Positions 1 through 64,000 of a stretch of DNA of 64,000 nt are shown in pieces. The notes beneath the pieces are model-generated. The model was given only the letters and a program-made list of their open reading frames with translations, was not told where the DNA came from and ran no database searches. This DNA comes from Patescibacteria group bacterium (GTDB taxonomy: Bacteria > Patescibacteriota > Microgenomatia > Levybacterales > UBA12049): assembly GCA_035946335.1 (NCBI GenBank), contig DASYZL010000006.1:106594-170593 (forward strand), read 5' to 3'. The translations under genes and the position numbers were made by a program. Each line of letters opens with the position of its first letter. Within the stretch, counting starts at the first letter, position 1.

Positions 1-1
1 A

Positions 2-181
2 TATGATCAAATAGTTCAAAAGCTTTTCCCCGATATTATCGCAGCAACGAGAGGAGATACCGGCGCAAAACACAAAAAGAGACAAGCAAAACAATTGAGG
101 ATACAGTTTGCGTACGTTACTAATAAGGTAAAATCATTTTCAACAACCATCCTGCTCCAAACACTTGCAAAAGAAGAGTAA
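2..181 (+). CDS. 3' fragment of an upstream ORF that runs off the window start (59 codons, no in-window start, stop TAA at about 179-181)
   Basis: Open frame from position 2 to a stop just before the DUF192 gene; no recognisable motif. Confidence 0.25.
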   Translation, partial: YDQIVQKLFPDIIAATRGDTGAKHKKRQAKQLRIQFAYVTNKVKSFSTTILLQTLAKEE

Positions 182-183
182 CT

Positions 184-621
184 ATGAAGGTCATTTTTCT
201 TTCTATCATTATACTTATAATTACGCTTACCACACTTTTTATAAAAGAGCAGATGCAATCAGCGCCTTCGTATGTTATTATCAATCATTCACAATTCCAT
301 GTGACGCTAGCTGCAACAGAAGCAGAAAGAGAACAGGGATTGTCAAAAAAACCAAAAATGGCAAAGGCTGATGGAATGCTTTTTCTTTTTCCCCATCCCG
401 GGTATTATGCGTTTTGGATGAAAGATATGGTCTTTTCTCTCGATATGGTTTTTATCAGAAATAATATCATTGTGACAATCATTCGTCATATTCCTGTCCC
501 AAAAAATCAAGCGAATTTACCAATATACCATCCTGCAAAACCAGCAGACATGGTACTAGAAATTAATGCAGGTAGCGCAAATAACATGAAAATCGGAGAT
601 ACTGTGACAACACATTTATGA
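184..621 (+). CDS. DUF192 (COG1430) domain protein with an N-terminal membrane anchor
   Basis: 145 aa; N-terminal hydrophobic helix; FWMKDMxFSLDMVF motif typical of DUF192; ATGA overlap with the tsaD start suggests translational coupling. Confidence 0.65.
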   Translation: MKVIFLSIIILIITLTTLFIKEQMQSAPSYVIINHSQFHVTLAATEAEREQGLSKKPKMAKADGMLFLFPHPGYYAFWMKDMVFSLDMVFIRNNIIVTIIRHIPVPKNQANLPIYHPAKPADMVLEINAGSANNMKIGDTVTTHL

Positions 622-1703
622 ACATTCTTGGTATTGAAACATCATGCGATGAGACAGGTGCTGCAATAATTGATGCAAATGAGCATCAACGAAGAATTCT
701 TTCCAATGTACTTGCGACGTCAATGCATACGCATGCAAAAAGCGGTGGCATTATTCCGGAAATTGCAGCGCGGCAGCAAGGTACCTATATGATACCGGTA
801 ATCCATGAGGCATTAACAAAAGCGCATATCTCTTCTTCTCAACTTGATGCAATTGCAGTAACGCATGGACCTGGTTTGATTGGTTCGCTTCTCGTGGGCG
901 TTGAGACAGCGAAAACCCTTTCATATCTATGGAATAAACCGCTCATTCCGGTGAACCACTTGTTTGGACATGTGTATGCAAACTGGATCAGTGATCATAC
1001 CATTGTCTTTCCTGCAGTTGTCCTGATTGTCTCCGGCGGACACACGGATTTACTCCTGATGAAAAGTCACACTGACATTACCTGGCTTGGCGGCACATGT
1101 GATGACGCAGCAGGAGAATGTTTTGATAAATGCGCAAGATTACTTGGATACGACTATCCGGGTGGTCCAAAGATTGCACAATTTGCTAAAAGCGGAGACA
1201 ATGCCGCATTCTCCTTCCCGCGCCCGATGATATATAACCATGATTATGATTTCTCTTTTTCCGGATTAAAAACATCTTTTCTCAATGCAACCAAGCAGCA
1301 TTTTCCCCTTCTTCGAAAAGAACTAACCCATATAAAAGGCGGGTGGCAACAGGTTGCTTTTGGTTCACAACTTTCCACGAGTGCACAAAAACAGATCCTG
1401 TACAATCTCTGTGCATCACTGGAGAAAGCAATCATAGATGTCTTAATTATCAAAACACTCAAAGCTGCAAGAAAATATGATGTAAATTCCATATTACTCT
1501 CGGGCGGTGTTGCTGCAAACCAAGCGCTCCGTGATACGTTTGCAGAAATACTGGAAAAGGAAAAACTATCTGTGCAATTCGTTGTTCCAGAAAAATCCCT
1601 TTGCACGGACAATGCAGCGATGATTGCTGCTGCTGGTTTTTTTACGAAAGAAAAAGCGACCTGGAATGACCTAGAAGCAAATCCACAGTTGTATTTTGCG
1701 TAA
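618..1703 (+). CDS. tsaD: tRNA N6-adenosine threonylcarbamoyltransferase TsaD (Kae1/YgjD family)
   Basis: 361 aa; N-terminus MNILGIETSCDETGAAIID and the HxxGH metal-binding signature of Kae1/TsaD. Confidence 0.9.
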   Translation: MNILGIETSCDETGAAIIDANEHQRRILSNVLATSMHTHAKSGGIIPEIAARQQGTYMIPVIHEALTKAHISSSQLDAIAVTHGPGLIGSLLVGVETAKTLSYLWNKPLIPVNHLFGHVYANWISDHTIVFPAVVLIVSGGHTDLLLMKSHTDITWLGGTCDDAAGECFDKCARLLGYDYPGGPKIAQFAKSGDNAAFSFPRPMIYNHDYDFSFSGLKTSFLNATKQHFPLLRKELTHIKGGWQQVAFGSQLSTSAQKQILYNLCASLEKAIIDVLIIKTLKAARKYDVNSILLSGGVAANQALRDTFAEILEKEKLSVQFVVPEKSLCTDNAAMIAAAGFFTKEKATWNDLEANPQLYFA

Positions 1704-1727
1704 AATCTGTTATATAGTATTGTACAA

Positions 1728-3124
1728 ATGTCACGCAAAACAAAAAAAACATATATTATTTCTACCAATCCTGCAAAAAATTACGAAGTTATTGGCAAAG
1801 TCGCTGTCTCAACAAATGAAGAAATCAGAAAAGCAGTAGAAAATGCCCATAGCGTAAAACGGACATGGAAAGAAATGGGCATTGCGAAACGGATTACATT
1901 GCTTCGCAACATCTATGAGGAAATTTTCAAAAGGCGTGAGGAATTAGTCAAGCTCATTGTTGCAGAGACAGGAAAAACAGTACCGTTCGCTTTCGCAGAA
2001 ATTGATCGACATTCACAAGATGTGAAATGGTTTTTGGATCACGGAGAAAAAATTCTCAGTGACGTCGTGACATACGAAGACGCAAAGAGTATACACCGGA
2101 TCGTCCATGAACCACGTGGCGTAACGGCAGTTATTACGCCATGGAATCATCCATACGGAATGTTCGCATGGGGAGTCATGCCAAATCTTATTGCCGGAAA
2201 TACTGTTCTCTATAAAATCTCAAAAGAATCTATTTTAGTTGGCAAATTACTCGAAGAGATTGTGAATTCAGGGAACTTACCACAAGGAGTATTTGCCGAG
2301 ATATATGGTGACGCAGCAGCAGGAGAAACACTTACTGACCAAACGATTGATTATCTCTGGTTTACCGGTAGTACTGCGGTTGGAAAAAAGCTGTATCAGA
2401 AAGCAGCAAAGAAATTTATTGGTGCTGTTATGGAGTTGGGTGGATCGAATCCGGCAATTATGTTTGATGATGTGTCAGTAGATGACTTTATCGAGAAAAT
2501 TTACACAAAACGGTTTTCAACAACATGTGGACAATCGTGTGACTCACTCAAGAGGCTTTTGGTGCAGGAACCGATTTTCGATGAGGTCGTTGAAAAACTT
2601 AAGAAACGGTTTGAGAAAATAGTTATCGGTGATCCGATTGATCCAAAAACAAACATTGCAAGTCTTGTTGCAAAAAAACAGGTAGATCTTCTCGAAGAAC
2701 AGGTCAAAGATGCTGTCAAGAAAGGCGCAAAGATTGTCATTGGCGGCAAACGGCCAAAAAATTTCAAAGGCGCATATTACCTACCAACGCTATTAACTAA
2801 TATTAAAAATCCATGCGGGTGTGGAAAGAGGAAACTTTTGGTCCGGTACTTATCGTTGTTCCATTCACGAGTGAAGATGAAGCAGTCGATTTGGCAAATG
2901 AAACAACATATGGACTCGGGTCAATTGTGTTTTCAAAAGATAAGAATAGGGCACGCCGTGTCGCATTCCGGCTTGAATCAGGAACAGTTGAGATAAATAA
3001 CGCGCTTCACTGGTTACCATGCAACCCGTTTGGCGGTTACAAAGAATCCGGTATGGGAAGAGAACATGGCGAAGTCGGACTAAAAGAACTCTGCCAGATC
3101 AAACTTATCTCAGAAGAAAAATAA
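1728..3124 (+). pseudogene. NAD(P)-dependent aldehyde dehydrogenase, disrupted by a 1-nt frameshift at an A-run near 2805-2812
   Basis: ORF 1728-2996 encodes the ALDH N-terminus and catalytic region. ORF 2813-3124 in a different frame encodes the conserved C-terminal part (MRVWKEETFGPV...ESGMGRE). The two frames (1728 mod 3 = 0, 2813 mod 3 = 2) join at aat-att-aaaaa-t-cc-atg. Confidence 0.75.
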
Positions 3125-3127
3125 ATA

Positions 3128-3268
3128 CTATCGTCTCTTGCTTGTCTTTCGCGCTGTCTTCTTTTTTACTACACGTTTCTTTGTTGATTTTTTTGCTTTT
3201 GCGTGCTTATGTAACCCTAAACTTTGCAATAAACCACATAGACTTCCCATTGAGCAGTTTTTCATCAT
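3128..3268 (-). CDS. Candidate small basic protein (46 aa, MMKNCSMGSLCGLLQSLGLHKHAKAKKSTKKRVVKKKTARKTSKRR) with a canonical SD
   Basis: Minus-strand ORF in the ALDH-GS intergenic region. It is preceded by ACATAAGGAGGTGATT-ATG (SD with 5-nt spacing) and a TTTACA-18-TATACT promoter-like element. Not in the ORF track because it is under 60 aa. Confidence 0.35.
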   Translation of the reverse strand: MMKNCSMGSLCGLLQSLGLHKHAKAKKSTKKRVVKKKTARKTSKRR

Positions 3269-3287
3269 AATCACCTCCTTATGTTTT

Positions 3288-3317
3288 AGTATATGCAGAA
3301 AAAATTTTATTTGTAAA
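3288..3317 (-). promoter_or_regulatory. Sigma70-like promoter (TTTACA-18-TATACT) for the 46-aa small ORF
   Basis: Read on the minus strand: -35 TTTACA, 18-nt spacer, -10 TATACT, about 13 nt upstream of the SD. Confidence 0.35.
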
Positions 3318-3340
3318 TGAGGGATTTTTTTTAGATCCCC

Positions 3341-3369
3341 TTGACTTCTTTTAAGAAACTCTTTATAAA
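3341..3369 (+). promoter_or_regulatory. Sigma70-like promoter TTGACT-17-TATAAA upstream of the glutamine synthetase gene
   Basis: -35 TTGACT at about 3341-3346, 17-nt spacer, -10 TATAAA at about 3364-3369; the ATG is at 3400. Confidence 0.4.
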
Positions 3370-3399
3370 TACTATAATTTCAATCCTGTCTCAAACGAC

Positions 3400-4854
3400 A
3401 TGCCAAGAAAATTGCAAGCAAACATTTCGGTAGAACACAACACTTCCCTTAAAAACTTCCTCTCCCTCTCCTACGAAAACCTTGAAGAACTAAATCTCGC
3501 TGCAAAAGCAAACAGAGAAAAACTTTCTGTAATACAACAGGAAAGAGAATACCGTGCATACCTGGAAGACGAAAAACGCATTAAAGCAGTAACAGTTTGC
3601 TTCACCAGTCTTGAAGGAAGATTGTTTATGTTGGACTATGATAAGAAATTTTTGTTGCAGGCTTCTGAAAATTTGACATTTGACGGTTCGTCGGTCAGAG
3701 GATTTACCAGACAAGCAGAGTCAGACTTACGTCTGTCGCTTGATTGGACAAGTTTTTATTGGCTTCCTTCAGATATTTTCGGAGAGGGAAAAGTGATGCT
3801 TTTTGCCAATGTCATGGATCGTGATAAATTGCAGTATCAAATGGACTTACGCGGACAACTGCAACTGTACTTAGAGAGATTAAAAAAAACACAAAACATT
3901 ATTGCATATGCTGCACCGGAACTCGAAGGTCATCTTGTAGCAGGACAGAATGCGGAACAGCGCTATCAGGAAGATACTGGTCTACAACTGGTCACAACCG
4001 GTGGATACTTTTCTTCCCTTCCCCTTGATTTACTTAGACAATTTATTGATAAAGCAGCGGAAGCACAACGGGCAATGGGATTTCACAATGAAAAAGATCA
4101 TCCTGAAGTTGCACCTAGTGAATTTGAATTGAATTTTTCATACGGTCCTGCTTTGCATATTTGCGACCAGATACAACTGTATAAACTTATCTGTCGCCAA
4201 GTTGCGCATAGTATGGGAATGACCGCAACATTTTTACCAAAACCAATCGCAGGCATTAACGGAAATGGCATGCACACAAATATGTCTCTCGGTAAAGCAG
4301 GAAAAAATATATTCTATGACGCAAAAGGTATTAACGGGCTTTCACAAACCGCGTGGAATTTTATCAACAGGATCCTTAACCATGCTGATGAATTGTGTCT
4401 TACTATTAATTCCAGTGTCAATTCCTACCGCCGGCTTGACCCACACTTTGAAGCACCAAATGAAATAAAGGTAACACCAAATGACCGTGGCTCAATGATA
4501 CGTATTCCAACAGGAAATGAAAAATCAGCGCGGATTGAAGTCCGATCTGTTTCGCCGGACAGCAATCCGTATCTTGCGTTATATACGCTGATCAGAACCG
4601 GCTTTGAAGGAACAAATGAAAAAGCAAAAAAAGAAACAAAAACGTTACCTGGAAATGTCTATGAAGCACTTGGTTTGTTTGAAAGTAGTACGTTTATGGA
4701 AAAAATATTGGGGAAAGAGGTAAAAGAGAAATATGCTTCATTGAAACGGGAAGTTGCAGGGAGAAGCCCACGAGAACTTGGTGCAATTGTCAAAACATCT
4801 GAAGTCATTTATCACCATGAAGTACTCAACCAGGTGCTGTGGAATAAATTTTAA
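3400..4854 (+). CDS. glnA: Glutamine synthetase family protein (catalytic domain clearly present, divergent N-terminal domain)
   Basis: 484 aa; GNGMHTNMSL, NSYRRL and PDSNPYLA motifs of the GS catalytic domain. Confidence 0.8.
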   Translation: MPRKLQANISVEHNTSLKNFLSLSYENLEELNLAAKANREKLSVIQQEREYRAYLEDEKRIKAVTVCFTSLEGRLFMLDYDKKFLLQASENLTFDGSSVRGFTRQAESDLRLSLDWTSFYWLPSDIFGEGKVMLFANVMDRDKLQYQMDLRGQLQLYLERLKKTQNIIAYAAPELEGHLVAGQNAEQRYQEDTGLQLVTTGGYFSSLPLDLLRQFIDKAAEAQRAMGFHNEKDHPEVAPSEFELNFSYGPALHICDQIQLYKLICRQVAHSMGMTATFLPKPIAGINGNGMHTNMSLGKAGKNIFYDAKGINGLSQTAWNFINRILNHADELCLTINSSVNSYRRLDPHFEAPNEIKVTPNDRGSMIRIPTGNEKSARIEVRSVSPDSNPYLALYTLIRTGFEGTNEKAKKETKTLPGNVYEALGLFESSTFMEKILGKEVKEKYASLKREVAGRSPRELGAIVKTSEVIYHHEVLNQVLWNKF

Positions 4855-4903
4855 AACGAAGCTTTGTATTTCTTTCTTCCGGAACCTTGATATTTTCTAT
4901 TCA

Positions 4904-4912
4904 TGATACAAT
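4904..4912 (+). promoter_or_regulatory. Extended -10 element TGATACAAT 6 nt upstream of the rmuC ATG (leaderless-type promoter)
   Basis: TGnTACAAT followed by catctc and then ATG at 4919. Confidence 0.4.
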
Positions 4913-4918
4913 CATCTC

Positions 4919-5944
4919 ATGACTCTTAACCTTCTTCTGCTCACAAGCATTTTATTCATTGGTTTCATTATTGTTCTTTATCTTCTTTTGAAAAAATCCC
5001 AGCAAAAACAATCCGTTGACCCAATGCTTCTGGAATGGATGAAATCAATGCAAACCTCAGTAGACACGACACAAAAGATTCTTCATGAAACATTGCATAG
5101 TAATTCGCAACACCTTACCCAAACACTTCAGGAAAATACCAAACAGCTTAATGAACGCATGGATAAAGCAGCACAGGCATTAAGCGCTGTCAATAAAGAA
5201 GTTGGGAAGATGAGTGAAATCGGGAGAAATATGCAGGAATTGCAGGATTTTTTGAAAAGCCCTAAACTTCGCGGCAACATTGGAGAACAAGTATTGCAGG
5301 ATTTGATTAGACAAATCTTCCCCAAAAATTCCTTCCATATACAATATGCGTTCCAGTCAGGGGAAAAAGTTGATGCAGCAATACAAACAGATGCAGGCAT
5401 ATTGCCAATTGACGCAAAATTCCCTGCTGAGAATTTTCAGAAAATGGTAAAAGCAGAAAATGAAGAAGAGCGCCAGCTTTTTAGAAAAGAATTTGTCAGA
5501 GATGTAAAAAAACACATTGAGTCAATTTCCAAAAAGTATATTGTCCCCTCAGAGGGAACAATGGATTTTGCACTCATGTATGTTCCTAGCGAAACGGTGT
5601 TTTATGAGATTGTTTGCATAGATGATATGCTGGAATTTGCCCGAACCCATCGCGTCTATCTTGTCTCACCAAGCACATTGTATGCGCATTTGCAAACTAT
5701 TTTATTGTCATTTGAGGGAAAGAAAATAGAAACAAAAAGCAAGGAATTGTTTGCTATTTTTCGCTCCCTCAAAATTGATTATGAAAAGATTGATGACTCA
5801 TTGCAGACTTTGGGAAAACATATCACAAATGCTTCTAATCAATACAATAATGTCTTATACGGGTTTGACAAAATGGGGAAAAAACTATCTTCTTCCCAAC
5901 AAATTACCTACGAAGAAAAACAGCTTCTTGAAGAAACTGTATGA
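4919..5944 (+). CDS. rmuC: DNA recombination protein RmuC
   Basis: 341 aa; N-terminal TM helix, coiled-coil region and the RmuC core (LRGNIGEQVL, VDAAIQTDAGILPIDAKFP, MYVPSETVFYEI). Confidence 0.85.
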   Translation: MTLNLLLLTSILFIGFIIVLYLLLKKSQQKQSVDPMLLEWMKSMQTSVDTTQKILHETLHSNSQHLTQTLQENTKQLNERMDKAAQALSAVNKEVGKMSEIGRNMQELQDFLKSPKLRGNIGEQVLQDLIRQIFPKNSFHIQYAFQSGEKVDAAIQTDAGILPIDAKFPAENFQKMVKAENEEERQLFRKEFVRDVKKHIESISKKYIVPSEGTMDFALMYVPSETVFYEIVCIDDMLEFARTHRVYLVSPSTLYAHLQTILLSFEGKKIETKSKELFAIFRSLKIDYEKIDDSLQTLGKHITNASNQYNNVLYGFDKMGKKLSSSQQITYEEKQLLEETV

Positions 5945-7485
5945 TGCGAAAACACTTCTTCACATTTTTCCTTTTATGTATTCTTGCACTCGGACTCTTT
6001 TTGCGGACATACCGCTTAGATAGTGTTCCCTTCGGATTCTTTTGCGACGAGGCAGCAATTGGTTACAACGCATATACTATTCTGACAAAGGGAACTGATC
6101 AGTATAACATTTCTTTCCCTGTTTTCTTCCGCTCATTTGGCGACTACAAAAGCCCTGTGGAAATTTACAGTACTGTCCCGAGCATTTTATTATTCGGACT
6201 GAATGAATTCTCGGTTCGTGTTGTTTCTGCCTTGTATGGTGTTCTTGCGATTTTTGGATTATATCTCCTAACAAAAATCTTGCTGCAGGATAGACAACAA
6301 AATGAAATTCCATCTTTTTTTGCTTCTCTCTTGCTTGCTATTAGTCCCTGGTTTGTTCATTTAAGCCGGATAACCATGGAAGGCTTTGCACCATATGTCT
6401 GTTTTACGGTTTTCGGAACATATTGCTACATACGCTCACGAGGTAAGTCATGGCTACTTGTTGCTGCAGCTGTTTGCTTTGCACTAGCTATGTACAGTTA
6501 TTTCCCTTCTCGCATTTTTATTCCTCTTTTTGTTATTGCACTATTATGTATTTATCGGTATGTTCCTAATAAACCTTCTCTTTGGCTCGCAATAATAGGA
6601 ATTATCATTATTGCCGCATACCCTTTTGTCCAAACGTTTCTCGACGGATCACTTTTTGCAAGGTGGGATGCAGTCAACATATTTAATCAGCAGCAAAAAA
6701 ATGAATCAGTTCTGCAACACATTGCAATAAACTACATTCGCCATTTCAGCTCTGATTTTTTATTTTTGAAAGGAGATATTGATATGCCCGGGCAGTTTAT
6801 TACACGCCAATCGGTAAGAGGAATCGGGGAATTGTATTGGTTTCAATTACCATTACTTCTCATTGGCTCCTGGTATTTGATTCGTAAACGTACAAAAACA
6901 TCATTGCTTTTACTTGCCTGGTTTCTTTTGTATCCAACAGGTAGTATTTTTACCACAAGCGAAAGCCCTTATGCAACACGATCTGTTATCGGCGTTATTC
7001 CTTTTTCAATTCTCTCCGCAATTGGAGGATGGTATTTTTTTACGTTAATAAAAAAATATAATAATAGCAGACTCTCTATTGCGAATCTTGTCATCTTCTC
7101 TTTTGTCTTTATCGCGTCTTTCCTGCAGTTTTTCTATCTGTATTTTTCTGTGTATCCTCTCTATTCTTCTGATTATTGGGGTTGGCAGTATGGAGCAAAA
7201 CCGATTGTCCAGTATTTCGCAAAACATGAACAGCAGTATGATACTTTATACATGGAAGGCGTATTTAATGGACCTGATATTTTTATTCCCTTTTATGCAC
7301 CGGGAAATTGTAGAAATTGCTCTATAGGAACTCCCGACCAGTATTATAATCCCCGGCAAAAACAACTGTTTGCCATTTCTCAAAACTATTTTCAGAATAA
7401 TAGACTATCGAATTTTAAAATCCAAAAAACTATTTATTATCCTGACGGACAAACCGCATTTTTGATTGGAACTATCAGCAGGTAA
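5941..7485 (+). CDS. Polytopic membrane glycosyltransferase, GT39/GT83 (PMT/ArnT-like) family
   Basis: 514 aa with many TM segments. The N-terminal FFCDEAAIGYNAY...FPVFFRSFGDYKSP loop with a DE motif is typical of PMT/ArnT-type 4-amino-4-deoxy-L-arabinose/mannosyl transferases. ATGA overlap with the rmuC stop. Confidence 0.65.
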   Translation: MMRKHFFTFFLLCILALGLFLRTYRLDSVPFGFFCDEAAIGYNAYTILTKGTDQYNISFPVFFRSFGDYKSPVEIYSTVPSILLFGLNEFSVRVVSALYGVLAIFGLYLLTKILLQDRQQNEIPSFFASLLLAISPWFVHLSRITMEGFAPYVCFTVFGTYCYIRSRGKSWLLVAAAVCFALAMYSYFPSRIFIPLFVIALLCIYRYVPNKPSLWLAIIGIIIIAAYPFVQTFLDGSLFARWDAVNIFNQQQKNESVLQHIAINYIRHFSSDFLFLKGDIDMPGQFITRQSVRGIGELYWFQLPLLLIGSWYLIRKRTKTSLLLLAWFLLYPTGSIFTTSESPYATRSVIGVIPFSILSAIGGWYFFTLIKKYNNSRLSIANLVIFSFVFIASFLQFFYLYFSVYPLYSSDYWGWQYGAKPIVQYFAKHEQQYDTLYMEGVFNGPDIFIPFYAPGNCRNCSIGTPDQYYNPRQKQLFAISQNYFQNNRLSNFKIQKTIYYPDGQTAFLIGTISR

Positions 7486-7498
7486 AAACTTTTCTCCT

Positions 7499-7507
7499 TG
7501 TGCTACA
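7499..7507 (+). promoter_or_regulatory. Extended -10 TGCTACAAT, 13 nt upstream of the helicase-nuclease ATG
   Basis: TGnTACAAT at about 7499-7507; ATG at 7521; no SD. Confidence 0.35.
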
Positions 7508-7520
7508 ATCAGGACACTTC

Positions 7521-10500
7521 ATGAACACAGAAGTATTTGATAAACAATATAAAACACTCAACCCTTTACAAAAACAAGCAGTTGATACGATTGAGGGACC
7601 GGTTATGGTTATTGCCGGACCGGGAACAGGGAAAACACAAATCCTTACCCTCCGCATTGCAAATATTCTTCTTAAGTCACAAGTAAATCCCCAGAATATC
7701 CTTGCCCTTACCTTTACTGAATCAGCAGTTGCCGCAATGCGAAAACGGCTCGTGGCATTTATCGGAACTCCTGCATACCGGGTTGAAATCAATACTTTTC
7801 ACGGGTTTTGCAATGATATTATCAAACGCTTCCCGGATAATTTTCAGTCTCTTATTGCAGCAGACAGTATTACGGAAATTGAACAGATACAAATCATCGA
7901 AGAAATTATTACCAATAATGACTTTACCATACTCAAACCCATTGGCGATACGTTGTACTATATCAGATCACTGCTGTCTGCAATCAACGAGTTAAAAAAA
8001 GAAAGTGTTACGCCACAGAATTTTTTACAAGGTCTAGGGGAAATGGAAAAAGATATACAGCAACAGGATGATTTATACCATACAAAAGGTCCCCACAAAG
8101 GAAAAATGAAAGGCATGTATGGAGCACAGTTGAAAAATATTGCAAAAAATAAAGAAGTTGCAAAAGCATATGAATTATATGAAAAAATGCTTACAGAAAA
8201 AAAAGCCTATGACTTCAATGATATGTTACTGGTTGTCAATAAAACATTACAACATACTCCCGATGTTTTATTGCAACTGCAAGAGCAGTATCAGTATATT
8301 CTGGTTGATGAACATCAGGACACCAACGCATCACAAAATATTCTCTTGGAACTTTTGACAAGTTTTCATCCGAGTCCAAATCTCTTTGTTGTCGGAGATG
8401 AAAAACAGGCTATTTATCGTTTCCAAGGAGCGTCCCTGGAAAACTTTTTGTATTTTCAAAAAAAATATCCTGCTGCAAGCCTCATTACATTAACAGAAAA
8501 TTACCGCTCCACCCAAACTATTCTTGACACAGCAATTGGCATGATGGGAAAAAGCAACGTCCTTCCTGGTATTCTGGGACGGGGCGTACAACTCACATCT
8601 CAGAAAACATTTAAAGAGAAAAAAATTTCGGTCGCACAACTTTCAACGTATGAAAGTGAATTTGCCTGGGTTGTAACTGATATGCAAAAGAACATTGCAA
8701 ATGGCATTTCACCAAGTACTATCGCTGTCCTGGTAAGAAAGAATAAAGATATTGTACCGTTAGTGAATTTTTTTGACCTGTTGCGTATTCCTTATGTCAT
8801 TGAGTCAGACCAGGATATTCTCACTGATTTTGCAATACAACAATTGATTACTATACTTCGCGCTACAGAAAACATCGGTTCTGATGAAGAGCTTATTCTC
8901 GCTTTTCATTGCAACTTTTTTCACATTGATGCAATGGATATATACCGCCTGCTGGTATATTCTCAGGAAAATAAAACATCGATTTGGGAGTTGTTAACAG
9001 TGAGTAAGAAAACGGATATACAACTCATAAGTAGAAAAAACATACAACGCACCATACAGCTGTTGCAAAAATGGCATACCGATACTAGTAATATGCCTTT
9101 TGATCAGTTTATGAAAATCATTCTGCAGGAAAGCAGCTTACTCGTAACGCTTCTTCAAGAAAATAACGGATTAATACACCTGGAAAATATCAAACGGCTG
9201 TTTCAGGAAGTGTATGTCCGGCAGGAAAGAAATCCACTTTTCAGTCTTTCAGATTTTCTCCGTTACATTGATACGTTACAAGAACATCACATACGAATCC
9301 AACATACACCAACAATTCAAAAAAATGGCGTACACATTCTCACGGCGCATAAAGCTAAAGGCTTAGAGTTTGATTACGTTTATATTTTGCAGCTTTTTGA
9401 AGGTCATTGGGGCAATGCACGAAAAGGAATCGGAAGTATTGTTATTCCATGGAGTTATTTAAAACGCACGTTGGAATTACCAACAAAAGAAGATATCTAT
9501 GAAGACGAAAGAAGATTATTTTTCGTTGCGTTAACACGGGCAAAAAAACATATTACGATTTCCTACGCTACCCATAGTATCGACGGCAAAGAGCAAATCC
9601 CTTCACTATTTTTATCTGAAATTGATCAGCAATTCGTTGATTATCTCCAAACAGATGATTTTGAACAACAGTTTGTATTAAACCCGTCTTTCTCTCTCAT
9701 GCCAACTGCAACCATCACAACTAAACAAAAGGAGCAAGCATATGAAAAACACAAGCAATTTTTCTGGGATCTTTTTATGAAACGCGGGCTATCTCCAACA
9801 GGACTTGATAATTACCTGGAGTGTCCACGGAAGTATTTTTTTGTGAATTTACTGAATATTCCTGATGTGCCAACAGAGAAAGAATTATTCGGGCGCGTTA
9901 TCCACCATGCATTGGGAAGTTTTTTTCGAAAAACCTTACCTGACCGCACAAAAGAATATCTCCTCCAACGGTTCAGTATGAACGTAAAAGAACTTCCTGT
10001 ACCCCCCCTGATGAAAAGGAGATTGCAAACAGAAGGGGAAAAAATTCTCACGGGATTCTATGAAAATACCATTGTCCATATCAATACGAACGTCATGAGC
10101 GAGTTACTGGTAAGAGGAGTTACATTCGATAACGATATTATACTGAAAGGTCGGGTTGATTTATTGGAGAAACATGAAGCAGATAATACTTATATCATCC
10201 ATGATTTTAAGGTAAGTAAACCAATCAGCAGGAACGCAATGGAAGGACTCGCAGGAGATAAAAATTATAAACGACAGTTACTGTTTTATAAACTCATGCT
10301 TGAAAAAATGGGAAAATACCAAGTAACAAACGGTATTATTGACTTTGTCGAACCAGATGAAAAAGGGCGCTATAAGAGTGAATTATTCTCATTGGAAGAA
10401 AAAGATATTGAAGCATTAAAAACGCTCCTCAGAAAAATTGCCAATGAAATAAGAAATCTTTCTTTCCTAGAAAAAGGGTGTGAAAAAACTGACTGTCGCT

Positions 10501-10544
10501 ATTGTAAGTTAGGAACATCCATTTCCTCATCTTTAAATGAATAA
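7521..10544 (+). CDS. UvrD/PcrA-family SF1 helicase fused to a C-terminal Cas4/AddB-like PD-(D/E)xK nuclease with a four-Cys Fe-S cluster
   Basis: N-terminal GPGTGKT Walker A, DEHQDTN and UvrD motifs. The C-terminus has RecB-nuclease motifs (GRVDLLE, IHDFK, QxxxY as RQLLFY) plus Cys at YLECPRK and the terminal GCEKTDCRYCK. Start trimmed to the ATG at 7521; the track began at GTG 7500. Confidence 0.8.
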   Translation: MNTEVFDKQYKTLNPLQKQAVDTIEGPVMVIAGPGTGKTQILTLRIANILLKSQVNPQNILALTFTESAVAAMRKRLVAFIGTPAYRVEINTFHGFCNDIIKRFPDNFQSLIAADSITEIEQIQIIEEIITNNDFTILKPIGDTLYYIRSLLSAINELKKESVTPQNFLQGLGEMEKDIQQQDDLYHTKGPHKGKMKGMYGAQLKNIAKNKEVAKAYELYEKMLTEKKAYDFNDMLLVVNKTLQHTPDVLLQLQEQYQYILVDEHQDTNASQNILLELLTSFHPSPNLFVVGDEKQAIYRFQGASLENFLYFQKKYPAASLITLTENYRSTQTILDTAIGMMGKSNVLPGILGRGVQLTSQKTFKEKKISVAQLSTYESEFAWVVTDMQKNIANGISPSTIAVLVRKNKDIVPLVNFFDLLRIPYVIESDQDILTDFAIQQLITILRATENIGSDEELILAFHCNFFHIDAMDIYRLLVYSQENKTSIWELLTVSKKTDIQLISRKNIQRTIQLLQKWHTDTSNMPFDQFMKIILQESSLLVTLLQENNGLIHLENIKRLFQEVYVRQERNPLFSLSDFLRYIDTLQEHHIRIQHTPTIQKNGVHILTAHKAKGLEFDYVYILQLFEGHWGNARKGIGSIVIPWSYLKRTLELPTKEDIYEDERRLFFVALTRAKKHITISYATHSIDGKEQIPSLFLSEIDQQFVDYLQTDDFEQQFVLNPSFSLMPTATITTKQKEQAYEKHKQFFWDLFMKRGLSPTGLDNYLECPRKYFFVNLLNIPDVPTEKELFGRVIHHALGSFFRKTLPDRTKEYLLQRFSMNVKELPVPPLMKRRLQTEGEKILTGFYENTIVHINTNVMSELLVRGVTFDNDIILKGRVDLLEKHEADNTYIIHDFKVSKPISRNAMEGLAGDKNYKRQLLFYKLMLEKMGKYQVTNGIIDFVEPDEKGRYKSELFSLEEKDIEALKTLLRKIANEIRNLSFLEKGCEKTDCRYCKLGTSISSSLNE

Positions 10545-10670
10545 TTATGCTGCAATTCAACGCTCCTCTGTGCTTGGAAATGGTAAAAAAGAACAAATTA
10601 TTGAAGTTTTCTCAGGTTCTTCACCATTTCCAATTGCCACTTAATTTTTGCTTTCAACACCATTTTCATC

Positions 10671-10676
10671 TATAAT
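10671..10676 (+). promoter_or_regulatory. -10 hexamer TATAAT immediately upstream of the rnpB 5' end
   Basis: TATAAT at about 10671-10676; the P1 helix of RNase P RNA begins at about 10681. Confidence 0.35.
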
Positions 10677-10680
10677 TCCC

Positions 10681-11029
10681 TTGTCCTAGGAAGATACGTC
10701 ACTACTGTCCGCAAGGATAGAGGAAAGTCCAGACAGGTGAAAAAACGGGGACGGAACGTAAGTTCCGACGAGTAATCGCTGGTGTTTCCCTTCTTTTTCC
10801 ACATATGGAAGGGAGAACACATTTTGGAATAACAAAATGTGAGAGCAACAGAGACGAGTGGATATGAAACGGGCAATCCCACCTGCTGCAACCTCCGAAC
10901 GTGTGCGTTGATATGTTTTTCAGGAGCACCGATGAGAGGGCACCACGTCAAATCGTGGCAGGAATGACAATATCATTTCTGAGATAGATTGTGACATAAC
11001 AGAATCTGGCTTACTCCTTCCTAGGACAA
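10681..11029 (+). ncRNA. rnpB: RNase P RNA (bacterial type A-like)
   Basis: P1 helix TTGTCCTAGGAAG (10681-10693) pairs perfectly with CTTCCTAGGACAA (11017-11029). P4 strands AGGAAAGTCCAGAC and ACAGAATCTGGCTTA match the universally conserved GGAAAGTCCGG / ACAGAAcCCGGCTTA, with compensatory CCGG to CCAG/CTGG changes. Confidence 0.8.
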
Positions 11030-11088
11030 ATATACAAAATATATCAAAGTGAAAAGGGTAAGCAGACGCCCATAAGGGCTATAATAAG

Positions 11089-12108
11089 CTATTTTTCTAT
11101 TTTTCCCAGTGAGAACTCCAAAAGAATTTTAATAATTGCAGCAATCGGCACGGCAAGAATAAGTCCTAAAATCCCCCATAGGTGTCCTCCTGCGATCACT
11201 GATAAAAAGACAACAAATGCAGGAAGCTTGACAATCTTTCCCATGATATGCGGGATAACTACGTAATCTTCTATTTGGCGAAAAATAAAATAAATGATAG
11301 CAATAATAATTGCGCACTGAAATGCATTCAAACCAAAATTAGCGTGTCCGGTAATCAGAAGGACAAAAATACTCACAACAGCTGCAGTAATGGGGCCGAC
11401 AATCGGCACAAGCTCTGCAAGCCCTGAAAAAACAGCTAGCACACCTGAAAATCGCACCCCTAAAATGACTAAGGGAATAAAAATGGCAACAGACATCAGA
11501 CATATAAGAAATAGCTGTCCCCGCAAATACTGTGCGAATACTGTGTTGAATTTCTGGAACAATGTTTCTACTTCACTTTTATAGCGTGCAGGAATAAATT
11601 CTAATCCTTCTTTGTACATCGAATTTCCATCCTGAAGAAAATAAAATCCTGAGACAAGAAAAATGAAAAAGTTAATAATACGGGATACTGCTTTGGGAAA
11701 ATACGGCAGTAATGAGAGAGACGAACCGAACTGTGAATGCTGCAGTGCAACAAGCATACTTCGCGCAGAGGGACGAAGCCAGTCAGGAAGCGTATTGATT
11801 TGACTCTTTGTTGTTAGAAGAAGTGATGTTGCATAAGAGCGAATCTCAGAAGACTCCACAAATAACGTACGGGCAACAATAGTTCCTATACAGATAAGAA
11901 TCGTCATGAGTACGAGATATACGATAAAAACCGCAATTGATCGGGGAAGTTTTGCTTTTTTGGAAAAGAAATTGACAATTGGATTAAACAAATAAGCAAA
12001 AATTCCACCAATGACTATTGGAGCGAGGAGTGATCGTTCAATATAAATGAGCCACAAGAGAGATACTCCAAGAAGAAGATAAAATATAGTTCGCAAACGA
12101 ACTGTCAT
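11089..12108 (-). CDS. AI-2E family transporter (PerM/UPF0118)
   Basis: 339 aa, about 8 TM helices with the typical AI-2E layout. A TATAAT lies 10 nt upstream of the ATG (12119-12124 on the minus strand). Confidence 0.75.
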   Translation of the reverse strand: MTVRLRTIFYLLLGVSLLWLIYIERSLLAPIVIGGIFAYLFNPIVNFFSKKAKLPRSIAVFIVYLVLMTILICIGTIVARTLFVESSEIRSYATSLLLTTKSQINTLPDWLRPSARSMLVALQHSQFGSSLSLLPYFPKAVSRIINFFIFLVSGFYFLQDGNSMYKEGLEFIPARYKSEVETLFQKFNTVFAQYLRGQLFLICLMSVAIFIPLVILGVRFSGVLAVFSGLAELVPIVGPITAAVVSIFVLLITGHANFGLNAFQCAIIIAIIYFIFRQIEDYVVIPHIMGKIVKLPAFVVFLSVIAGGHLWGILGLILAVPIAAIIKILLEFSLGKIEK

Positions 12109-12170
12109 AGCAGCCTTTATTATACTCTCTGTTAAACTCCCTTGTCCAGAATCTTGCCAAAAAGTAATAG

Positions 12171-12953
12171 CTAGCTACTCGCGCTGCTATAAAAGCGTAG
12201 AGCGGATTGCCAGCACCGAAAACTGACAACAAACAGTACGACACACAGTAACAGGGCAATGAGAAGTATCGAGGGCTGCAAAACTCCCATGAGTGCTTTC
12301 GCCGGAATTGTCATCATGATGCCAACAGGAATGATAAAGGTAATAACACTATGAAGTGGTTCTTTATAGACATCAACCGGCACCCGTCCCATTGCCGTAA
12401 GGTCACGGTATAACATTGTTGCATTATCAATTTCCGTCGTCACAACTCCAAGGGAGAGAATGAGAATATGGAAAGAAACAGCGATAACAAATGCATTCAA
12501 CAGAAGAAGGATATATATAAGAATATCTACCGCTGTAATATTCATTAAATGCGAAATGGTAACGCCAATAGCAACAACGGAAATACATAACATGGGGAGA
12601 TCGAGAATATCAGTTCCGCCAAAAAGAGATCGAAAGAGTGGAGAAAATGGACGGAGAAGAAAATAGTCAAAATCGCCTGAAACAACATACCGCCTGAAGT
12701 TATATACTTCCCGCATGAAAAACTGCGGTAATGTATCCATCAACTGGTACGTCAGGTAGAAAAAAATAATTTGCCATTGTGTATATCCAGCAATATGTTT
12801 TATTTGCGTCGAAATAATGGTTAAAAAGAACAGGAAAAAACTGAAGCGTAATATTTTTCCTGTGACAAGAATAAATGCACCAAAACGCGATGCAATCGAT
12901 GACTGCGACGCATTACCAGCAAGAAGCCACCAGATTTTTGCATATTTCTTCAT
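12171..12953 (-). CDS. ABC-2 family transporter permease
   Basis: 260 aa, six TM helices; operonic with the next permease and the ABC ATPase. Confidence 0.6.
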   Translation of the reverse strand: MKKYAKIWWLLAGNASQSSIASRFGAFILVTGKILRFSFFLFFLTIISTQIKHIAGYTQWQIIFFYLTYQLMDTLPQFFMREVYNFRRYVVSGDFDYFLLRPFSPLFRSLFGGTDILDLPMLCISVVAIGVTISHLMNITAVDILIYILLLLNAFVIAVSFHILILSLGVVTTEIDNATMLYRDLTAMGRVPVDVYKEPLHSVITFIIPVGIMMTIPAKALMGVLQPSILLIALLLCVVLFVVSFRCWQSALRFYSSASS

Positions 12954-12954
12954 A

Positions 12955-13749
12955 TTATCTTCCGCTTGCGCTATATACCTTCATTCCTTTTTTCCAAACA
13001 AACTGACAACTGCGCTCCAGGATAAAAATCCATAGAATGGTTGTAGCAAAACCCCAAAAAAGAGCAACAGCGGTTACCTGTCCTAAATAAATTTTCATCG
13101 GAAAGTAGAGAAGATATGTCACCGGGAGTAGTTGAAAAACAGAAAACAGGGAACTGGGCAAAAGGTTTAAGGGGAAAAGTCCTCCTGCAAAAAAGGTTAA
13201 AAGAATGGTTAATAGAAACCGTAGCGGCCAGACTTCATCGATCCAAAAAGCCATAAGACTGACAAAAAGATTGATAAAAAAATTAAGGATTATTGCGAAA
13301 AAAACACTACAAAAAAAGAAGAGCAAAAATACAGCATTATTTTGTAATACAAAAGGCGGCTTCAGTATAAGAAACAGGATAGTAATTTCAACAGCAGCAA
13401 AACAAGCATTCATTAATTTATCGCCAATATCCTTTGCAAAATAATAACGAAAATAATTGAGGGGTCGCAGCAAATAATTGCTCAGGTCCCCGCTTTCAAT
13501 ATCATCTCCTATTTGAAAACTACGATTACTAAAAATAAGAGAGGAGATAACTGCTCCTCCTAAAATATACGTCAATATCATTGCCTGTGAGTATCCTCCC
13601 AACATTGTTTTTGGTGGAAGCACAGCAAGCCAGAGAAAATATGAGGTGAGGAGTAAGAATATTTGCCGTATCCGCCAAAGACTAAAATTCAACCGGTATA
13701 TGACAATTTCATCCCAGGCGCTTTTTGCAATCAAAAAATATTTTTTCAT
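12955..13749 (-). CDS. ABC-2 family transporter permease
   Basis: 264 aa polytopic membrane protein directly upstream of its paralogue. Confidence 0.6.
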   Translation of the reverse strand: MKKYFLIAKSAWDEIVIYRLNFSLWRIRQIFLLLTSYFLWLAVLPPKTMLGGYSQAMILTYILGGAVISSLIFSNRSFQIGDDIESGDLSNYLLRPLNYFRYYFAKDIGDKLMNACFAAVEITILFLILKPPFVLQNNAVFLLFFFCSVFFAIILNFFINLFVSLMAFWIDEVWPLRFLLTILLTFFAGGLFPLNLLPSSLFSVFQLLPVTYLLYFPMKIYLGQVTAVALFWGFATTILWIFILERSCQFVWKKGMKVYSASGR

Positions 13750-13790
13750 TATGCCTTACCAATATTGGACAAGATTTTTGAACACATATA

Positions 13791-14774
13791 TTATTCATTT
13801 GCCTTAACAAACACATCACGGATAATATCTTCAATGTCCGGGTCTTCGATGGTAATGTCCGCAATAGAAAATGATTTGAGAAGATTTGCAATCGTTTCAT
13901 TTGCTTTTGCTTGGGAGACACGAAGCAAAAGCTGCCCGGATTGAAATTCTTTTATTTCTCCTTCCAACTTTTCTATTTTTTTTTGGTCTGGTGTCTCGCG
14001 GAAAACAACAGAAATTAATTTATAGGGTGCAAATTTTTTCACCAGATGCGAAAGCAACCCGTCAAAAAGAATGGTTCCATGATTAATAATAATGACTCGC
14101 TTACAAAGAGCTTCAACATCTCCCATATAGTGGCTTGTTAAAATAATCGTTGCTTTATACTTTTCATTGTATGCTTTGATAAACTCCCGCAATTTTTTTT
14201 GCATAACAACATCAAGACCAATTGTCGGTTCGTCCAAAAAAAGTACTTTAGGATTATGTAAAAGCGCTGCAACAAGTTCGCATTTCATGCGTTGTCCTAA
14301 GGAAAGCTTACGCACTTGCACTTTGAGAATATCTGCGATATCCAGAAGTTCCACCAGATCCCGAAGCGTTTGATCAAACTGCTCTTGCGATACTTCGTAA
14401 ATTTCCTTATTCAGAAGAAACGTTTCCATTGGAGGCAAATCCCACCATAGCTGATTCTTTTGTCCCATTACCAGTGAGATTTGCTTGAGAAATTGTTTTT
14501 TCCGCTCAAACGGTGTATACCCCAATACTTGCACTTTTCCAGAAGAAGGGTACAAAAGACCAGAAAGCATTTTTAACGTTGTTGTTTTCCCTGCACCGTT
14601 CGGCCCGATAAATCCGATAAGTTCTCCCTCCGTAATGTCAAAAGAAACATCTTTGACTGCTTGAATTGTTTGGTATTTTCTCGCAACCAACGATTTTATC
14701 GAGCCAAAAAAGCCTGGTTCTTTCTGGTACGTTTTATATTGTTTTGACAAGTGTGAAACACTAATAATCGCCAT
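13791..14774 (-). CDS. ABC transporter ATP-binding protein
   Basis: Walker A GPNGAGKTT, signature LSLGQRMK and Walker B LFLDEPTIGLD. Start trimmed to MAIISVSHL (the track started at 14816). A TATAAT lies 1 nt upstream of the preceding in-frame ATG, so the transcript probably starts at this Met (leaderless). Confidence 0.85.
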   Translation of the reverse strand: MAIISVSHLSKQYKTYQKEPGFFGSIKSLVARKYQTIQAVKDVSFDITEGELIGFIGPNGAGKTTTLKMLSGLLYPSSGKVQVLGYTPFERKKQFLKQISLVMGQKNQLWWDLPPMETFLLNKEIYEVSQEQFDQTLRDLVELLDIADILKVQVRKLSLGQRMKCELVAALLHNPKVLFLDEPTIGLDVVMQKKLREFIKAYNEKYKATIILTSHYMGDVEALCKRVIIINHGTILFDGLLSHLVKKFAPYKLISVVFRETPDQKKIEKLEGEIKEFQSGQLLLRVSQAKANETIANLLKSFSIADITIEDPDIEDIIRDVFVKANE

Positions 14775-14792
14775 AACCATTATTATAAACCA

Positions 14793-14830
14793 AAAAGAAG
14801 ACCTTCGTATAGACAAGGCCTTCTTTTTGT
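14793..14830 (-). terminator. Rho-independent terminator downstream of hup
   Basis: On the minus strand: AAGAAGGCC, a 13-nt loop, GGUCUUCUU (9 bp including one G-U) followed by UUUUU. Confidence 0.5.
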
Positions 14831-14841
14831 TGTGAGCAGTT

Positions 14842-15114
14842 TTATCGAACCACCTTTTTTAGTGTTTTTCCTGGAGTAAATCCCGGAGCTTTTCTGGCAG
14901 CAATAGTAATCTTTGCGCCTGTTTTCGGATTACGGCCGGGTCGGGCTGCTCGTTTACGAACGGAAAAAGTTCCAAAGCCGGTAATTACCACCTTTTCCCC
15001 GCGTTTTAATGAATCGCGAACAGCATTAAGAAATGCTTGAACAGAATCTCGAGAAGCTTTATTCGTAAGATTTGCTTTTTTTGCAACAAGATCAATCAAA
15101 TCTCTTTTTGTCAT
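14842..15114 (-). CDS. hup: DNA-binding protein HU
   Basis: 90 aa; HU/IHF family signature ...GFGTFSVRKRAARPGRNPKTGAKITI... Confidence 0.9.
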   Translation of the reverse strand: MTKRDLIDLVAKKANLTNKASRDSVQAFLNAVRDSLKRGEKVVITGFGTFSVRKRAARPGRNPKTGAKITIAARKAPGFTPGKTLKKVVR

Positions 15115-15221
15115 ACACTCACCTCCTTCTGGACAGAATCAATTGGATCTACAATACAACGTAAATGAACAGTTTGTCAAGAGAACAAAGCAGATCAGAT
15201 GATACTGACAATGAATACTAT

Positions 15222-16466
15222 TTATGCAGCTAAATTTTCCCCAACAACAGCACGGAATTCCCGGATCGCTGTTACTTTCACTTCTCCAGGAATCGCAAGT
15301 GCCTGGCTAATTTCATCCCGAAGTTTTTTTGCAAGAATGATTGTTTGAGCATCATCTAAAATACCAGGATCAATGATTACCCGTAATTCTCGACCAGCTT
15401 CAAATGCGTATGCATCTTCAACGCCTTCATATTTTTTTGCCATATCTTCCATTTCTTTTAACCGCTTCGCGTAATTCTCAACGTCTTCATAGCGTGCGCC
15501 CGGTCTCCCGCCGGATACCTGATCAGCGATATGTACGATAACTGATTCAATACTCGAGAACGGTTTATCTTCATGATGTTCTGCAACGCAATTAATAATT
15601 GCTTCTGGAATATTATAGCGCTTAAGCAAATCAACGCCTAACTTGACATGGCTTCCTTCTCCCTCAACAACTTTACCGATGTCATGAAACAAACAGCCAA
15701 GTTTGACAATATTGACATCAGCACCAATTTCTTCTGCAATGTGCATGCCGATTTTTGTTACCTCCAAAGAATGTGTTACCAGATTTTGTCCATAAGACGT
15801 TCTGAATTTGAATCGTCCCAATGTTTTGATTAAATCTACCGGCAAATTATATACACTAACCTCATGTGCTAACTTTTCACCTTCCTGGAACATAATTGTT
15901 TCAACTTCCTCTTTTACTTGATTCACAACTTCTTCTATGCGGAAGGGTTGAATGCGAGTATCTTTCAGGAGCATTTCCACAGCACGTCTAGCAATTTCGC
16001 GCCGTACTGAGTCAAATGATGAAAGTCTGATAACTCCTTCTTCGTCCAAGTCAATATCAACACCTGTTGCGCTTTCAAGTGCACGAATATTACGTCCCTC
16101 TTTACCGATAATCCGCCCTTTCATTTCCTCGTCTTGAACTTTGATGATAGAGACGGTAAATTCCGCAACATAATTAATTGCACCGTGGCGCATTGCTTCT
16201 ACTAAAATTTCCTGCGCTTTCCTGTCTGATGTTGCTTTTGCCTCTTCTTCACGTTCCCGGATAATTTTTGCAATAGCGGCAGATTCTGATTGCTCAACTT
16301 CGCGTAACAATGCTGTTTTTGCTTCTTCCTGGGTAAGATGCGCAACATTCTGGAGTTTTTCTTTGTAGTTCTCTTTCTCTTTTTCCAGTTTTTCTTTTAA
16401 TACATCAAGCTTTTCCTGTTTTTCGAGGAGTTTTTTCTCTAGTTCTAGAATATCTGTTTGTGCCAT
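15222..16466 (-). CDS. rny: Ribonuclease Y (KH + HD domains), without the usual N-terminal TM helix
   Basis: 414 aa; coiled-coil region, KH domain (GKEGRNIRALESATGVDIDLD) and HD domain (HSLEVTKIGMHIAEE...CLFHDIGK). It sits just downstream of recA-recX as in Firmicutes. Confidence 0.85.
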   Translation of the reverse strand: MAQTDILELEKKLLEKQEKLDVLKEKLEKEKENYKEKLQNVAHLTQEEAKTALLREVEQSESAAIAKIIREREEEAKATSDRKAQEILVEAMRHGAINYVAEFTVSIIKVQDEEMKGRIIGKEGRNIRALESATGVDIDLDEEGVIRLSSFDSVRREIARRAVEMLLKDTRIQPFRIEEVVNQVKEEVETIMFQEGEKLAHEVSVYNLPVDLIKTLGRFKFRTSYGQNLVTHSLEVTKIGMHIAEEIGADVNIVKLGCLFHDIGKVVEGEGSHVKLGVDLLKRYNIPEAIINCVAEHHEDKPFSSIESVIVHIADQVSGGRPGARYEDVENYAKRLKEMEDMAKKYEGVEDAYAFEAGRELRVIIDPGILDDAQTIILAKKLRDEISQALAIPGEVKVTAIREFRAVVGENLAA

Positions 16467-16565
16467 ATATTTTACACAATAGGGGAAAAGCTATGTAGCT
16501 TTACAGTAAAAGAAGATAGTCAACCGTGAGTTTTCTCATACTGACCTCTTTGTGCTCTTATTATA

Positions 16566-17030
16566 CTATTTTCCAAAAACAGCGTCAATTGCTTCTTTGA
16601 TAACGTTCGCTGAGAACCCCCTTCTGCCTAAATAGCCACCTGCCCGTCTACACAAAACTTCCCGAGAAAAATTGTTAAATTGTTCCTTTTTTCTTTCTAA
16701 TAATGTTTTTGCATTTGCTGCATCATCTATTTTTTCATCAGGATTTGTTAAAACATTTTCCATAATATCTTCTGCAATGCCTTTTTGTTGCAACTCTCTT
16801 TTTAGTAACCACATACTTTTTGGTTTTGCATGTTGTCTTGCGTTGACCCAAGACAAGGCAAATCTTTTGTCATCAAGAAATTTTTGTTGGAGAAGTTGCG
16901 TAATAGTTTTTTCAATTTCTTCTTGAGGTATGCGTTTTTTTACCAGATATGTTTGTATTTCTGCAATAGAACGGAGTCGAAATCGTAAGTACCGTAGGGC
17001 TAAAAGATATCCTTTATTATTTTCTTCCAT
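16566..17030 (-). CDS. recX: RecA regulator RecX
   Basis: 154 aa; RecX helical repeats; immediately downstream of recA. Confidence 0.75.
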   Translation of the reverse strand: MEENNKGYLLALRYLRFRLRSIAEIQTYLVKKRIPQEEIEKTITQLLQQKFLDDKRFALSWVNARQHAKPKSMWLLKRELQQKGIAEDIMENVLTNPDEKIDDAANAKTLLERKKEQFNNFSREVLCRRAGGYLGRRGFSANVIKEAIDAVFGK

Positions 17031-17056
17031 ACTCCATGGAAATTCGTAGTCACGGA

Positions 17057-18172
17057 TTAGACTAATTGTGCTTCTGCATTCTTTTCATCTTCATCTTCGA
17101 TACCAACAGTCATTGGTACTCGTGTTTTGCTTTGTGCAAGAATATCAATAACAATTTTTTTCTCCAGTTCTTTATTGTCTTTCAACGTTCCTATTGCCGC
17201 TGCCCGTCCTTGCCCAAGCATTGTTTCCTCGTAGCGTAAAAACGCACCTGATTTACTGATAACGCCAAGTTCTATGCCAACATCCAGAATCCCGCCTTCA
17301 CGTGAAATACCATCCACTGAAACTTCGAATTCTGCAACACGAAATGGCACAGCAACTTTATTTTTGACAATTTTAACCCGGTGCCGCGAACCGACAACTT
17401 TGTCACCATTTTTGATCGTTTCAATTTTCCGTACATCCATGCGTACTGACGCATAGAACTTAAGCGCGAGTCCGCCGGTTGTTGTCTCAGGATTTCCAAA
17501 CATGACACCGATTTTTTGCCTGAGCTGATTAGTAAAAATAACAACGGTCTTCGACTTGGAAATGACGGCAGTTAATTTTCGAAGCGCCTGACTCATCAAC
17601 CGGGCTTGTAACCCAATAACCGCTTCTCCCATTTCGCCTTCTATTTCTGCACGCGGCACAAGCGCTGCAACCGAATCTATGACTAACACATCAATCCCGC
17701 CGCTTCGAACCAAACTTTCCGTAATTTCCAATGCCTGTTCGCCGGTATCAGGCTGCGAAATTAACATCTCATTCAACTTGACGCCAACCTGCTCTGCCCA
17801 CAACGGATCAAGCGCATGTTCCGCATCGATAAACGCAGCAACACCTCCGTGCTTTTGTGCTTGCGCAATAACAGAAAGGCAAATTGTTGTTTTCCCGGAT
17901 GCTTCAGGTCCATAAATTTCTATAATTCGCCCCCGAGGCAATCCTCCAGCGCCAAGGGCAATATCCAATGGGAGCGAACCGGTAGAGATGACGGAGATAT
18001 CCAATTTTTGTGCTGCCTCACCGAACCGCATGATTGCTCCACGTCCATACTGCTTTTCGATTGCCTCCATGGCAAGACGAACCGCATCCATTTTTTGCTG
18101 TGCCTCTTTGTCAGCTACGGGAGCAACTTTTGGTGTTTGTGAATTTTTCGGCATGCGTTTAATCACCCCCAT
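17057..18172 (-). CDS. recA: Recombinase RecA
   Basis: 371 aa; GPEASGKTT Walker A and the conserved RecA core, including the L1/L2 loop regions. Confidence 0.95.
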
Positions 18173-18219
18173 AGTAGCAACTTTGTGCTAAAATGCAATA
18201 TATCGAAGTGGTACACTTT

Positions 18220-18291
18220 CGGGGCGTAGTTCATCGGTAGAACGCTCGGATGGGGTCCGAGAAGTAGCATGTTCAATTCATGTCGCCCCGA
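18220..18291 (+). tRNA. tRNA-Pro (anticodon GGG); CCA not encoded
   Basis: Manual cloverleaf fold. Acceptor CGGGGCG/CGCCCCG (7 bp), D-stem GTTC/GAAC, anticodon stem CTCGG/CCGAG with loop AT-GGG-GT (G37), T-stem GCATG/CATGT with loop TTCAATT, discriminator A. Confidence 0.75.
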
Positions 18292-18297
18292 CAGAAA

Positions 18298-18912
18298 TTA
18301 TACTTCCATTTCTCTGCCTGTTTCTGCTTTTCTAAAATCCATTCCTTTCTGAGCAAAATAGTCTTGCATACTGTCATACATCTTTTTCCTGAAATCATCT
18401 TTCCATGTACTGTCATGAATCGGAATAATGACTTTTGGTTTTATTTTCTCCGCTACCTCAATTGCCCATGTTGTACTTCCCCATGGGGCAGTAACAGGAA
18501 GGGCAAGAATCTGCGCTGCTTTTTCAAATGATAATGAATCACCTGGATGTGATAATGTTCCAAAAAGGGTTACCATAACGTTCTGTACTCTTCCGCCCAT
18601 CCATGCTTTTTCATGGGGATATGCTTTCAGTGAAATTATTTCGGTGCCCTCTGTTTGAACAGCAATGTTTTCTTTTGCAAGGATTAATTTCACGCTTTCT
18701 GTACTGAAAATTTTCAATCGTGGAAATTGATCATACAATTTTTTTACTGTAGGAATATCAAAATGATCTGGGTGTTCGTGCGTAATTGCTATGGCATCAA
18801 GATCATGAAAAACCGGTAAAACCTCGACGCTATACCTTCCCGGATCAAGAAGTATTGTTTTTTCGTTCTCTTTGATGAGAAGGCATGAATGGAGATACTT
18901 TGTAATTTTCAT
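18298..18912 (-). CDS. MBL-fold metallo-hydrolase
   Basis: 204 aa; the HxHxDH motif appears as ITHEHPDHFD. Confidence 0.7.
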   Translation of the reverse strand: MKITKYLHSCLLIKENEKTILLDPGRYSVEVLPVFHDLDAIAITHEHPDHFDIPTVKKLYDQFPRLKIFSTESVKLILAKENIAVQTEGTEIISLKAYPHEKAWMGGRVQNVMVTLFGTLSHPGDSLSFEKAAQILALPVTAPWGSTTWAIEVAEKIKPKVIIPIHDSTWKDDFRKKMYDSMQDYFAQKGMDFRKAETGREMEV

Positions 18913-18918
18913 GAACGC

Positions 18919-19644
18919 TTACAAATTCACAAAGTAGGAAATTTTTGCTTGCGACTGAAGACGGGTAACTAATGCCTGCGCTTGGTTGGAAAGTTTTTGT
19001 TGCTGTAATTGCGAACGCACCTGGTTTTTGATATCTTGCGGTTTCATGCTTGGATCAAACGAACTTTTATGTTGCGCAATATAATCACTTACTTCTTTGT
19101 CACTTACAGTAACACTACTTCCCAATATTTTTTGGACGAGTTTTTGCAGTCGCACCTGCTCAAGAAACTCACTTTTTGTCATTCCCTGCGCAGTCAATGC
19201 GCTATCAAGCGTTTGTCCTTGAGCGGCAAGTGATTTATTCAATTGATTAACTGTACTGTCAATCTCTGACTGAGAAACAGTAACATGTTTTCCCGATGCA
19301 TATTGCTCAATAAGCATCTGCGTAATCATACCATTTAATACCTGTTTACCGCTTTGCTGTTCAAGTCGCTGATCAAGGGTATAACGGGTAATAGGCTTTC
19401 CATTTACCATCGCAACAATAAACCATCCCTTTAGTGCATATAAGGTTGCAACAATGGCCAGAATAACAGCAAGACCAATGAGTACTTTTGGATTTTTCAG
19501 TTTCTTCTGAATAATGGGAAGGTAATTTGTCAGAACGTTTTGCTGCATAGCGATAGTTATCGTATCATTTTCTTTTGTAACAACCGAAAGTTTTTTTGCT
19601 GAACTTCCAGACGGTTTTGACTGTATCGCTGTCTTGCGGGGCAT
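18919..19644 (-). CDS. SurA N-terminal-domain-like, membrane-anchored periplasmic chaperone (no PPIase domain)
   Basis: 241 aa; N-terminal TM anchor and a helical SurA_N-like domain. Confidence 0.45.
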   Translation of the reverse strand: MPRKTAIQSKPSGSSAKKLSVVTKENDTITIAMQQNVLTNYLPIIQKKLKNPKVLIGLAVILAIVATLYALKGWFIVAMVNGKPITRYTLDQRLEQQSGKQVLNGMITQMLIEQYASGKHVTVSQSEIDSTVNQLNKSLAAQGQTLDSALTAQGMTKSEFLEQVRLQKLVQKILGSSVTVSDKEVSDYIAQHKSSFDPSMKPQDIKNQVRSQLQQQKLSNQAQALVTRLQSQAKISYFVNL

Positions 19645-19688
19645 AGAGGCAGTATAACAAAGGGTACTACCGGATACAATGGGTAAAT

Positions 19689-20141
19689 TTATCGTTTTGG
19701 ATTTTGTTTTTTCCGTCGGGCTTTACCACCTGTACCAACGTTTCTTCTTTGTCGCACACGTGGATCTCGCGTTAATAATCCGGCACTTTTGAGAAGAGGG
19801 CGAAATTTCACTCGGTCAGTACTTGCCAACGTTCGCGCAATGCCGGCAATCATTGCTTCAAGTTGTCCATTTTGTCCACCACCACTGACCTTAACGGTAA
19901 TGGCAAATTTATCTTCTGTCTTTGTAAGGAGCAATGGTTTTTGATATGCAACCCGTGCGGTTTTGTCTGGAAAATAAGCTTCTACTGGTTTTTCATTGAC
20001 AATGATCTGTCCTTTTTTCAAAGAAATTTCACCCCATTTTTGACCATCTTTCATATGCGAATACAGCCGGACACGGGCCACTGCCTCTCTTCTTCGTCCA
20101 ACTGCATAAGTATAATCTTGCTTTAGTTGTTTCTTTGACAT
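19689..20141 (-). CDS. rpsI: 30S ribosomal protein S9
   Basis: 150 aa; C-terminal ...GTGGKARRKKQNPKR S9 signature. Confidence 0.9.
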   Translation of the reverse strand: MSKKQLKQDYTYAVGRRREAVARVRLYSHMKDGQKWGEISLKKGQIIVNEKPVEAYFPDKTARVAYQKPLLLTKTEDKFAITVKVSGGGQNGQLEAMIAGIARTLASTDRVKFRPLLKSAGLLTRDPRVRQRRNVGTGGKARRKKQNPKR

Positions 20142-20142
20142 A

Positions 20143-20559
20143 TTATGCTGTTTTCAGTTTATCCTGGTATGTATGTTCTGGTCCTGGAAAAACAAAAAGG
20201 CGCTTGAGCATTGTAGCGCGTAATTTGTTTTGTGGCAACATTCCTTTTACTGCATGACGGATGATTTCTTCTGGATTTTTCTCCAATACTTCCTTGAAGG
20301 ATGCACCTTTAAATCCACCGGGATACATTGAATGTCTATAATATACTTTGTCCGTTCCTTTTTTTCCTGTCACTACAACTTTTGCAGCATTTGTTACCAC
20401 AATATAGTCACCACAATCAAGATTTTTTACAAAATATGGTTTATGCTTTCCCATAAGTTTTTGTACAATCTCTGTTACAACTCTTCCTAAAACTTTTCCA
20501 TTGACATCAACCAGATACCAACTTCTCTGAATGTCTTTTGCTTTTGTTGCATTTGTCAT
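20143..20559 (-). CDS. rplM: 50S ribosomal protein L13
   Basis: 138 aa; WYLVDVNGKVLGRV... L13 N-terminus. Confidence 0.9.
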   Translation of the reverse strand: MTNATKAKDIQRSWYLVDVNGKVLGRVVTEIVQKLMGKHKPYFVKNLDCGDYIVVTNAAKVVVTGKKGTDKVYYRHSMYPGGFKGASFKEVLEKNPEEIIRHAVKGMLPQNKLRATMLKRLFVFPGPEHTYQDKLKTA

Positions 20560-21080
20560 AGGTTATTTTTTTCCTTTTTTGGTTTCCTCTGTTGTTTTTT
20601 TACCTTTGTTTCCTTTTCAGCTACAATTTCTGCTTCAATAATCTCGTTCTTATTTACTTCTGCTTCTTTTTCTGTTCTTTGCTTTGCAGAACTTTTCTGA
20701 GATTTCTCAGGATGCTCCTCTGTTACTTTTTTCTCAACCCATTCAATCATCGCCATTGCTGCGTTATCAGAAAACCGCTCATTCAGCTTTACTATTCGTA
20801 CATATCCGCCCGGACGGTTTTTAAATCGTGGCGCAATATCTTTAATAAGCTTTTCAACGGCTTGAGATGATAAATATGGTTGCACAAACGGTCGAGCCTT
20901 TTGATCTTTTTGCTTCGCTTTTGTTACAAGTTTCTCGATTTTGCCACGAATCGCGCGGGCCTTTGCTTCTGTTGTTGTAATACTTTCACGTAAAACCAGC
21001 GCATTCATCAACTCTCTAAAGAGAGCTTTGCGCTCATTTGTATCCCTACTCAATCGTCTACCGAAAACCTTTTTTTTCAT
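20556..21080 (-). CDS. rplQ: 50S ribosomal protein L17 with a Lys/Glu-rich C-terminal extension of about 70 aa
   Basis: Start trimmed to MKKKVFGRRLSRDTNERKALFRELMNAL (the track started at 21122); the tail is acidic/basic low complexity. Confidence 0.85.
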   Translation of the reverse strand: MKKKVFGRRLSRDTNERKALFRELMNALVLRESITTTEAKARAIRGKIEKLVTKAKQKDQKARPFVQPYLSSQAVEKLIKDIAPRFKNRPGGYVRIVKLNERFSDNAAMAMIEWVEKKVTEEHPEKSQKSSAKQRTEKEAEVNKNEIIEAEIVAEKETKVKKQQRKPKKEKNNL

Positions 21081-21167
21081 AATTTTACAAAAGAAAAAGT
21101 CAAATGCAAGCGTAAAAATCAATTCGTAATCCAGTCAGACTGATTTCTTCCCGCATGCCTTTTGACT

Positions 21168-22088
21168 TTATAATGTTACGCTGACACCTTTTTCTTTTAA
21201 TTTTTCGTCGATAATAGCAATCGATTTTGCGCCCATATTCCGCATTGCAATCAGATCTTTTCGCGGCATTTGCAGAAGTTCACCAAGTGTCTGAATGCCA
21301 CCATTTCGTAAACTGTTATAAATGCGTGTCGGCAAGTCTAATTCATCAACGGTAAGCTTAAGTAAATCATCTGAAATTTTCGGAGTTGGGTTTGCGTCAG
21401 AAACAATAACTTCATTTGGTTTATATACCTGCATGAAGTACTGCGAGAGCATTTGTGCCGCATTATCCAGCGCTTCCTTCGGCGTTAATGAACCATTTGT
21501 CCAAATCTCCAGAATAAGTTTATCCATATTTGTCCGTCTTCCAACCCTAGTCGCTCCAACGGTATAATTCACTCTAATAATTGGCGTGAAGACTGCATCT
21601 GTGACAATAACTCCCAGTGTATTTTCTTGCCGTTCTTCTGCAAGTGAATAACCATATCCTTTTTCAACAGTCATTTCCATGTCAAGCTTTGCTTTATCTC
21701 CTGAAAGTGATCCAAGGTATATTTCCGGATTTGCTATTGTTACTCCGTCAGAAACCTGAATGTCCTTTCCGGTAATTTTATGGGTACCCTTAACTGTTAA
21801 TTTCAGCGTTGCGCTTCCCTTTGCATCTGACAAATAAATATGGAGTCCTTTGAGGTTTAGGAGTAGATCAACAACATTTTCTTTGAGACCTGGCACTTCT
21901 GAGAATTTATGTTTTACGCCGCTAATTTTTACTGACGTTATTGCTGCACCTTGCATGGAAGAAAGCAAAACCCGTCGCAGGGCGTGTCCAAGCGTATGAC
22001 CAAATCCCGGTTCAAGCGGTTCTATGTTAAATTCGCCGAAGTTGTTTTCATCTCTTGTCTGTTTAACGGTAAAGATTATATCAAGCAT
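21168..22088 (-). CDS. rpoA: DNA-directed RNA polymerase subunit alpha
   Basis: Start trimmed to MLDIIFTVKQ...; NTD and CTD (alpha-CTD ...LDLPTRIYNSLRNGGIQTLGELL...) both present. Confidence 0.9.
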   Translation of the reverse strand: MLDIIFTVKQTRDENNFGEFNIEPLEPGFGHTLGHALRRVLLSSMQGAAITSVKISGVKHKFSEVPGLKENVVDLLLNLKGLHIYLSDAKGSATLKLTVKGTHKITGKDIQVSDGVTIANPEIYLGSLSGDKAKLDMEMTVEKGYGYSLAEERQENTLGVIVTDAVFTPIIRVNYTVGATRVGRRTNMDKLILEIWTNGSLTPKEALDNAAQMLSQYFMQVYKPNEVIVSDANPTPKISDDLLKLTVDELDLPTRIYNSLRNGGIQTLGELLQMPRKDLIAMRNMGAKSIAIIDEKLKEKGVSVTL

Positions 22089-22104
22089 AAAAGGTATTGT
22101 ACCA

Positions 22105-22707
22105 TTATCGAGAATAATATTCAATAATAAGTTGCATATCAAAAGGAACCTCTACATCTGTCCGTTTTGGAAGACGCAGTAGCCTCCCTGCAACAGCTTC
22201 TCTCTCAAGAAAGGGAAGCAGGGGTTTGTTCTCTCCCAGCAATGTAACAACATCAGGATTTTTTTGCACTTTATCAGAGAGAGTAACAACTTCATCTGCT
22301 TTTACCTGATACGAAGGAATCGTTACTTTTTTCCCGTTTATCAATACATGTCCGTGAGAAACAAACTGCCTTGCCATAAATCTGCTTTTGGCAAAACCGA
22401 GCCGGTATACGATGTTATCCAATCTTGTTTCAAGAAGTCCCAAAAATAATTCACCAGTATTACCTTTGATGTGTTGTACTTTTTGAAATGTGGAGTGAAA
22501 TTGCTTTTCCAGAAGACCGTATACAGCTTTTGCTTTCTGCTTTTCCCGAAGCTGTAAACCATACTCAGACAACTTTCTCCCGCGTTTTCCACCGTGAATA
22601 CCTGGCTTAATAGTCAGACGGCGTAATAGACTGGCTGACTGTTTATCCAAAACATTTACCCCTTCCCGACGTGCTAGTTTGTGCTTTGGTCCTGTATAGC
22701 GTGCCAT
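22105..22707 (-). CDS. rpsD: 30S ribosomal protein S4
   Basis: 200 aa; MARYTGPKHKLARREG N-terminus. Confidence 0.9.
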   Translation of the reverse strand: MARYTGPKHKLARREGVNVLDKQSASLLRRLTIKPGIHGGKRGRKLSEYGLQLREKQKAKAVYGLLEKQFHSTFQKVQHIKGNTGELFLGLLETRLDNIVYRLGFAKSRFMARQFVSHGHVLINGKKVTIPSYQVKADEVVTLSDKVQKNPDVVTLLGENKPLLPFLEREAVAGRLLRLPKRTDVEVPFDMQLIIEYYSR

Positions 22708-22708
22708 A

Positions 22709-23107
22709 TTATACTCTCCGTTTCTTTTGCGCCCGCGGTCCGTTGTGCGGAATCGGCGTCATATCTGCAATAAGATTAATGGAAAGTCCTGCTGTTTTAA
22801 TTGCTCGTAGCGCACTGTCGCGTCCTGATCCCGGTCCTTTAACAAATACATCAACTGCTGCGAGACCTTTTGCAAGCGCTTTTTTCGCCGCATCTTCAAC
22901 AGCAAGCCCTGCAGCATATGGTGTTGATTTTCGTGTTCCTTTAAATCCTCTTGCACCCGAAGAACTCCATGAGATCGTCTCACCTTTATCATTGGTAATA
23001 GTCACTATGGTATTATTGAATGTTGCACTAATATATAATTTACCTGTCTTTGAAACACTTGCCCCTGCTTTTTTCTTGATTGATTTTACTGCTTCCTTTT
23101 TTATCAT
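22709..23107 (-). CDS. rpsK: 30S ribosomal protein S11
   Basis: 132 aa; S11 core ...[21 protein letters not shown]... Confidence 0.9.
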
Positions 23108-23108
23108 A

Positions 23109-23528
23109 TTATTTCTTTGCTGGTTGTGCTTTTGCTACCTGTGCTGTTTCCATCTTTGTGGCTATTTCTTTTTTAATCGCACCGATTGTTACCCGCTTCC
23201 CGCGTTTCGTACGTGCATTTGATTTTGTCCGTTGACCACGAACCGGCAATCCTCTCGCATGACGTATGCCACGATAACTGCTAATATCCCGCAGGCGCTT
23301 GATATTTCCTGTCACTTCTGCGCGCAAATCACCTTCAAGTTTATACCCTTCCAAACTGGTAGCTATCCGTTTCTGCTCATCATCAGAAAGATTTTTTACC
23401 CTTATTGAACCGTCAATCTGAGCTTTTTTCAAGATAATTTTTGCATTATTTCTTCCCACACCATAGAGATAGGAAAGAGCGATATCAACTCGTTTTTCGT
23501 CTGGTATGGTTACTCCTGCAATTCTCAT
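23109..23528 (-). CDS. rpsM: 30S ribosomal protein S13
   Basis: 139 aa; [14 protein letters not shown]... S13 N-terminus. Confidence 0.9.
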
Positions 23529-23531
23529 AGA

Positions 23532-23645
23532 TTATCCTTGACGTTGTTTGTGCCGGGGATTTTCACACACGACACGAAGCACGCCTTTACGCTTGATTAC
23601 TTTGCATTTTGCACATCGTGGTTTAACACTTGCTTGTACTTTCAT
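23532..23645 (-). CDS. rpmJ: 50S ribosomal protein L36 (zinc-ribbon type)
   Basis: Manual translation of the minus strand gives [37 protein letters not shown] (37 aa), lying between rpsM and infA as expected. Absent from the ORF track because it is under 60 aa. Confidence 0.85.
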
Positions 23646-23648
23646 TGG

Positions 23649-23867
23649 TTACCTCCCTCTATAAACGATTCTTCCTTTTGTCTTATCGTATGGCGTCATT
23701 TCGATACGAACCCTGTCACCGGGGAGAATTTTAATAAAATGCATCCGCAGTTTTCCCGCCAAATGGCAAAGAATAACAGATCCGTCTGCAAGTTCTACCC
23801 GAAATAACGTATTAGGAAGGGACTCTCTTACGATCCCTTCCATTTCAATAGATCCCTGATGAGCCAT
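23649..23867 (-). CDS. infA: Translation initiation factor IF-1
   Basis: 72 aa S1-like OB fold; [26 protein letters not shown]... Confidence 0.9.
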
Positions 23868-23881
23868 GTACTATTTGCATG

Positions 23882-23890
23882 ATTATAGCA
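23882..23890 (-). promoter_or_regulatory. Extended -10 TGCTATAAT upstream of infA (candidate operon promoter for infA-rpmJ-rpsM-rpsK-rpsD-rpoA-rplQ-rplM-rpsI)
   Basis: Minus-strand TGCTATAAT 14 nt upstream of the infA ATG. Confidence 0.35.
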
Positions 23891-24131
23891 AAACGCAGCA
23901 CAAAGAGCAAAGGGGAATTTTGTAGTTCTTGGCATTACCTCTTAAATAGAGTATTTTGTAAAATCTGTGAAAACTCATGCTATTATAGAATCACCAACAA
24001 AACTGAAAAGCACACTTTGCCAACATCGCCTTAGTACCAGCTTCGTTACTTCCCTACAAAGCAGAGTATATGAACCCGTTGCAAAACTATCAGTAGTGAC
24101 TAATTAGGTAACTATCTGTTAAGATTAACCT

Positions 24132-24372
24132 ATGATTGTCGAGATTGTCGGTATTTTTGCCACTCTTTTCTCAATGATTGCGTTTATTCCTCAAGCTATA
24201 CAGACATGGAGAACGAAGCGAACAAAAGATATTTCACTTACCTCGTACCTCATTCTTTCTTGTAGTGCTTTTTTATGGACTGTTGCGGCATGATCTTCCT
24301 ATCATCATAACAAATGGAACGATATTTATCGTGGTACTTCCAATCCTTCTGCTTAAGATAAAACGTCAATAA
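24132..24372 (+). pseudogene. SemiSWEET (PQ-loop) sugar transporter, frameshifted at a T6 run near 24269-24274
   Basis: The frame from ATG 24132 gives MIVEIVGIFATLFSMIAFIPQAIQTWRTKRTKDISLTSYLILSCSAFLW and then stops. Its continuation ...YGLLRHDLPIIITNGTIFIVVLPILLLKIKRQ is in the +1 frame (tail of track ORF 24178-24372). Removing one T restores a canonical SemiSWEET of about 88 aa. Confidence 0.65.
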
Positions 24373-24705
24373 TCCTCATGATCATTTGACAATACAAGTT
24401 AGGCAGTAGTAACCTCAATTTGTCGAAAAAGGAGGTTGCTTCCGTAAATTGTAGACAGATACAGGTAAAAACATACCCATCATATGCTTTTACTTATTCA
24501 TAAATACAGTTTTGCAATCACTTCTATGGCAACTGTGAATAAACTCCCTATGGGTAGCGTCCTCTGGGTGCCAGGGGCACTACGGCAACAAAAAATCATA
24601 AACAGCGTGAAAGAATTTTCAAAACGCACGGCCACACGGTGTATACCCTCCCCTTTTCGCAGATCGCTAAGAAGACACCAACACACCGACCAGCCGCAGA
24701 GAACC

Positions 24706-25956
24706 TTACTCTTGCCTTTTAACCACGTTGCGGAAACGTGCGTTTACAGGAACCATACTTTTTCCCACCCTTACGACTTGGTCATCGACTACCGCTACTC
24801 TCCTTTGCCTGTATATGTCGATTGGTTTTTCCAGAAGGTACGTGACTGCGAAGGAAAAAAGGATCGCAAAAAGAAGACCGATGAGGATAAATGCCAAGGT
24901 GCCAGACTGTGCGATATGGGTGTATGCAAGCACCTCATTGGCGAGAATGTGAGATATATACAGCGGGTAAGACAACTGACCGATAAAACCATCAAAGCGT
25001 ATGCGACTAGAGAATTGAAACAGAAACGGGAGCGAAGCAGCAATTGTTCCATAGTAAATGTAATCATGAATATTCATCCATTTATACTTATACTGCAATG
25101 ACGGAATGGGGAGACGAAAGTACAGGAGCGCAAAGAGACATACGAACAGGCAGATACCAGACAGTGCAAGGGGGTGCATTTTCTCCATGGGCAACGTTTC
25201 ATACAGCAGGAAATTCAGATACCCAAACATGAAGTACGTCAGAGCGGTGAGAAAAATATAACCCGATGTATCGAAATCCAACCACTGAAAATGGAAGAAA
25301 AGGTACCAGAGGAGAAATGCTCCGGCAATGACTCCAAAACGAATGAACCCTTTTCTTCGAAGCAAAAAGGGAGCGATCAGGTAGAATAAGAGTTCATGGT
25401 TTAATGACCACGCCTGCCCTGTGGTAGTCAGGTAACCGCTTTCTCCAGCAGCACAGCGAACGAAATAGCCGCAATGGAAGACTAAAGTGACATTGCGAAA
25501 AATATCTGCTGCTATTGCAACCGGAAGCATCAGGATATCTTTCTGAAGGAGAAAGGAATAGTACGGAATGTACCAGGAAAATAGCAGGTCTTTGGCATAT
25601 ACTTCGGGTGGATGAATTTTCAATAAAAGCACGACAGCATAAAACAAGAGCGACAACAAGAGTATCACCCAATAGATCGGGTAAATCCGAAGAAGTCGGT
25701 TGGTAATAAATAACCGGTAGGAGCTTTTCTTTCCCACATATTTCCTATTCAAAATAAACGCCATGTAGAAACCGGAGATAATAAAAAACCCATTGACAGG
25801 CGTTATGATGTCAGGGAAAAGCACAAATCCCTTTATCCATCCGGTATGAATAAAGTAAACAGATACAGCAAACAGTACCCTCAGTATTCCCATATATTCA
25901 TTTGTCGTGTCTTTGATGCGGTGGTAGTAGGGGGAGTACCAACGGTGCTGGTGCAA
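24706..25956 (-). CDS. Acyltransferase family 3 (OafA/OatA-like) integral membrane protein
   Basis: 416 aa, about 10 TM helices, typical acyltransferase-3 N-terminal region; last gene of a three-gene minus-strand operon. Confidence 0.7.
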   Translation of the reverse strand: MHQHRWYSPYYHRIKDTTNEYMGILRVLFAVSVYFIHTGWIKGFVLFPDIITPVNGFFIISGFYMAFILNRKYVGKKSSYRLFITNRLLRIYPIYWVILLLSLLFYAVVLLLKIHPPEVYAKDLLFSWYIPYYSFLLQKDILMLPVAIAADIFRNVTLVFHCGYFVRCAAGESGYLTTTGQAWSLNHELLFYLIAPFLLRRKGFIRFGVIAGAFLLWYLFFHFQWLDFDTSGYIFLTALTYFMFGYLNFLLYETLPMEKMHPLALSGICLFVCLFALLYFRLPIPSLQYKYKWMNIHDYIYYGTIAASLPFLFQFSSRIRFDGFIGQLSYPLYISHILANEVLAYTHIAQSGTLAFILIGLLFAILFSFAVTYLLEKPIDIYRQRRVAVVDDQVVRVGKSMVPVNARFRNVVKRQE

Positions 25957-25965
25957 AGGACTCAG

Positions 25966-26340
25966 TTATTTTTTCTTCATCTTCCACCACAGTAAGCCAG
26001 CAACAATTCCACCGCCAACAACGATCCCCGCCAGTAATATACCGATCAGAATAACCGGATTTGTAATGCTTCTCAACAGACTACTCTGCTTCGGCTGTAC
26101 CGTTATCCCAAGCACTAAGGTATGGTTGCTTCCTGTCACATTGATAATATGATCTCCTGAATAGTTGGCAACCAGCGCGTCATACACACTAGGTTGCAGG
26201 TTCGTAAACTGAACGTTCCCCTTTTGATCTGCCGCTACTTGTCTGATTTCCTGTTTTTGTTGAGTAGCGATAATGAGCAGAGGAAGCGTGATTCCTAAAA
26301 ACAAGAGACCAAGAACTGATAAGAGCGATTTTGCTCGCAT
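25966..26340 (-). CDS. Small secreted protein with a signal peptide and a C-terminal TM anchor plus basic tail
   Basis: 124 aa; N-terminal hydrophobic signal and a C-terminal ...PVILIGILLAGIVVGGGIVAGLLWWKMKKK anchor; 9-nt gap to the acyltransferase gene. Confidence 0.45.
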   Translation of the reverse strand: MRAKSLLSVLGLLFLGITLPLLIIATQQKQEIRQVAADQKGNVQFTNLQPSVYDALVANYSGDHIINVTGSNHTLVLGITVQPKQSSLLRSITNPVILIGILLAGIVVGGGIVAGLLWWKMKKK

Positions 26341-26454
26341 AGAAAGACGATATATTCACTATAGCATGTTCCTCTCAAAATTGGCGCTCATTTGCCTACT
26401 CTGATCCTCAGTTCTTTTTCCGAAGAATTAAAAGAAACAAAATATGTCAAAGCG

Positions 26455-28464
26455 TTATGGTTGCGAAGTTACCCTGAAGAAGGTAAATGTTGCCGTATCA
26501 CTGCCAATGTTGGAGAATATACCGCAAGTTCCAGAACTGAGTGACGTATCGGTAACAGTAATCATCCAGTTCGCTGGTTCTGAGGTGCCTGTCTGCCACA
26601 CTTTTGCATACAATGTTGTTCCCTGCGCACGCATGCGAATGGAATAGGACGTATTGGGAAGAGCAGTGAATGTGATTGACTTGAGTACTGTGTCACTGCC
26701 TGCTATATGTTTCTTCAATTGGAAATTCTTTCCGTCAATAAATGTTTTATAGAAATTGCTACTATTCTGAAAACGAAGCATGCCTCCGAAACGTTCTGTA
26801 TTAAACCCCGTGAGAGAACCGGACAGGAGCACTTCAGCATCAGAGACTGATGGACCAAGTAGAGCAGTGGAAGAAGAAGCATTCGTTATGTGTCCGCTAG
26901 TATTCACTATGCTGTAATTTCCATTTGTACTTGCATCCCCCATCCAGGTATTTATCCCGTCACTTGCCCTTCCCCAAAATGTCTGGTTGGGTCTGACAAA
27001 TGTATCTTGTGCGATAATACTATTTATCGGAGTGGGAGTCGGTGTCACGCTACCTGTAGGAGTAGGTGTAGGCGTAAATGTAGGCGTTGACGTTGGGGTG
27101 GGAGTTGGTGTTGGGGTCGGCCCCCCGCTGCAATTCCTTAAAGGAAGTACCAACGGTGGATTATGCACCTGAGAAAAATCAAGCTGTGTCGATAGATCTC
27201 CCGCGGAAACGTCTCGTGTGCCAAGAGAAGAAAGACCGAACGTTTGTTCCGCAAATTTCAGTACACTGGCAAATTCTAATGAGACATGACTGACATGAGA
27301 ATTTCCCGGATTGTCCGTTGCGTATGCATATGGTGAGATGATGATATATGGTACGCGAAAACCGTATCCGAGCTGATCGATATTATTCGGAGCCACATGG
27401 TCATAAAATCCTCCGAAATCATCCCATGTTAACACAATAACTGTCGATGGCCATGCAGGAGACTGCATGATTGTGTTGATTTTATCAATTGTCCAGTTTT
27501 CTCCTGTACAGGTGCTTGCCGGAGGATGTTCACTGTCTGCGGTAGGAGCAACAAGCCAGCTAAATTGCGGAAGTTGATTATTTGTCACATCTGTATCAAA
27601 TTGCTGCCATGAAACATCGTTACTCCCCCATACCGAACCGTTCCTGTCCTGCTTAAACGTATCCAAACTGTTCCAGATATACCCTGATTCACCTTGCACC
27701 GGCGCGTAATATTTCCAGGATATACCCGCGTTTGTCATGATATCAGCGAGTGTATTCAGGGTAAAGCAAGGATAGACTTTTGAGCCGTTCAATAGTTGGA
27801 CGGTTGCAGTTGAGGGAGAATCACATCCCCACGTACCGCCGCTGGAAGGATTACCAATTGCGCTGTGTGCAGCATCTACACCGCTTGCACCGGCAACGGT
27901 ATACATATGATTGGGATAACTCGGACCCCTAAGTGATGAAAAAGAATTGTCATTCAATACAAACTGTTGTGCCAGTTGCCAGTAATTCGGAATAAGACTT
28001 TGCTCTGCCTCAACATAACACGGATAAGGCGAAGAACCGCATCCGGACTCGCCATGATTAAAATTATCCATTGCGCCGTTATCATAATCTGTTTTTGCTG
28101 TACTGAACATATGAGAATAGTTTTGGATTGTGTCGGTGAGTTTATTCAGCGAAATTGTTTTTACCACGCCGTTCACTTTGATTTTTCCGGTTGTTGTTCC
28201 GTTGACAGCGGGAAATTGTCCAAAGTAGCTATCAAAACTTCGATTTTCTTTAATAATAAAAACAATATGCTGAATTGGTGTCGCTGCTGAAGCACGGGAA
28301 GAAGATTTTAGCATATGCTGCAAAAGAAATGTTCCTGCCAAGAGAAGAAAAACTACTCCTAATGCAGGAAAAAAGAATTTTCTTTGACGAAAAAGAAGAA
28401 CTATCAGCTTCTTATGAGACGATGGAGAAGATTTTTTCCCTTGAGTACTTTTCCTTTTTTTCAT
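26455..28464 (-). CDS. Secreted phosphoesterase-family protein (non-haemolytic phospholipase C / AcpA acid-phosphatase family) with a Pro/Thr linker and an about 200-aa C-terminal beta-rich domain
   Basis: 669 aa; signal peptide, hallmark [13 protein letters not shown] motif of the phosphoesterase family (PF04185), (PT)n linker [32 protein letters not shown], then a Ser/Thr/Asn-rich C-terminal domain. Confidence 0.8.
26995..27100 (-). repeat. Low-complexity tandem ACN-CCN codon repeat encoding the (Pro-Thr)n linker of the phosphoesterase
   Basis: GGNGTN-type hexamer periodicity on the plus strand (ggagtaggtgtaggcgta...gttggggtgggagttggtgttggggtcggc). Confidence 0.6.
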
Positions 28465-28516
28465 TATAAAAAGCAGGATTTAGAGTATCATAGCATATAG
28501 TATGCAATTGCAGCAG

Positions 28517-28545
28517 ATTTTAGCTATATTATTGGCTCTTGACAA
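28517..28545 (-). promoter_or_regulatory. Sigma70-like promoter TTGTCA-17-TAAAAT for the phosphoesterase/anchored-protein/acyltransferase operon
   Basis: Minus-strand -35 TTGTCA, 17-nt spacer, -10 TAAAAT, about 55 nt upstream of ATG 28464. Confidence 0.4.
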
Positions 28546-28784
28546 GGAATATAAAAATCACTTCTCGTACAGAACTACCCTCAGCAATTGAAAACAACCG
28601 GTGAGACGATAGTAAAATCAAACGCACTCCCATCTCACCCAGTTTTCCTCGATTTAATTGTCACTTCCCGCCAAGAGTAAATTTTTCAAAATAAACCACA
28701 CACAAATATACCATCAGGAGCTAAGCTTATTAGCCTGAAGACTATTGAAATTGATGGCACGACACAGAACCAACTGCAAATAAG

Positions 28785-29549
28785 CTACGCACTGGTAAGA
28801 ATTCTAACTCCGTTTTCAGTTACCGCGACAGTCCGTTCAAAAAGCCCTGATAAACTTCCATCTTCTGTCACAATTGTCCATCCATCTTTTTTGTACGCTA
28901 TATGAGAACTTCCCATGTTGTAAATCACTTCGATCGCAATTGTCATACCTTCTTTGAGAAGCGGCGTTTTCTCAATAGGGCGGGCAAGGTATCCTGGAAT
29001 TTCCGGATCTTCATGTAATTCATATCCAACACCGTGTCCGATAAGTTCCCGTGTTACACCATAACCTGCTCCATCCTCAACAATCATTTGAATTGTTTTG
29101 GAGATGTGGCCTACTCGATTTCCTGGTTTTACCTGCTTGATTGCAAATTCCAATGCCTTTTTCCCTGTGTCTAAAAATTGTATGACTTGTGCAGATGCAT
29201 GCGCTTTACCCCCAACAATAATTGTTTCGGCCATATCTGTTTGCAATCCTTCAAAAATAACACCGCAGTCAACGCCAAACACATCACCGTTTTTCAATAC
29301 GTAATCTGTAGGGATACCATGGACAATGACATTATTTGTTGACGCACAAATAGCGTGATGATACCCAGGAACGTGTTGAAATGCCGGTTCGCCACCCTTT
29401 TCCCTGATAAGCTTTTCTGCTAATGCGTCAAGCTCTAGTTCACTCACCCCTGGCTTCGCCTGTTCAGTAATAGCAAAAACTGTCTCTGCCAATATTTTTC
29501 CACCTTTTCGCATTGCGGCAATTTCTTGAGGCGTCTTGAGAGAAATCAT
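28785..29549 (-). CDS. map: Type I methionine aminopeptidase
   Basis: 254 aa; pita-bread fold with the metal-ligand pattern (DxxD...H...E...E). Confidence 0.9.
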   Translation of the reverse strand: MISLKTPQEIAAMRKGGKILAETVFAITEQAKPGVSELELDALAEKLIREKGGEPAFQHVPGYHHAICASTNNVIVHGIPTDYVLKNGDVFGVDCGVIFEGLQTDMAETIIVGGKAHASAQVIQFLDTGKKALEFAIKQVKPGNRVGHISKTIQMIVEDGAGYGVTRELIGHGVGYELHEDPEIPGYLARPIEKTPLLKEGMTIAIEVIYNMGSSHIAYKKDGWTIVTEDGSLSGLFERTVAVTENGVRILTSA

Positions 29550-30232
29550 TGCTTTCTCCTTTCAATTTCTTTGAGTATTTTTTCTACTGTTTCTTCTTCA
29601 GAAAGATTTGAATCATCCAGGACAAAATATCCGTATTTTTCTGGTTCCAGCACTAACGGATCCGCTTCTCTATGCGTATCACGATAATCCCTTTCTTTGG
29701 TATCCTTAAGCATTTGTTCAAATGAAATCCCTGTATTTTGTTTTCCACCCATCTGTTCATATCGTCGTTTTGCCCGAACTTCAGGCGTTGCTGTTAAATA
29801 GATTTTGAGAAACGCGTCAGGTAAAATTCGTGTTGCTGCGTCCCGTGCTTCTGCAATGACAACAAACCCTTTTTCCATCTTTTCTTTTGCAATGCTTCGT
29901 TGCCTCTTGACCATTTCCTGTCGCACCTGGGAAATCGCAGCAACTTTTGCAACAGATTGTGTCACATCCCGTTTTTTGATCCGTTCAGTAATATCTTCTC
30001 CGTTCATATACGTTGTTGCATTATCCAGGGTAAAGGTGATTGTCTGCAATGCGACAAGCACCTTCTCTTTATCGCTCACTGGAATATTGTGTTGCAAACA
30101 ATACAGCGTCAAACCCCGATACATTGCCCCTGTGTAGAGATGAAAACCATGGAGTTTTTTTGCAATGAGTGCGGCAATTGTCCCTTTCCCTGCTGCAACC
30201 GGACCATCAATTGCTATTGCATATCCATTCAT
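29546..30232 (-). CDS. cmk: Cytidylate kinase
   Basis: 228 aa; GPVAAGKGT P-loop and the Cmk core; ATGA overlap with map. Confidence 0.8.
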   Translation of the reverse strand: MNGYAIAIDGPVAAGKGTIAALIAKKLHGFHLYTGAMYRGLTLYCLQHNIPVSDKEKVLVALQTITFTLDNATTYMNGEDITERIKKRDVTQSVAKVAAISQVRQEMVKRQRSIAKEKMEKGFVVIAEARDAATRILPDAFLKIYLTATPEVRAKRRYEQMGGKQNTGISFEQMLKDTKERDYRDTHREADPLVLEPEKYGYFVLDDSNLSEEETVEKILKEIERRKQ

Positions 30233-30240
30233 GAAGTTTA

Positions 30241-30795
30241 TTATTTAATAGCTTTCAGTATCTGCTGGTGAATGTCATCAATACGCTGTTCACCGTCAAT
30301 TTCAATAAGAAGACCTTTTTTCCGATAGTAATCCATAACAGGTTCTGTATATTTATGGAACAAATCAATTCGTTTACGTACTGCGGCAAGCGTTTCATCT
30401 TCTCTGTCTACGCTGCCACGACTGGAAAGGCGCCATAATGCTTCTTTATCTGAAACTTTCAGATAAATCGCTTTGGTAATACCGTTATGAAATTCTTCTG
30501 CTTGCTTCACTGTTCTGGGAAATCCATCCATGATGTAGCCGTTTTGGTATTCAGGACGCGACAGGTAATCCTGGACAATTTCCAGCGTTTTTATGTCCGG
30601 GATTAAATACCCTGCATTGATAGTTTCCTTAATATACCGCCCAAGTGGTGATTTTTCTTTCGCCATCTCACGAAAAATATGCCCTGTTGAAAGGTAAGGA
30701 ATATGCAATACGTCATGCAGTAAATTTCCCTGCGTTGATTTGCCGGCTCCTTGAATACCGATAAGAATAATTTTCGTTGGCTTAGAATTGGTCAT
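30241..30795 (-). CDS. adk: Adenylate kinase (short form, no zinc lid)
   Basis: 184 aa; [12 protein letters not shown]-loop. Confidence 0.9.
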
Positions 30796-32062
30796 AGTTT
30801 CGCATCACTAGCTGTGCTTCAAGCCCTTTCACTGTTTCTAGAATAACAGAAACGATAATCAGAATACTTGTACCGCCTAAAAGCAATGTCTGAATACCGG
30901 TTAATGTTTTGGCAATGGTCGGAAAAATCGCTACAATTCCTAGAAATAATGCACCAACCAGAGTAATCCGCGTTAAAACAGTGTTCAAAAAGTTTGCTGT
31001 CGGCGTTCCGGGGCGAATGCCGGGGATAAATCCCCCATACTTTTGTATTTCCTCTGCAATTTTTTTCGGATTAAAAATAATTGCCGTATAAAAATAGGTG
31101 AAACCAACAACAAGGACAAAGTAAATAGCGTTATATAAAAACTGATTTGGATCAAACCACACCGCAATACCTGTTGCTAAGTTGTGAAGAACAGGATTTG
31201 TGGAAGTGGCAAAATAGTTACCGAGAAGGGATGGAATCAATACCAGCGAAACGGCAAAAATAATCGGAATAACACCTGCCTGGTTAAGGCGAAGTGGCAA
31301 ATGAGTATTTTGTCCACCATACATTTTATTACCGCGAACCCTTTTTGCATAGTAAATCGGCACTTTTCTCACTGCTTCGTTAATCGCAACTATCGCAGCA
31401 ATAACAATTAAACCAAGAACCGCAAAGAAGAGCACATTGACAAAATTCTGTCCGCTTGTTGTTGAAGCAGTCTGCGTAATTACCACCGGTAACCGTCCGA
31501 TAATACCGGCAAATATCAGGAGCGAAATACCGTTACCAACGCCTCTTTCTGTGACAAGCTCACCAAGCCAAACGAGCAGCATTGTTCCTGCAGTCATAGT
31601 GACAACGAACCCGACAAGCTGGAGCGGAGAGAGAGAAGTGACAAGGTTCTGACTCTTCAATAAAGCAAACATACCAACCGCCTGCAGTGCTGCAAGCGGA
31701 ACAGTCAGAAGGCGGGTGTATTGATTGATCTTCTGTCTGCCTTGATCACCCTCTTTGGAAAGTGCTTCAAGTTGTGGAAAAACCATTGTTAGCAATTGCA
31801 AAATAATGCTGGCATTAATATACGGATTGAGCCCAAGTCCCATGACAGAAAAGTTCGCAAGCGTTCCTCCGGAGAAAATATCAAGAAGGCCAAGGAATTG
31901 GTTTTGAGCAAAAAGATTTTTCAGTCCTGCAACATCAACGCCGGCAACCGGAATATGAGCAAAAAAACGAAAGATGATAAGAATTGCTGCGGTAAAGAGG
32001 ATTTTATTGCGGATTGACTCCACCTGAAAACTTCTTTTGAAAATAGTGAGAAAATTATTCAC
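30782..32062 (-). CDS. secY: Preprotein translocase subunit SecY
   Basis: 426 aa, 10 TM helices, conserved SecY plug/hinge regions. Confidence 0.9.
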
Positions 32063-32067
32063 GTGAG

Positions 32068-32511
32068 TTATACCTCGACTGTTCCGCCTGCTTTTTCGAT
32101 TTTTTCCTTTGCGATTTTGGAAACCGGCAATTTTACCCTCAGCGCTATTGATAAGTCACCATCTCCTAGAATTTTCACGGTACGATATTTAACATTTTTT
32201 GCCGTAATAATTTTTTTCTCGATAAGCACTTTTGTATCAACAACTGTCCCTTTTGGTAACCCATTGAGTTTTTCAATGTTTACCGACAATGGTTTTTCCT
32301 GGAGTGAATAATTGCGCATTTTACCCCGAAGGAGTGGTAAACGTTTCACAAATGCAAGTGACCCACCGCTATAACGGGTGTACGGAATTGTCCGTCGTGC
32401 TTTTTGTCCTTTTGTACCACGGCCCGACGTTTTGACCCGGCCGCTGCCATGCCCTTGACCGACTCGCCGTTTTTTTCTGTCAGTAATTTTTGGTAATTGT
32501 GAAATATTCAT
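32068..32511 (-). CDS. rplO: 50S ribosomal protein L15
   Basis: 147 aa; GRGxGSGxGKTSGRGxKGQ glycine-rich N-terminal motif. Confidence 0.9.
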
Positions 32512-33008
32512 ATTATTTTCTTTTTTACTGTTTCCTGTCTTGCGCTACGCTTTCTTGCCCATACCTGTATTCGCGTGAGCGCTTCTATTGTCGCGTACAC
32601 ATTACTTGCTTTGTTATCTGAACCCAGTACCTTTGATGAAATATTTGCAATACCTGCTGCTGCAACAACACTTCGTACCGCGCCTCCTGCAATAATCCCA
32701 CTACCAACAGGGGCTGGCTTGAGCATTACTTTTGCCGCATCTTTCTTGACAATAATATCGAAGGGAATCGTCCCACCTTTTACAATCGGAACATCTATCA
32801 TGTGCTTTTTTGCAACAACAATTGCCTTTTTGATAGCAGAAGACACATCTGCTGCTTTTGCATGACCAACCCCAACTTTTCCCTTTTTATTCCCCACAAC
32901 GGTAAGAGCTGCAAAACTTACTTTATTGCCTCCCTGTGTTTTTTTGGAAATCCGATTAATCTGGATTACCTCTTCTGCAAATTCTCCTTGTCCACTTCTG
33001 TCTGCCAT
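32508..33008 (-). CDS. rpsE: 30S ribosomal protein S5
   Basis: Start trimmed to MADRSGQGEFAEE... (the track started at 33041). Its stop overlaps the rplO start by 4 nt, leaving no room for rpmD (L30). Confidence 0.85.
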   Translation of the reverse strand: MADRSGQGEFAEEVIQINRISKKTQGGNKVSFAALTVVGNKKGKVGVGHAKAADVSSAIKKAIVVAKKHMIDVPIVKGGTIPFDIIVKKDAAKVMLKPAPVGSGIIAGGAVRSVVAAAGIANISSKVLGSDNKASNVYATIEALTRIQVWARKRSARQETVKKKII

Positions 33009-33009
33009 A

Positions 33010-33348
33010 TTAGAATTCCAATCCTCCCTCCCGCACGGCATCTGCTAATGCCTTCACGCGTCCGTGATATTTGTACATTCCTTTATCAAACACAACGTGT
33101 TTTACTTTTTTACTCAGTGCTTTCTTTGCAAACTCAAGTCCCAATGCCTTTGCCTTTTCTGTTTTTGTCCCTTTTGTACCCAATGTTTTTTCAGACAAAC
33201 CAAGAATAGTTTTTTGCAAGGTGTCATCAATAATTTGTACTGCAAGATGAGCATTTGAGCGATACACGGATAACCGTGGCAATGTACTTACCCTACGAAT
33301 GTTGTGTCGAATGCGTTTTGCCCGTTTTTGTTTTTGTATTGTCTTCAT
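33010..33348 (-). CDS. rplR: 50S ribosomal protein L18
   Basis: Start trimmed by codon arithmetic to MKTIQKQKRAKRIRHNIRR... (the track ORF extends to 33474 and would overlap rplF). Confidence 0.8.
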   Translation of the reverse strand: MKTIQKQKRAKRIRHNIRRVSTLPRLSVYRSNAHLAVQIIDDTLQKTILGLSEKTLGTKGTKTEKAKALGLEFAKKALSKKVKHVVFDKGMYKYHGRVKALADAVREGGLEF

Positions 33349-33349
33349 A

Positions 33350-33901
33350 TTATTTTGTTCCAACTGTTTTTGCAGCTTTTCCTGCTTTTCTCCTGATATG
33401 CTCTCCAACATATTTAATGCCTTTGCCTTTATATGGTTCGGGTTTTCGTACTGCGCGTACTTTTGCCGCAACATCTCCTACAAGCGCTTTATCGATACCG
33501 GACACAACAATAACATTTTCGCTCACAGCAAAAGTAATACCTGCAGGCGCCTGTATTTTGACCGGATGTGAATAACCAACAGACAATGTTAATTCCTGTC
33601 CATTTGCGTTTGCTCGATAGCCAACACCGGAAAGCTCGAGACGTTTCTCAAACCCTGTTGCGACACCTTTTACCATATTGGCAAGCAGGGCGCGTGATAA
33701 TCCATATAGAGCTTTTGTTTCTTCCTGTGTCTTTACTTCCTGGGAAATTGAAATTAAATTATCAGCAACTTTTGCCGTAATACCTTTCGGAATAGCAAAT
33801 TGCAACTGTCCTTTTGGCCCACTGACTCGCATGATTTGATCCGCAAGTATTGCGGTAACGCCTTGTGGAATTACAACTGGTATTTTTCCTATTTTTGACA
33901 T
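33350..33901 (-). CDS. rplF: 50S ribosomal protein L6
   Basis: 183 aa; MSKIGKIPVVIPQGV... L6 N-terminus. Confidence 0.9.
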   Translation of the reverse strand: MSKIGKIPVVIPQGVTAILADQIMRVSGPKGQLQFAIPKGITAKVADNLISISQEVKTQEETKALYGLSRALLANMVKGVATGFEKRLELSGVGYRANANGQELTLSVGYSHPVKIQAPAGITFAVSENVIVVSGIDKALVGDVAAKVRAVRKPEPYKGKGIKYVGEHIRRKAGKAAKTVGTK

Positions 33902-33902
33902 A

Positions 33903-34304
33903 TTACCAAACCGTAAAAAGCAGTTCGCCTCCCAAACCCTTTTGCGATGCCTCCTTTCCAGTCATTACGCCTTTATTTGTTGAAACAACCGTGATGCCAA
34001 TACCTTTCCCTTTTAAACGCGCTCCGTCAAGAGCTTTCGCGTATTGACGAAGCGATGGTTTTGATAGAATTTTTACGTCTGTAAGTACTGGTAAGCGCTT
34101 GTCATAGGTAATCTCTGCAACGAGTACTCTTTTCTTATCAATCGTTTCCTCTGTAACTTGCTGCAAAAATCCCTCATGAATCAATACACGACACATTTCT
34201 TTTGCCAGCTTTGCGTATGGCAATATAACGGTGCGGCGGCGGGCAAGCGAAGCATTCTTTATCCGAATAAGTACATCTGATACAACGTATGCCATAGTTA
34301 CCAA
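33903..34304 (-). CDS. rpsH: 30S ribosomal protein S8
   Basis: 133 aa; ...[10 protein letters not shown]... motif. Confidence 0.9.
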
Positions 34305-34483
34305 CTTGCCTTCAAGACCCCAGGCAATTCTCCTTTCAGGGCGAAACTACGAAAACAATGTCTGCACAATCCAAATCTTCGCATATATGCCCGTGACCGT
34401 CCGCAAATATTGCAACGATTATGCTCACGAGTCATAAATTTTTGTTTGTGTTTAAATTTAACTATATCTGATACTTTTGCCAT
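34298..34483 (-). CDS. rpsZ: 30S ribosomal protein S14 type Z (zinc-binding)
   Basis: 61 aa with CxxC...CxxC ([24 protein letters not shown]). Confidence 0.9.
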
Positions 34484-34484
34484 A

Positions 34485-35000
34485 TTACTTTACAAACGGC
34501 ATACCTGTTGCTTTCAACAGTGCATACGCTTCCTTTCTGTCTTTTGCTGATGTCACTACGCAAATCTCTAGTCCCTGTACCCGATCAATCTTTCCTGTAT
34601 CAACTTCGGGAAATACCGTATACTCGGATAATCCCAATGTGTAATTTCCCTTTGTGTCAAATGATGTATTGTTTACCCCCCGGAAATCTTTTACACGTGG
34701 CAGAGCTACGTTAACAAGCTTACTGTAAAAATCACTCATTCGTTTTCCCCGCAATGTAACAACAAGGCCTATTTTATCACCCTCTCGTAGTTTAAAGCTA
34801 GAAATGGATTTTTTTGCCGTTGTCACTTTTGGTTTTTGCCCGGTAATCATCGTTAGCACGTTTTCCGCAACGTCTAATGCTTTCTCTCCATCTGCTTTTT
34901 TAATACCAATATTAACGACTATCTTTTTTAGCCTTGGTATTGCCATTACATTAGTAATTTTTAAATCTTCTTGTAATTTTTTTGTCGTATCGTTTGTCAT
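34485..35000 (-). CDS. rplE: 50S ribosomal protein L5
   Basis: 171 aa L5 core. Confidence 0.9.
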
Positions 35001-35001
35001 A

Positions 35002-35307
35002 TTAGATGGTTGCTTCGCATTTTTTGCAAATACGCATTTTTTCCTTTCCTTCTCCTTTGTACCCGACGCGCGTTATCTTTTTGCACTTCGGACAGATAAG
35101 ACGTACATTGGCAATGGGCAACGGCTTGGTAATTGTTATAATTTCCGATTGCTGTCCCTGCTGACGACCTTTCATATGCCGTTTATATTGATTTACCCCA
35201 TTTACCAATACTCTATATTCCTTCGTAAACACTTTCTCAATTTTTCCTGTTTTTCCTTTGTCTTTTCCTGTTACCACTCTCACTTCATCATTTTTTTTTA
35301 GTTTCAT
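35002..35307 (-). CDS. rplX: 50S ribosomal protein L24
   Basis: 101 aa KOW domain (MKLKKNDEVRVVTGKDKGKTG). Confidence 0.9.
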   Translation of the reverse strand: MKLKKNDEVRVVTGKDKGKTGKIEKVFTKEYRVLVNGVNQYKRHMKGRQQGQQSEIITITKPLPIANVRLICPKCKKITRVGYKGEGKEKMRICKKCEATI

Positions 35308-35320
35308 AGCGAATGCTCCT

Positions 35321-35695
35321 TTATACCACTTCTACTGCCATAGATGCAATTTTTGCAAATCCCTTATCTCGCACTTCCCGCGCAACTGGTCCAAAAATAC
35401 GCGTACCACGGGGATTTTTATCTTTCATGGAATCAATGACAACAGCTGCATTATCAGAAAAACGAACGTATGAACCGTCTTTTCGCTTTACTTCTTTTCT
35501 GCTTCGTATTAACACTGCCTTTACGATCTCTCCATCTTTTACCTGTCCTGTAGGAGCAGCTACCTTTACGACGCAGTTCATGATATCACCGATATATCCG
35601 TATTTTCGCTTTGAACCGCCAAAAACATGGATTACCATCAAAGATTTTGCGCCACAATTATCTGCAACGTGCAGTATACTTCTGTGTTGTATCAT
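35321..35695 (-). CDS. rplN: 50S ribosomal protein L14
   Basis: 124 aa; [17 protein letters not shown]... L14 N-terminus. Confidence 0.9.
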
Positions 35696-35925
35696 TGTTT
35701 TTCCTCCATAACTCGAAAGAATTTCTTTTTTGCCATTGGCTTCATTCCAACAATGCTCACCGTATCACCAATCGCGTATTGTTTACTACCGCTGTCAACT
35801 AAAAACTTTTTGCTTCGTTTCATCAGTTTCCTGTACATCGGATGCGCTATCTTTCTTGTCACTTCAACAACAATTGTCTTCTGCATGTTGGCTGAAACAA
35901 CTTTTCCTTGTAAGATTTTAGCCAT
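35692..35925 (-). CDS. rpsQ: 30S ribosomal protein S17
   Basis: 77 aa OB fold. Confidence 0.9.
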
Positions 35926-36112
35926 TTTTTACCTCCTTCATATGGTATTTTGTTAATAGTCGCGCAATTTCTTTCCGCTTGAAAAAAATTACCCGTGTAT
36001 TTTTTAATTTTCTCATTTGTTTGTCAAGATTAAGCTTAAACAACTCTTCCCGTACTGTTGCAAGTGCTGCTTTTGCATCATGTTGTTCTGTTTTTTCAGT
36101 CTTCTTAGCCAT
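35918..36112 (-). CDS. rpmC: 50S ribosomal protein L29
   Basis: 64 aa helical L29. Confidence 0.85.
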   Translation of the reverse strand: MAKKTEKTEQHDAKAALATVREELFKLNLDKQMRKLKNTRVIFFKRKEIARLLTKYHMKEVKNG

Positions 36113-36114
36113 CC

Positions 36115-36528
36115 TTATAAATCCTCCTTCGCAATAAACCGTGTTTTTACCGGTAATTTATATGCTGCGAGCTTCAAAGCCTGGTGAGCTATATCTTTAG
36201 TCACACCGCCCATTTCAAACAGCATCCGTCCTGGTTTCACTGTCGCAACATATTCGTATACTTCACCCTTTCCTGACCCCATACGTGTCTCCGGTGGCTT
36301 CTTGGTAATCGGTTTATCCGGAAAAATCCGTATCCATATTCTGCCACCCCGCTGGGTAAAGTGGGTAATGGCGCGGCGTGCCGCTTCGATTTGCCTGCTT
36401 GTTACCCACGCTGTCTCTAGCGACTGCAAACCGAACTCACCGAATGAAATTGCTGTTCCTGCATGCGCTGTTCCTTTCATGACACCACGCATTTGCTTGC
36501 GATATTTGACTCGTTTTGGCGCTAACAT
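36115..36528 (-). CDS. rplP: 50S ribosomal protein L16
   Basis: 137 aa; [16 protein letters not shown]16 N-terminus. Confidence 0.9.
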
Positions 36529-37193
36529 TACTTTGCTCCTTCTGTACTCTTTTGGTTAATCCACACTTTCACACCAATGTACCCTTTTTTTGTCAAAGAC
36601 GGATAACTCGCAAAAGTAATCGGCTCGCGAATTGTCGAAAGAGACACTTTACCAAGATGGATTTTTTCACGTCTTCCGATTTCTGACCCAGCGATTCTGC
36701 CAGCCAACATAATTTTGACACCCTTTGCGCCTGCTGTCATAACCCGTTCGGCATTCTGATTTAATACGCGCTTATAGGGCAACCGTTTTGCCAACTGTTC
36801 TGCGATATTTTTCGCAACCAAATATGCGTCAAGATTAGGTTCTTTAACAGGCTCAACACGAATTTCAATCCTCGGCGCATTTTTTCCTGTTTTTTTCGCA
36901 TCTGTCTTTGACAGTAAAGATAGAATAAACTTCTTCAAATCCTCAAGCCCAGTACCCGCACGTCCGATAACCATACCAGGACGGGAAACAAAAACAATAA
37001 TCTTAATACTGTTTATTGACCGCTCAATCTCGACGCGTGCAACACCAGCAAATTTTAGTTTTTCCAATAACGCACTGCGTAATGTGTAGTCCTCAAGAAC
37101 AATATCTTTATAGTTTTTCTTTGCAAACCATCTGCTCTCCCAGTTGTACAGTATGCCCAAACGCAGTGCTTGCGGATTTACTTTTTGTCCCAT
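36528..37193 (-). CDS. rpsC: 30S ribosomal protein S3
   Basis: 221 aa; [14 protein letters not shown]3 N-terminus, KH domain. Confidence 0.9.
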
Positions 37194-37194
37194 A

Positions 37195-37542
37195 TTACTT
37201 TACCTCCTCCTTTTTCTCAGTCAATACCACTTTTATGTGACTTGTTCTCTTTTTATACGGCCTAGTACGACCTCTTGTTGATGCATGGTATCGCTTGAGG
37301 AATGGGCCTTCACCAATTTCCAGCTTTGCAATTATCAACGTATCTGTTGCAACTTTTGCATTGTGCTTTGCATTGGCAACAGCACTTTGCAAGACTTTGC
37401 GAATGGGATATACACCATGCTTATTAGTTACCGCAAGCACATGCAAAGCATCACGTACAGACTTGTTACGGATACTATCTGCAACAAGACGGACTTTCCG
37501 TGTGCTTACTTTTATCGCTTTTGCTTCTGCTGTTATTTCCAT
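37195..37542 (-). CDS. rplV: 50S ribosomal protein L22
   Basis: 115 aa L22 core. Confidence 0.9.
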   Translation of the reverse strand: MEITAEAKAIKVSTRKVRLVADSIRNKSVRDALHVLAVTNKHGVYPIRKVLQSAVANAKHNAKVATDTLIIAKLEIGEGPFLKRYHASTRGRTRPYKKRTSHIKVVLTEKKEEVK

Positions 37543-37551
37543 AATTACTCC

Positions 37552-37836
37552 TTATGTTTTACTGATTTCCCGCGCAACAATGCGCCCGTGACTTCGGAAT
37601 GTTCGTGTCAATGCAAATTCGCCAAGCCGGTGTCCAACCATTCCTTCTACAACAAACACACTGATATGAACACGTCCGTTATGTACGCCAATCGTGTGTC
37701 CGACAAATTCCGGTGGAATTTGACTTGCACGTGCCCATGTTTTGATAACAGTTCTCTCTCCTGTTTCTTTTTGCTTCAAAACTTTTTTCAATAGTTTTTC
37801 GTCAATATATGGTCCTTTTTTTAGTGATCTACTCAT
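37552..37836 (-). CDS. rpsS: 30S ribosomal protein S19
   Basis: Start trimmed to [19 protein letters not shown]... (the track started at 37929). Confidence 0.9.
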
Positions 37837-37846
37837 AGTTACTTCG

Positions 37847-38584
37847 TTACTTCTTTCTCCTTTGCATAATGTATTTATTGGAATACTTTTTTGGTCGCCT
37901 TGTCTTACCAACAGCAGGACGCCCTGCATAGGTTTTTGGTGTATTCATACCTATACCGCTTCTTCCTTCCCCTCCACCATGCGGGTGGGAACGAGGATTT
38001 TGTGCAACACCTCGCACTTTTGGTCGCCGTCCCATAAGTCGTGCCCGTCCTGCTTTTCCAATTACTTCGTTTTTATGATCAATGTTCCCGACTTGCCCAA
38101 TCGTCGCATACCCCTCTTGCGAAACTTTTCGAATTTCACCGCTGGGCAATTTAAGATGCACATAATTACCTTCCCGTGCTGCCAGCGTAATTGCAACTCC
38201 TGCTCCCCGTCCAAATTGCCCGCCTTTTCCCGGAGTTAATTCCACATTATGAACCATCGTTCCTACTGGAATTAATCGCATTGGCAGTGCGTTTCCAACT
38301 TTTATCTCTACTTTCTCTCCTGCATGAACTTTATCGTTTATCGCCAAACCAACAGGTCTGAGTATGTATCGTTTGTCGCCATCCGGATAGGTAACAAGTG
38401 CAATTTCACATGTTCTATTCGGATCATATTCGATTGCAATAACTTTACCCGCGATCATTTTATCACGTTTATAGTCAATTGTCCGGAACATCCGTTTCTG
38501 CTGACCTCCTTGATGACGAACGCTTACTTTTCCAGTCGCATCCCTCCCTGAATTTTTCTTTTTAATTGTTTTTAGTTTTTTCAT
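37847..38584 (-). CDS. rplB: 50S ribosomal protein L2
   Basis: Start trimmed to [10 protein letters not shown]...; conserved ...[27 protein letters not shown]... C-terminus. Confidence 0.9.
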
Positions 38585-38591
38585 ATGTGTT

Positions 38592-38879
38592 TTATGCAAC
38601 ATTTTCGAACAAGGTAATCTTTTGTCCTGCTTTAATGGTTACAATTGCTTTTTTCCAATGTTGCCTTTTCTTCTCAACCCTGCGTACACCTGTCCGTATC
38701 GATCCACCTTTATTGTTCATAGTCGCAACAGCAAGAACATCAACGGTAAAAAATTTTTCAACAGATGCTTTTATATCCTGCTTGGTTGCCGTATTTGCAA
38801 CATGAAACGTATATTTTCCCTTTCCTGCCTGATTCATTGATTTCTCCGTAATGATGGGACGGATAATAACATTTTTCAT
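38592..38879 (-). CDS. rplW: 50S ribosomal protein L23
   Basis: Start trimmed to MKNVIIRPIITEKSMNQ... Confidence 0.85.
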   Translation of the reverse strand: MKNVIIRPIITEKSMNQAGKGKYTFHVANTATKQDIKASVEKFFTVDVLAVATMNNKGGSIRTGVRRVEKKRQHWKKAIVTIKAGQKITLFENVA

Positions 38880-38880
38880 A

Positions 38881-39663
38881 TTATTTTTTCCCTCCAAATG
38901 TCTGCTCGAGCGTCGAAATTGCATCCTTCATAAGGATAATTTTTTTCGCATCCAGTACGATATAGGTGTTAATTCTATTTGCTGCCTGCACGGTCAAATC
39001 TGCAATGTTATTTGCAGCGCGAAATACTGACTGAACGTTTTTGTCCATCACGAGAAGTGTTCTCTCTTTATTCCGTCCAATTTTTTGCAGTGCCTGTGCC
39101 ATAATTTTTGTTTTTGGCTCAAGTTTTTCAAGCCCTGCAACAAGAATAATATCTCCTGCTTGCAATTTTGTGGTCAATGCCGAAAATAGCGCTTTTCGCT
39201 TCATTTTTGTTGGCATAGTAAGCGAATAATCCCGTGGTTTTGGACCATGCGCAATACCTCCTTTGACAAAAATCGGAGCTCTGATTCCACCATGTCGCGC
39301 CCTTCCTGTCCCTTTCTGTCGGTAAATTTTTCGCGTTGAACCTTCTACTTCTCCACGCGTTTTGGTTGAAGCAGTGCCTTTTCGTTGGTTCATTAAATGA
39401 ACTCGTACTGCTTGTGCCATCAGTCGAGCATTTACCTTTGCGGCAAAAATGTTTTCCGGTAATGCCATTGTTTCAACGGTTTTTCCGGAGGTGTCGACAA
39501 CTGTCATCTCAGGAGAAGTTGCTTTTTTTGCTGTCCTTGAAGTAGCTTGGACAGTTGCCTGAATAACAGCGGTATGCTTTTTAGTAGGTATTACTTTCTC
39601 TACGGCTTTCTTTTTTGAAACACTTGTCGCTTTTGTTTTTGTTTGTTTCTTCGCTTCTGCCAT
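38881..39663 (-). CDS. rplD: 50S ribosomal protein L4 with a Lys/Ala-rich N-terminal extension of about 50 aa
   Basis: 260 aa. The L4 core starts near MTVVDTSGKTVETMALPENIF...; the upstream in-frame KA-rich segment abuts the rplC stop (1-nt gap), so it may be a genuine extension. Confidence 0.85.
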   Translation of the reverse strand: MAEAKKQTKTKATSVSKKKAVEKVIPTKKHTAVIQATVQATSRTAKKATSPEMTVVDTSGKTVETMALPENIFAAKVNARLMAQAVRVHLMNQRKGTASTKTRGEVEGSTRKIYRQKGTGRARHGGIRAPIFVKGGIAHGPKPRDYSLTMPTKMKRKALFSALTTKLQAGDIILVAGLEKLEPKTKIMAQALQKIGRNKERTLLVMDKNVQSVFRAANNIADLTVQAANRINTYIVLDAKKIILMKDAISTLEQTFGGKK

Positions 39664-39664
39664 G

Positions 39665-40396
39665 TTACTTTTCTCCCTCTACAGTATCTGGTTCTACTAC
39701 TTCAGATATTTCTTCTTTCGTTTTTCCCTTTTCTTCCGCTTTCTCTTCTTGTAATAAAGGAACAAACTTTTTGTTTGTCCCTCTTTTTATTACTGTCAAT
39801 AAACTCCCTATTTTACCTGGCACAAGTCCTGCAATAAAAAGCGTGTTAGCGCTGATACCGGCAACAGTCAAATGTTTTACTGTCACCTGTTCATTACCCA
39901 TTTTTCCTGCCATCCGCTTTCCTTTATACACCCGTCCTGGTGTCGTTGTTTGACCGATAGAGCCCGGAGCCCGCTCTCTATCCGATTGTCCGTGCGTTCG
40001 CGGACCGCCTCGAAAGTGATACCGTTTAACCCCTCCGGCAAATCCTTTTCCCTTGGAAGTTCCATGTACATCAATGATATCTCCTGGTTGTAACGCAGCT
40101 ACAAGCTCAATCTTCTCTCCAACAGTAGGTAAGTTTTCCCCGTCAGCAACACGAACCTCTCTTAAAAAGCGAGGAGCTTTTTCTAGTAAAGCTCCTTTTA
40201 TATGTCCTTGCAGTGGTTTATTCATTTTCTTATTGTGTCCATATCCAAGTTGCACTGCCCAATACTTGTCCTTCTCCTTCGTACGAATCGCAATAACGGG
40301 ATTCGCCTCAACTGAGACTATCGTCACAGGAAGCCGTTTTCCGTCTTGACGGAACTTTTGTGTTTGCCCCTGCTTTATTCCTAAAATTGCTTGCAT
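39665..40396 (-). CDS. rplC: 50S ribosomal protein L3
   Basis: Start trimmed to MQAILGIKQGQTQKF...; conserved L3 core. Confidence 0.9.
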   Translation of the reverse strand: MQAILGIKQGQTQKFRQDGKRLPVTIVSVEANPVIAIRTKEKDKYWAVQLGYGHNKKMNKPLQGHIKGALLEKAPRFLREVRVADGENLPTVGEKIELVAALQPGDIIDVHGTSKGKGFAGGVKRYHFRGGPRTHGQSDRERAPGSIGQTTTPGRVYKGKRMAGKMGNEQVTVKHLTVAGISANTLFIAGLVPGKIGSLLTVIKRGTNKKFVPLLQEEKAEEKGKTKEEISEVVEPDTVEGEK

Positions 40397-40551
40397 AGAA
40401 AACAACAAAAAAAGCGGCCATCAGGCCACCTTCTTTCCCGAAGATTTCCCCTGATGCTACTCTTTCACCACTCCTCCTTGGTTGAGCTGGATCATGTGTA
40501 AGCGAATTGTATCAAAACAGCAAGAAGTCTGCAAGAGGAAAGGAAAGACAG

Positions 40552-40557
40552 TATAAT
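40552..40557 (+). promoter_or_regulatory. -10 hexamer TATAAT 6 nt upstream of the MurF-like ligase ATG (leaderless-type)
   Basis: gacaGTATAATacgtgc-ATG; ATG at 40564. Confidence 0.35.
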
Positions 40558-40563
40558 ACGTGC

Positions 40564-41832
40564 ATGCTGCAACATATAAAGCATTTTCTCTACTTTCCTG
40601 TCGCTTCATATTTTCGCTTTTTTGCTTCGATACAACTACATAGATGGCATCCAACTGTTATTGTGGCAACCGGCTCGAGCGGGAAGACAACCTTATTGCA
40701 CCTTATTGAAGCACAGCTTGGACACAAAGCACGGTATTCACATCATGCAAATAGTATCTACGGCATTCCATTTGACATCCTTGGTTTATCGAGAAAATCC
40801 CTCACACGGATTGAATGGCTGTATTTGTTTTTTGCCACGCCATTTAGAGCTTTTCGAAAACCGTACAGGGAACCGTTATATGTTGTGGAAGCAGACGCTG
40901 ATAGGCCGAATGAGGCAAAATTGCTTGCATATTTTCTCAAACCGGCAGTAACACTTTGGACAGGTGTGAGCAAAACGCATACCATGAACTTCGACGCATT
41001 GGTAGAAGCAAAAAAGTTTTTGTCGGTTGAGGACGCTATCGGATACGAATTTGGATATTTTGCACAAACGACAAAGGACGTGGTAATTGCAAACGGCGAA
41101 AATATACAGGTTCTTAATGAAATCAAAAGAACGCGTGCCCAAAAAATCTTCACAACAAAACATGACCTAAAGCAATATCAACTTACGAAACGAACAACGA
41201 CATTCCGCATAAAAGAGCAAACGTTTGTTTTGCCCTTTTTGCTTCCCGAGGAAACATATATGTCTTTGGCGATGGTTAGAGAACTTTTGCTCCTTCTCAA
41301 CCTACCACTTGATCCATCTTTTCGCCTCCTGACTCTACCTCCAGGGCGCAGTTCTGTTTTTGCAGGCATCAAACAAACAACCATTATTGATTCCTCATAT
41401 AACGCAACCCCTGAAGGGACAAAAACAATACTTTCACTCTACACAAAATACCCTGCAAAAGAAAAATGGGCAGTATTAGGAGACATGATAGAACTAGGGG
41501 GTGAGGAGAAAGAAGAACATGAAAAGCTTGCAGAAGAAATCGCAAAGGGAAATTTTGATAAAATCATTCTCGTTGGTACTCGCGTTACAACCTACACATA
41601 CCCTGTTTTGCATGCTTTGCAACCTGTGTTACCAGTTGTAACATTTGAACAGCCAAAAGATGTACTTGTTTTTTTGCTGCAAGAAATAAAGGGAAATGAG
41701 ACAATACTCTTTAAAGGCGCACGGTTTTTAGAAGGAATTATTGAGCACCTGCTTATCGATAAAAGGGATTTTGCAAACTTGTGTCGTAGAGAAAAGATAT
41801 GGCACATACGAAGAAAACAATGGAGATTATAA
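40564..41832 (+). CDS. Mur ligase family protein (MurF-like UDP-MurNAc-peptide ligase)
   Basis: P-loop VIVATGSSGKTTLLHLI; C-terminal WAVLGDMIELGGEEKEEHEKLAEEI resembles the MurF signature. Start trimmed to MLQHIKHF... (the track started at 40507). Confidence 0.7.
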   Translation: MLQHIKHFLYFPVASYFRFFASIQLHRWHPTVIVATGSSGKTTLLHLIEAQLGHKARYSHHANSIYGIPFDILGLSRKSLTRIEWLYLFFATPFRAFRKPYREPLYVVEADADRPNEAKLLAYFLKPAVTLWTGVSKTHTMNFDALVEAKKFLSVEDAIGYEFGYFAQTTKDVVIANGENIQVLNEIKRTRAQKIFTTKHDLKQYQLTKRTTTFRIKEQTFVLPFLLPEETYMSLAMVRELLLLLNLPLDPSFRLLTLPPGRSSVFAGIKQTTIIDSSYNATPEGTKTILSLYTKYPAKEKWAVLGDMIELGGEEKEEHEKLAEEIAKGNFDKIILVGTRVTTYTYPVLHALQPVLPVVTFEQPKDVLVFLLQEIKGNETILFKGARFLEGIIEHLLIDKRDFANLCRREKIWHIRRKQWRL

Positions 41833-41861
41833 ACACAGTATAATATATTGATTAATCACCT

Positions 41862-42560
41862 ATGAAAAAAATATTTTTACTTCACGGTTGGACATATTCT
41901 CTGGAAAAATGGCAGAATTGTATATCGCGATTACAAAAGGCAGGATATGACATTATTGCGCTACGCGTTCCTGGACTTACGACCACAATTGACAAAGCAT
42001 GGGAACTCAATGATTATGTTTCCTGGTTGCATGCTATTCTAGCAAAAGAAAAAGGAAAACCAATCCTTATCGCACACTCCAATGGCGGACGTATTGCTAT
42101 TGCATTTGCGGCACAATATCCCCATATGGTAGAAAAGCTTATTTTAATTGACAGCGCAGGTATTTATCATAAGGAAATTCCAATTCTGATAAAACGATTT
42201 GTCTTTAGTAAGCTTGCCCGTGCAGGAAAGCTACTTACCTCTTCCAAAGAAATACAGCACATATTCTATAAACTTGTCGGAGAACATGATTATCTAAACG
42301 CCCCATCATTGTCTGTACGCCAAACTCTACGTAACCTAATTGCAATTGACTGCACACCATATCTGACCCGGCTGAGAATACCAACACTTATCATTTGGGG
42401 AGAAAAAGATACTATTACGCCACTTCGTGATGGGGAACTTATGAAAAGTTTGATACAACAGTCTAAACTTGTTATCGTGAAGAACTCACGACACGCTCCG
42501 TACCATACACATACACAAGAAGTTGTTGATGTGATTGTGAAAGAACTGCAGCATATATGA
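41862..42560 (+). CDS. Alpha/beta-fold hydrolase (esterase/lipase-like)
   Basis: 232 aa; nucleophile elbow in IAHSNGGRIA; Asp/His downstream. Confidence 0.65.
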   Translation: MKKIFLLHGWTYSLEKWQNCISRLQKAGYDIIALRVPGLTTTIDKAWELNDYVSWLHAILAKEKGKPILIAHSNGGRIAIAFAAQYPHMVEKLILIDSAGIYHKEIPILIKRFVFSKLARAGKLLTSSKEIQHIFYKLVGEHDYLNAPSLSVRQTLRNLIAIDCTPYLTRLRIPTLIIWGEKDTITPLRDGELMKSLIQQSKLVIVKNSRHAPYHTHTQEVVDVIVKELQHI

Positions 42561-43732
42561 GTATTTTTAACTCGCTCGGATCAAATTATGATTTTCGTTC
42601 TGCATTACAAACGCTTTTTCAAAGAAAAGATTTTTCTGCAAAACTCACTACACTTCTTGAGAAAGAATACAACGGGAAAGCTGTACTCGTCTACAAAGGG
42701 AGAGAAGCGATACTCCTATCACTGCAATTACTACAGATGCCAAAGGGTACACAGGTTGCAATCAATGGTTTTACCTGTTTCGCAGTATATAACGCTGTGA
42801 CAAACGCCGGTTATTCACCGGTTCTGTTGGATATTGAAAAAACATTGTTGCATTTTTCTGCTGAGATACTGGAAAAAGCAATAAAACAATTCCCGTCTCT
42901 CAAAGTAGTTATCATCCAAAATACACTCGGGATTGCATGTGACATAGAAAAAATTGCTGCGGTTTGCACAAAACATAACCTTATCCTCATAGAGGATCTA
43001 GCACATAGTGTCGGACTATACTATGCAAACAGGAAAGAAGCGGGGACAATTGGCGATTTTGTTACCCTGTCATTTAGTCAGGATAAAATGATTGACGCAG
43101 TTTCGGGAGGAGCCTTGGTTATCAGGAATAAAACATACCATACGCTTCCACATGTTCCTTTTAAGAAAGTGCCGAGTTCTCAACAGTTGAAGGACAGATG
43201 GTATCCGTTCCTAACCTATTGCATAAGAAAAAGTTATGATCTGCGCATTGGAAAACTCTTACACAGCTTCTTGAGACAGCTTTCTGTACTCTCACAACCG
43301 GTTGGTAACCCGACAGATACTATCCATGCGCTCCCTCGGTGGTACTGCAAACCTATTTATCACGGTTTTCAAAGCCTTGCCCAAAACATCAATCACCGAA
43401 AGGCGGTTGCAGGAGTATATGAGCAAATTGACAAAAAAAGTATCGGAAAGAGAGAAATAAAAAGTATTTTTTTGAGATTTCCCTTTTTTGTTGATAACCG
43501 TTCTTCACTTATTTCATATCTCAAAAAACATCATGTTTACATTGCTGACATTTGGTATGACAGTCCGATTAGTCCAAAACAATACATACAATATACAAAC
43601 TATCATGGTGAATGTCCGAATGCAGAAAACATTGCAAAAACGATCATCAACTTGCCAACACACCGGAATGTAAACGCAAGAGATGCACGTGTGATTACAG
43701 AAAGGATTACCACATGGCTACAGTCAGCATAA
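42557..43732 (+). CDS. DegT/DnrJ/EryC1/StrS-family PLP-dependent aminotransferase (sugar aminotransferase-like)
   Basis: 391 aa; active-site Lys context LSFSQDKMIDAVSGGAL; ATGA overlap with the hydrolase gene. Confidence 0.7.
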   Translation: MSIFNSLGSNYDFRSALQTLFQRKDFSAKLTTLLEKEYNGKAVLVYKGREAILLSLQLLQMPKGTQVAINGFTCFAVYNAVTNAGYSPVLLDIEKTLLHFSAEILEKAIKQFPSLKVVIIQNTLGIACDIEKIAAVCTKHNLILIEDLAHSVGLYYANRKEAGTIGDFVTLSFSQDKMIDAVSGGALVIRNKTYHTLPHVPFKKVPSSQQLKDRWYPFLTYCIRKSYDLRIGKLLHSFLRQLSVLSQPVGNPTDTIHALPRWYCKPIYHGFQSLAQNINHRKAVAGVYEQIDKKSIGKREIKSIFLRFPFFVDNRSSLISYLKKHHVYIADIWYDSPISPKQYIQYTNYHGECPNAENIAKTIINLPTHRNVNARDARVITERITTWLQSA

Positions 43733-44739
43733 AAGGAGTTACCGATAAAAATGTCTGGGAACAGTTTGTTGCTCACTATGAGGGCGCAAATTTTTTGCAA
43801 TCGTGGTACTGGGGAGATTTCCACACAGCACTGAATAAAAAGATTGCCAGGACAGGCTTTTACAAAGGTGGAACGCTAACTGGAGTCATGTTAAGTGTTG
43901 TCGAGAAAGCAAAACGCGCAACGTATCTGACTGTTCCCGCAGGACCATTGATTGATTGGAATGACAAAAAGACCATTGAGAAATTTGTTGCGGAAATAAA
44001 GCGGATTGCGGGAAGAGAAAAATGTTCTTTTGTCAGGGTACGTCCACAATTATTATTAGACGATTTCTCAAAAAACCTTTTTTCTGGACTTGGATTCCGT
44101 CCTTCACCTATACACCTTACCGCAGAATTAACATCTCAATTAACTCTTTCACCTTCAGAAGAAACTCTTCTTGCAAACATGCGAAAAGGAACACGGTATG
44201 AAATTAACAAAGCAAAGAAAATTGGCATACATATTCAGACAACAAACGAACCGTCTGCGATACAAGGATTCTACGAACTGCAATTACAAACAGCAAAGCG
44301 GCAGAACTTTGTTCCATTCTCATATGCCTTTTTACATGAACAGTTTACTATATTTGCGGAAGCGAAAAAAGCCTTATTATATAGTGCATACATGGAAAAA
44401 GATCTCTTAGCCCAGGCATTTATTATTTTTTATGGCGAAGAAGCGGCATATCATTATGGTGCAAGCACTGATTTGGGGAGAAAATATCCTGGCGTATATC
44501 TCATCCAATGGGAAGCAATAAAAGAAGCGAAAAAACGCGGGTTGAAACGATATAATTTCTGGGGTGTTGCGCCGGAAAAAGAGATAAACCACCGCTTTGC
44601 AGGAGTTTCACTATTTAAAAGGGGTTTTGGGGGCAGTGACATTGAATATTTACATGCACAGGATTTTATTATTAATGCTCCAAAGTATGCGGTAAATTAT
44701 ATTATTGAAAAATGGCGCAAGCACTACCGAAGAGTATAA
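43714..44739 (+). CDS. FemAB-family aminoacyl-tRNA-dependent peptidoglycan branch-peptide transferase
   Basis: Start trimmed to MATVSIKGV...; FemAB/FemX fold (tandem GNAT-like halves, ...LFKRGFGG... C-terminal motif). Its stop lies 2 nt from the stop of the convergent rpsJ. Confidence 0.7.
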   Translation: MATVSIKGVTDKNVWEQFVAHYEGANFLQSWYWGDFHTALNKKIARTGFYKGGTLTGVMLSVVEKAKRATYLTVPAGPLIDWNDKKTIEKFVAEIKRIAGREKCSFVRVRPQLLLDDFSKNLFSGLGFRPSPIHLTAELTSQLTLSPSEETLLANMRKGTRYEINKAKKIGIHIQTTNEPSAIQGFYELQLQTAKRQNFVPFSYAFLHEQFTIFAEAKKALLYSAYMEKDLLAQAFIIFYGEEAAYHYGASTDLGRKYPGVYLIQWEAIKEAKKRGLKRYNFWGVAPEKEINHRFAGVSLFKRGFGGSDIEYLHAQDFIINAPKYAVNYIIEKWRKHYRRV

Positions 44740-44741
44740 CC

Positions 44742-45050
44742 TCACATCTTTATTTCAATATCTACGCCGGCAGGAAGCTCTAAATGACCAAGACTATCCA
44801 TTGTTTTTTCTGTTGGAGAAACGATGTCAATAAGTCTTTTGTGGACACGGATTTCAAAATGGTCACGGGCATTTTTATAAATGAATGGAGAAGCCTGCAC
44901 TGCATAAACCGTTCGGTCGGTCGGAAGTGGTACTGGTCCGACAACTTTTGCACCAGTCCGGATTGCAGTATCCAGAATCTGCTGACAACACGCGTCAATA
45001 ACGCGTGCATCATATGCTTTGAGTCGTACTCGTATTCTTCCTTTTGGCAT
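44742..45050 (-). CDS. rpsJ: 30S ribosomal protein S10
   Basis: 102 aa; ...[38 protein letters not shown]... and ...[31 protein letters not shown] match S10 over its whole length. Confidence 0.9.
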   Translation of the reverse strand: [102 protein letters not shown]

Positions 45051-45124
45051 AGGCTTTCAAAGAACAAATTTCTTCGTGGTGTGATTATACAATAGAAAGA
45101 AATGCTTGTCCAGCAAAACTTTTC

Positions 45125-45177
45125 TTGACAGATCCTGCTTTTTCTGACTATTATCAAAGAGGGGACAAAAAGGAGGT
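45125..45177 (+). promoter_or_regulatory. Sigma70-like promoter TTGACA-18-TATTAT plus strong SD AAAAAGGAGGTGA for the Met-rich protein/msrA pair
   Basis: -35 at 45125-45130, -10 at 45149-45154, SD at 45169-45177, ATG at 45184. Confidence 0.45.
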
Positions 45178-45183
45178 GAACGT

Positions 45184-45582
45184 ATGGCACGAAAAACAGT
45201 CGCAACAATAACACGAAAAACGATGATCATTGTCACTGTTATTACACTTTTTGTTGGTGCACTTTTTGGGTATGAAATCGGAAAAGCAAAATATATTGCA
45301 AAAATGGCCTTGGTACAAGGAGGACTCATGCAGCAACTGGAAGATGTAAAATTACAAGTTCAGGCTGTCAGAATGCAAAGCGGATTTATCATGAAGGGCA
45401 ACAGTATGTATGTTATTAATGCCGGACAAATGATGCTTATGGATAAGAATATGACCCTAAAAGATGGGACAGAAGTAACAACAACAGGGCAAGTAATGAT
45501 GAAAGACGGCACGACACTATTGATGCAAAATGATCAGGCTCTTACAGCAGACGATAAACTGATAAACGTATCGATGGACTAA
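45184..45582 (+). CDS. Methionine-rich membrane-anchored protein (about 12% Met) of unknown function
   Basis: 132 aa; N-terminal TM helix, then a soluble region containing MM/MxM clusters (GQMMLMDKNM, TGQVMMKDGTTLLMQ). Confidence 0.55.
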   Translation: MARKTVATITRKTMIIVTVITLFVGALFGYEIGKAKYIAKMALVQGGLMQQLEDVKLQVQAVRMQSGFIMKGNSMYVINAGQMMLMDKNMTLKDGTEVTTTGQVMMKDGTTLLMQNDQALTADDKLINVSMD

Positions 45583-45588
45583 CTTTTT

Positions 45589-46137
45589 ATGGCGGAAGAA
45601 ATAGCAACGCTTGCAGGTGGCTGTTTTTGGTGTACTGAGGCAATCTTTAAACGGCTTAAAGGAATCATATCAGTGATCCCTGGATATGCAGGGGGAACGA
45701 AAGAGAATCCTTCTTATGATGAAGTTTCTTCAGGGAAAACAGGATATGCTGAGGCAACTCAATTACATTTTGACCCATCGATTATCCCCTATGAAAAAAT
45801 ATTAGACGTATTTTGGCACACACACAATCCAACAACGCTTAATCAGCAAGGCAATGATATTGGTACCCAGTACCGATCTGTTATTTTTTTCCATAATAAA
45901 CAGCAGAAAGAGATTGCAGAAAGATCAAAAAAAGGTATTGAAAAGTCAGGATTGTATAAAGACCAGATTGTTACCGACATACTGCCCTTTACCACATTTT
46001 ATTCCGCAGAATCATATCATAAAGACTATTACGATCGAAATCGTGATTACCCCTATTGTACTTACGTCATTGACCCGAAAATTCAAAAACTTATGGAAGA
46101 ATTCGGAAAAGATGTTAAAGATGAGTATAAGTCGTAA
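45589..46137 (+). CDS. msrA: Peptide methionine-S-sulfoxide reductase MsrA
   Basis: 182 aa; catalytic GCFWC motif and the conserved MsrA core. Confidence 0.9.
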   Translation: MAEEIATLAGGCFWCTEAIFKRLKGIISVIPGYAGGTKENPSYDEVSSGKTGYAEATQLHFDPSIIPYEKILDVFWHTHNPTTLNQQGNDIGTQYRSVIFFHNKQQKEIAERSKKGIEKSGLYKDQIVTDILPFTTFYSAESYHKDYYDRNRDYPYCTYVIDPKIQKLMEEFGKDVKDEYKS

Positions 46138-46197
46138 AGTATTTTTTTCTTCAAACTATTCTACGAATTAGTTGATGCGTTTTTCCTTTTTACAACT

Positions 46198-46680
46198 TTA
46201 TTCTATTGCTTTTACCAGAGTCAAGTCATAATCAAGAAATCCTAAAGTATGATATAGCGCAATAGCTTTTGAGTTGGCATAGTAAGCAGAAACTCCGATA
46301 CGGTTACATGTTTCTTTTCTGAATGTTGCTATCAATGCACGATACAAAGCATTTCCAACTCCTTTTCTCCTTTGTTCTTTAAGGACAAACCAATCCTCAA
46401 TAAATCCCTCTTTATCCAAAATTCTGTATGATTTTTCTTTAATATCGCCGCAAATATAACCAACGAGTTTTCCGTCAAGCTCTGCAACAAAAGTAAAATA
46501 TTGGGGATCTTCGATAAATTTTTTAGCAAACTCGGCAAGCGTTTTCTCTTTATCTTTTGATTGTATAAAAGGCATAAGAGTTTTTGGAAAAATTTCTTCT
46601 TGATCATAGTATAAAGCAAATTGTTGTATGAGAAAGAGCAATTGCTGTTTATCTTTCTTTATTGCTTTACGAATTAACAT
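46198..46680 (-). CDS. GNAT-family N-acetyltransferase
   Basis: Start trimmed to MLIRKAIKKDK... (the track started at 46746); acetyl-CoA-binding motif RRKGVGNALYRALI. Confidence 0.7.
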   Translation of the reverse strand: MLIRKAIKKDKQQLLFLIQQFALYYDQEEIFPKTLMPFIQSKDKEKTLAEFAKKFIEDPQYFTFVAELDGKLVGYICGDIKEKSYRILDKEGFIEDWFVLKEQRRKGVGNALYRALIATFRKETCNRIGVSAYYANSKAIALYHTLGFLDYDLTLVKAIE

Positions 46681-46686
46681 AAAACC

Positions 46687-46695
46687 ATTATAGCA
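46687..46695 (-). promoter_or_regulatory. Extended -10 TGCTATAAT 6 nt upstream of the GNAT ATG (leaderless-type)
   Basis: Minus strand ...tgcTATAATggtttt-ATG. Confidence 0.35.
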
Positions 46696-46702
46696 AACGC
46701 AT

Positions 46703-46724
46703 AAAAAAATCCGCATGAAGCGGA
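46703..46724 (-). terminator. Rho-independent terminator downstream of tuf
   Basis: Minus strand UCCGC-uucau-GCGGA followed by UUUUUUU, starting about 25 nt after the tuf stop. Confidence 0.5.
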
Positions 46725-46748
46725 TGAAAAGGTCTGTAAATAACAAAT

Positions 46749-47945
46749 TTACTTAATAATCTTTGTGATAACGCCTGCACCAACTGTTTTACCGCCTTCG
46801 CGGATAGCAAAACGGACGCCTTCTTCAAGAGCAACTGGTACAATCAGTTGGACTGTCATTTTTGTATTATCTCCCGGCATTACCATTTCTGTTCCTGTTG
46901 GAAGAGTTACGCTACCTGTTACATCGGTTGTACGAATGTAAAATTGCGGCCGGTAACCGGTGAAAAACGGTGTATGTCGTCCACCCTCTTCTTTTGCAAG
47001 AATATATACTTCTGCTTCAAATTCTGTGTGTGGCGTAATGGAACCTGGTTTAACAATAACCTGTCCACGCTCAACGTCATCTTTTTCAATGCCACGAAGG
47101 AGCAGTCCAACATTGTCTCCTGCTTGACCTTCATCGAGTTGTTTTCTAAACATTTCAACACCGGTGACAACTGATTGTACTGTGGGACGAATACCGACTA
47201 ACTCAACTGCCTCATTTACCTTAACAATTCCTCGCTCAATTCTTCCGGTAACAACTGTTCCTCGTCCTTTAATAGAAAAGACATCCTCAACTGGCATCAA
47301 GAATGGTTTGTCTGTATCACGAACCGGATCAGGGATGTAGTTATCAACTGCGTCCATAAGGTCAAGAATTTTCTGCTCTGCATCTTTATCGCCTTCGAGC
47401 GCTTTCAAAGAAGAACCACGGATTACCGGCACATCATTTCCTGGATATTGATATTTTGTTAACAGTTCACGAACTTCCATTTCTACCAAATCAAGCAGTT
47501 CCGGATCTTGCACCATGTCACATTTATTCATGTAGACAACAATTGCTGGTACACCAACTTGCCGAGCGAGAAGAATGTGTTCGCGAGTTTGCGGCATTGG
47601 ACCGTCTGGCGCTGAAACAACAAGAATTGCTCCATCCATTTGTGCTGCACCAGTAATCATGTTTTTAATGTAATCAGCGTGGCCAGGAGCATCAATATGG
47701 GCATAATGTCGTTTTGCTGTTTCGTATTCGATGTGGGTAATGTTGATCGTAACGCCTCGGGCTCTTTCTTCCGGGGCATTATCAATGTCTTCGTATTTTT
47801 TCGCTTCTGCTTTTGTTCCCTTTTCTGAAGCATATTTTGCCAAAACAGTTGCAATTGCTGCAGTGGTAGTTGTTTTTCCGTGATCAACGTGACCAATCGT
47901 TCCAATATTAACGTGGGGTTTGTTTCGTACGTATTTATCTGCCAT
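46749..47945 (-). CDS. tuf: Elongation factor Tu
   Basis: 398 aa; [14 protein letters not shown] and NKCD GTPase motifs. Confidence 0.95.
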
Positions 47946-47985
47946 AGATTAAAAAAAGATCTCAACTCTTTGTGAGACTGGATGC

Positions 47986-48014
47986 ATCATACATCATTTC
48001 TTTTTTTCCGTCAA
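47986..48014 (-). promoter_or_regulatory. Consensus-like sigma70 promoter TTGACG-17-TATGAT for tuf
   Basis: Minus-strand -35 TTGACG, 17-nt spacer, -10 TATGAT, about 40-nt leader before the tuf ATG. Confidence 0.45.
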
Positions 48015-48054
48015 CACCCAAAATGAAAAAAATATATGGTATGATGAGTTGTTT

Positions 48055-48918
48055 ATGCAACTCCTTACAACTTCCGGATGGAAAGATTATGAACTCATCG
48101 ATTCCGGAAATGAAATGCGTTATGAACGCTTTGGCCCATACAAGACTGTTCGACCTGACCCGCAGGCAATCTGGCAACCCTCACTCAAGGATTGGAGCGA
48201 TGCAGATGTGCAGTTTATAAGCACAGGTGCAGGCAAAGGAATATGGCAATTTAAACGGCATTTACCGGAAAAATGGCTCATGCACTGGCGTCACCTTGCC
48301 TTTTGGACACGACTGACATCTTTTAAACACACCGGGGTATTTCCTGAACAAAATATACAGTGGGAATATATTGAGAAGAAAATAAAACAGTTTCGATCCG
48401 CACCAACTATCCTCAATCTTTTTGGATACACCGGTATTGCAAGCTTAGTTGCAGCGGCGGGAGGAGCACATGTTACGCATATTGATGCATCAAAACCTTC
48501 TCTTAGCTGGGCGAAGGAAAACCAAGTAGTTGCAAAATTACAAGACAAACCAATGCGTTTCATGCTAGATGACGCTGTAAAATTTGTTGAGCGGGAAATC
48601 CGGCGGGGCAACACATATAACGGTATACTCCTTGATCCACCTGTATATGGACATGGTCCTGCGGGACAAATCTGGAAGTTTAGTGAAGATTTTCCTCGCC
48701 TGTTACGTTTGTGCAATCAGCTACTTGCTAAACAACCACTTTTTGTTATTGTCAATGCGTATGCAATTTCTTCTTCAAGTCTGATGCTGGAAAATGTCAT
48801 GCATGATACTTTACCTAAGGGAAACATTATCGTAGGAGAGTTAGCGCTGCAGGAATCATCGTCCAAACGCCTCCTTTCAACTGGTATTTTTGGCAGATGG
48901 GAAGGTTTACTTCCGTAA
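48055..48918 (+). CDS. Class I SAM-dependent methyltransferase (RlmI/RlmK-like rRNA methyltransferase C-terminal module)
   Basis: Start trimmed to MQLLTTSGW...; Rossmann motif LNLFGYTGIASLVAAAGGA and D/NPP-like motif LLDPPVYG. Extended -10 TGGTATGAT lies 9 nt upstream. Confidence 0.6.
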   Translation: MQLLTTSGWKDYELIDSGNEMRYERFGPYKTVRPDPQAIWQPSLKDWSDADVQFISTGAGKGIWQFKRHLPEKWLMHWRHLAFWTRLTSFKHTGVFPEQNIQWEYIEKKIKQFRSAPTILNLFGYTGIASLVAAAGGAHVTHIDASKPSLSWAKENQVVAKLQDKPMRFMLDDAVKFVEREIRRGNTYNGILLDPPVYGHGPAGQIWKFSEDFPRLLRLCNQLLAKQPLFVIVNAYAISSSSLMLENVMHDTLPKGNIIVGELALQESSSKRLLSTGIFGRWEGLLP

Positions 48919-49377
48919 GCAGCTTTGTATATCACTCATTAGTTGTGGCGGAATATTTGTTGCAGAGGTTATACGAGCAAGATCCTGCGGTTTGTATTGC
49001 GTTATAACCTTCTGGAGAATGCAATTACATGCAGCCGCTTGAGATCCCAGTACTGTTTTGCAGGTCAGTGCAAATTGCTGTACGAGTTGTGGAGTAAACT
49101 GCCCAATTGCCGATACCGACGCTGCTGATTGTTGCATCGATTGCTTGAGGGGGATGGGGGATGGAGAAAGCGGGAGTACAACAGTTTTTGGAATGGCATT
49201 TTGATATATTGCGATAAGAAAGAAGGCAACTGCACCAATACACAAAAGTGCAATACCTGCAGTCAAAAAAACAGCCGGCTTATTACTGTCTGTTGTGTGG
49301 ATGGAGCGTAAACTGGTAAATGTGAGAAAAAAACCAATACCAACAAAAAGCAGCATGAGTAACGCAAAAAGATTCAT
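48907..49377 (-). CDS. Hypothetical membrane protein (two TM helices plus a Cys-containing soluble domain)
   Basis: 156 aa; no recognisable family. Confidence 0.4.
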   Translation of the reverse strand: MNLFALLMLLFVGIGFFLTFTSLRSIHTTDSNKPAVFLTAGIALLCIGAVAFFLIAIYQNAIPKTVVLPLSPSPIPLKQSMQQSAASVSAIGQFTPQLVQQFALTCKTVLGSQAAACNCILQKVITQYKPQDLARITSATNIPPQLMSDIQSCLRK

Positions 49378-49417
49378 ATATTCATTATCATGCCTTTAAG
49401 CAAACCTTGTCAAGAAA

Positions 49418-50077
49418 TCACTGGACCATCACCTGCAGCATTTTATCACCAACCTGAATCTTTTTTACGACATCCATCCCCTGTATTACTTTTCCAAAAA
49501 TAGTATACGCGTGCGGAAGATTTGGGTTATCAGCAAGCATAATAAAAAATTGGCTGCTATTTGTATTCGGGCCGCGATTCGCCATTGCAACAATACCTTC
49601 AAGATACCCTCTCTGGTAACTTGACGCACTTGCATTCAATTCATCATCAAACGTTGGTCCATAAATTGATTCTCCCCCTGTCCCATTACCGTTCGGATCC
49701 CCACCCTGAATGACAAATCCCGGAACAACGCGATGGAATATTAATCCATTATAGTATCCTGCTTTTGCGAGTGTTGCAAAATTTATGACGGTTTTTGGTG
49801 CGTCATTCGGATACAGTTGGATAACAATATCACCCTTTGCTGTATGTATAGTTGCTGCATTTGCACTGATCCGTGGCAAAGTCGTTAAATCAACCGGTGT
49901 AGAGGTAGGAATTGGCGAGGTAGCACTGGTGGGAGTTGCTTGAGAAGTTGTTTGTGGTTGTGAAAGTATATTGGTGTTCTGATCAAGCGGGGAAGTTTTG
50001 GAATTATGAGCGAAAAGTGCAATTGCAGTAAAAATTCCTGCAAGAATAATCATAGAAATGATAAGCACCTTTACCAT
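49418..50077 (-). CDS. ppiB: Membrane-anchored cyclophilin-type peptidyl-prolyl cis-trans isomerase
   Basis: 219 aa; N-terminal TM, Thr/Ser/Pro-rich linker, then the cyclophilin core (FHRVVPGFVIQGGDP...). Confidence 0.85.
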   Translation of the reverse strand: MVKVLIISMIILAGIFTAIALFAHNSKTSPLDQNTNILSQPQTTSQATPTSATSPIPTSTPVDLTTLPRISANAATIHTAKGDIVIQLYPNDAPKTVINFATLAKAGYYNGLIFHRVVPGFVIQGGDPNGNGTGGESIYGPTFDDELNASASSYQRGYLEGIVAMANRGPNTNSSQFFIMLADNPNLPHAYTIFGKVIQGMDVVKKIQVGDKMLQVMVQ

Positions 50078-50155
50078 GAGGATTATTGTAGCAGAGAAAC
50101 ATGAGATTGCAACTCACACATGCATTGATAGAGACTAGAATACGGTAAGAAATTA

Positions 50156-50164
50156 TGGTATACT
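50156..50164 (+). promoter_or_regulatory. Extended -10 TGGTATACT upstream of fusA
   Basis: TGnTATACT about 34 nt upstream of the fusA ATG; leader contains AAAGGGGA. Confidence 0.35.
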
Positions 50165-50197
50165 CTGCTTATTCCCAAAGGGGAATTTTTCTTTGCT

Positions 50198-52309
50198 ATG
50201 GCAGACCAAACACTTAATCGTCATGCAGAACTGGATAAAATCCGCAATATTGGCATTATTGCACACATTGACGCGGGTAAAACCACAACAACCGAGCGCA
50301 TCCTTTATTATACCGGACGAACCTATAAAATCGGCGATATTGATGAAGGTAACACCCAAATGGACTGGATGGAACAGGAGAAAGAACGTGGAATTACTAT
50401 TGTCTCTGCGGCAACAACAACTTTTTGGAAAGACTATCGCATCAATATTATTGATACTCCCGGTCATGTTGATTTCACCGCAGAGGTAGAACGGTCACTT
50501 CGCGTCCTTGACGGTGGCATCACAGTCCTTGACGCAGAAGAGGGAGTACAATCTCAATCAGAGACAGTCTGGCGACAAGCAGACAAGTATAAAGTGCCGA
50601 GAATCTGTTTTGTGAATAAAATGGATAAACTAGGTGCGGATTTTTTTGCGACGGTTAAATCAATTGAGGACCGTCTCGGCGCAAACCCTGCAATCATGGT
50701 AATTCCCATCGGCTCTGAAAATACATACATTGGGAATGTTGATTTACTAACGAGAAAATCCTTTATATGGGGTTCCGATGAGCTTGGCGCGAAGTTTGAT
50801 GTGAAAAATGAAATTCCGCAAGATTTACAGAAAAAGGTTGAAGAATATCGACAAAAACTGGTTGAAAAAATTGCAGAAACGAACGATATATTGTTGGAGA
50901 AGTATTTGGCAGGTGATGAAATTTCTGTGGATGAGTTAAAAAAAGCTCTTCGTGCAGCAGTGATTGCGTATAAACTCGTCCCTATTTATGCCGGTACATC
51001 TTTGAGGAATAAAGGCGTGCAACCCCTTCTTGACGCTGTCGTTGATTATCTTCCTTCACCAGTTGATTTGGGCGAAGTAAGAGGGGAAAATCCAAAAACA
51101 AACGCAGAAGAAATCAGAAAGTTAACCCCTGAGGAAACAATGTGTGGCCTTGCATTTAAGATTCAGATTGATCCGCATGTTGGAAAACTCACCTACTTTC
51201 GCGTATATTCAGGGAAAATGCAAGCAGGATCATATGTATACAACAGCACGAAGCATGTCACTGAACGCATTGGGCGACTGTTACTAATGCATGCGAATAA
51301 CCGTGAGGAAATTAAAGAAGCGTATGCGGGGGAAATTGTTGCACTTGTTGGATTAAAAGATACCATTACCGGGGATACGCTATGTGATGAGGAATCGCCA
51401 ATTGTCCTTGAAAAAATTACCTTCCCTGAACCGGTTATTTCTCTTGCAATTGAACCACAAACAAAAGCAGACCAGGAAAAACTCGGCCTTGCGCTCAAAC
51501 GACTTACCGAAGAAGATCCAACTTTTACCGTAAAAACAAACCACGAAACAAATCAAACTATTATTTCCGGTATCGGCGAATTACAGCTTGAAGTCATGGT
51601 TGACCGGATGAAACGGGAGTTCGGTGTTGTTGCCAATGTCGGTGCACCACAAGTCGCATACAAGGAAACAATCAAGCAATCAGCGCAGGGAGAAGGGAAA
51701 TATATTCGCCAGTCAGGAGGACGGGGGCAATACGGCCATTGTTGGCTACGCTTGGAACCCAAGCCTCGTGGTGAAGGTAATGAATTTGTTAACTCGATCA
51801 AAGGCGGTGTTATTCCTGCAGAATTTATTACCTCTGTGCAAAAAGGAGTCAAAGAAACTGAAGAGAATGGTGTCCTGTTAGGTTACCCTGTCGTTGATGC
51901 GAAAGTATCTTTGTACGATGGGTCATACCATGAAGTTGACTCATCAGACGTTGCATTTAAAATTGCAGCAAGTATGGCATTCCAGGCAGCGGCAAAAAAA
52001 GCAGACCTTACGCTTCTTGAACCGGTAATGAAAGTAGAAGTCACAACGCCGAGTGAATATATGGGAGACATCATTGGTGACTTATCCAGTAAACGTGCGC
52101 AAATTCTTGGTACAGAAGAGCGCGCTCGCGCAACAATTATCAATGCGATGGTACCGCTCGCAGAACTGTCAGGATATGCAACGCAACTTCGCAGCATGTC
52201 ACAAGGAAGAGCAAGTTATTACATGGAACCTTCTCATTACGAGGAAGTACCGAGAAATATCATTGAACAGCTGCTTGCAAAATCTACGTTTACCGGACGG
52301 GTGGAGTAA
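50198..52309 (+). CDS. fusA: Elongation factor G
   Basis: 703 aa; [14 protein letters not shown] and NKMD GTPase motifs and EF-G domains II-V. Confidence 0.95.
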
Positions 52310-52324
52310 ATTCTCTGCATAACC

Positions 52325-52903
52325 ATGAATGTTCAGAAATTCAAAGAGGATATTGTTTTCCAGGAAAATTTAAGAGGATACAACTTCATTTTTCATAGTA
52401 CGTGGGGACTTTTCAGCTATAATGCTATTGATGCGGGAACGCAGCTTCTTATTGATTCCATGCATATTAACCCATCTGATGTTGTGCTGGATTTGGGCTG
52501 CGGATATGGCGCAATCGGTATCGTTGCCGCAAAACTTGCACCACAAGGTCATATTCATATGGTTGATAAAGACTTTGTTGCTGTAGCATATGCAGAAAAA
52601 AACGCGGAAGCAAATAAACTGAAAAATTGCGAAGCGTATTTAAGTAATGGCTTCAGTCATATCGATCCGAAGCGAACGTTTCATGTTATCCTTTCCAATC
52701 TCCCCTCACACATGAGTAAGGAAGTCTTAAGTATTTTTCTCTCTGACGCGAAAGATCATTTAAAAACCGGGGGAATGATTTCCCTTGTCATTGCATCCCG
52801 TCTAAAACATTTCATACAAATTTCACTGCAGGATATCTTTGGCAATTGTGAAATAGTAGCACAGAACAAAACATACATTATGTGCACCGCGATAAAACAA
52901 TAA
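52325..52903 (+). CDS. Class I SAM-dependent methyltransferase, RsmC/RlmG-like (methyltransferase small domain)
   Basis: 192 aa; VLDLGCGYGAIG SAM motif and NLPSH (NPPF-like) motif. Confidence 0.65.
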   Translation: MNVQKFKEDIVFQENLRGYNFIFHSTWGLFSYNAIDAGTQLLIDSMHINPSDVVLDLGCGYGAIGIVAAKLAPQGHIHMVDKDFVAVAYAEKNAEANKLKNCEAYLSNGFSHIDPKRTFHVILSNLPSHMSKEVLSIFLSDAKDHLKTGGMISLVIASRLKHFIQISLQDIFGNCEIVAQNKTYIMCTAIKQ

Positions 52904-53569
52904 TTACTGTAAGGTAACGTGGATTCGTGATTGCAATAGATTTGCCGGTGATCCGAGCTGTGTTTTCATCTGCACCTGATACAAATCGTTCCCGCTTCCC
53001 AGTTGGACCGGTTGCGAAATAAGATACTGCGGACTTGCTCCACCGGAAAAGTACATGTCAGAATACCATACTTCATGTCCTGCGGTAACATCATACAGGC
53101 GTACCCATGCTGTTTCATTTGCCGTTGGAACCTGAATCGAAGCTTCAAAAATAACCTGCTTCAGGTGAGTATAGTTTGCCGGATTAATATACGTTTGTAG
53201 CCCCGCAACATCTGTCCAGTCAGTCGCAGTACTTTGCCCTGAACCAAAAGGAATATAATAATCTTTTGCTAAAATTACTTGCGCTACAACCGGAGTAACG
53301 GCAGAAACCGCCGGCTGTGGTGTACTCGTAGGAACAAATACAACTGTTGGCGTTGGTGTTAGTATCGATGGAGTTGATTGCACAACGTTTTGCATTTGCT
53401 CTAAAAACGGCGCGTTTGGATTTTTCCGAATGAGTTGTTGCGCAAGTAAAACATCTACAAGGATAATATTTATTCCGATTGCAAATTCAATAACACTGAA
53501 AAGCTTTTTCCACCACGGAACAGAGTAATACATAAGGTAAGCGTAACGGAAAAGGGGGAAAAGAGTCAA
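52904..53569 (-). CDS. Hypothetical membrane-anchored surface protein (TM anchor, Pro/Thr-rich linker, C-terminal beta-rich domain)
   Basis: 221 aa; likely start at the internal MYYSVPWWKK...; linker TPTPTVVFVPTSTPQPAVSAVTP. Confidence 0.4.
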   Translation of the reverse strand: MTLFPLFRYAYLMYYSVPWWKKLFSVIEFAIGINIILVDVLLAQQLIRKNPNAPFLEQMQNVVQSTPSILTPTPTVVFVPTSTPQPAVSAVTPVVAQVILAKDYYIPFGSGQSTATDWTDVAGLQTYINPANYTHLKQVIFEASIQVPTANETAWVRLYDVTAGHEVWYSDMYFSGGASPQYLISQPVQLGSGNDLYQVQMKTQLGSPANLLQSRIHVTLQ

Positions 53570-53607
53570 GAAATGCGTTTTCTATATTCCTACTTCTGTC
53601 GCTATTT

Positions 53608-54054
53608 TTACTCCTTTAGGATTCTGTTTACCGGTAAGACTTGTTTTTGCGCTTTAACAAAACAATAAGCATCAAAATAAGATCCGGCATTTTCTCCGAT
53701 AGCATAAATTATTTTTTTCTCCATAAGAGTAGAATCTATGATTTCACCTGTTGGAGAAATTGTTTGCAGTGTCGGCCCAGATGCTAACCACACTCCCCGT
53801 CGATCAGTATCTTGAGGAAATAATACTCGTGCAGTATCTGCAGATAATCTTCTTCCTAAATTCTTTTTAAGACAAGCGTTAAAAGTATCATATACGTTTG
53901 GGTAAAGTTCGCTCTCGCATCTTCGTATTGGGTTCTTAGTATCTTCAGGAGTAACTTGTTCTTGAATTTGTATCGGAGCGTCCGAAGAGACTTCAAAATA
54001 TTCGGAAACATCATTTGACGTAACAAGTAGTACTAAAAAACCTTCTTGGCTCAT
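53608..54054 (-). CDS. Hypothetical protein
   Basis: 148 aa; no TM helix and no recognisable motif. Confidence 0.35.
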   Translation of the reverse strand: MSQEGFLVLLVTSNDVSEYFEVSSDAPIQIQEQVTPEDTKNPIRRCESELYPNVYDTFNACLKKNLGRRLSADTARVLFPQDTDRRGVWLASGPTLQTISPTGEIIDSTLMEKKIIYAIGENAGSYFDAYCFVKAQKQVLPVNRILKE

Positions 54055-54072
54055 GACTAGTGTACCGTAGCT

Positions 54073-54546
54073 TTACCACCTGAAGTGTGCGAATGCTTTA
54101 TTTGCTTCTGCTTGTCTATGCGTATTGTCTCGCTTTTTGGATGCTTCTCCTTTTCCTTCCAGTGCATCTAAAAATTCTGCAGCCAGCTTTCCACTCATCG
54201 CATGATATTCTTTATTTGACCGATTTTTTGCTGCCTCCAAAACCCAGCGGATAGCGAGTGCTGTTTTACGGTCTCCTTTTACTTCAACCGGCACTTGATA
54301 GTTAGCTCCCCCTACCCGTCGCGCTTTAATTTCTACTTTTGGACCAATTGCATCTAACGCCTTCTGAAATGTATCCACTGGATCCATTCCTTTTTTTTCA
54401 AAAGCATCAAGCATGTCATAGACAATTTTTTCTGCAGCCTTTTTTTTACCGTCTATCATCACACAATTGATAAATTTGGCAATCAACGTACTGCCATATA
54501 TTCCGTCTGGCCTGATTAATCGCTTTACTGCTTTCTTGTGTCTCAT
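54073..54546 (-). CDS. rpsG: 30S ribosomal protein S7
   Basis: 157 aa S7 core. Confidence 0.9.
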   Translation of the reverse strand: MRHKKAVKRLIRPDGIYGSTLIAKFINCVMIDGKKKAAEKIVYDMLDAFEKKGMDPVDTFQKALDAIGPKVEIKARRVGGANYQVPVEVKGDRKTALAIRWVLEAAKNRSNKEYHAMSGKLAAEFLDALEGKGEASKKRDNTHRQAEANKAFAHFRW

Positions 54547-54547
54547 A

Positions 54548-54979
54548 TTACTTTACTGCTACTTTTCCTCCTTGCGGCTTTTTTGCGCCATATTTACTCC
54601 GTGATCGCTTCCGTCCTTCTACACCCTGCAAATCAAACTTACCCCGGACAATATGGTACTTTACACCAGCCAAATCTTTTACGCGACCGCCTCTGACAAG
54701 CACAATACCATGTTCTGCCAACGTATGTCCAACACCCTGGATATATGCCGTTACTTCCGCTCTGTTGGATAACTTTACCCTGGCGACTTTTCTCAAGGCT
54801 GAATTTGGCTTCCTTGGCGTCATTGTTTTCACTAAAGTCACAACCCCACGTTTTTGCGGAGACATATCATTTGTGTACACTCTGTCTTTTGCATTATATG
54901 ACTTTCGTAAACCAGTCACGCGGGTTTTTTTAATTTTTTTCTTTCTTCCATTTTTAACAAGTTGTGATAGTGTCGGCAT
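54548..54979 (-). CDS. rpsL: 30S ribosomal protein S12
   Basis: 143 aa; ...[13 protein letters not shown]... and ...GVKYHIVRG... S12 signature. Confidence 0.9.
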
Positions 54980-54996
54980 AGAATTTTGTTGTGTTA

Positions 54997-57900
54997 TTAT
55001 ACCTCTCCCTGCGGTGCCACTGCAAGGGTAGTATCAAGAGGCATTTGCGGAAGTTCTTCCTCATAGATTGGCGTTTCTTTTCCGCTAACTGGAATAAGTC
55101 TTCCGATAATAACATTTTCCTTCAGTCCTACGAGTCTATCTTCCCGCCCTTCCAAAGCAGCGTCAGTTAAGATTTTTGTCGTATCCTGAAATGACGCAGC
55201 AGACAACCAGCTGTCTGAAAAAAGCGCTGCTTTCGTAATACCCAAAATTTGCTGTCGTGCTGTTGCCGGTTCGCCACCCTGGGCAAGCGTCTCTGCATTT
55301 ACTTCTTCGAACCGTGTTGCTGTCACGTAGTCACCGGGAACAAACGGCGTATCGCCGACCGTCTCAATAGCAACTTTGTCAGACATCTTGCGTAAAATTA
55401 TTTCAAAATGCTTATCATTAATGACAATACCTTGTGATTCATATACCTTTTGCGCTTCAGTCAAGATATATTGCTGCGCTGCTTGTACACCCTTTACTTT
55501 AATGAGCTCTTTCGGATCAAGGTAACCATGTGCAAATGGAGTTCCCGCAGTAATTTCCTGTCCGTCTTTTACCCGCAATTCCATAGCCATCGGCACAAAA
55601 TATTCTTGCACCTCAACAGGTTTTATTTTGGTATTTGTCACAGTAATTTTATGTCCATCTTCTGTTGTTGTGATGGCAACTTTCCCGCTAATCTCTGCAA
55701 TTGGGGAGAGATTCTTCGGTGTCCTCATTTCAAACAATTCTTCAACGCGGGGAAGGCCATGTGTCACGTCTTGCATGACAGCACCTGCAACGTATCGGGT
55801 ACGCATAGTGAGCTGCGTTCCTGGTTCTCCAATTGACTGTGCAGCAATGACACCAACCGGAACACCAAAATCAACAGTCCGTTTTGTTGAGAAATCCCAA
55901 CCATAGCAGTTCCGACAAAGTCCGTAGGATAATTTACACGTAAGCGGAGAACGCACTGCTACCGCATCTATGCCTAATTTGACAATTTCCTTTGCTTTTT
56001 CTTCTGTTATCTCTTCTCCAGCTTCCACCAGCTTCTTCTTTGTTTTTTTGTTGGTAATTTTCTCCAAGGCAATTCGTCCGGCAATTCTGTCCATAAATGG
56101 CGTTGTGCGGTTCGGATCATTGGCAGATATGACAACACCCTGGTCAGTACCACAATCAATTTCGCGGATAATGACTTCATGTGCTGCGTCAACAAGTCTT
56201 CGTGTCAAATATCCTGCGTTTGCTGTTTTCAATGCTGAGTCGGTAAATCCTTTTCTTGAACCTCGAGCTGATGCAACATACTCAAAAATAGAAAGCCCTT
56301 CTCTGAAGTTACCCTTGATAGGAAGCTCAACAATTTTTCCCAGCGGATCAAGGATAAGACCGCGCATTGCGGAAAGCTGTTTAAGCTGCTCTTTACCGGC
56401 ACGTGATCCTTCTGAATTAATAACGGTTCGCACAATACTCTTCTCATCCAGATTTTTCCAGGTAAGATCAGCCATTTCGTCGGTCGTTTTGAGCCATACA
56501 TCATTTGAAAGCCGCTTCTTTTCTTCTGCAGTAATAAGGCCTTTTTGATACTCATCTTCAATCTGCGTAATTTTTTTCTCTGCTTGGGCAATCATTTGAT
56601 TTTTTTCAACAATCATTTTGTTATCAAATGCAGAAATAGAAATACCGGAAATGGTTGATCCCCAGAAACCCAGATTCTTAATGGCATCGATGAGATTTGC
56701 CACTTCCTGTGAGGAGTATGACTCAAGTGCTTTAGTAATCAATTTTTTAATTCCCGATGCTTTTACTGCCTCATTAATATAAATCATGCCCTTTAATAAA
56801 ACTTCATTAAATTTCAATCGTCCTGTTGTCGTTTCGACGAGTTCACTTTTTTCAGACAAACGTACCATAATTGGCTCACGGAGGTTGATTTTCTTCATTG
56901 CATAAGCAAGTAATGCGTCATTTGCACTCGCAAAGGTTGGTAGCTCTTTTCGCCGTTTTGCTTCGTCGAGTGTTGTAATGTAATAAATACCCAAAGCCAT
57001 TTCTTTGTTTGGCAATGTAATTGGTGTACCGTCAGCAGGCTTTAAGAGATTTTTTTGTGGCATCATCAGCTCAATTGCTTCTTTCTTTGCTTTTTCAGAA
57101 AGCGGAATATGTACAGCCATTTGATCACCATCAAAATCCGCATTATATCCAGTACATACACAGGGGTGCAGTGCTATTGCCGACCCTTCGATAAGGCGCG
57201 GATAAAACGCTTGGATACCGAGTTTATGCAGTGTTGGCGCACGATTAAGCAGCACCGGATGATCTTTTACGATTTCTTCCAGAATGTCAAAAACTTCTGG
57301 AGAGCGTTTTTCAATAAAGCGTTTTGCACTTTTAATATTTGGCGCATATCCGCGCATGATAACTTCGCGAAGCACAAACGGCTTAAACATTTCCAGAGCC
57401 ATTTCTTTTGGAAGTCCGCATTCGGACAAATTAAGGTTTGGTCCAACAACAATAACTGATCGTCCTGAATAATCTACCCGTTTTCCGAGCAGATTCTGAC
57501 GGAACCTTCCTTGTTTTCCTCGTAGCATGTCAGAAAGAGAGCGAAGCGGAGCTGCAACAGTTTGACTGGTCCGTTGACTTGCATCAATGAGTGCATCGAC
57601 TGATTCCTGCAACATCCGTTTTTCATTTCGCAAAATGATTTCAGGCGCACCTAAAAGAATCAGATGCTTCAAACGATTGTTCCGGTTAATCACGCGGCGA
57701 TACAAATCATTCAAATCGCTTGTTGCAAAACGGCCACCGGAAAGTTGTACCATAGGTCGAAGGTCTGGCGGAATAACCGGCAACACAGATAAAATGAGCG
57801 CATTGGGGTTTACTTGTGCCTTTTTCATCGCCTCAATGAGCCGCAATCGTTTAATGAGTTTCAGATATTTTTGACCGGAAGCCTTTTCCAGTTCTTTGCG

Positions 57901-58782
57901 AAGTTGCGCAATAAGATCATCAAGTATTATCATACTGACCAGTTCAAGAATTGCCTCTGCGCCGGTTTTGATGGTAAAGAATACTGGAATATCGTATTCA
58001 AGAATTTTGAAGTATTCATCTTCTGATAAAACCGATGATACTTTCAAACCTTTCAGCAAATTGTTGAGCGCTGTTCCAATTTCTTCCACTTTCTTTGTCT
58101 CTTCGGCAAACCGTTCTGAGAGACGCGTCAATTTCTGTCGTTTTGCTAATGCTAATTCTTCACCAATAAGTTTTTTTTGCTCAGACCGAACAGAGAGTTC
58201 TTTGGCATCTTCTTTTCTTGAAGCATTATCTTCTTTAATTTTTGCTTCTTCTTTTTCCTTGTCTTCCTTCAGTGCCTGTTTTCGCTCGTCAATACTTTCA
58301 GCAAGTTTCCCAAGTGCTTCCTTCTTCTTTTCTTCATCAATACCAACAACAAGGTACGATGCATAGTAAATAACAGACTCAAGGTTACGCTGGGATATAT
58401 CAAGAATAGTTGAAAGCGGACTTGATGCTCCTTTAAAAAACCAGACGTGCGCAACTGGGGATGATAGCGTAATGTGTCCCATACGTTCTCTCCTCACGCG
58501 AGACAATGTCACTTCAACGCCGCACTTATCGCACGTAATACCTTTATAACGTATCCGCTTGTATTTTCCACAGTAACACTCCCAATCTTTTGTTGGTCCG
58601 AAAATGCGCTCATCGAACAATCCATCTTTTTCAGGACGCAGTGTACGATAGTTAATGGTTTCCGGTTTGGTTACTTCACCATATGACCAATTAAGCATGT
58701 CGTCTTTGTTCGCGAGTAAAATTTTGAGCGATGAAAAGTCAACAAATGTGACGTCTTTCATTTTTTTATCTGTCTGGTTCAT
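54997..58782 (-). CDS. rpoC: DNA-directed RNA polymerase subunit beta'
   Basis: 1261 aa; zinc-binding CxxC...CxxC N-terminus and NADFDGD catalytic motif; 4-nt overlap with rpoB. Confidence 0.95.
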
Positions 58783-61700
58783 GCTTTTTCCCCTTCTGCG
58801 TTTTGCGGACTTTCATTTTCTCCTATTTCTGCTTTTTCCGCAAGACCTGATGCGATATCCTGTTCTGCAACATTATCTACCCCTAATACCTGCTCCATTT
58901 CTTTTGCGCTTGTTTCTGTTTTTTCTTCTTCACGAAGCTCTTGTGATGTCTCTTTTTTATCTTCTTCAGGAGCAACCTTCGCACCTTGCGGCACAACAGC
59001 AAGCCCAAGTGATTGCAGTTCTTTGACCAGTACCTTAAATGACTCAGGCACTTTTGCTTGCGGGATTTGCGTCCCCTTTACAATGGCTTCAAATGTTTTT
59101 GTTCGTCCAGTGACATCATCAGATTTGTATGTTAACATTTCCTGTAAAATATGCTGTGCACGGTGCGCTTCCAGTGCCCAAACCTCCATCTCTCCAAGAC
59201 GCTGTCCACCCATTTGCGCTTTTCCGCCCAACGGCTGCTGCGTGACCAAAGAGTACGGTCCGGTTGAACGGGCATGCGCTTTGTCTTCAACCATGTGAAT
59301 AAGCTTCATAATGTATTCAATGCCCACAACTACATCATTTTCAAATGGCTCACCTGTTCTCCCGTCGTAGAGCGTTTGTTTTCCTGTGACTGGCAATCCT
59401 GCTTTTTTCAAAAGCTCTATAATCTTTTCTTCCGAAATAGATTCAAAAACCGGTACGGCAATTTTCATGCCCAATTTTCGTGCAGCCCATCCCAAATGTG
59501 CTTCCAGTATCTGTCCTAGGTTCATACGGGCTAATACGGAAATCGGCTGGATAATAATATCAACTGGTGTCCCATCTGCAAGATAGGGCATATCTGCCTC
59601 CGGTAAGATTTTTGAGATAACACCTTTATTTCCGTGTCGTCCTGCCAGCTTGTCACCGACAACAACATGACGAAACTGTGCAACTTCAACAATAATCTTC
59701 CTAATTGTTCCTGCCTCTAATTCGTCACCCTTTTTTCTGTCCAGAGTTTGCACGTTCACAACTGTTCCCCGCTCACCATGTGGCATTCGCAACGATGTAT
59801 CACGTACTTCCCGTGCCTGCTCACCAAAAATTGCCCGTAATAACCGTTCTTCTGCTGTTAATTCTGTCTCGCCTTTTGGAGCGATTTTACCAACGAGAAT
59901 GTCTCCTGGTACAACATTGCTTCCGACAACAACAATGCCATCTTCATCAAGATTTGCTAAGTCTTCTTCGCTTACATTAGGGATGTCCCGCGTTGTTTCT
60001 TCTGGACCTAACTTTGTCTCAACAACTGCTGCTTCGTATTTTTCAATGTGAATACTTGAAAGCAGATCTTCCTTGACAAGTCGCTCTGAAATAACGATAG
60101 CATCTTCGTAACCAAGTCCTTCAAATGAGGTATAGGCAATGACTAAATTTTGCCCAAGGGCAAGCTCACCATTTTCAGAAGCAGGTCCATCAATGAGAAT
60201 ATCTCCTTTTTTCACTTTTTGTCCTGCAACAACTTTTACTCGCTGGGAGTATGCGGTTGAGTTTGACGTTCGCATGAACGATGTTAATTGATAGGATTTT
60301 GTCTCATTTTTCCCTTTAATAACAACTGCTTTTGCATCTGAGTGCGTAATTTCTCCATCAAACGGCGCCTTCACTACGCGTCCCATGACTTGCGCAACAA
60401 CATCCTCCATTCCTGTACCGACAATCGGTGACTCAGGCCGGATGAGAGGTACTGCCTGACACTGCATGTGTGTCCCCATCAACGCCCGGTTTGCTTCATC
60501 ATGAGCAACAAAAGGAATAAGTGAAGCTGCAGTACCAACAACTTGACGGGGACAAATATCAACATAGGAAATTTGTTCTTTGTCTACTTCAAGAAATTCC
60601 CCTTTAAATCGAGCTGGCACACGGGCTGCTGCAATCTCATCTTTCTCATTCAAAACACCCGAGTGAGAGATGTATTCTTTAAATTCGTCTTCTGCGTCCA
60701 GATATACTATTTCGTCAGTCGCAATCATTTTCCTGCCCTGCTTGCTGACTGTACGGTACGGCGATTCCAAAAACCCGTATTCGTTCACCCGTGCGTAAAG
60801 TGCAAGGTAGGTAACAAGACCGATATTCGGACCTTCAGGACTTCTGATTGGATCAATTCTTCCATACTGGGAACTATTAATATCGCGGATGGAAAATGCT
60901 GCACGTTCCCGGCTGATACCACCTGTCCCCATGACAGTAAGACGATTAAGATTGTCTATCTCAGCAAGAGGATTTGTCTGATCAAGAATTGTTGAAAGCT
61001 GTGAAGTCCGGTAAAATTCATTTAATGACGCCATTATAGGACGGGCGTTGATAAGATTACCAAGAGTCACCGGTTGATCAGTCTGCAAAAGCGACATACG
61101 TTCTTTCACACTACGCTCAAGACGAAGAACACCAACACGGAATGCTGTTGATGCAACTAGCTCTCCTACGCTTCGCACCCGGCGATTCGCTAGGCTGTCA
61201 ATATCATCAACATGACCGACACCCTTTGTGAGTCCCATAAGGTAGGAAATTGTTCCGATAACATCTTCCAGAGTTAGGACATGTACATCGGATGGAATAA
61301 ATCCGTCTGAATTTTGGAGTTTTTTATTGATTTTATATCGTCCCACAGCTCCAAGATCATACCTTCTGTTATTAAAGAAAAGTCCGTGAAGTGATTCGCG
61401 AACTTTATCAAGAACAATTGGTTCTCCAGGGTGCATTTTCTTAAAGATTTCAATAAGCGCTTCTATTTCTGTTGTTGTTTCATCCTTTTTAAGCGTATTT
61501 TCAATAAATGATTCGTTACCCGTATCAACTTGGGTAAATTTTTCTTTGATAAGATTGGTGTCTGCAAGACCGATTGCGCGAAGAAATGTGGTAACAGGAA
61601 ATTTCCTCCGCCGGTCAATTTTGACAGTAATGGTCCCATGTCGCGTAGTTGAAAATTCCAGCCAGCTACCATGAACCGGTCGAATTTCTGCATTATACAA

Positions 61701-62201
61701 ATGTCTTCCGGTTACTGGATCAACTGTTGCGGTAAAAAATACGCCTGGCGAACGGACGAGCTGATTGACAACTGCTCTTTCGATACCATTAATGACAAAA
61801 GTCCCATGCTCTGTCATTTGGGGGATGTCACCAAGGAAAATTTCCTGTGTGACGACTTTACCGGTTTTTTTATTAAGAAGGGCAGCTTCTACGTAGAGCG
61901 GTGCATCAAAGGTAACACCTTTTTTCATTGCTTCTTGCGGTGTGGTTGCGGATTTTCCCAAACGGTACTCTTTCAGTGTTAATGTCCAATTTTTCTCAGT
62001 AAAATCATCAATTGGAGAAATCTCTTCCAACATCCGCCCGATGCGTTTTTCTAAAAATTCTTGGTAGGATTTTTTTTGTATGGCAAGAAGATCTAATTTT
62101 GGAAGTGTTGAGTATGTTTTACCCCAGTTATGTCGAATGATAGGTTCTGTCACTTGTTTTGGCATTGGTAATAATTTTGGAATTAAGCAGTATCTCCTCA
62201 A
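58779..62201 (-). CDS. rpoB: DNA-directed RNA polymerase subunit beta
   Basis: 1140 aa; conserved beta-subunit regions. The true start may be the internal MPKQVTEPIIRHNWGK (12 codons downstream). Confidence 0.95.
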   Translation of the reverse strand: MRRYCLIPKLLPMPKQVTEPIIRHNWGKTYSTLPKLDLLAIQKKSYQEFLEKRIGRMLEEISPIDDFTEKNWTLTLKEYRLGKSATTPQEAMKKGVTFDAPLYVEAALLNKKTGKVVTQEIFLGDIPQMTEHGTFVINGIERAVVNQLVRSPGVFFTATVDPVTGRHLYNAEIRPVHGSWLEFSTTRHGTITVKIDRRRKFPVTTFLRAIGLADTNLIKEKFTQVDTGNESFIENTLKKDETTTEIEALIEIFKKMHPGEPIVLDKVRESLHGLFFNNRRYDLGAVGRYKINKKLQNSDGFIPSDVHVLTLEDVIGTISYLMGLTKGVGHVDDIDSLANRRVRSVGELVASTAFRVGVLRLERSVKERMSLLQTDQPVTLGNLINARPIMASLNEFYRTSQLSTILDQTNPLAEIDNLNRLTVMGTGGISRERAAFSIRDINSSQYGRIDPIRSPEGPNIGLVTYLALYARVNEYGFLESPYRTVSKQGRKMIATDEIVYLDAEDEFKEYISHSGVLNEKDEIAAARVPARFKGEFLEVDKEQISYVDICPRQVVGTAASLIPFVAHDEANRALMGTHMQCQAVPLIRPESPIVGTGMEDVVAQVMGRVVKAPFDGEITHSDAKAVVIKGKNETKSYQLTSFMRTSNSTAYSQRVKVVAGQKVKKGDILIDGPASENGELALGQNLVIAYTSFEGLGYEDAIVISERLVKEDLLSSIHIEKYEAAVVETKLGPEETTRDIPNVSEEDLANLDEDGIVVVGSNVVPGDILVGKIAPKGETELTAEERLLRAIFGEQAREVRDTSLRMPHGERGTVVNVQTLDRKKGDELEAGTIRKIIVEVAQFRHVVVGDKLAGRHGNKGVISKILPEADMPYLADGTPVDIIIQPISVLARMNLGQILEAHLGWAARKLGMKIAVPVFESISEEKIIELLKKAGLPVTGKQTLYDGRTGEPFENDVVVGIEYIMKLIHMVEDKAHARSTGPYSLVTQQPLGGKAQMGGQRLGEMEVWALEAHRAQHILQEMLTYKSDDVTGRTKTFEAIVKGTQIPQAKVPESFKVLVKELQSLGLAVVPQGAKVAPEEDKKETSQELREEEKTETSAKEMEQVLGVDNVAEQDIASGLAEKAEIGENESPQNAEGEKA

Positions 62202-62268
62202 AAAAAAGAAACCGGGTACACTAACCCTTTTTCTTTCTGGTGCTGAGACTTACTCATTTATATCACAG

Positions 62269-62298
62269 GTATACAGACCTGTCAAGGCCTGTATACGA
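62269..62298. promoter_or_regulatory. Inverted repeat GTATACAG-N12-CTGTATAC between the divergent rpoB and alaS genes (candidate operator)
   Basis: Two GTATAC palindromes about 22 bp apart forming an 8-bp perfect inverted repeat. Confidence 0.3.
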
Positions 62299-62364
62299 TC
62301 GAGAAGCAATATGCATATACATAATACTCATAAAGTTCGTTAATCAACATTATTTTTTCACGCA

Positions 62365-62373
62365 TGGTATAAT
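62365..62373 (+). promoter_or_regulatory. Perfect extended -10 TGGTATAAT 6 nt upstream of the alaS ATG (leaderless-type)
   Basis: cgcaTGGTATAATcatttc-ATG; ATG at 62380. Confidence 0.4.
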
Positions 62374-62379
62374 CATTTC

Positions 62380-64000
62380 ATGAAAGCAAGGCAAATTATT
62401 GATACCTATGTCCAATTTTTTGAGCATAGGGATCATAAACGTATTCCCATGAGTCCATTAGTGCCGGACAATGACCCTACAACACTCTTTACTTCATCTG
62501 GCATGCAACCGCTTATTCCGTACTTATTAGGCGAAGAGCATTCCTCAGGTAAACGGCTTGTTAACGTACAGAACGCATTCCGCGCAGTTGATATTGATGA
62601 AGTTGGCAATAATCGTCATACAACGTTTTTCAGGATGCTTGGGAACTGGAGTCTTGGCGATTATTTTAAAAAAGAACAATTGCCATGGGTTTTCGCATTC
62701 CTCACAAAAGATCTGGGGTTAGACCCGAAAAAACTTTTTGTTAGTGTTTTTAATGGCTATCAGCAAATACCCAAAGATGAAGAATCAATTCTCTTATGGA
62801 AAGAGCTCTTTCGAGCAGCGAACATTGAAGCAAAAGAAGGAGAACGGATTTTTCCGTATGGTGTTGAAAAAAACTGGTGGAGCCGTTCAGGAACACCGGA
62901 CAAAATGCCAACAGGAGAACCGGGTGGACCGGATAGTGAAGTATTTTACGATTTTGGCGAAGCGTTAGGACTTCATGAGAAAAGTTCGTGGCGAAACGAG
63001 AAATGTCATATTAATTGCGACTGTGGACGCTTTTGGGAAATTGGCAATAGTGTTTTCATGCAATATCAAAAACAGGAAAATGGAACATTCAAACAGCTCC
63101 CCAAACAAAACGTTGATTTTGGCGGTGGCCTGGAACGGTTCATCGGCGTAACAGAAAATCAACCTGATATGTTTCAAACATCGCTCTTTTCCCCAACTAT
63201 TGCAGTTATTGCAGAGCTTACAGAAAAGCGCTATGAAAATGCAGAACATAGAAAGGCTATGCAAATAGTTGCAGATCATTTTGGGGGAAGTATGTTTATG
63301 ATCGCTGCTGGCGTTACTCCTTCAAATAAAGAGCAGGGATATATTTTGAGGCGGCTTATCAGACGAAGTCTTGATCATTTATGGACTCTGAAAAATGCAG
63401 TCACTGTTACTCCAATTCTTGAAACCATTACTCAACAGTATAAAGAAACAGATCCTGATCTTGTAGAAAAATTTGAGTCAATCAGCCTTACCATCCTGGA
63501 AGAAGAGCAAATATATAAAAGAACGCTTAGTCATGCGAAGAAGTTAATAGAAAAAGATATAAGCAATCCGGACAGGCAAATCGACAAAGTTAAAAAAGAA
63601 AAAGATTCTCAGCAGGAAGGAACGGCACATAATGATCTTCCCGGCATAAAACTGGGAGATGAACTTATGGGCACAGTGGAAATTTCTGCTGATACTGCTT
63701 TTAAGGCAATCTCTTCTTACGGTCTTTCACCAACACAGCTCAAAAGTCTTGGATATACTTTTAATAACCAGGAACTTGCTGAGAAAATAAAAGAGCATCA
63801 ATATCTTTCCCGTCAGGGGGCACAGCAAAAATTCAGCGGTGGACTTGCTGACCATAAAGAACGAACTATTATGGGTCATACTGCGACACATTTACTACAG
63901 CAGGCGCTTCGAGAGGTACTGGGAAATATCGTGCACCAGACAGGGTCAAACATCACGACGGAACGGTTACGGTTTGATTTTAACTTTGAGCGCAAGCTTA
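62380..64000 (+). CDS. alaS: Alanine--tRNA ligase, partial (3' end beyond the window)
   Basis: Manual translation gives MKARQIIDTYVQFFEHRDHKRIPMSPLVPDNDPTTLFTSSGMQP..., WSLGDYFK, GGGLER and the editing-domain HTATHLL motif. Absent from the ORF track because there is no stop within the window. Confidence 0.9.
   Translation, partial: MKARQIIDTYVQFFEHRDHKRIPMSPLVPDNDPTTLFTSSGMQPLIPYLLGEEHSSGKRLVNVQNAFRAVDIDEVGNNRHTTFFRMLGNWSLGDYFKKEQLPWVFAFLTKDLGLDPKKLFVSVFNGYQQIPKDEESILLWKELFRAANIEAKEGERIFPYGVEKNWWSRSGTPDKMPTGEPGGPDSEVFYDFGEALGLHEKSSWRNEKCHINCDCGRFWEIGNSVFMQYQKQENGTFKQLPKQNVDFGGGLERFIGVTENQPDMFQTSLFSPTIAVIAELTEKRYENAEHRKAMQIVADHFGGSMFMIAAGVTPSNKEQGYILRRLIRRSLDHLWTLKNAVTVTPILETITQQYKETDPDLVEKFESISLTILEEEQIYKRTLSHAKKLIEKDISNPDRQIDKVKKEKDSQQEGTAHNDLPGIKLGDELMGTVEISADTAFKAISSYGLSPTQLKSLGYTFNNQELAEKIKEHQYLSRQGAQQKFSGGLADHKERTIMGHTATHLLQQALREVLGNIVHQTGSNITTERLRFDFNFERKL

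What the first reader, a model, noticed from the sequence alone, without database searches (positions are those of the whole stretch)
45125..46137. Methionine-rich membrane protein encoded immediately upstream of msrA under a strong promoter and SD
The 132-aa protein is about 12% Met, clustered as MM/MxM, and is membrane-anchored. It is co-oriented with msrA 6 nt downstream, behind a near-consensus TTGACA-18-TATTAT promoter and an AAGGAGGTGA SD. Met-rich proteins paired with methionine sulfoxide reductases can act as sacrificial oxidant sinks, as described for MrpX with MsrPQ in Azospirillum. Such a pair in a minimal CPR genome would be a dedicated oxidative-stress buffering module.
Basis: inference. 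Interest (0 to 1): 0.5.

Follow-up and report, generated by a model that had tools for sequence, protein, structure and literature searches.

The report
Met-rich DUF6799 protein beside MsrA
A small membrane-anchored protein packed with methionines shares an operon with a methionine-sulfoxide repair enzyme, and because its relatives in many phyla sit beside three different kinds of such repair systems, it is probably a sacrificial oxidant sponge: a new, folded version of a known trick.

Summary
ORF 45184-45582 encodes a 132-aa protein with 15 Met (11.4%; window mean 2.5%). It has an N-terminal hydrophobic helix, a strong SD and an 11/12 sigma-70-like promoter. msrA starts 6 nt after its stop.

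The protein is a single-domain member of Pfam DUF6799 (E 1e-13), a folded beta domain with no solved homologue and no paper in the searched library. Met-richness is a family trait (median 11% of whole proteins, 19% of domains) but not universal.

Across 98 robust DUF6799 loci from GTDB genomes, 22 lie beside a MetO-reductase or envelope thiol-redox system:
- 6 beside MsrA/MsrB, which are signal-peptide-bearing in diderms.
- 13 beside a cytochrome b plus MsrP-like molybdoenzyme pair.
- 5 beside Trx fusions with DsbD.

None of 19 control loci has such a neighbour. CPR relatives show DUF6799-DUF2000-MsrB or DUF6799-Trx-DsbD.

So the MrpX-like "Met sink" reading is well supported for the family. 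In this window three caveats apply:
- The domain most likely faces outward, while MsrA has no export signal.
- The three closest MsrA relatives examined lack a DUF6799 neighbour.
- MrpX comes from Azospira, not Azospirillum.

Verdict: partly supported; a new variant of a known kind; moderate interest.

The parts
45125..45154 (+). Sigma-70-like promoter: -35 TTGACA (45125-45130), 18-nt spacer, -10 TATTAT (45149-45154)
   Evidence: 11/12 match. It is the only match of at least 11/12 on the + strand of the window. It lies back to back with an 11/12 promoter on the - strand (45112-45084) upstream of rpsJ.
45170..45179 (+). Shine-Dalgarno AAGGAGGTGA, 4 nt before the ATG
   Evidence: Read directly from the sequence.
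45184..45582 (+). CDS of the 132-aa Met-rich DUF6799 protein (no Cys, His, Trp or Pro)
   Evidence: ORF. Composition. PF20606 E 9.7e-14, 51.3 bits against a cutoff of 26.8. Identical NCBI protein named 'DUF6799 domain-containing protein'.
45223..45279 (+). N-terminal hydrophobic segment (aa 14-32), a predicted signal-anchor, followed by the basic juxtamembrane stretch GKAKYIAK
   Evidence: Kyte-Doolittle mean 2.13 over 19 aa. AF2 helix over residues 11-63. The architecture is shared by about 25 homologues (alignment A1).
45382..45552 (+). DUF6799 domain (aa 67-123): a small beta domain holding 9 of the 15 Met
45583..45588 (+). 6-nt intergenic gap (CTTTTT); the msrA ATG is in the same reading frame as the DUF6799 CDS
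   Evidence: Read from the sequence; 45589-45184 = 405 = 3 x 135. No terminator-like site lies in the gap between the genes.
45589..46137 (+). msrA CDS (182 aa), peptide-methionine (S)-S-oxide reductase, with no signal peptide or TM segment
   Evidence: PF01625 E 1.3e-63. TIGR00401 194 bits against a cutoff of 108. Homologues at 76-81% identity also start directly at the catalytic motif.
45619..45633 (+). Catalytic GCFWC motif of MsrA (aa 11-15)
   Evidence: Translation. The motif is conserved in all close homologues listed.

Best explanation
A two-gene methionine-oxidation defence operon.

Gene 1 encodes a membrane-tethered, single-domain DUF6799 protein. An N-terminal signal-anchor and a helical stalk hold a small folded beta domain, most likely on the outer face of the membrane. 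In that domain many hydrophobic positions are occupied by Met. These thioethers react with oxidants (HOCl, chloramines, H2O2) before the oxidants reach essential envelope targets. This makes the protein a surface 'Met shield', functionally analogous to the periplasmic scavenger MrpX.

Gene 2 is a cytoplasmic MsrA, made from the same transcript. It reduces Met-S-sulfoxide inside the cell.

In this organism the two are coupled mainly by co-expression, as an outer sink plus inner repair. MsrA could act on the protein only before export, or on MetO recovered after turnover.

What is shown: gene anatomy, family membership, the predicted fold, and the cross-phylum genomic association of DUF6799 with MetO reductases and the Trx/DsbD pathway.

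What is inferred: operon status, outward topology, oxidant scavenging, and any substrate relation with MsrA.
For: 1. Anatomy. One promoter and SD, a 6-nt gap, and no terminator-like site in the gap between the genes.
2. Family. PF20606. There are 190 HMMER hits among 1.84e9 representatives, with a median of 11.4% Met.
3. Neighbours of 98 robust DUF6799 loci:
   - MsrA/MsrB in 6, within 750 bp in 5 of them.
   - Cytochrome b (PF01292) plus Oxidored_molyb in 13. The molybdoenzyme's best NCBIfam hit is MsrP and its best PDB hit is YedY (1XDQ).
   - Trx fusions with DsbD in 5.
   - The union is 22 loci, against 0 of 19 control loci.
   - SelR is the joint-top Pfam family among upstream neighbours, and cytochrome b is the top family among downstream neighbours.
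4. Matching compartments in diderms. The adjacent MsrA/MsrB carry signal peptides or lipoboxes, and the DUF6799 partners are secreted with 21-27% Met.
5. Met content. Msr-linked domains are richer in Met (median 31% against 19%, Mann-Whitney p = 0.003).
6. CPR-type relatives with the same TM plus 'AR.KYK' architecture:
   - DUF6799-DUF2000-MsrB.
   - DUF6799, then TM-anchored Trx, then a DipZ-like DsbD-redoxin.
   - DUF6799-Trx fusions.
7. Precedents. MrpX/YedYZ. Natural Met-rich proteins are MsrA/B substrates in vitro. Cytoplasmic MsrAB controls the Met(O) content of exoproteins in B. cereus.
Against: - Compartment mismatch. The window MsrA, like the MsrB of the CPR relatives, has no export signal. 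The family is otherwise secreted. Direct recycling is therefore topologically problematic.
- Topology from charges is ambiguous. K+R averages 2.4 in the N-flank and 3.2 in the C-flank.
- The adjacency is unique to this lineage. No close homologue of the protein exists in the databases. The three closest MsrA homologues examined lack a DUF6799 neighbour.
- 78% of DUF6799 loci have no such partner, and about 13% of domains have less than 6% Met.
- The window domain (15.9% Met) is below the family median of 19%.
- Loci from related species are not independent, so the binomial P values overstate significance.
- There is no experimental evidence for oxidation, reduction or expression.
Confidence: 0.55

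Rival explanations
1. Direct sink-and-recycle pair inside the cell. In the CPR subfamily the short N-terminus is translocated (N-out/C-in). The Met-rich domain then faces the cytoplasm at the membrane surface, and the cytoplasmic MsrA (or MsrB in relatives) reduces it directly.
For: - The conserved basic motif 'AR.KYK' lies directly C-terminal of the TM. Many members have only 'MKN' before the TM, so the positive-inside rule slightly favours C-in (K+R 3.2 against 2.4).
- The Msr partners in the CPR loci are all signal-less, which would then match the compartment.
- The gene pair is tightly coupled, with a 6-nt gap.
Against: - All non-CPR members carry cleavable signal peptides or lipoboxes.
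- P0033, which carries the motif, lies in a tight operon with a TM-anchored Trx and a DsbD-redoxin. That machinery serves the outer face.
- Fusions of TM-DUF6799-Trx (WCPxC) followed by DsbD occur in CPR and DPANN.
- The window protein itself has 4 K/R before the TM and 3 after it.
Confidence: 0.15
2. No functional coupling in this window. The pair arose by a lineage-specific rearrangement between tuf and rpsJ. The DUF6799 protein has another envelope role, such as a Met-lined hydrophobic binding or chaperone-like surface, or a structural or adhesion stalk. MsrA is general housekeeping.
For: - The closest MsrA homologues sit in a different conserved context (PfkB / holin_4_2 / PMSR / ABC2_membrane) without DUF6799.
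- Saccharimonadales, Levybacteria and one further CPR-type homologue (P0023) have no adjacent msr gene.
- Low-Met members replace Met with V/L/I, so Met occupies ordinary hydrophobic positions of the fold.
- 78% of family loci lack a redox partner.
Against: - Adjacency to three unrelated MetO-reductase types has arisen independently in several gene orders and phyla, at about 20 times a generous background.
- Met content correlates with Msr linkage.
- The 6-nt spacing behind a single strong promoter argues for co-expression.
Confidence: 0.15
3. Metal handling. The Met-rich domain binds Cu(I)/Ag(I) through thioether clusters, as in CusF, CopC/PcoC, PcoE/SilE or the Ctr1 'Mets' motifs. The Msr neighbours merely keep those ligand Met residues reduced.
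For: - MM/MxM clusters are typical of Cu(I) sites (established knowledge).
- The variants next to the cytochrome b and Moco genes also carry conserved His, for example MMHDGKMMMMKAGHP...MDH.
- The E. coli MsrP repairs the Met-rich Cu chaperone CusF, according to the title and abstract of PMC9302797.
- Some neighbouring histidine kinases align end to end with the heavy-metal sensor model, though below its cutoff.
Against: - The window protein has no His or Cys.
- No copper-resistance family appears among the 25 most frequent Pfam families of 182 immediate neighbours; there is a single E1-E2 ATPase.
- No cop or cus genes lie next to the window pair.
Confidence: 0.1
4. Methionine or sulfur reserve. 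The protein is a Met store for an auxotrophic, reduced-genome organism, and MsrA salvages oxidised Met released from it.
For: - In Levybacteria the homologue lies divergently next to ATP sulfurylase/APS kinase and PAPS reductase.
- Met-rich seed storage proteins exist, for example the zein DZS18 listed.
Against: - A membrane-anchored, probably external, small domain is a poor store.
- The association with extracytoplasmic Trx/DsbD and periplasmic reductases is not explained.
- Only a single context supports the idea.
Confidence: 0.05

Closest known systems
MrpX with YedY1Z1 (MsrPQ) of Azospira suillum PS (Melnyk et al. 2015, PMC4436054)
   Same: A small Cys-poor, Met-rich protein is encoded in one transcription unit with a MetO reductase, and the proposed role is a sacrificial oxidant sink. 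In 13 of 98 DUF6799 loci the family even sits beside a membrane cytochrome b and a YedY/MsrP-like molybdoenzyme; in 11 of these it lies directly upstream and co-oriented.
   Different: - MrpX is soluble and periplasmic, with 20% Met and 44% charged residues. It is described as natively unfolded and poorly conserved.
- The window protein is membrane-anchored, 11% Met and 19% charged, and has a conserved, confidently folded beta domain.
- Its partner here is a thiol-dependent cytoplasmic MsrA rather than a periplasmic Mo enzyme, so the compartments probably do not match.
- No SigF/NrsF regulator is present.
- Homology to MrpX was not tested, because no MrpX sequence was available.
Pfam PF20606 (DUF6799), an uncharacterised domain family
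   Same: The protein is a member (51.3 bits against a cutoff of 26.8). It shares the beta-hairpin 'xDGxxx' repeat pattern, the Met-rich composition and extracytoplasmic targeting with the family.
   Different: - Most members are secreted or lipoproteins of Bacteroidota, Verrucomicrobiota, Binatia and others, often with 1-8 tandem domains.
- The window protein belongs to a CPR-type subfamily with an uncleaved TM anchor, an 'AR.KYK' motif, a helical stalk and a single domain.
- No paper in the searched library mentions the family.
Extracytoplasmic CcdA/DsbD-thioredoxin-MsrAB systems of monoderms and Neisseria (for example S. pneumoniae CcdA-Etrx-MsrAB2; from my own knowledge, not checked here)
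   Same: CPR and DPANN relatives encode DUF6799 fused to, or followed by, a TM-anchored CxxC thioredoxin and a DsbD_TM-redoxin (DipZ-like) protein. This is the electron route that feeds surface Msr enzymes.
   Different: No exported Msr was seen in those loci. The 64-kb window contains no DsbD, Trx or MsrB, and its MsrA is signal-less.
Exoprotein Met residues recycled by cytoplasmic MsrAB in Bacillus cereus (PMC5526929)
   Same: This is a monoderm-type cell in which a cytoplasmic Msr determines the Met(O) load of exported proteins, which are proposed to act as ROS traps. It is a precedent for a cytoplasmic reductase coupled with exported Met-bearing proteins.
   Different: In B. cereus the substrates are ordinary exoproteins and toxins, not a dedicated Met-rich domain, and there is no operon linkage.
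Natural bacterial Met-rich, Cys-free proteins MRP4-6 (Liang et al. 2012, PMC3514235)
   Same: [quoted passage not shown] They are readily oxidised by HOCl or H2O2 and reduced by MsrA plus MsrB in vitro.
   Different: They were chosen as assay tools and no physiological role was assigned.

Membership tests
Pfam PF20606 DUF6799 | Match to the family HMM above the gathering score | tested here: met
   E 9.7e-14, 51.3 bits against a cutoff of 26.8, covering aa 67-123 and profile positions 3-60 of 63. NCBI names the identical protein 'DUF6799 domain-containing protein'.
Pfam PF20606 DUF6799 | N-terminal export or anchoring signal preceding the domain | tested here: met
   Hydrophobic helix at aa 14-32. 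Other members carry signal peptides or lipoboxes, judged by inspection. No dedicated signal-peptide predictor was available.
MrpX-type sacrificial Met-rich scavenger (Melnyk 2015) | Small protein with very high Met content (about 20%) and few or no Cys | tested here: inconclusive
   11.4% Met overall, 15.9% in the domain, and 0 Cys. This is far above the window background but below MrpX and below the family's domain median of 19%.
MrpX-type sacrificial Met-rich scavenger (Melnyk 2015) | Highly charged and natively unfolded | tested here: not met
   K+R+D+E = 25/132 = 19%, against 44% in MrpX. The AF2 domain model has pLDDT 87-95 with 7 strands.
MrpX-type sacrificial Met-rich scavenger (Melnyk 2015) | Co-transcribed with a methionine sulfoxide reductase | tested here: met
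   msrA lies 6 nt downstream on the same strand, behind a single upstream promoter-like site, with no terminator-like site in the gap. Operon status is inferred, not measured.
MrpX-type sacrificial Met-rich scavenger (Melnyk 2015) | Scavenger and reductase reside in the same compartment | tested here: inconclusive
   MsrA has no signal peptide. The domain is probably outside, by homology and by the Trx/DsbD fusions. The charge rule is ambiguous. The feature is met in the diderm DUF6799 loci.
MrpX-type sacrificial Met-rich scavenger (Melnyk 2015) | Rapid oxidation by HOCl and re-reduction in vivo; induction by oxidant through a dedicated regulator | not testable with these tools
   This needs biochemistry and transcriptomics. 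No SigF/NrsF-like genes flank the pair.
MsrA (PF01625 / TIGR00401) | HMM match above the cutoff and the catalytic GCFWC motif | tested here: met
   PF01625 214 bits. TIGR00401 194 bits against a cutoff of 108. The motif is at aa 11-15.
Met/His-rich periplasmic Cu(I)/Ag(I) binders (CusF, CopC/PcoC, PcoE/SilE) | His/Met (or Trp) ligand motifs and linkage to cop, cus, pco or sil genes | tested here: not met
Extracytoplasmic DsbD/CcdA-Trx-Msr pathway | Membrane electron transporter plus exported CxxC thioredoxin plus exported Msr in the locus | tested here: not met
   None of these is present in the 64-kb window. DsbD and Trx are present next to CPR and DPANN homologues, but no exported Msr is.

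The most novel reading that the evidence does not exclude
DUF6799 is a pan-phylum, folded 'methionine shield' domain of the cell envelope. It is a structured counterpart of MrpX, kept reduced by three non-homologous systems:
- exported MsrA/MsrB;
- an uncharacterised cytochrome-b plus MsrP-like molybdoenzyme pair, in effect a second kind of MsrPQ;
- the DsbD-thioredoxin route.

In ultra-small CPR bacteria and DPANN archaea it is membrane-tethered, and its Trx-fused form is shared across the two domains of life at 44-51% identity. The window would then show the minimal form of this defence, a surface shield plus a cytoplasmic MsrA, in a reduced genome.
Probability: 0.4. Interest if true: 0.7.

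Novelty: new variant of a known kind. Interest (0 to 1): 0.5.

Why it matters
The idea that methionines act as recyclable antioxidants rests on very few dedicated examples; among those seen here, MrpX is the clearest bacterial one. If the reading is right, a widespread domain of unknown function gains a testable role. The family has 190 representative clusters, spanning Bacteroidota, Verrucomicrobiota, Binatia, Acidobacteriota, CPR and DPANN.

It would also flag an uncharacterised partner, the cytochrome b plus MsrP-like molybdoenzyme pair, as a candidate periplasmic MetO reductase.

For CPR organisms it points to an envelope-level oxidative defence in cells generally thought to have few antioxidant enzymes (my own knowledge, not checked here). 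The practical payoff is modest. It gives a clear biochemical experiment and a gene-neighbourhood rule for annotation, rather than a new principle.

Tried and rejected
- The word-indexed homologue search with the protein found only itself. The exact protein is not on record in the contig index.
I replaced it with a back-translated, Met-free domain pattern scan of genome contigs.
- I looked for DUF6799-MsrA/B fusions because the window stop codon is in frame with msrA. There are none among 175 family proteins.
- Longer MsrA homologues (203-242 aa) look like mis-called starts, not anchored enzymes.
- I looked for the pair from the MsrA side. The three closest homologues examined have no DUF6799 neighbour.
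- Charge-based topology prediction is ambiguous.
- Typing the histidine kinases next to Chitinophagaceae DUF6799 genes, to separate copper from oxidant sensing, was uninformative because the matches were generic.
- Base composition gives no sign that the pair is a recent foreign insertion. Its GC is 0.385-0.40, against 0.406 for the window.
- Literature searches found no paper for 'DUF6799' and nothing relevant linking Patescibacteria with Msr.
Full report
**Observation**

The ORF at 45184-45582 (+) encodes 132 aa. It contains 15 Met (11.4%), with MM at residues 83-84 and 105-106 and MLM at 84-86. It has no Cys, His, Trp or Pro.

Among 71 ORFs of at least 120 aa in the window, it is the extreme outlier for Met content. 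The mean is 2.5% and the next highest is 6.2%. At the background frequency, 15 or more Met in 132 residues has P = 1.3e-6.

Other features also check out:
- A 19-residue hydrophobic segment covers aa 14-32.
- The AAGGAGGTGA Shine-Dalgarno lies at 45170-45179.
- The TTGACA-18-TATTAT promoter-like site lies at 45125-45154. It is the only match of at least 11/12 on the + strand of the 64-kb window. Both strands together hold 6 such matches, against 2.5 +/- 1.6 in shuffles.
- msrA (45589-46137) starts 6 nt after the stop codon. It is a bona fide MsrA: PF01625 E 1e-63, TIGR00401 above its cutoff, and a GCFWC motif.
- NCBI assigns the identical proteins to a Patescibacteria-group MAG.

**What the protein is**

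It matches Pfam PF20606 (DUF6799) at aa 67-123, with 51.3 bits against a cutoff of 26.8. It matches no NCBIfam model.

A full HMMER scan of 1.84 billion representative proteins gave 190 hits at E <= 1e-3, all through this domain. Nothing except the protein itself exceeded 45% identity.

About 25 hits share the whole architecture (alignment A1):
- a TM segment;
- a basic 'GY..AR.KYK' juxtamembrane motif;
- a helical linker;
- a single domain, in proteins of 122-147 aa.

Members that carry names come from Saccharimonadales and Levybacteria.

**Is Met-richness a family trait?**

Over the 150 best hits, the Met fraction has a median of 11.4% and a range of 1.4-35%. Within domain envelopes from an independent genome sample, the median is 19%. 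In subfamily A1, M75 and M86 are nearly invariant.

About 13% of domains have less than 6% Met. In those, V, L or I stand where Met stands elsewhere. Met therefore occupies ordinary hydrophobic positions of the fold, and the fold does not need it. The enrichment is a widespread but optional elaboration. That is what one expects of a selected chemical property rather than a structural requirement.

**Genomic association**

I scanned GTDB species genomes with a back-translated domain pattern that contains no Met codon: [DN]GTx[VIM]x3Gx[VIM]xxK[DN]G. An HMM built from A1 confirmed a DUF6799 ORF at E <= 1e-10 in 98 of them.

| Neighbour type | Loci of 98 | Loci |
|---|---|---|
| MsrA and/or MsrB | 6 | L020, L034, L053, L102, L104 within 750 bp; L117 at 3 kb |
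| Cytochrome b (PF01292) plus Oxidored_molyb (PF00174) pair | 13 | 11 of them directly downstream and co-oriented |
| DUF6799 fused to a CxxC thioredoxin-like domain, usually followed by DsbD_TM proteins | 5 | L045, L091, L114, L118, L122 |
| Union | 22 (22%) | |
| Control loci that matched the pattern but lack the domain | 0 of 19 | |

Further details:
- The molybdoenzyme's best NCBIfam match is MsrP (E 2e-29, below the equivalog cutoff). Its best solved relative is E. coli YedY, 1XDQ.
- An unbiased Pfam census of immediate neighbours put SelR joint top among upstream genes (with histidine-kinase domains), and cytochrome b at the top among downstream genes. Copper-resistance families were absent from the top 25.
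- With a generous background of 1.2% per block, 17 or more reductase-linked loci of 101 has P of about 7e-15. This overstates significance, because related species share arrangements.
- The gene orders differ. The taxa span Bacteroidota, Verrucomicrobiota (Chthoniobacterales), Binatia, 'delta proteobacterium' MAGs, Acidobacteriota, CPR and DPANN.
- In the diderm cases the adjacent MsrA/MsrB carry signal peptides or lipoboxes. The DUF6799 partners there are secreted and 21-27% Met, so the compartments match.
- Msr-linked domains are richer in Met than the rest (median 31% against 19%, p = 0.003).

**CPR-type relatives**

| Context | Homologue or locus |
|---|---|
| DUF6799, then (263-aa ORF), DUF2000, MsrB | P0061, P0152 |
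| HTH_3, small multi-TM protein, DUF6799, TM-anchored Trx (WCPIC), DsbD_TM-redoxin | P0033 |
| TM-DUF6799-Trx fusions followed by DsbD-redoxin | P0155, L118 (Gottesmanbacteria), L114 |
| No adjacent partner | P0027 (Saccharimonadales, MsrA 4 kb away), P0023, P0115 (Levybacteria, next to sulfate-assimilation genes) |

Five of 175 family proteins are Trx fusions, and none is an Msr fusion.

**The weak point for this window: compartment**

The wider family is clearly exported. The CPR fusions and operons with anchored Trx and DsbD place the domain on the outer face. P0033, which carries the same 'AR.KYK' motif as the window protein, sits in such an operon.

The window MsrA begins MAEEIATLAGGCFWC, and its close homologues (76-81% identity) likewise lack any signal. 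The CPR MsrB partners are also signal-less. The charge balance around the TM is ambiguous, with K+R of 2.4 on the N side and 3.2 on the C side. An N-out/C-in orientation therefore cannot be excluded.

The 64-kb window holds no DsbD, Trx, MsrB, DUF2000, cytochrome b-Moco pair or second DUF6799 gene.

The three nearest MsrA homologues examined lie in a different conserved context (PfkB, Phage_holin_4_2, PMSR, ABC2_membrane) without DUF6799. The adjacency here is therefore a lineage-specific arrangement, inserted together with a GNAT gene between tuf and rpsJ. It shows no compositional anomaly.

**Mechanism**

I commit to the following at confidence 0.55. The two genes form one oxidant-defence operon. 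The DUF6799 protein is a membrane-tethered, outward-facing, Met-lined domain that consumes HOCl or peroxide-type oxidants at the cell surface. MsrA, made from the same message, repairs Met-S-sulfoxide in the cytoplasm.

Direct enzymatic recycling of the mature domain by this MsrA is unlikely unless the topology is inverted (rival, 0.15). A B. cereus study shows that a cytoplasmic MsrAB can nonetheless set the Met(O) level of exported proteins. Natural Met-rich proteins are good MsrA/B substrates in vitro.

The other rivals are:
- accidental adjacency with another envelope role (0.15);
- Cu(I)/Ag(I) binding (0.10), which is disfavoured by the lack of His and Cys, the lack of copper genes, and the neighbour census;
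- Met or sulfur storage (0.05).

What is shown: the anatomy, family membership, predicted fold and genomic associations. What is inferred: transcription, topology, oxidation chemistry and substrate relations.

**Comparison with known systems, and novelty**

The logic is the same and, in 13 family loci, so is the gene neighbourhood type.

The differences are:
- a conserved folded domain rather than a disordered peptide;
- membrane tethering in CPR;
- thiol-dependent MsrA/MsrB or Trx/DsbD partners;
- in this window, a probable compartment mismatch.

No paper in the searched library mentions DUF6799. I rate the finding a new variant of a known kind. It is a solid lead for de-orphanising a DUF and a useful annotation rule, but not a new principle. 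For the window itself, the proposed enzyme-substrate relation remains unproven. Interest: 0.5.

Noticed in passing
window 45580-45591: The DUF6799 stop codon TAA is followed by CTT TTT and then the msrA ATG in the same reading frame (45589-45184 = 405). Read-through or a single substitution would therefore give a TM-DUF6799-MsrA fusion, which would place MsrA on the same side as the Met-rich domain. No such fusion exists among 175 family proteins, so this may be chance (1 in 3).
   Followed up: partly
window 44742-47945; L006 3191-11696: tuf (46749-47945, -) and rpsJ (44742-45050, -) are separated by a 1.7-kb insert holding a GNAT gene, msrA and the DUF6799 gene. They are directly adjacent in CPR locus L006. 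In L006 a DUF6799-Trx/DsbD cluster sits in the same neighbourhood, between fusA and tuf.
   Followed up: partly
L098 3370-5162; also L036, L041, L068, L069, L071, L096, L102, L115, L116, L119, L133, L034: Recurrent operon of a secreted DUF6799, a membrane cytochrome b (PF01292) and a Tat/lipobox molybdoenzyme (PF00174). The molybdoenzyme's best matches are MsrP (NCBIfam) and YedY 1XDQ (PDB), but it scores below the MsrP cutoff. This is a possible second kind of MsrPQ-like reductase. In L102 the cluster is MsrB-MsrA-DUF6799-cytochrome b-Moco, all co-oriented.
   Followed up: partly
L002 6469-6888; L005 7333-7752; L118 3226-3660: DUF2000 (PF09391) recurs in CPR between DUF6799 and msrB, and also directly after the DsbD-redoxin gene of a DUF6799-Trx cluster. 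It looks like an unrecognised member of this redox neighbourhood.
   Followed up: no
L010 5378-5981; L006 5370-5923; L118 54-624: An XRE-type HTH_3 regulator and a conserved small multi-TM protein (117-128 aa, no Pfam match) precede the DUF6799-Trx-DsbD clusters in CPR. This may be a membrane-linked regulatory pair.
   Followed up: no
L045 2567-3307; L122 3087-3848; L091 104-1015: DPANN archaea (Woesearchaeota, Nanoarchaeia) encode TM-DUF6799-Trx fusions that are 44-51% identical over full length to those of CPR bacteria (L006, L118) and are again followed by DsbD-type genes. This is compatible with inter-domain transfer among ultra-small groundwater organisms.
   Followed up: partly
L142 3524-6375 (also L143-L145): In Levybacteria the DUF6799 gene lies divergently next to ATP sulfurylase/APS kinase and PAPS reductase (sulfate assimilation), with no msr gene nearby.
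   Followed up: no
window 45084-45154: Two 11/12 sigma-70-like promoters lie back to back 12 nt apart. One faces the DUF6799-msrA pair (45125-45154, +) and one faces rpsJ (45112-45084, -).
   Followed up: partly
L135-L141: The closest homologues of the window MsrA (76-78% identity) share a conserved context: PfkB, Phage_holin_4_2 (-), PMSR (+), ABC2_membrane (-). The window msrA has therefore been relocated relative to these homologues.
   Followed up: partly
window 43612-43732: The listed FemAB-family ORF (43612-44739) overlaps the preceding DegT/DnrJ aminotransferase ORF (42557-43732) by 121 nt. The true FemAB start is probably further downstream.
   Followed up: no
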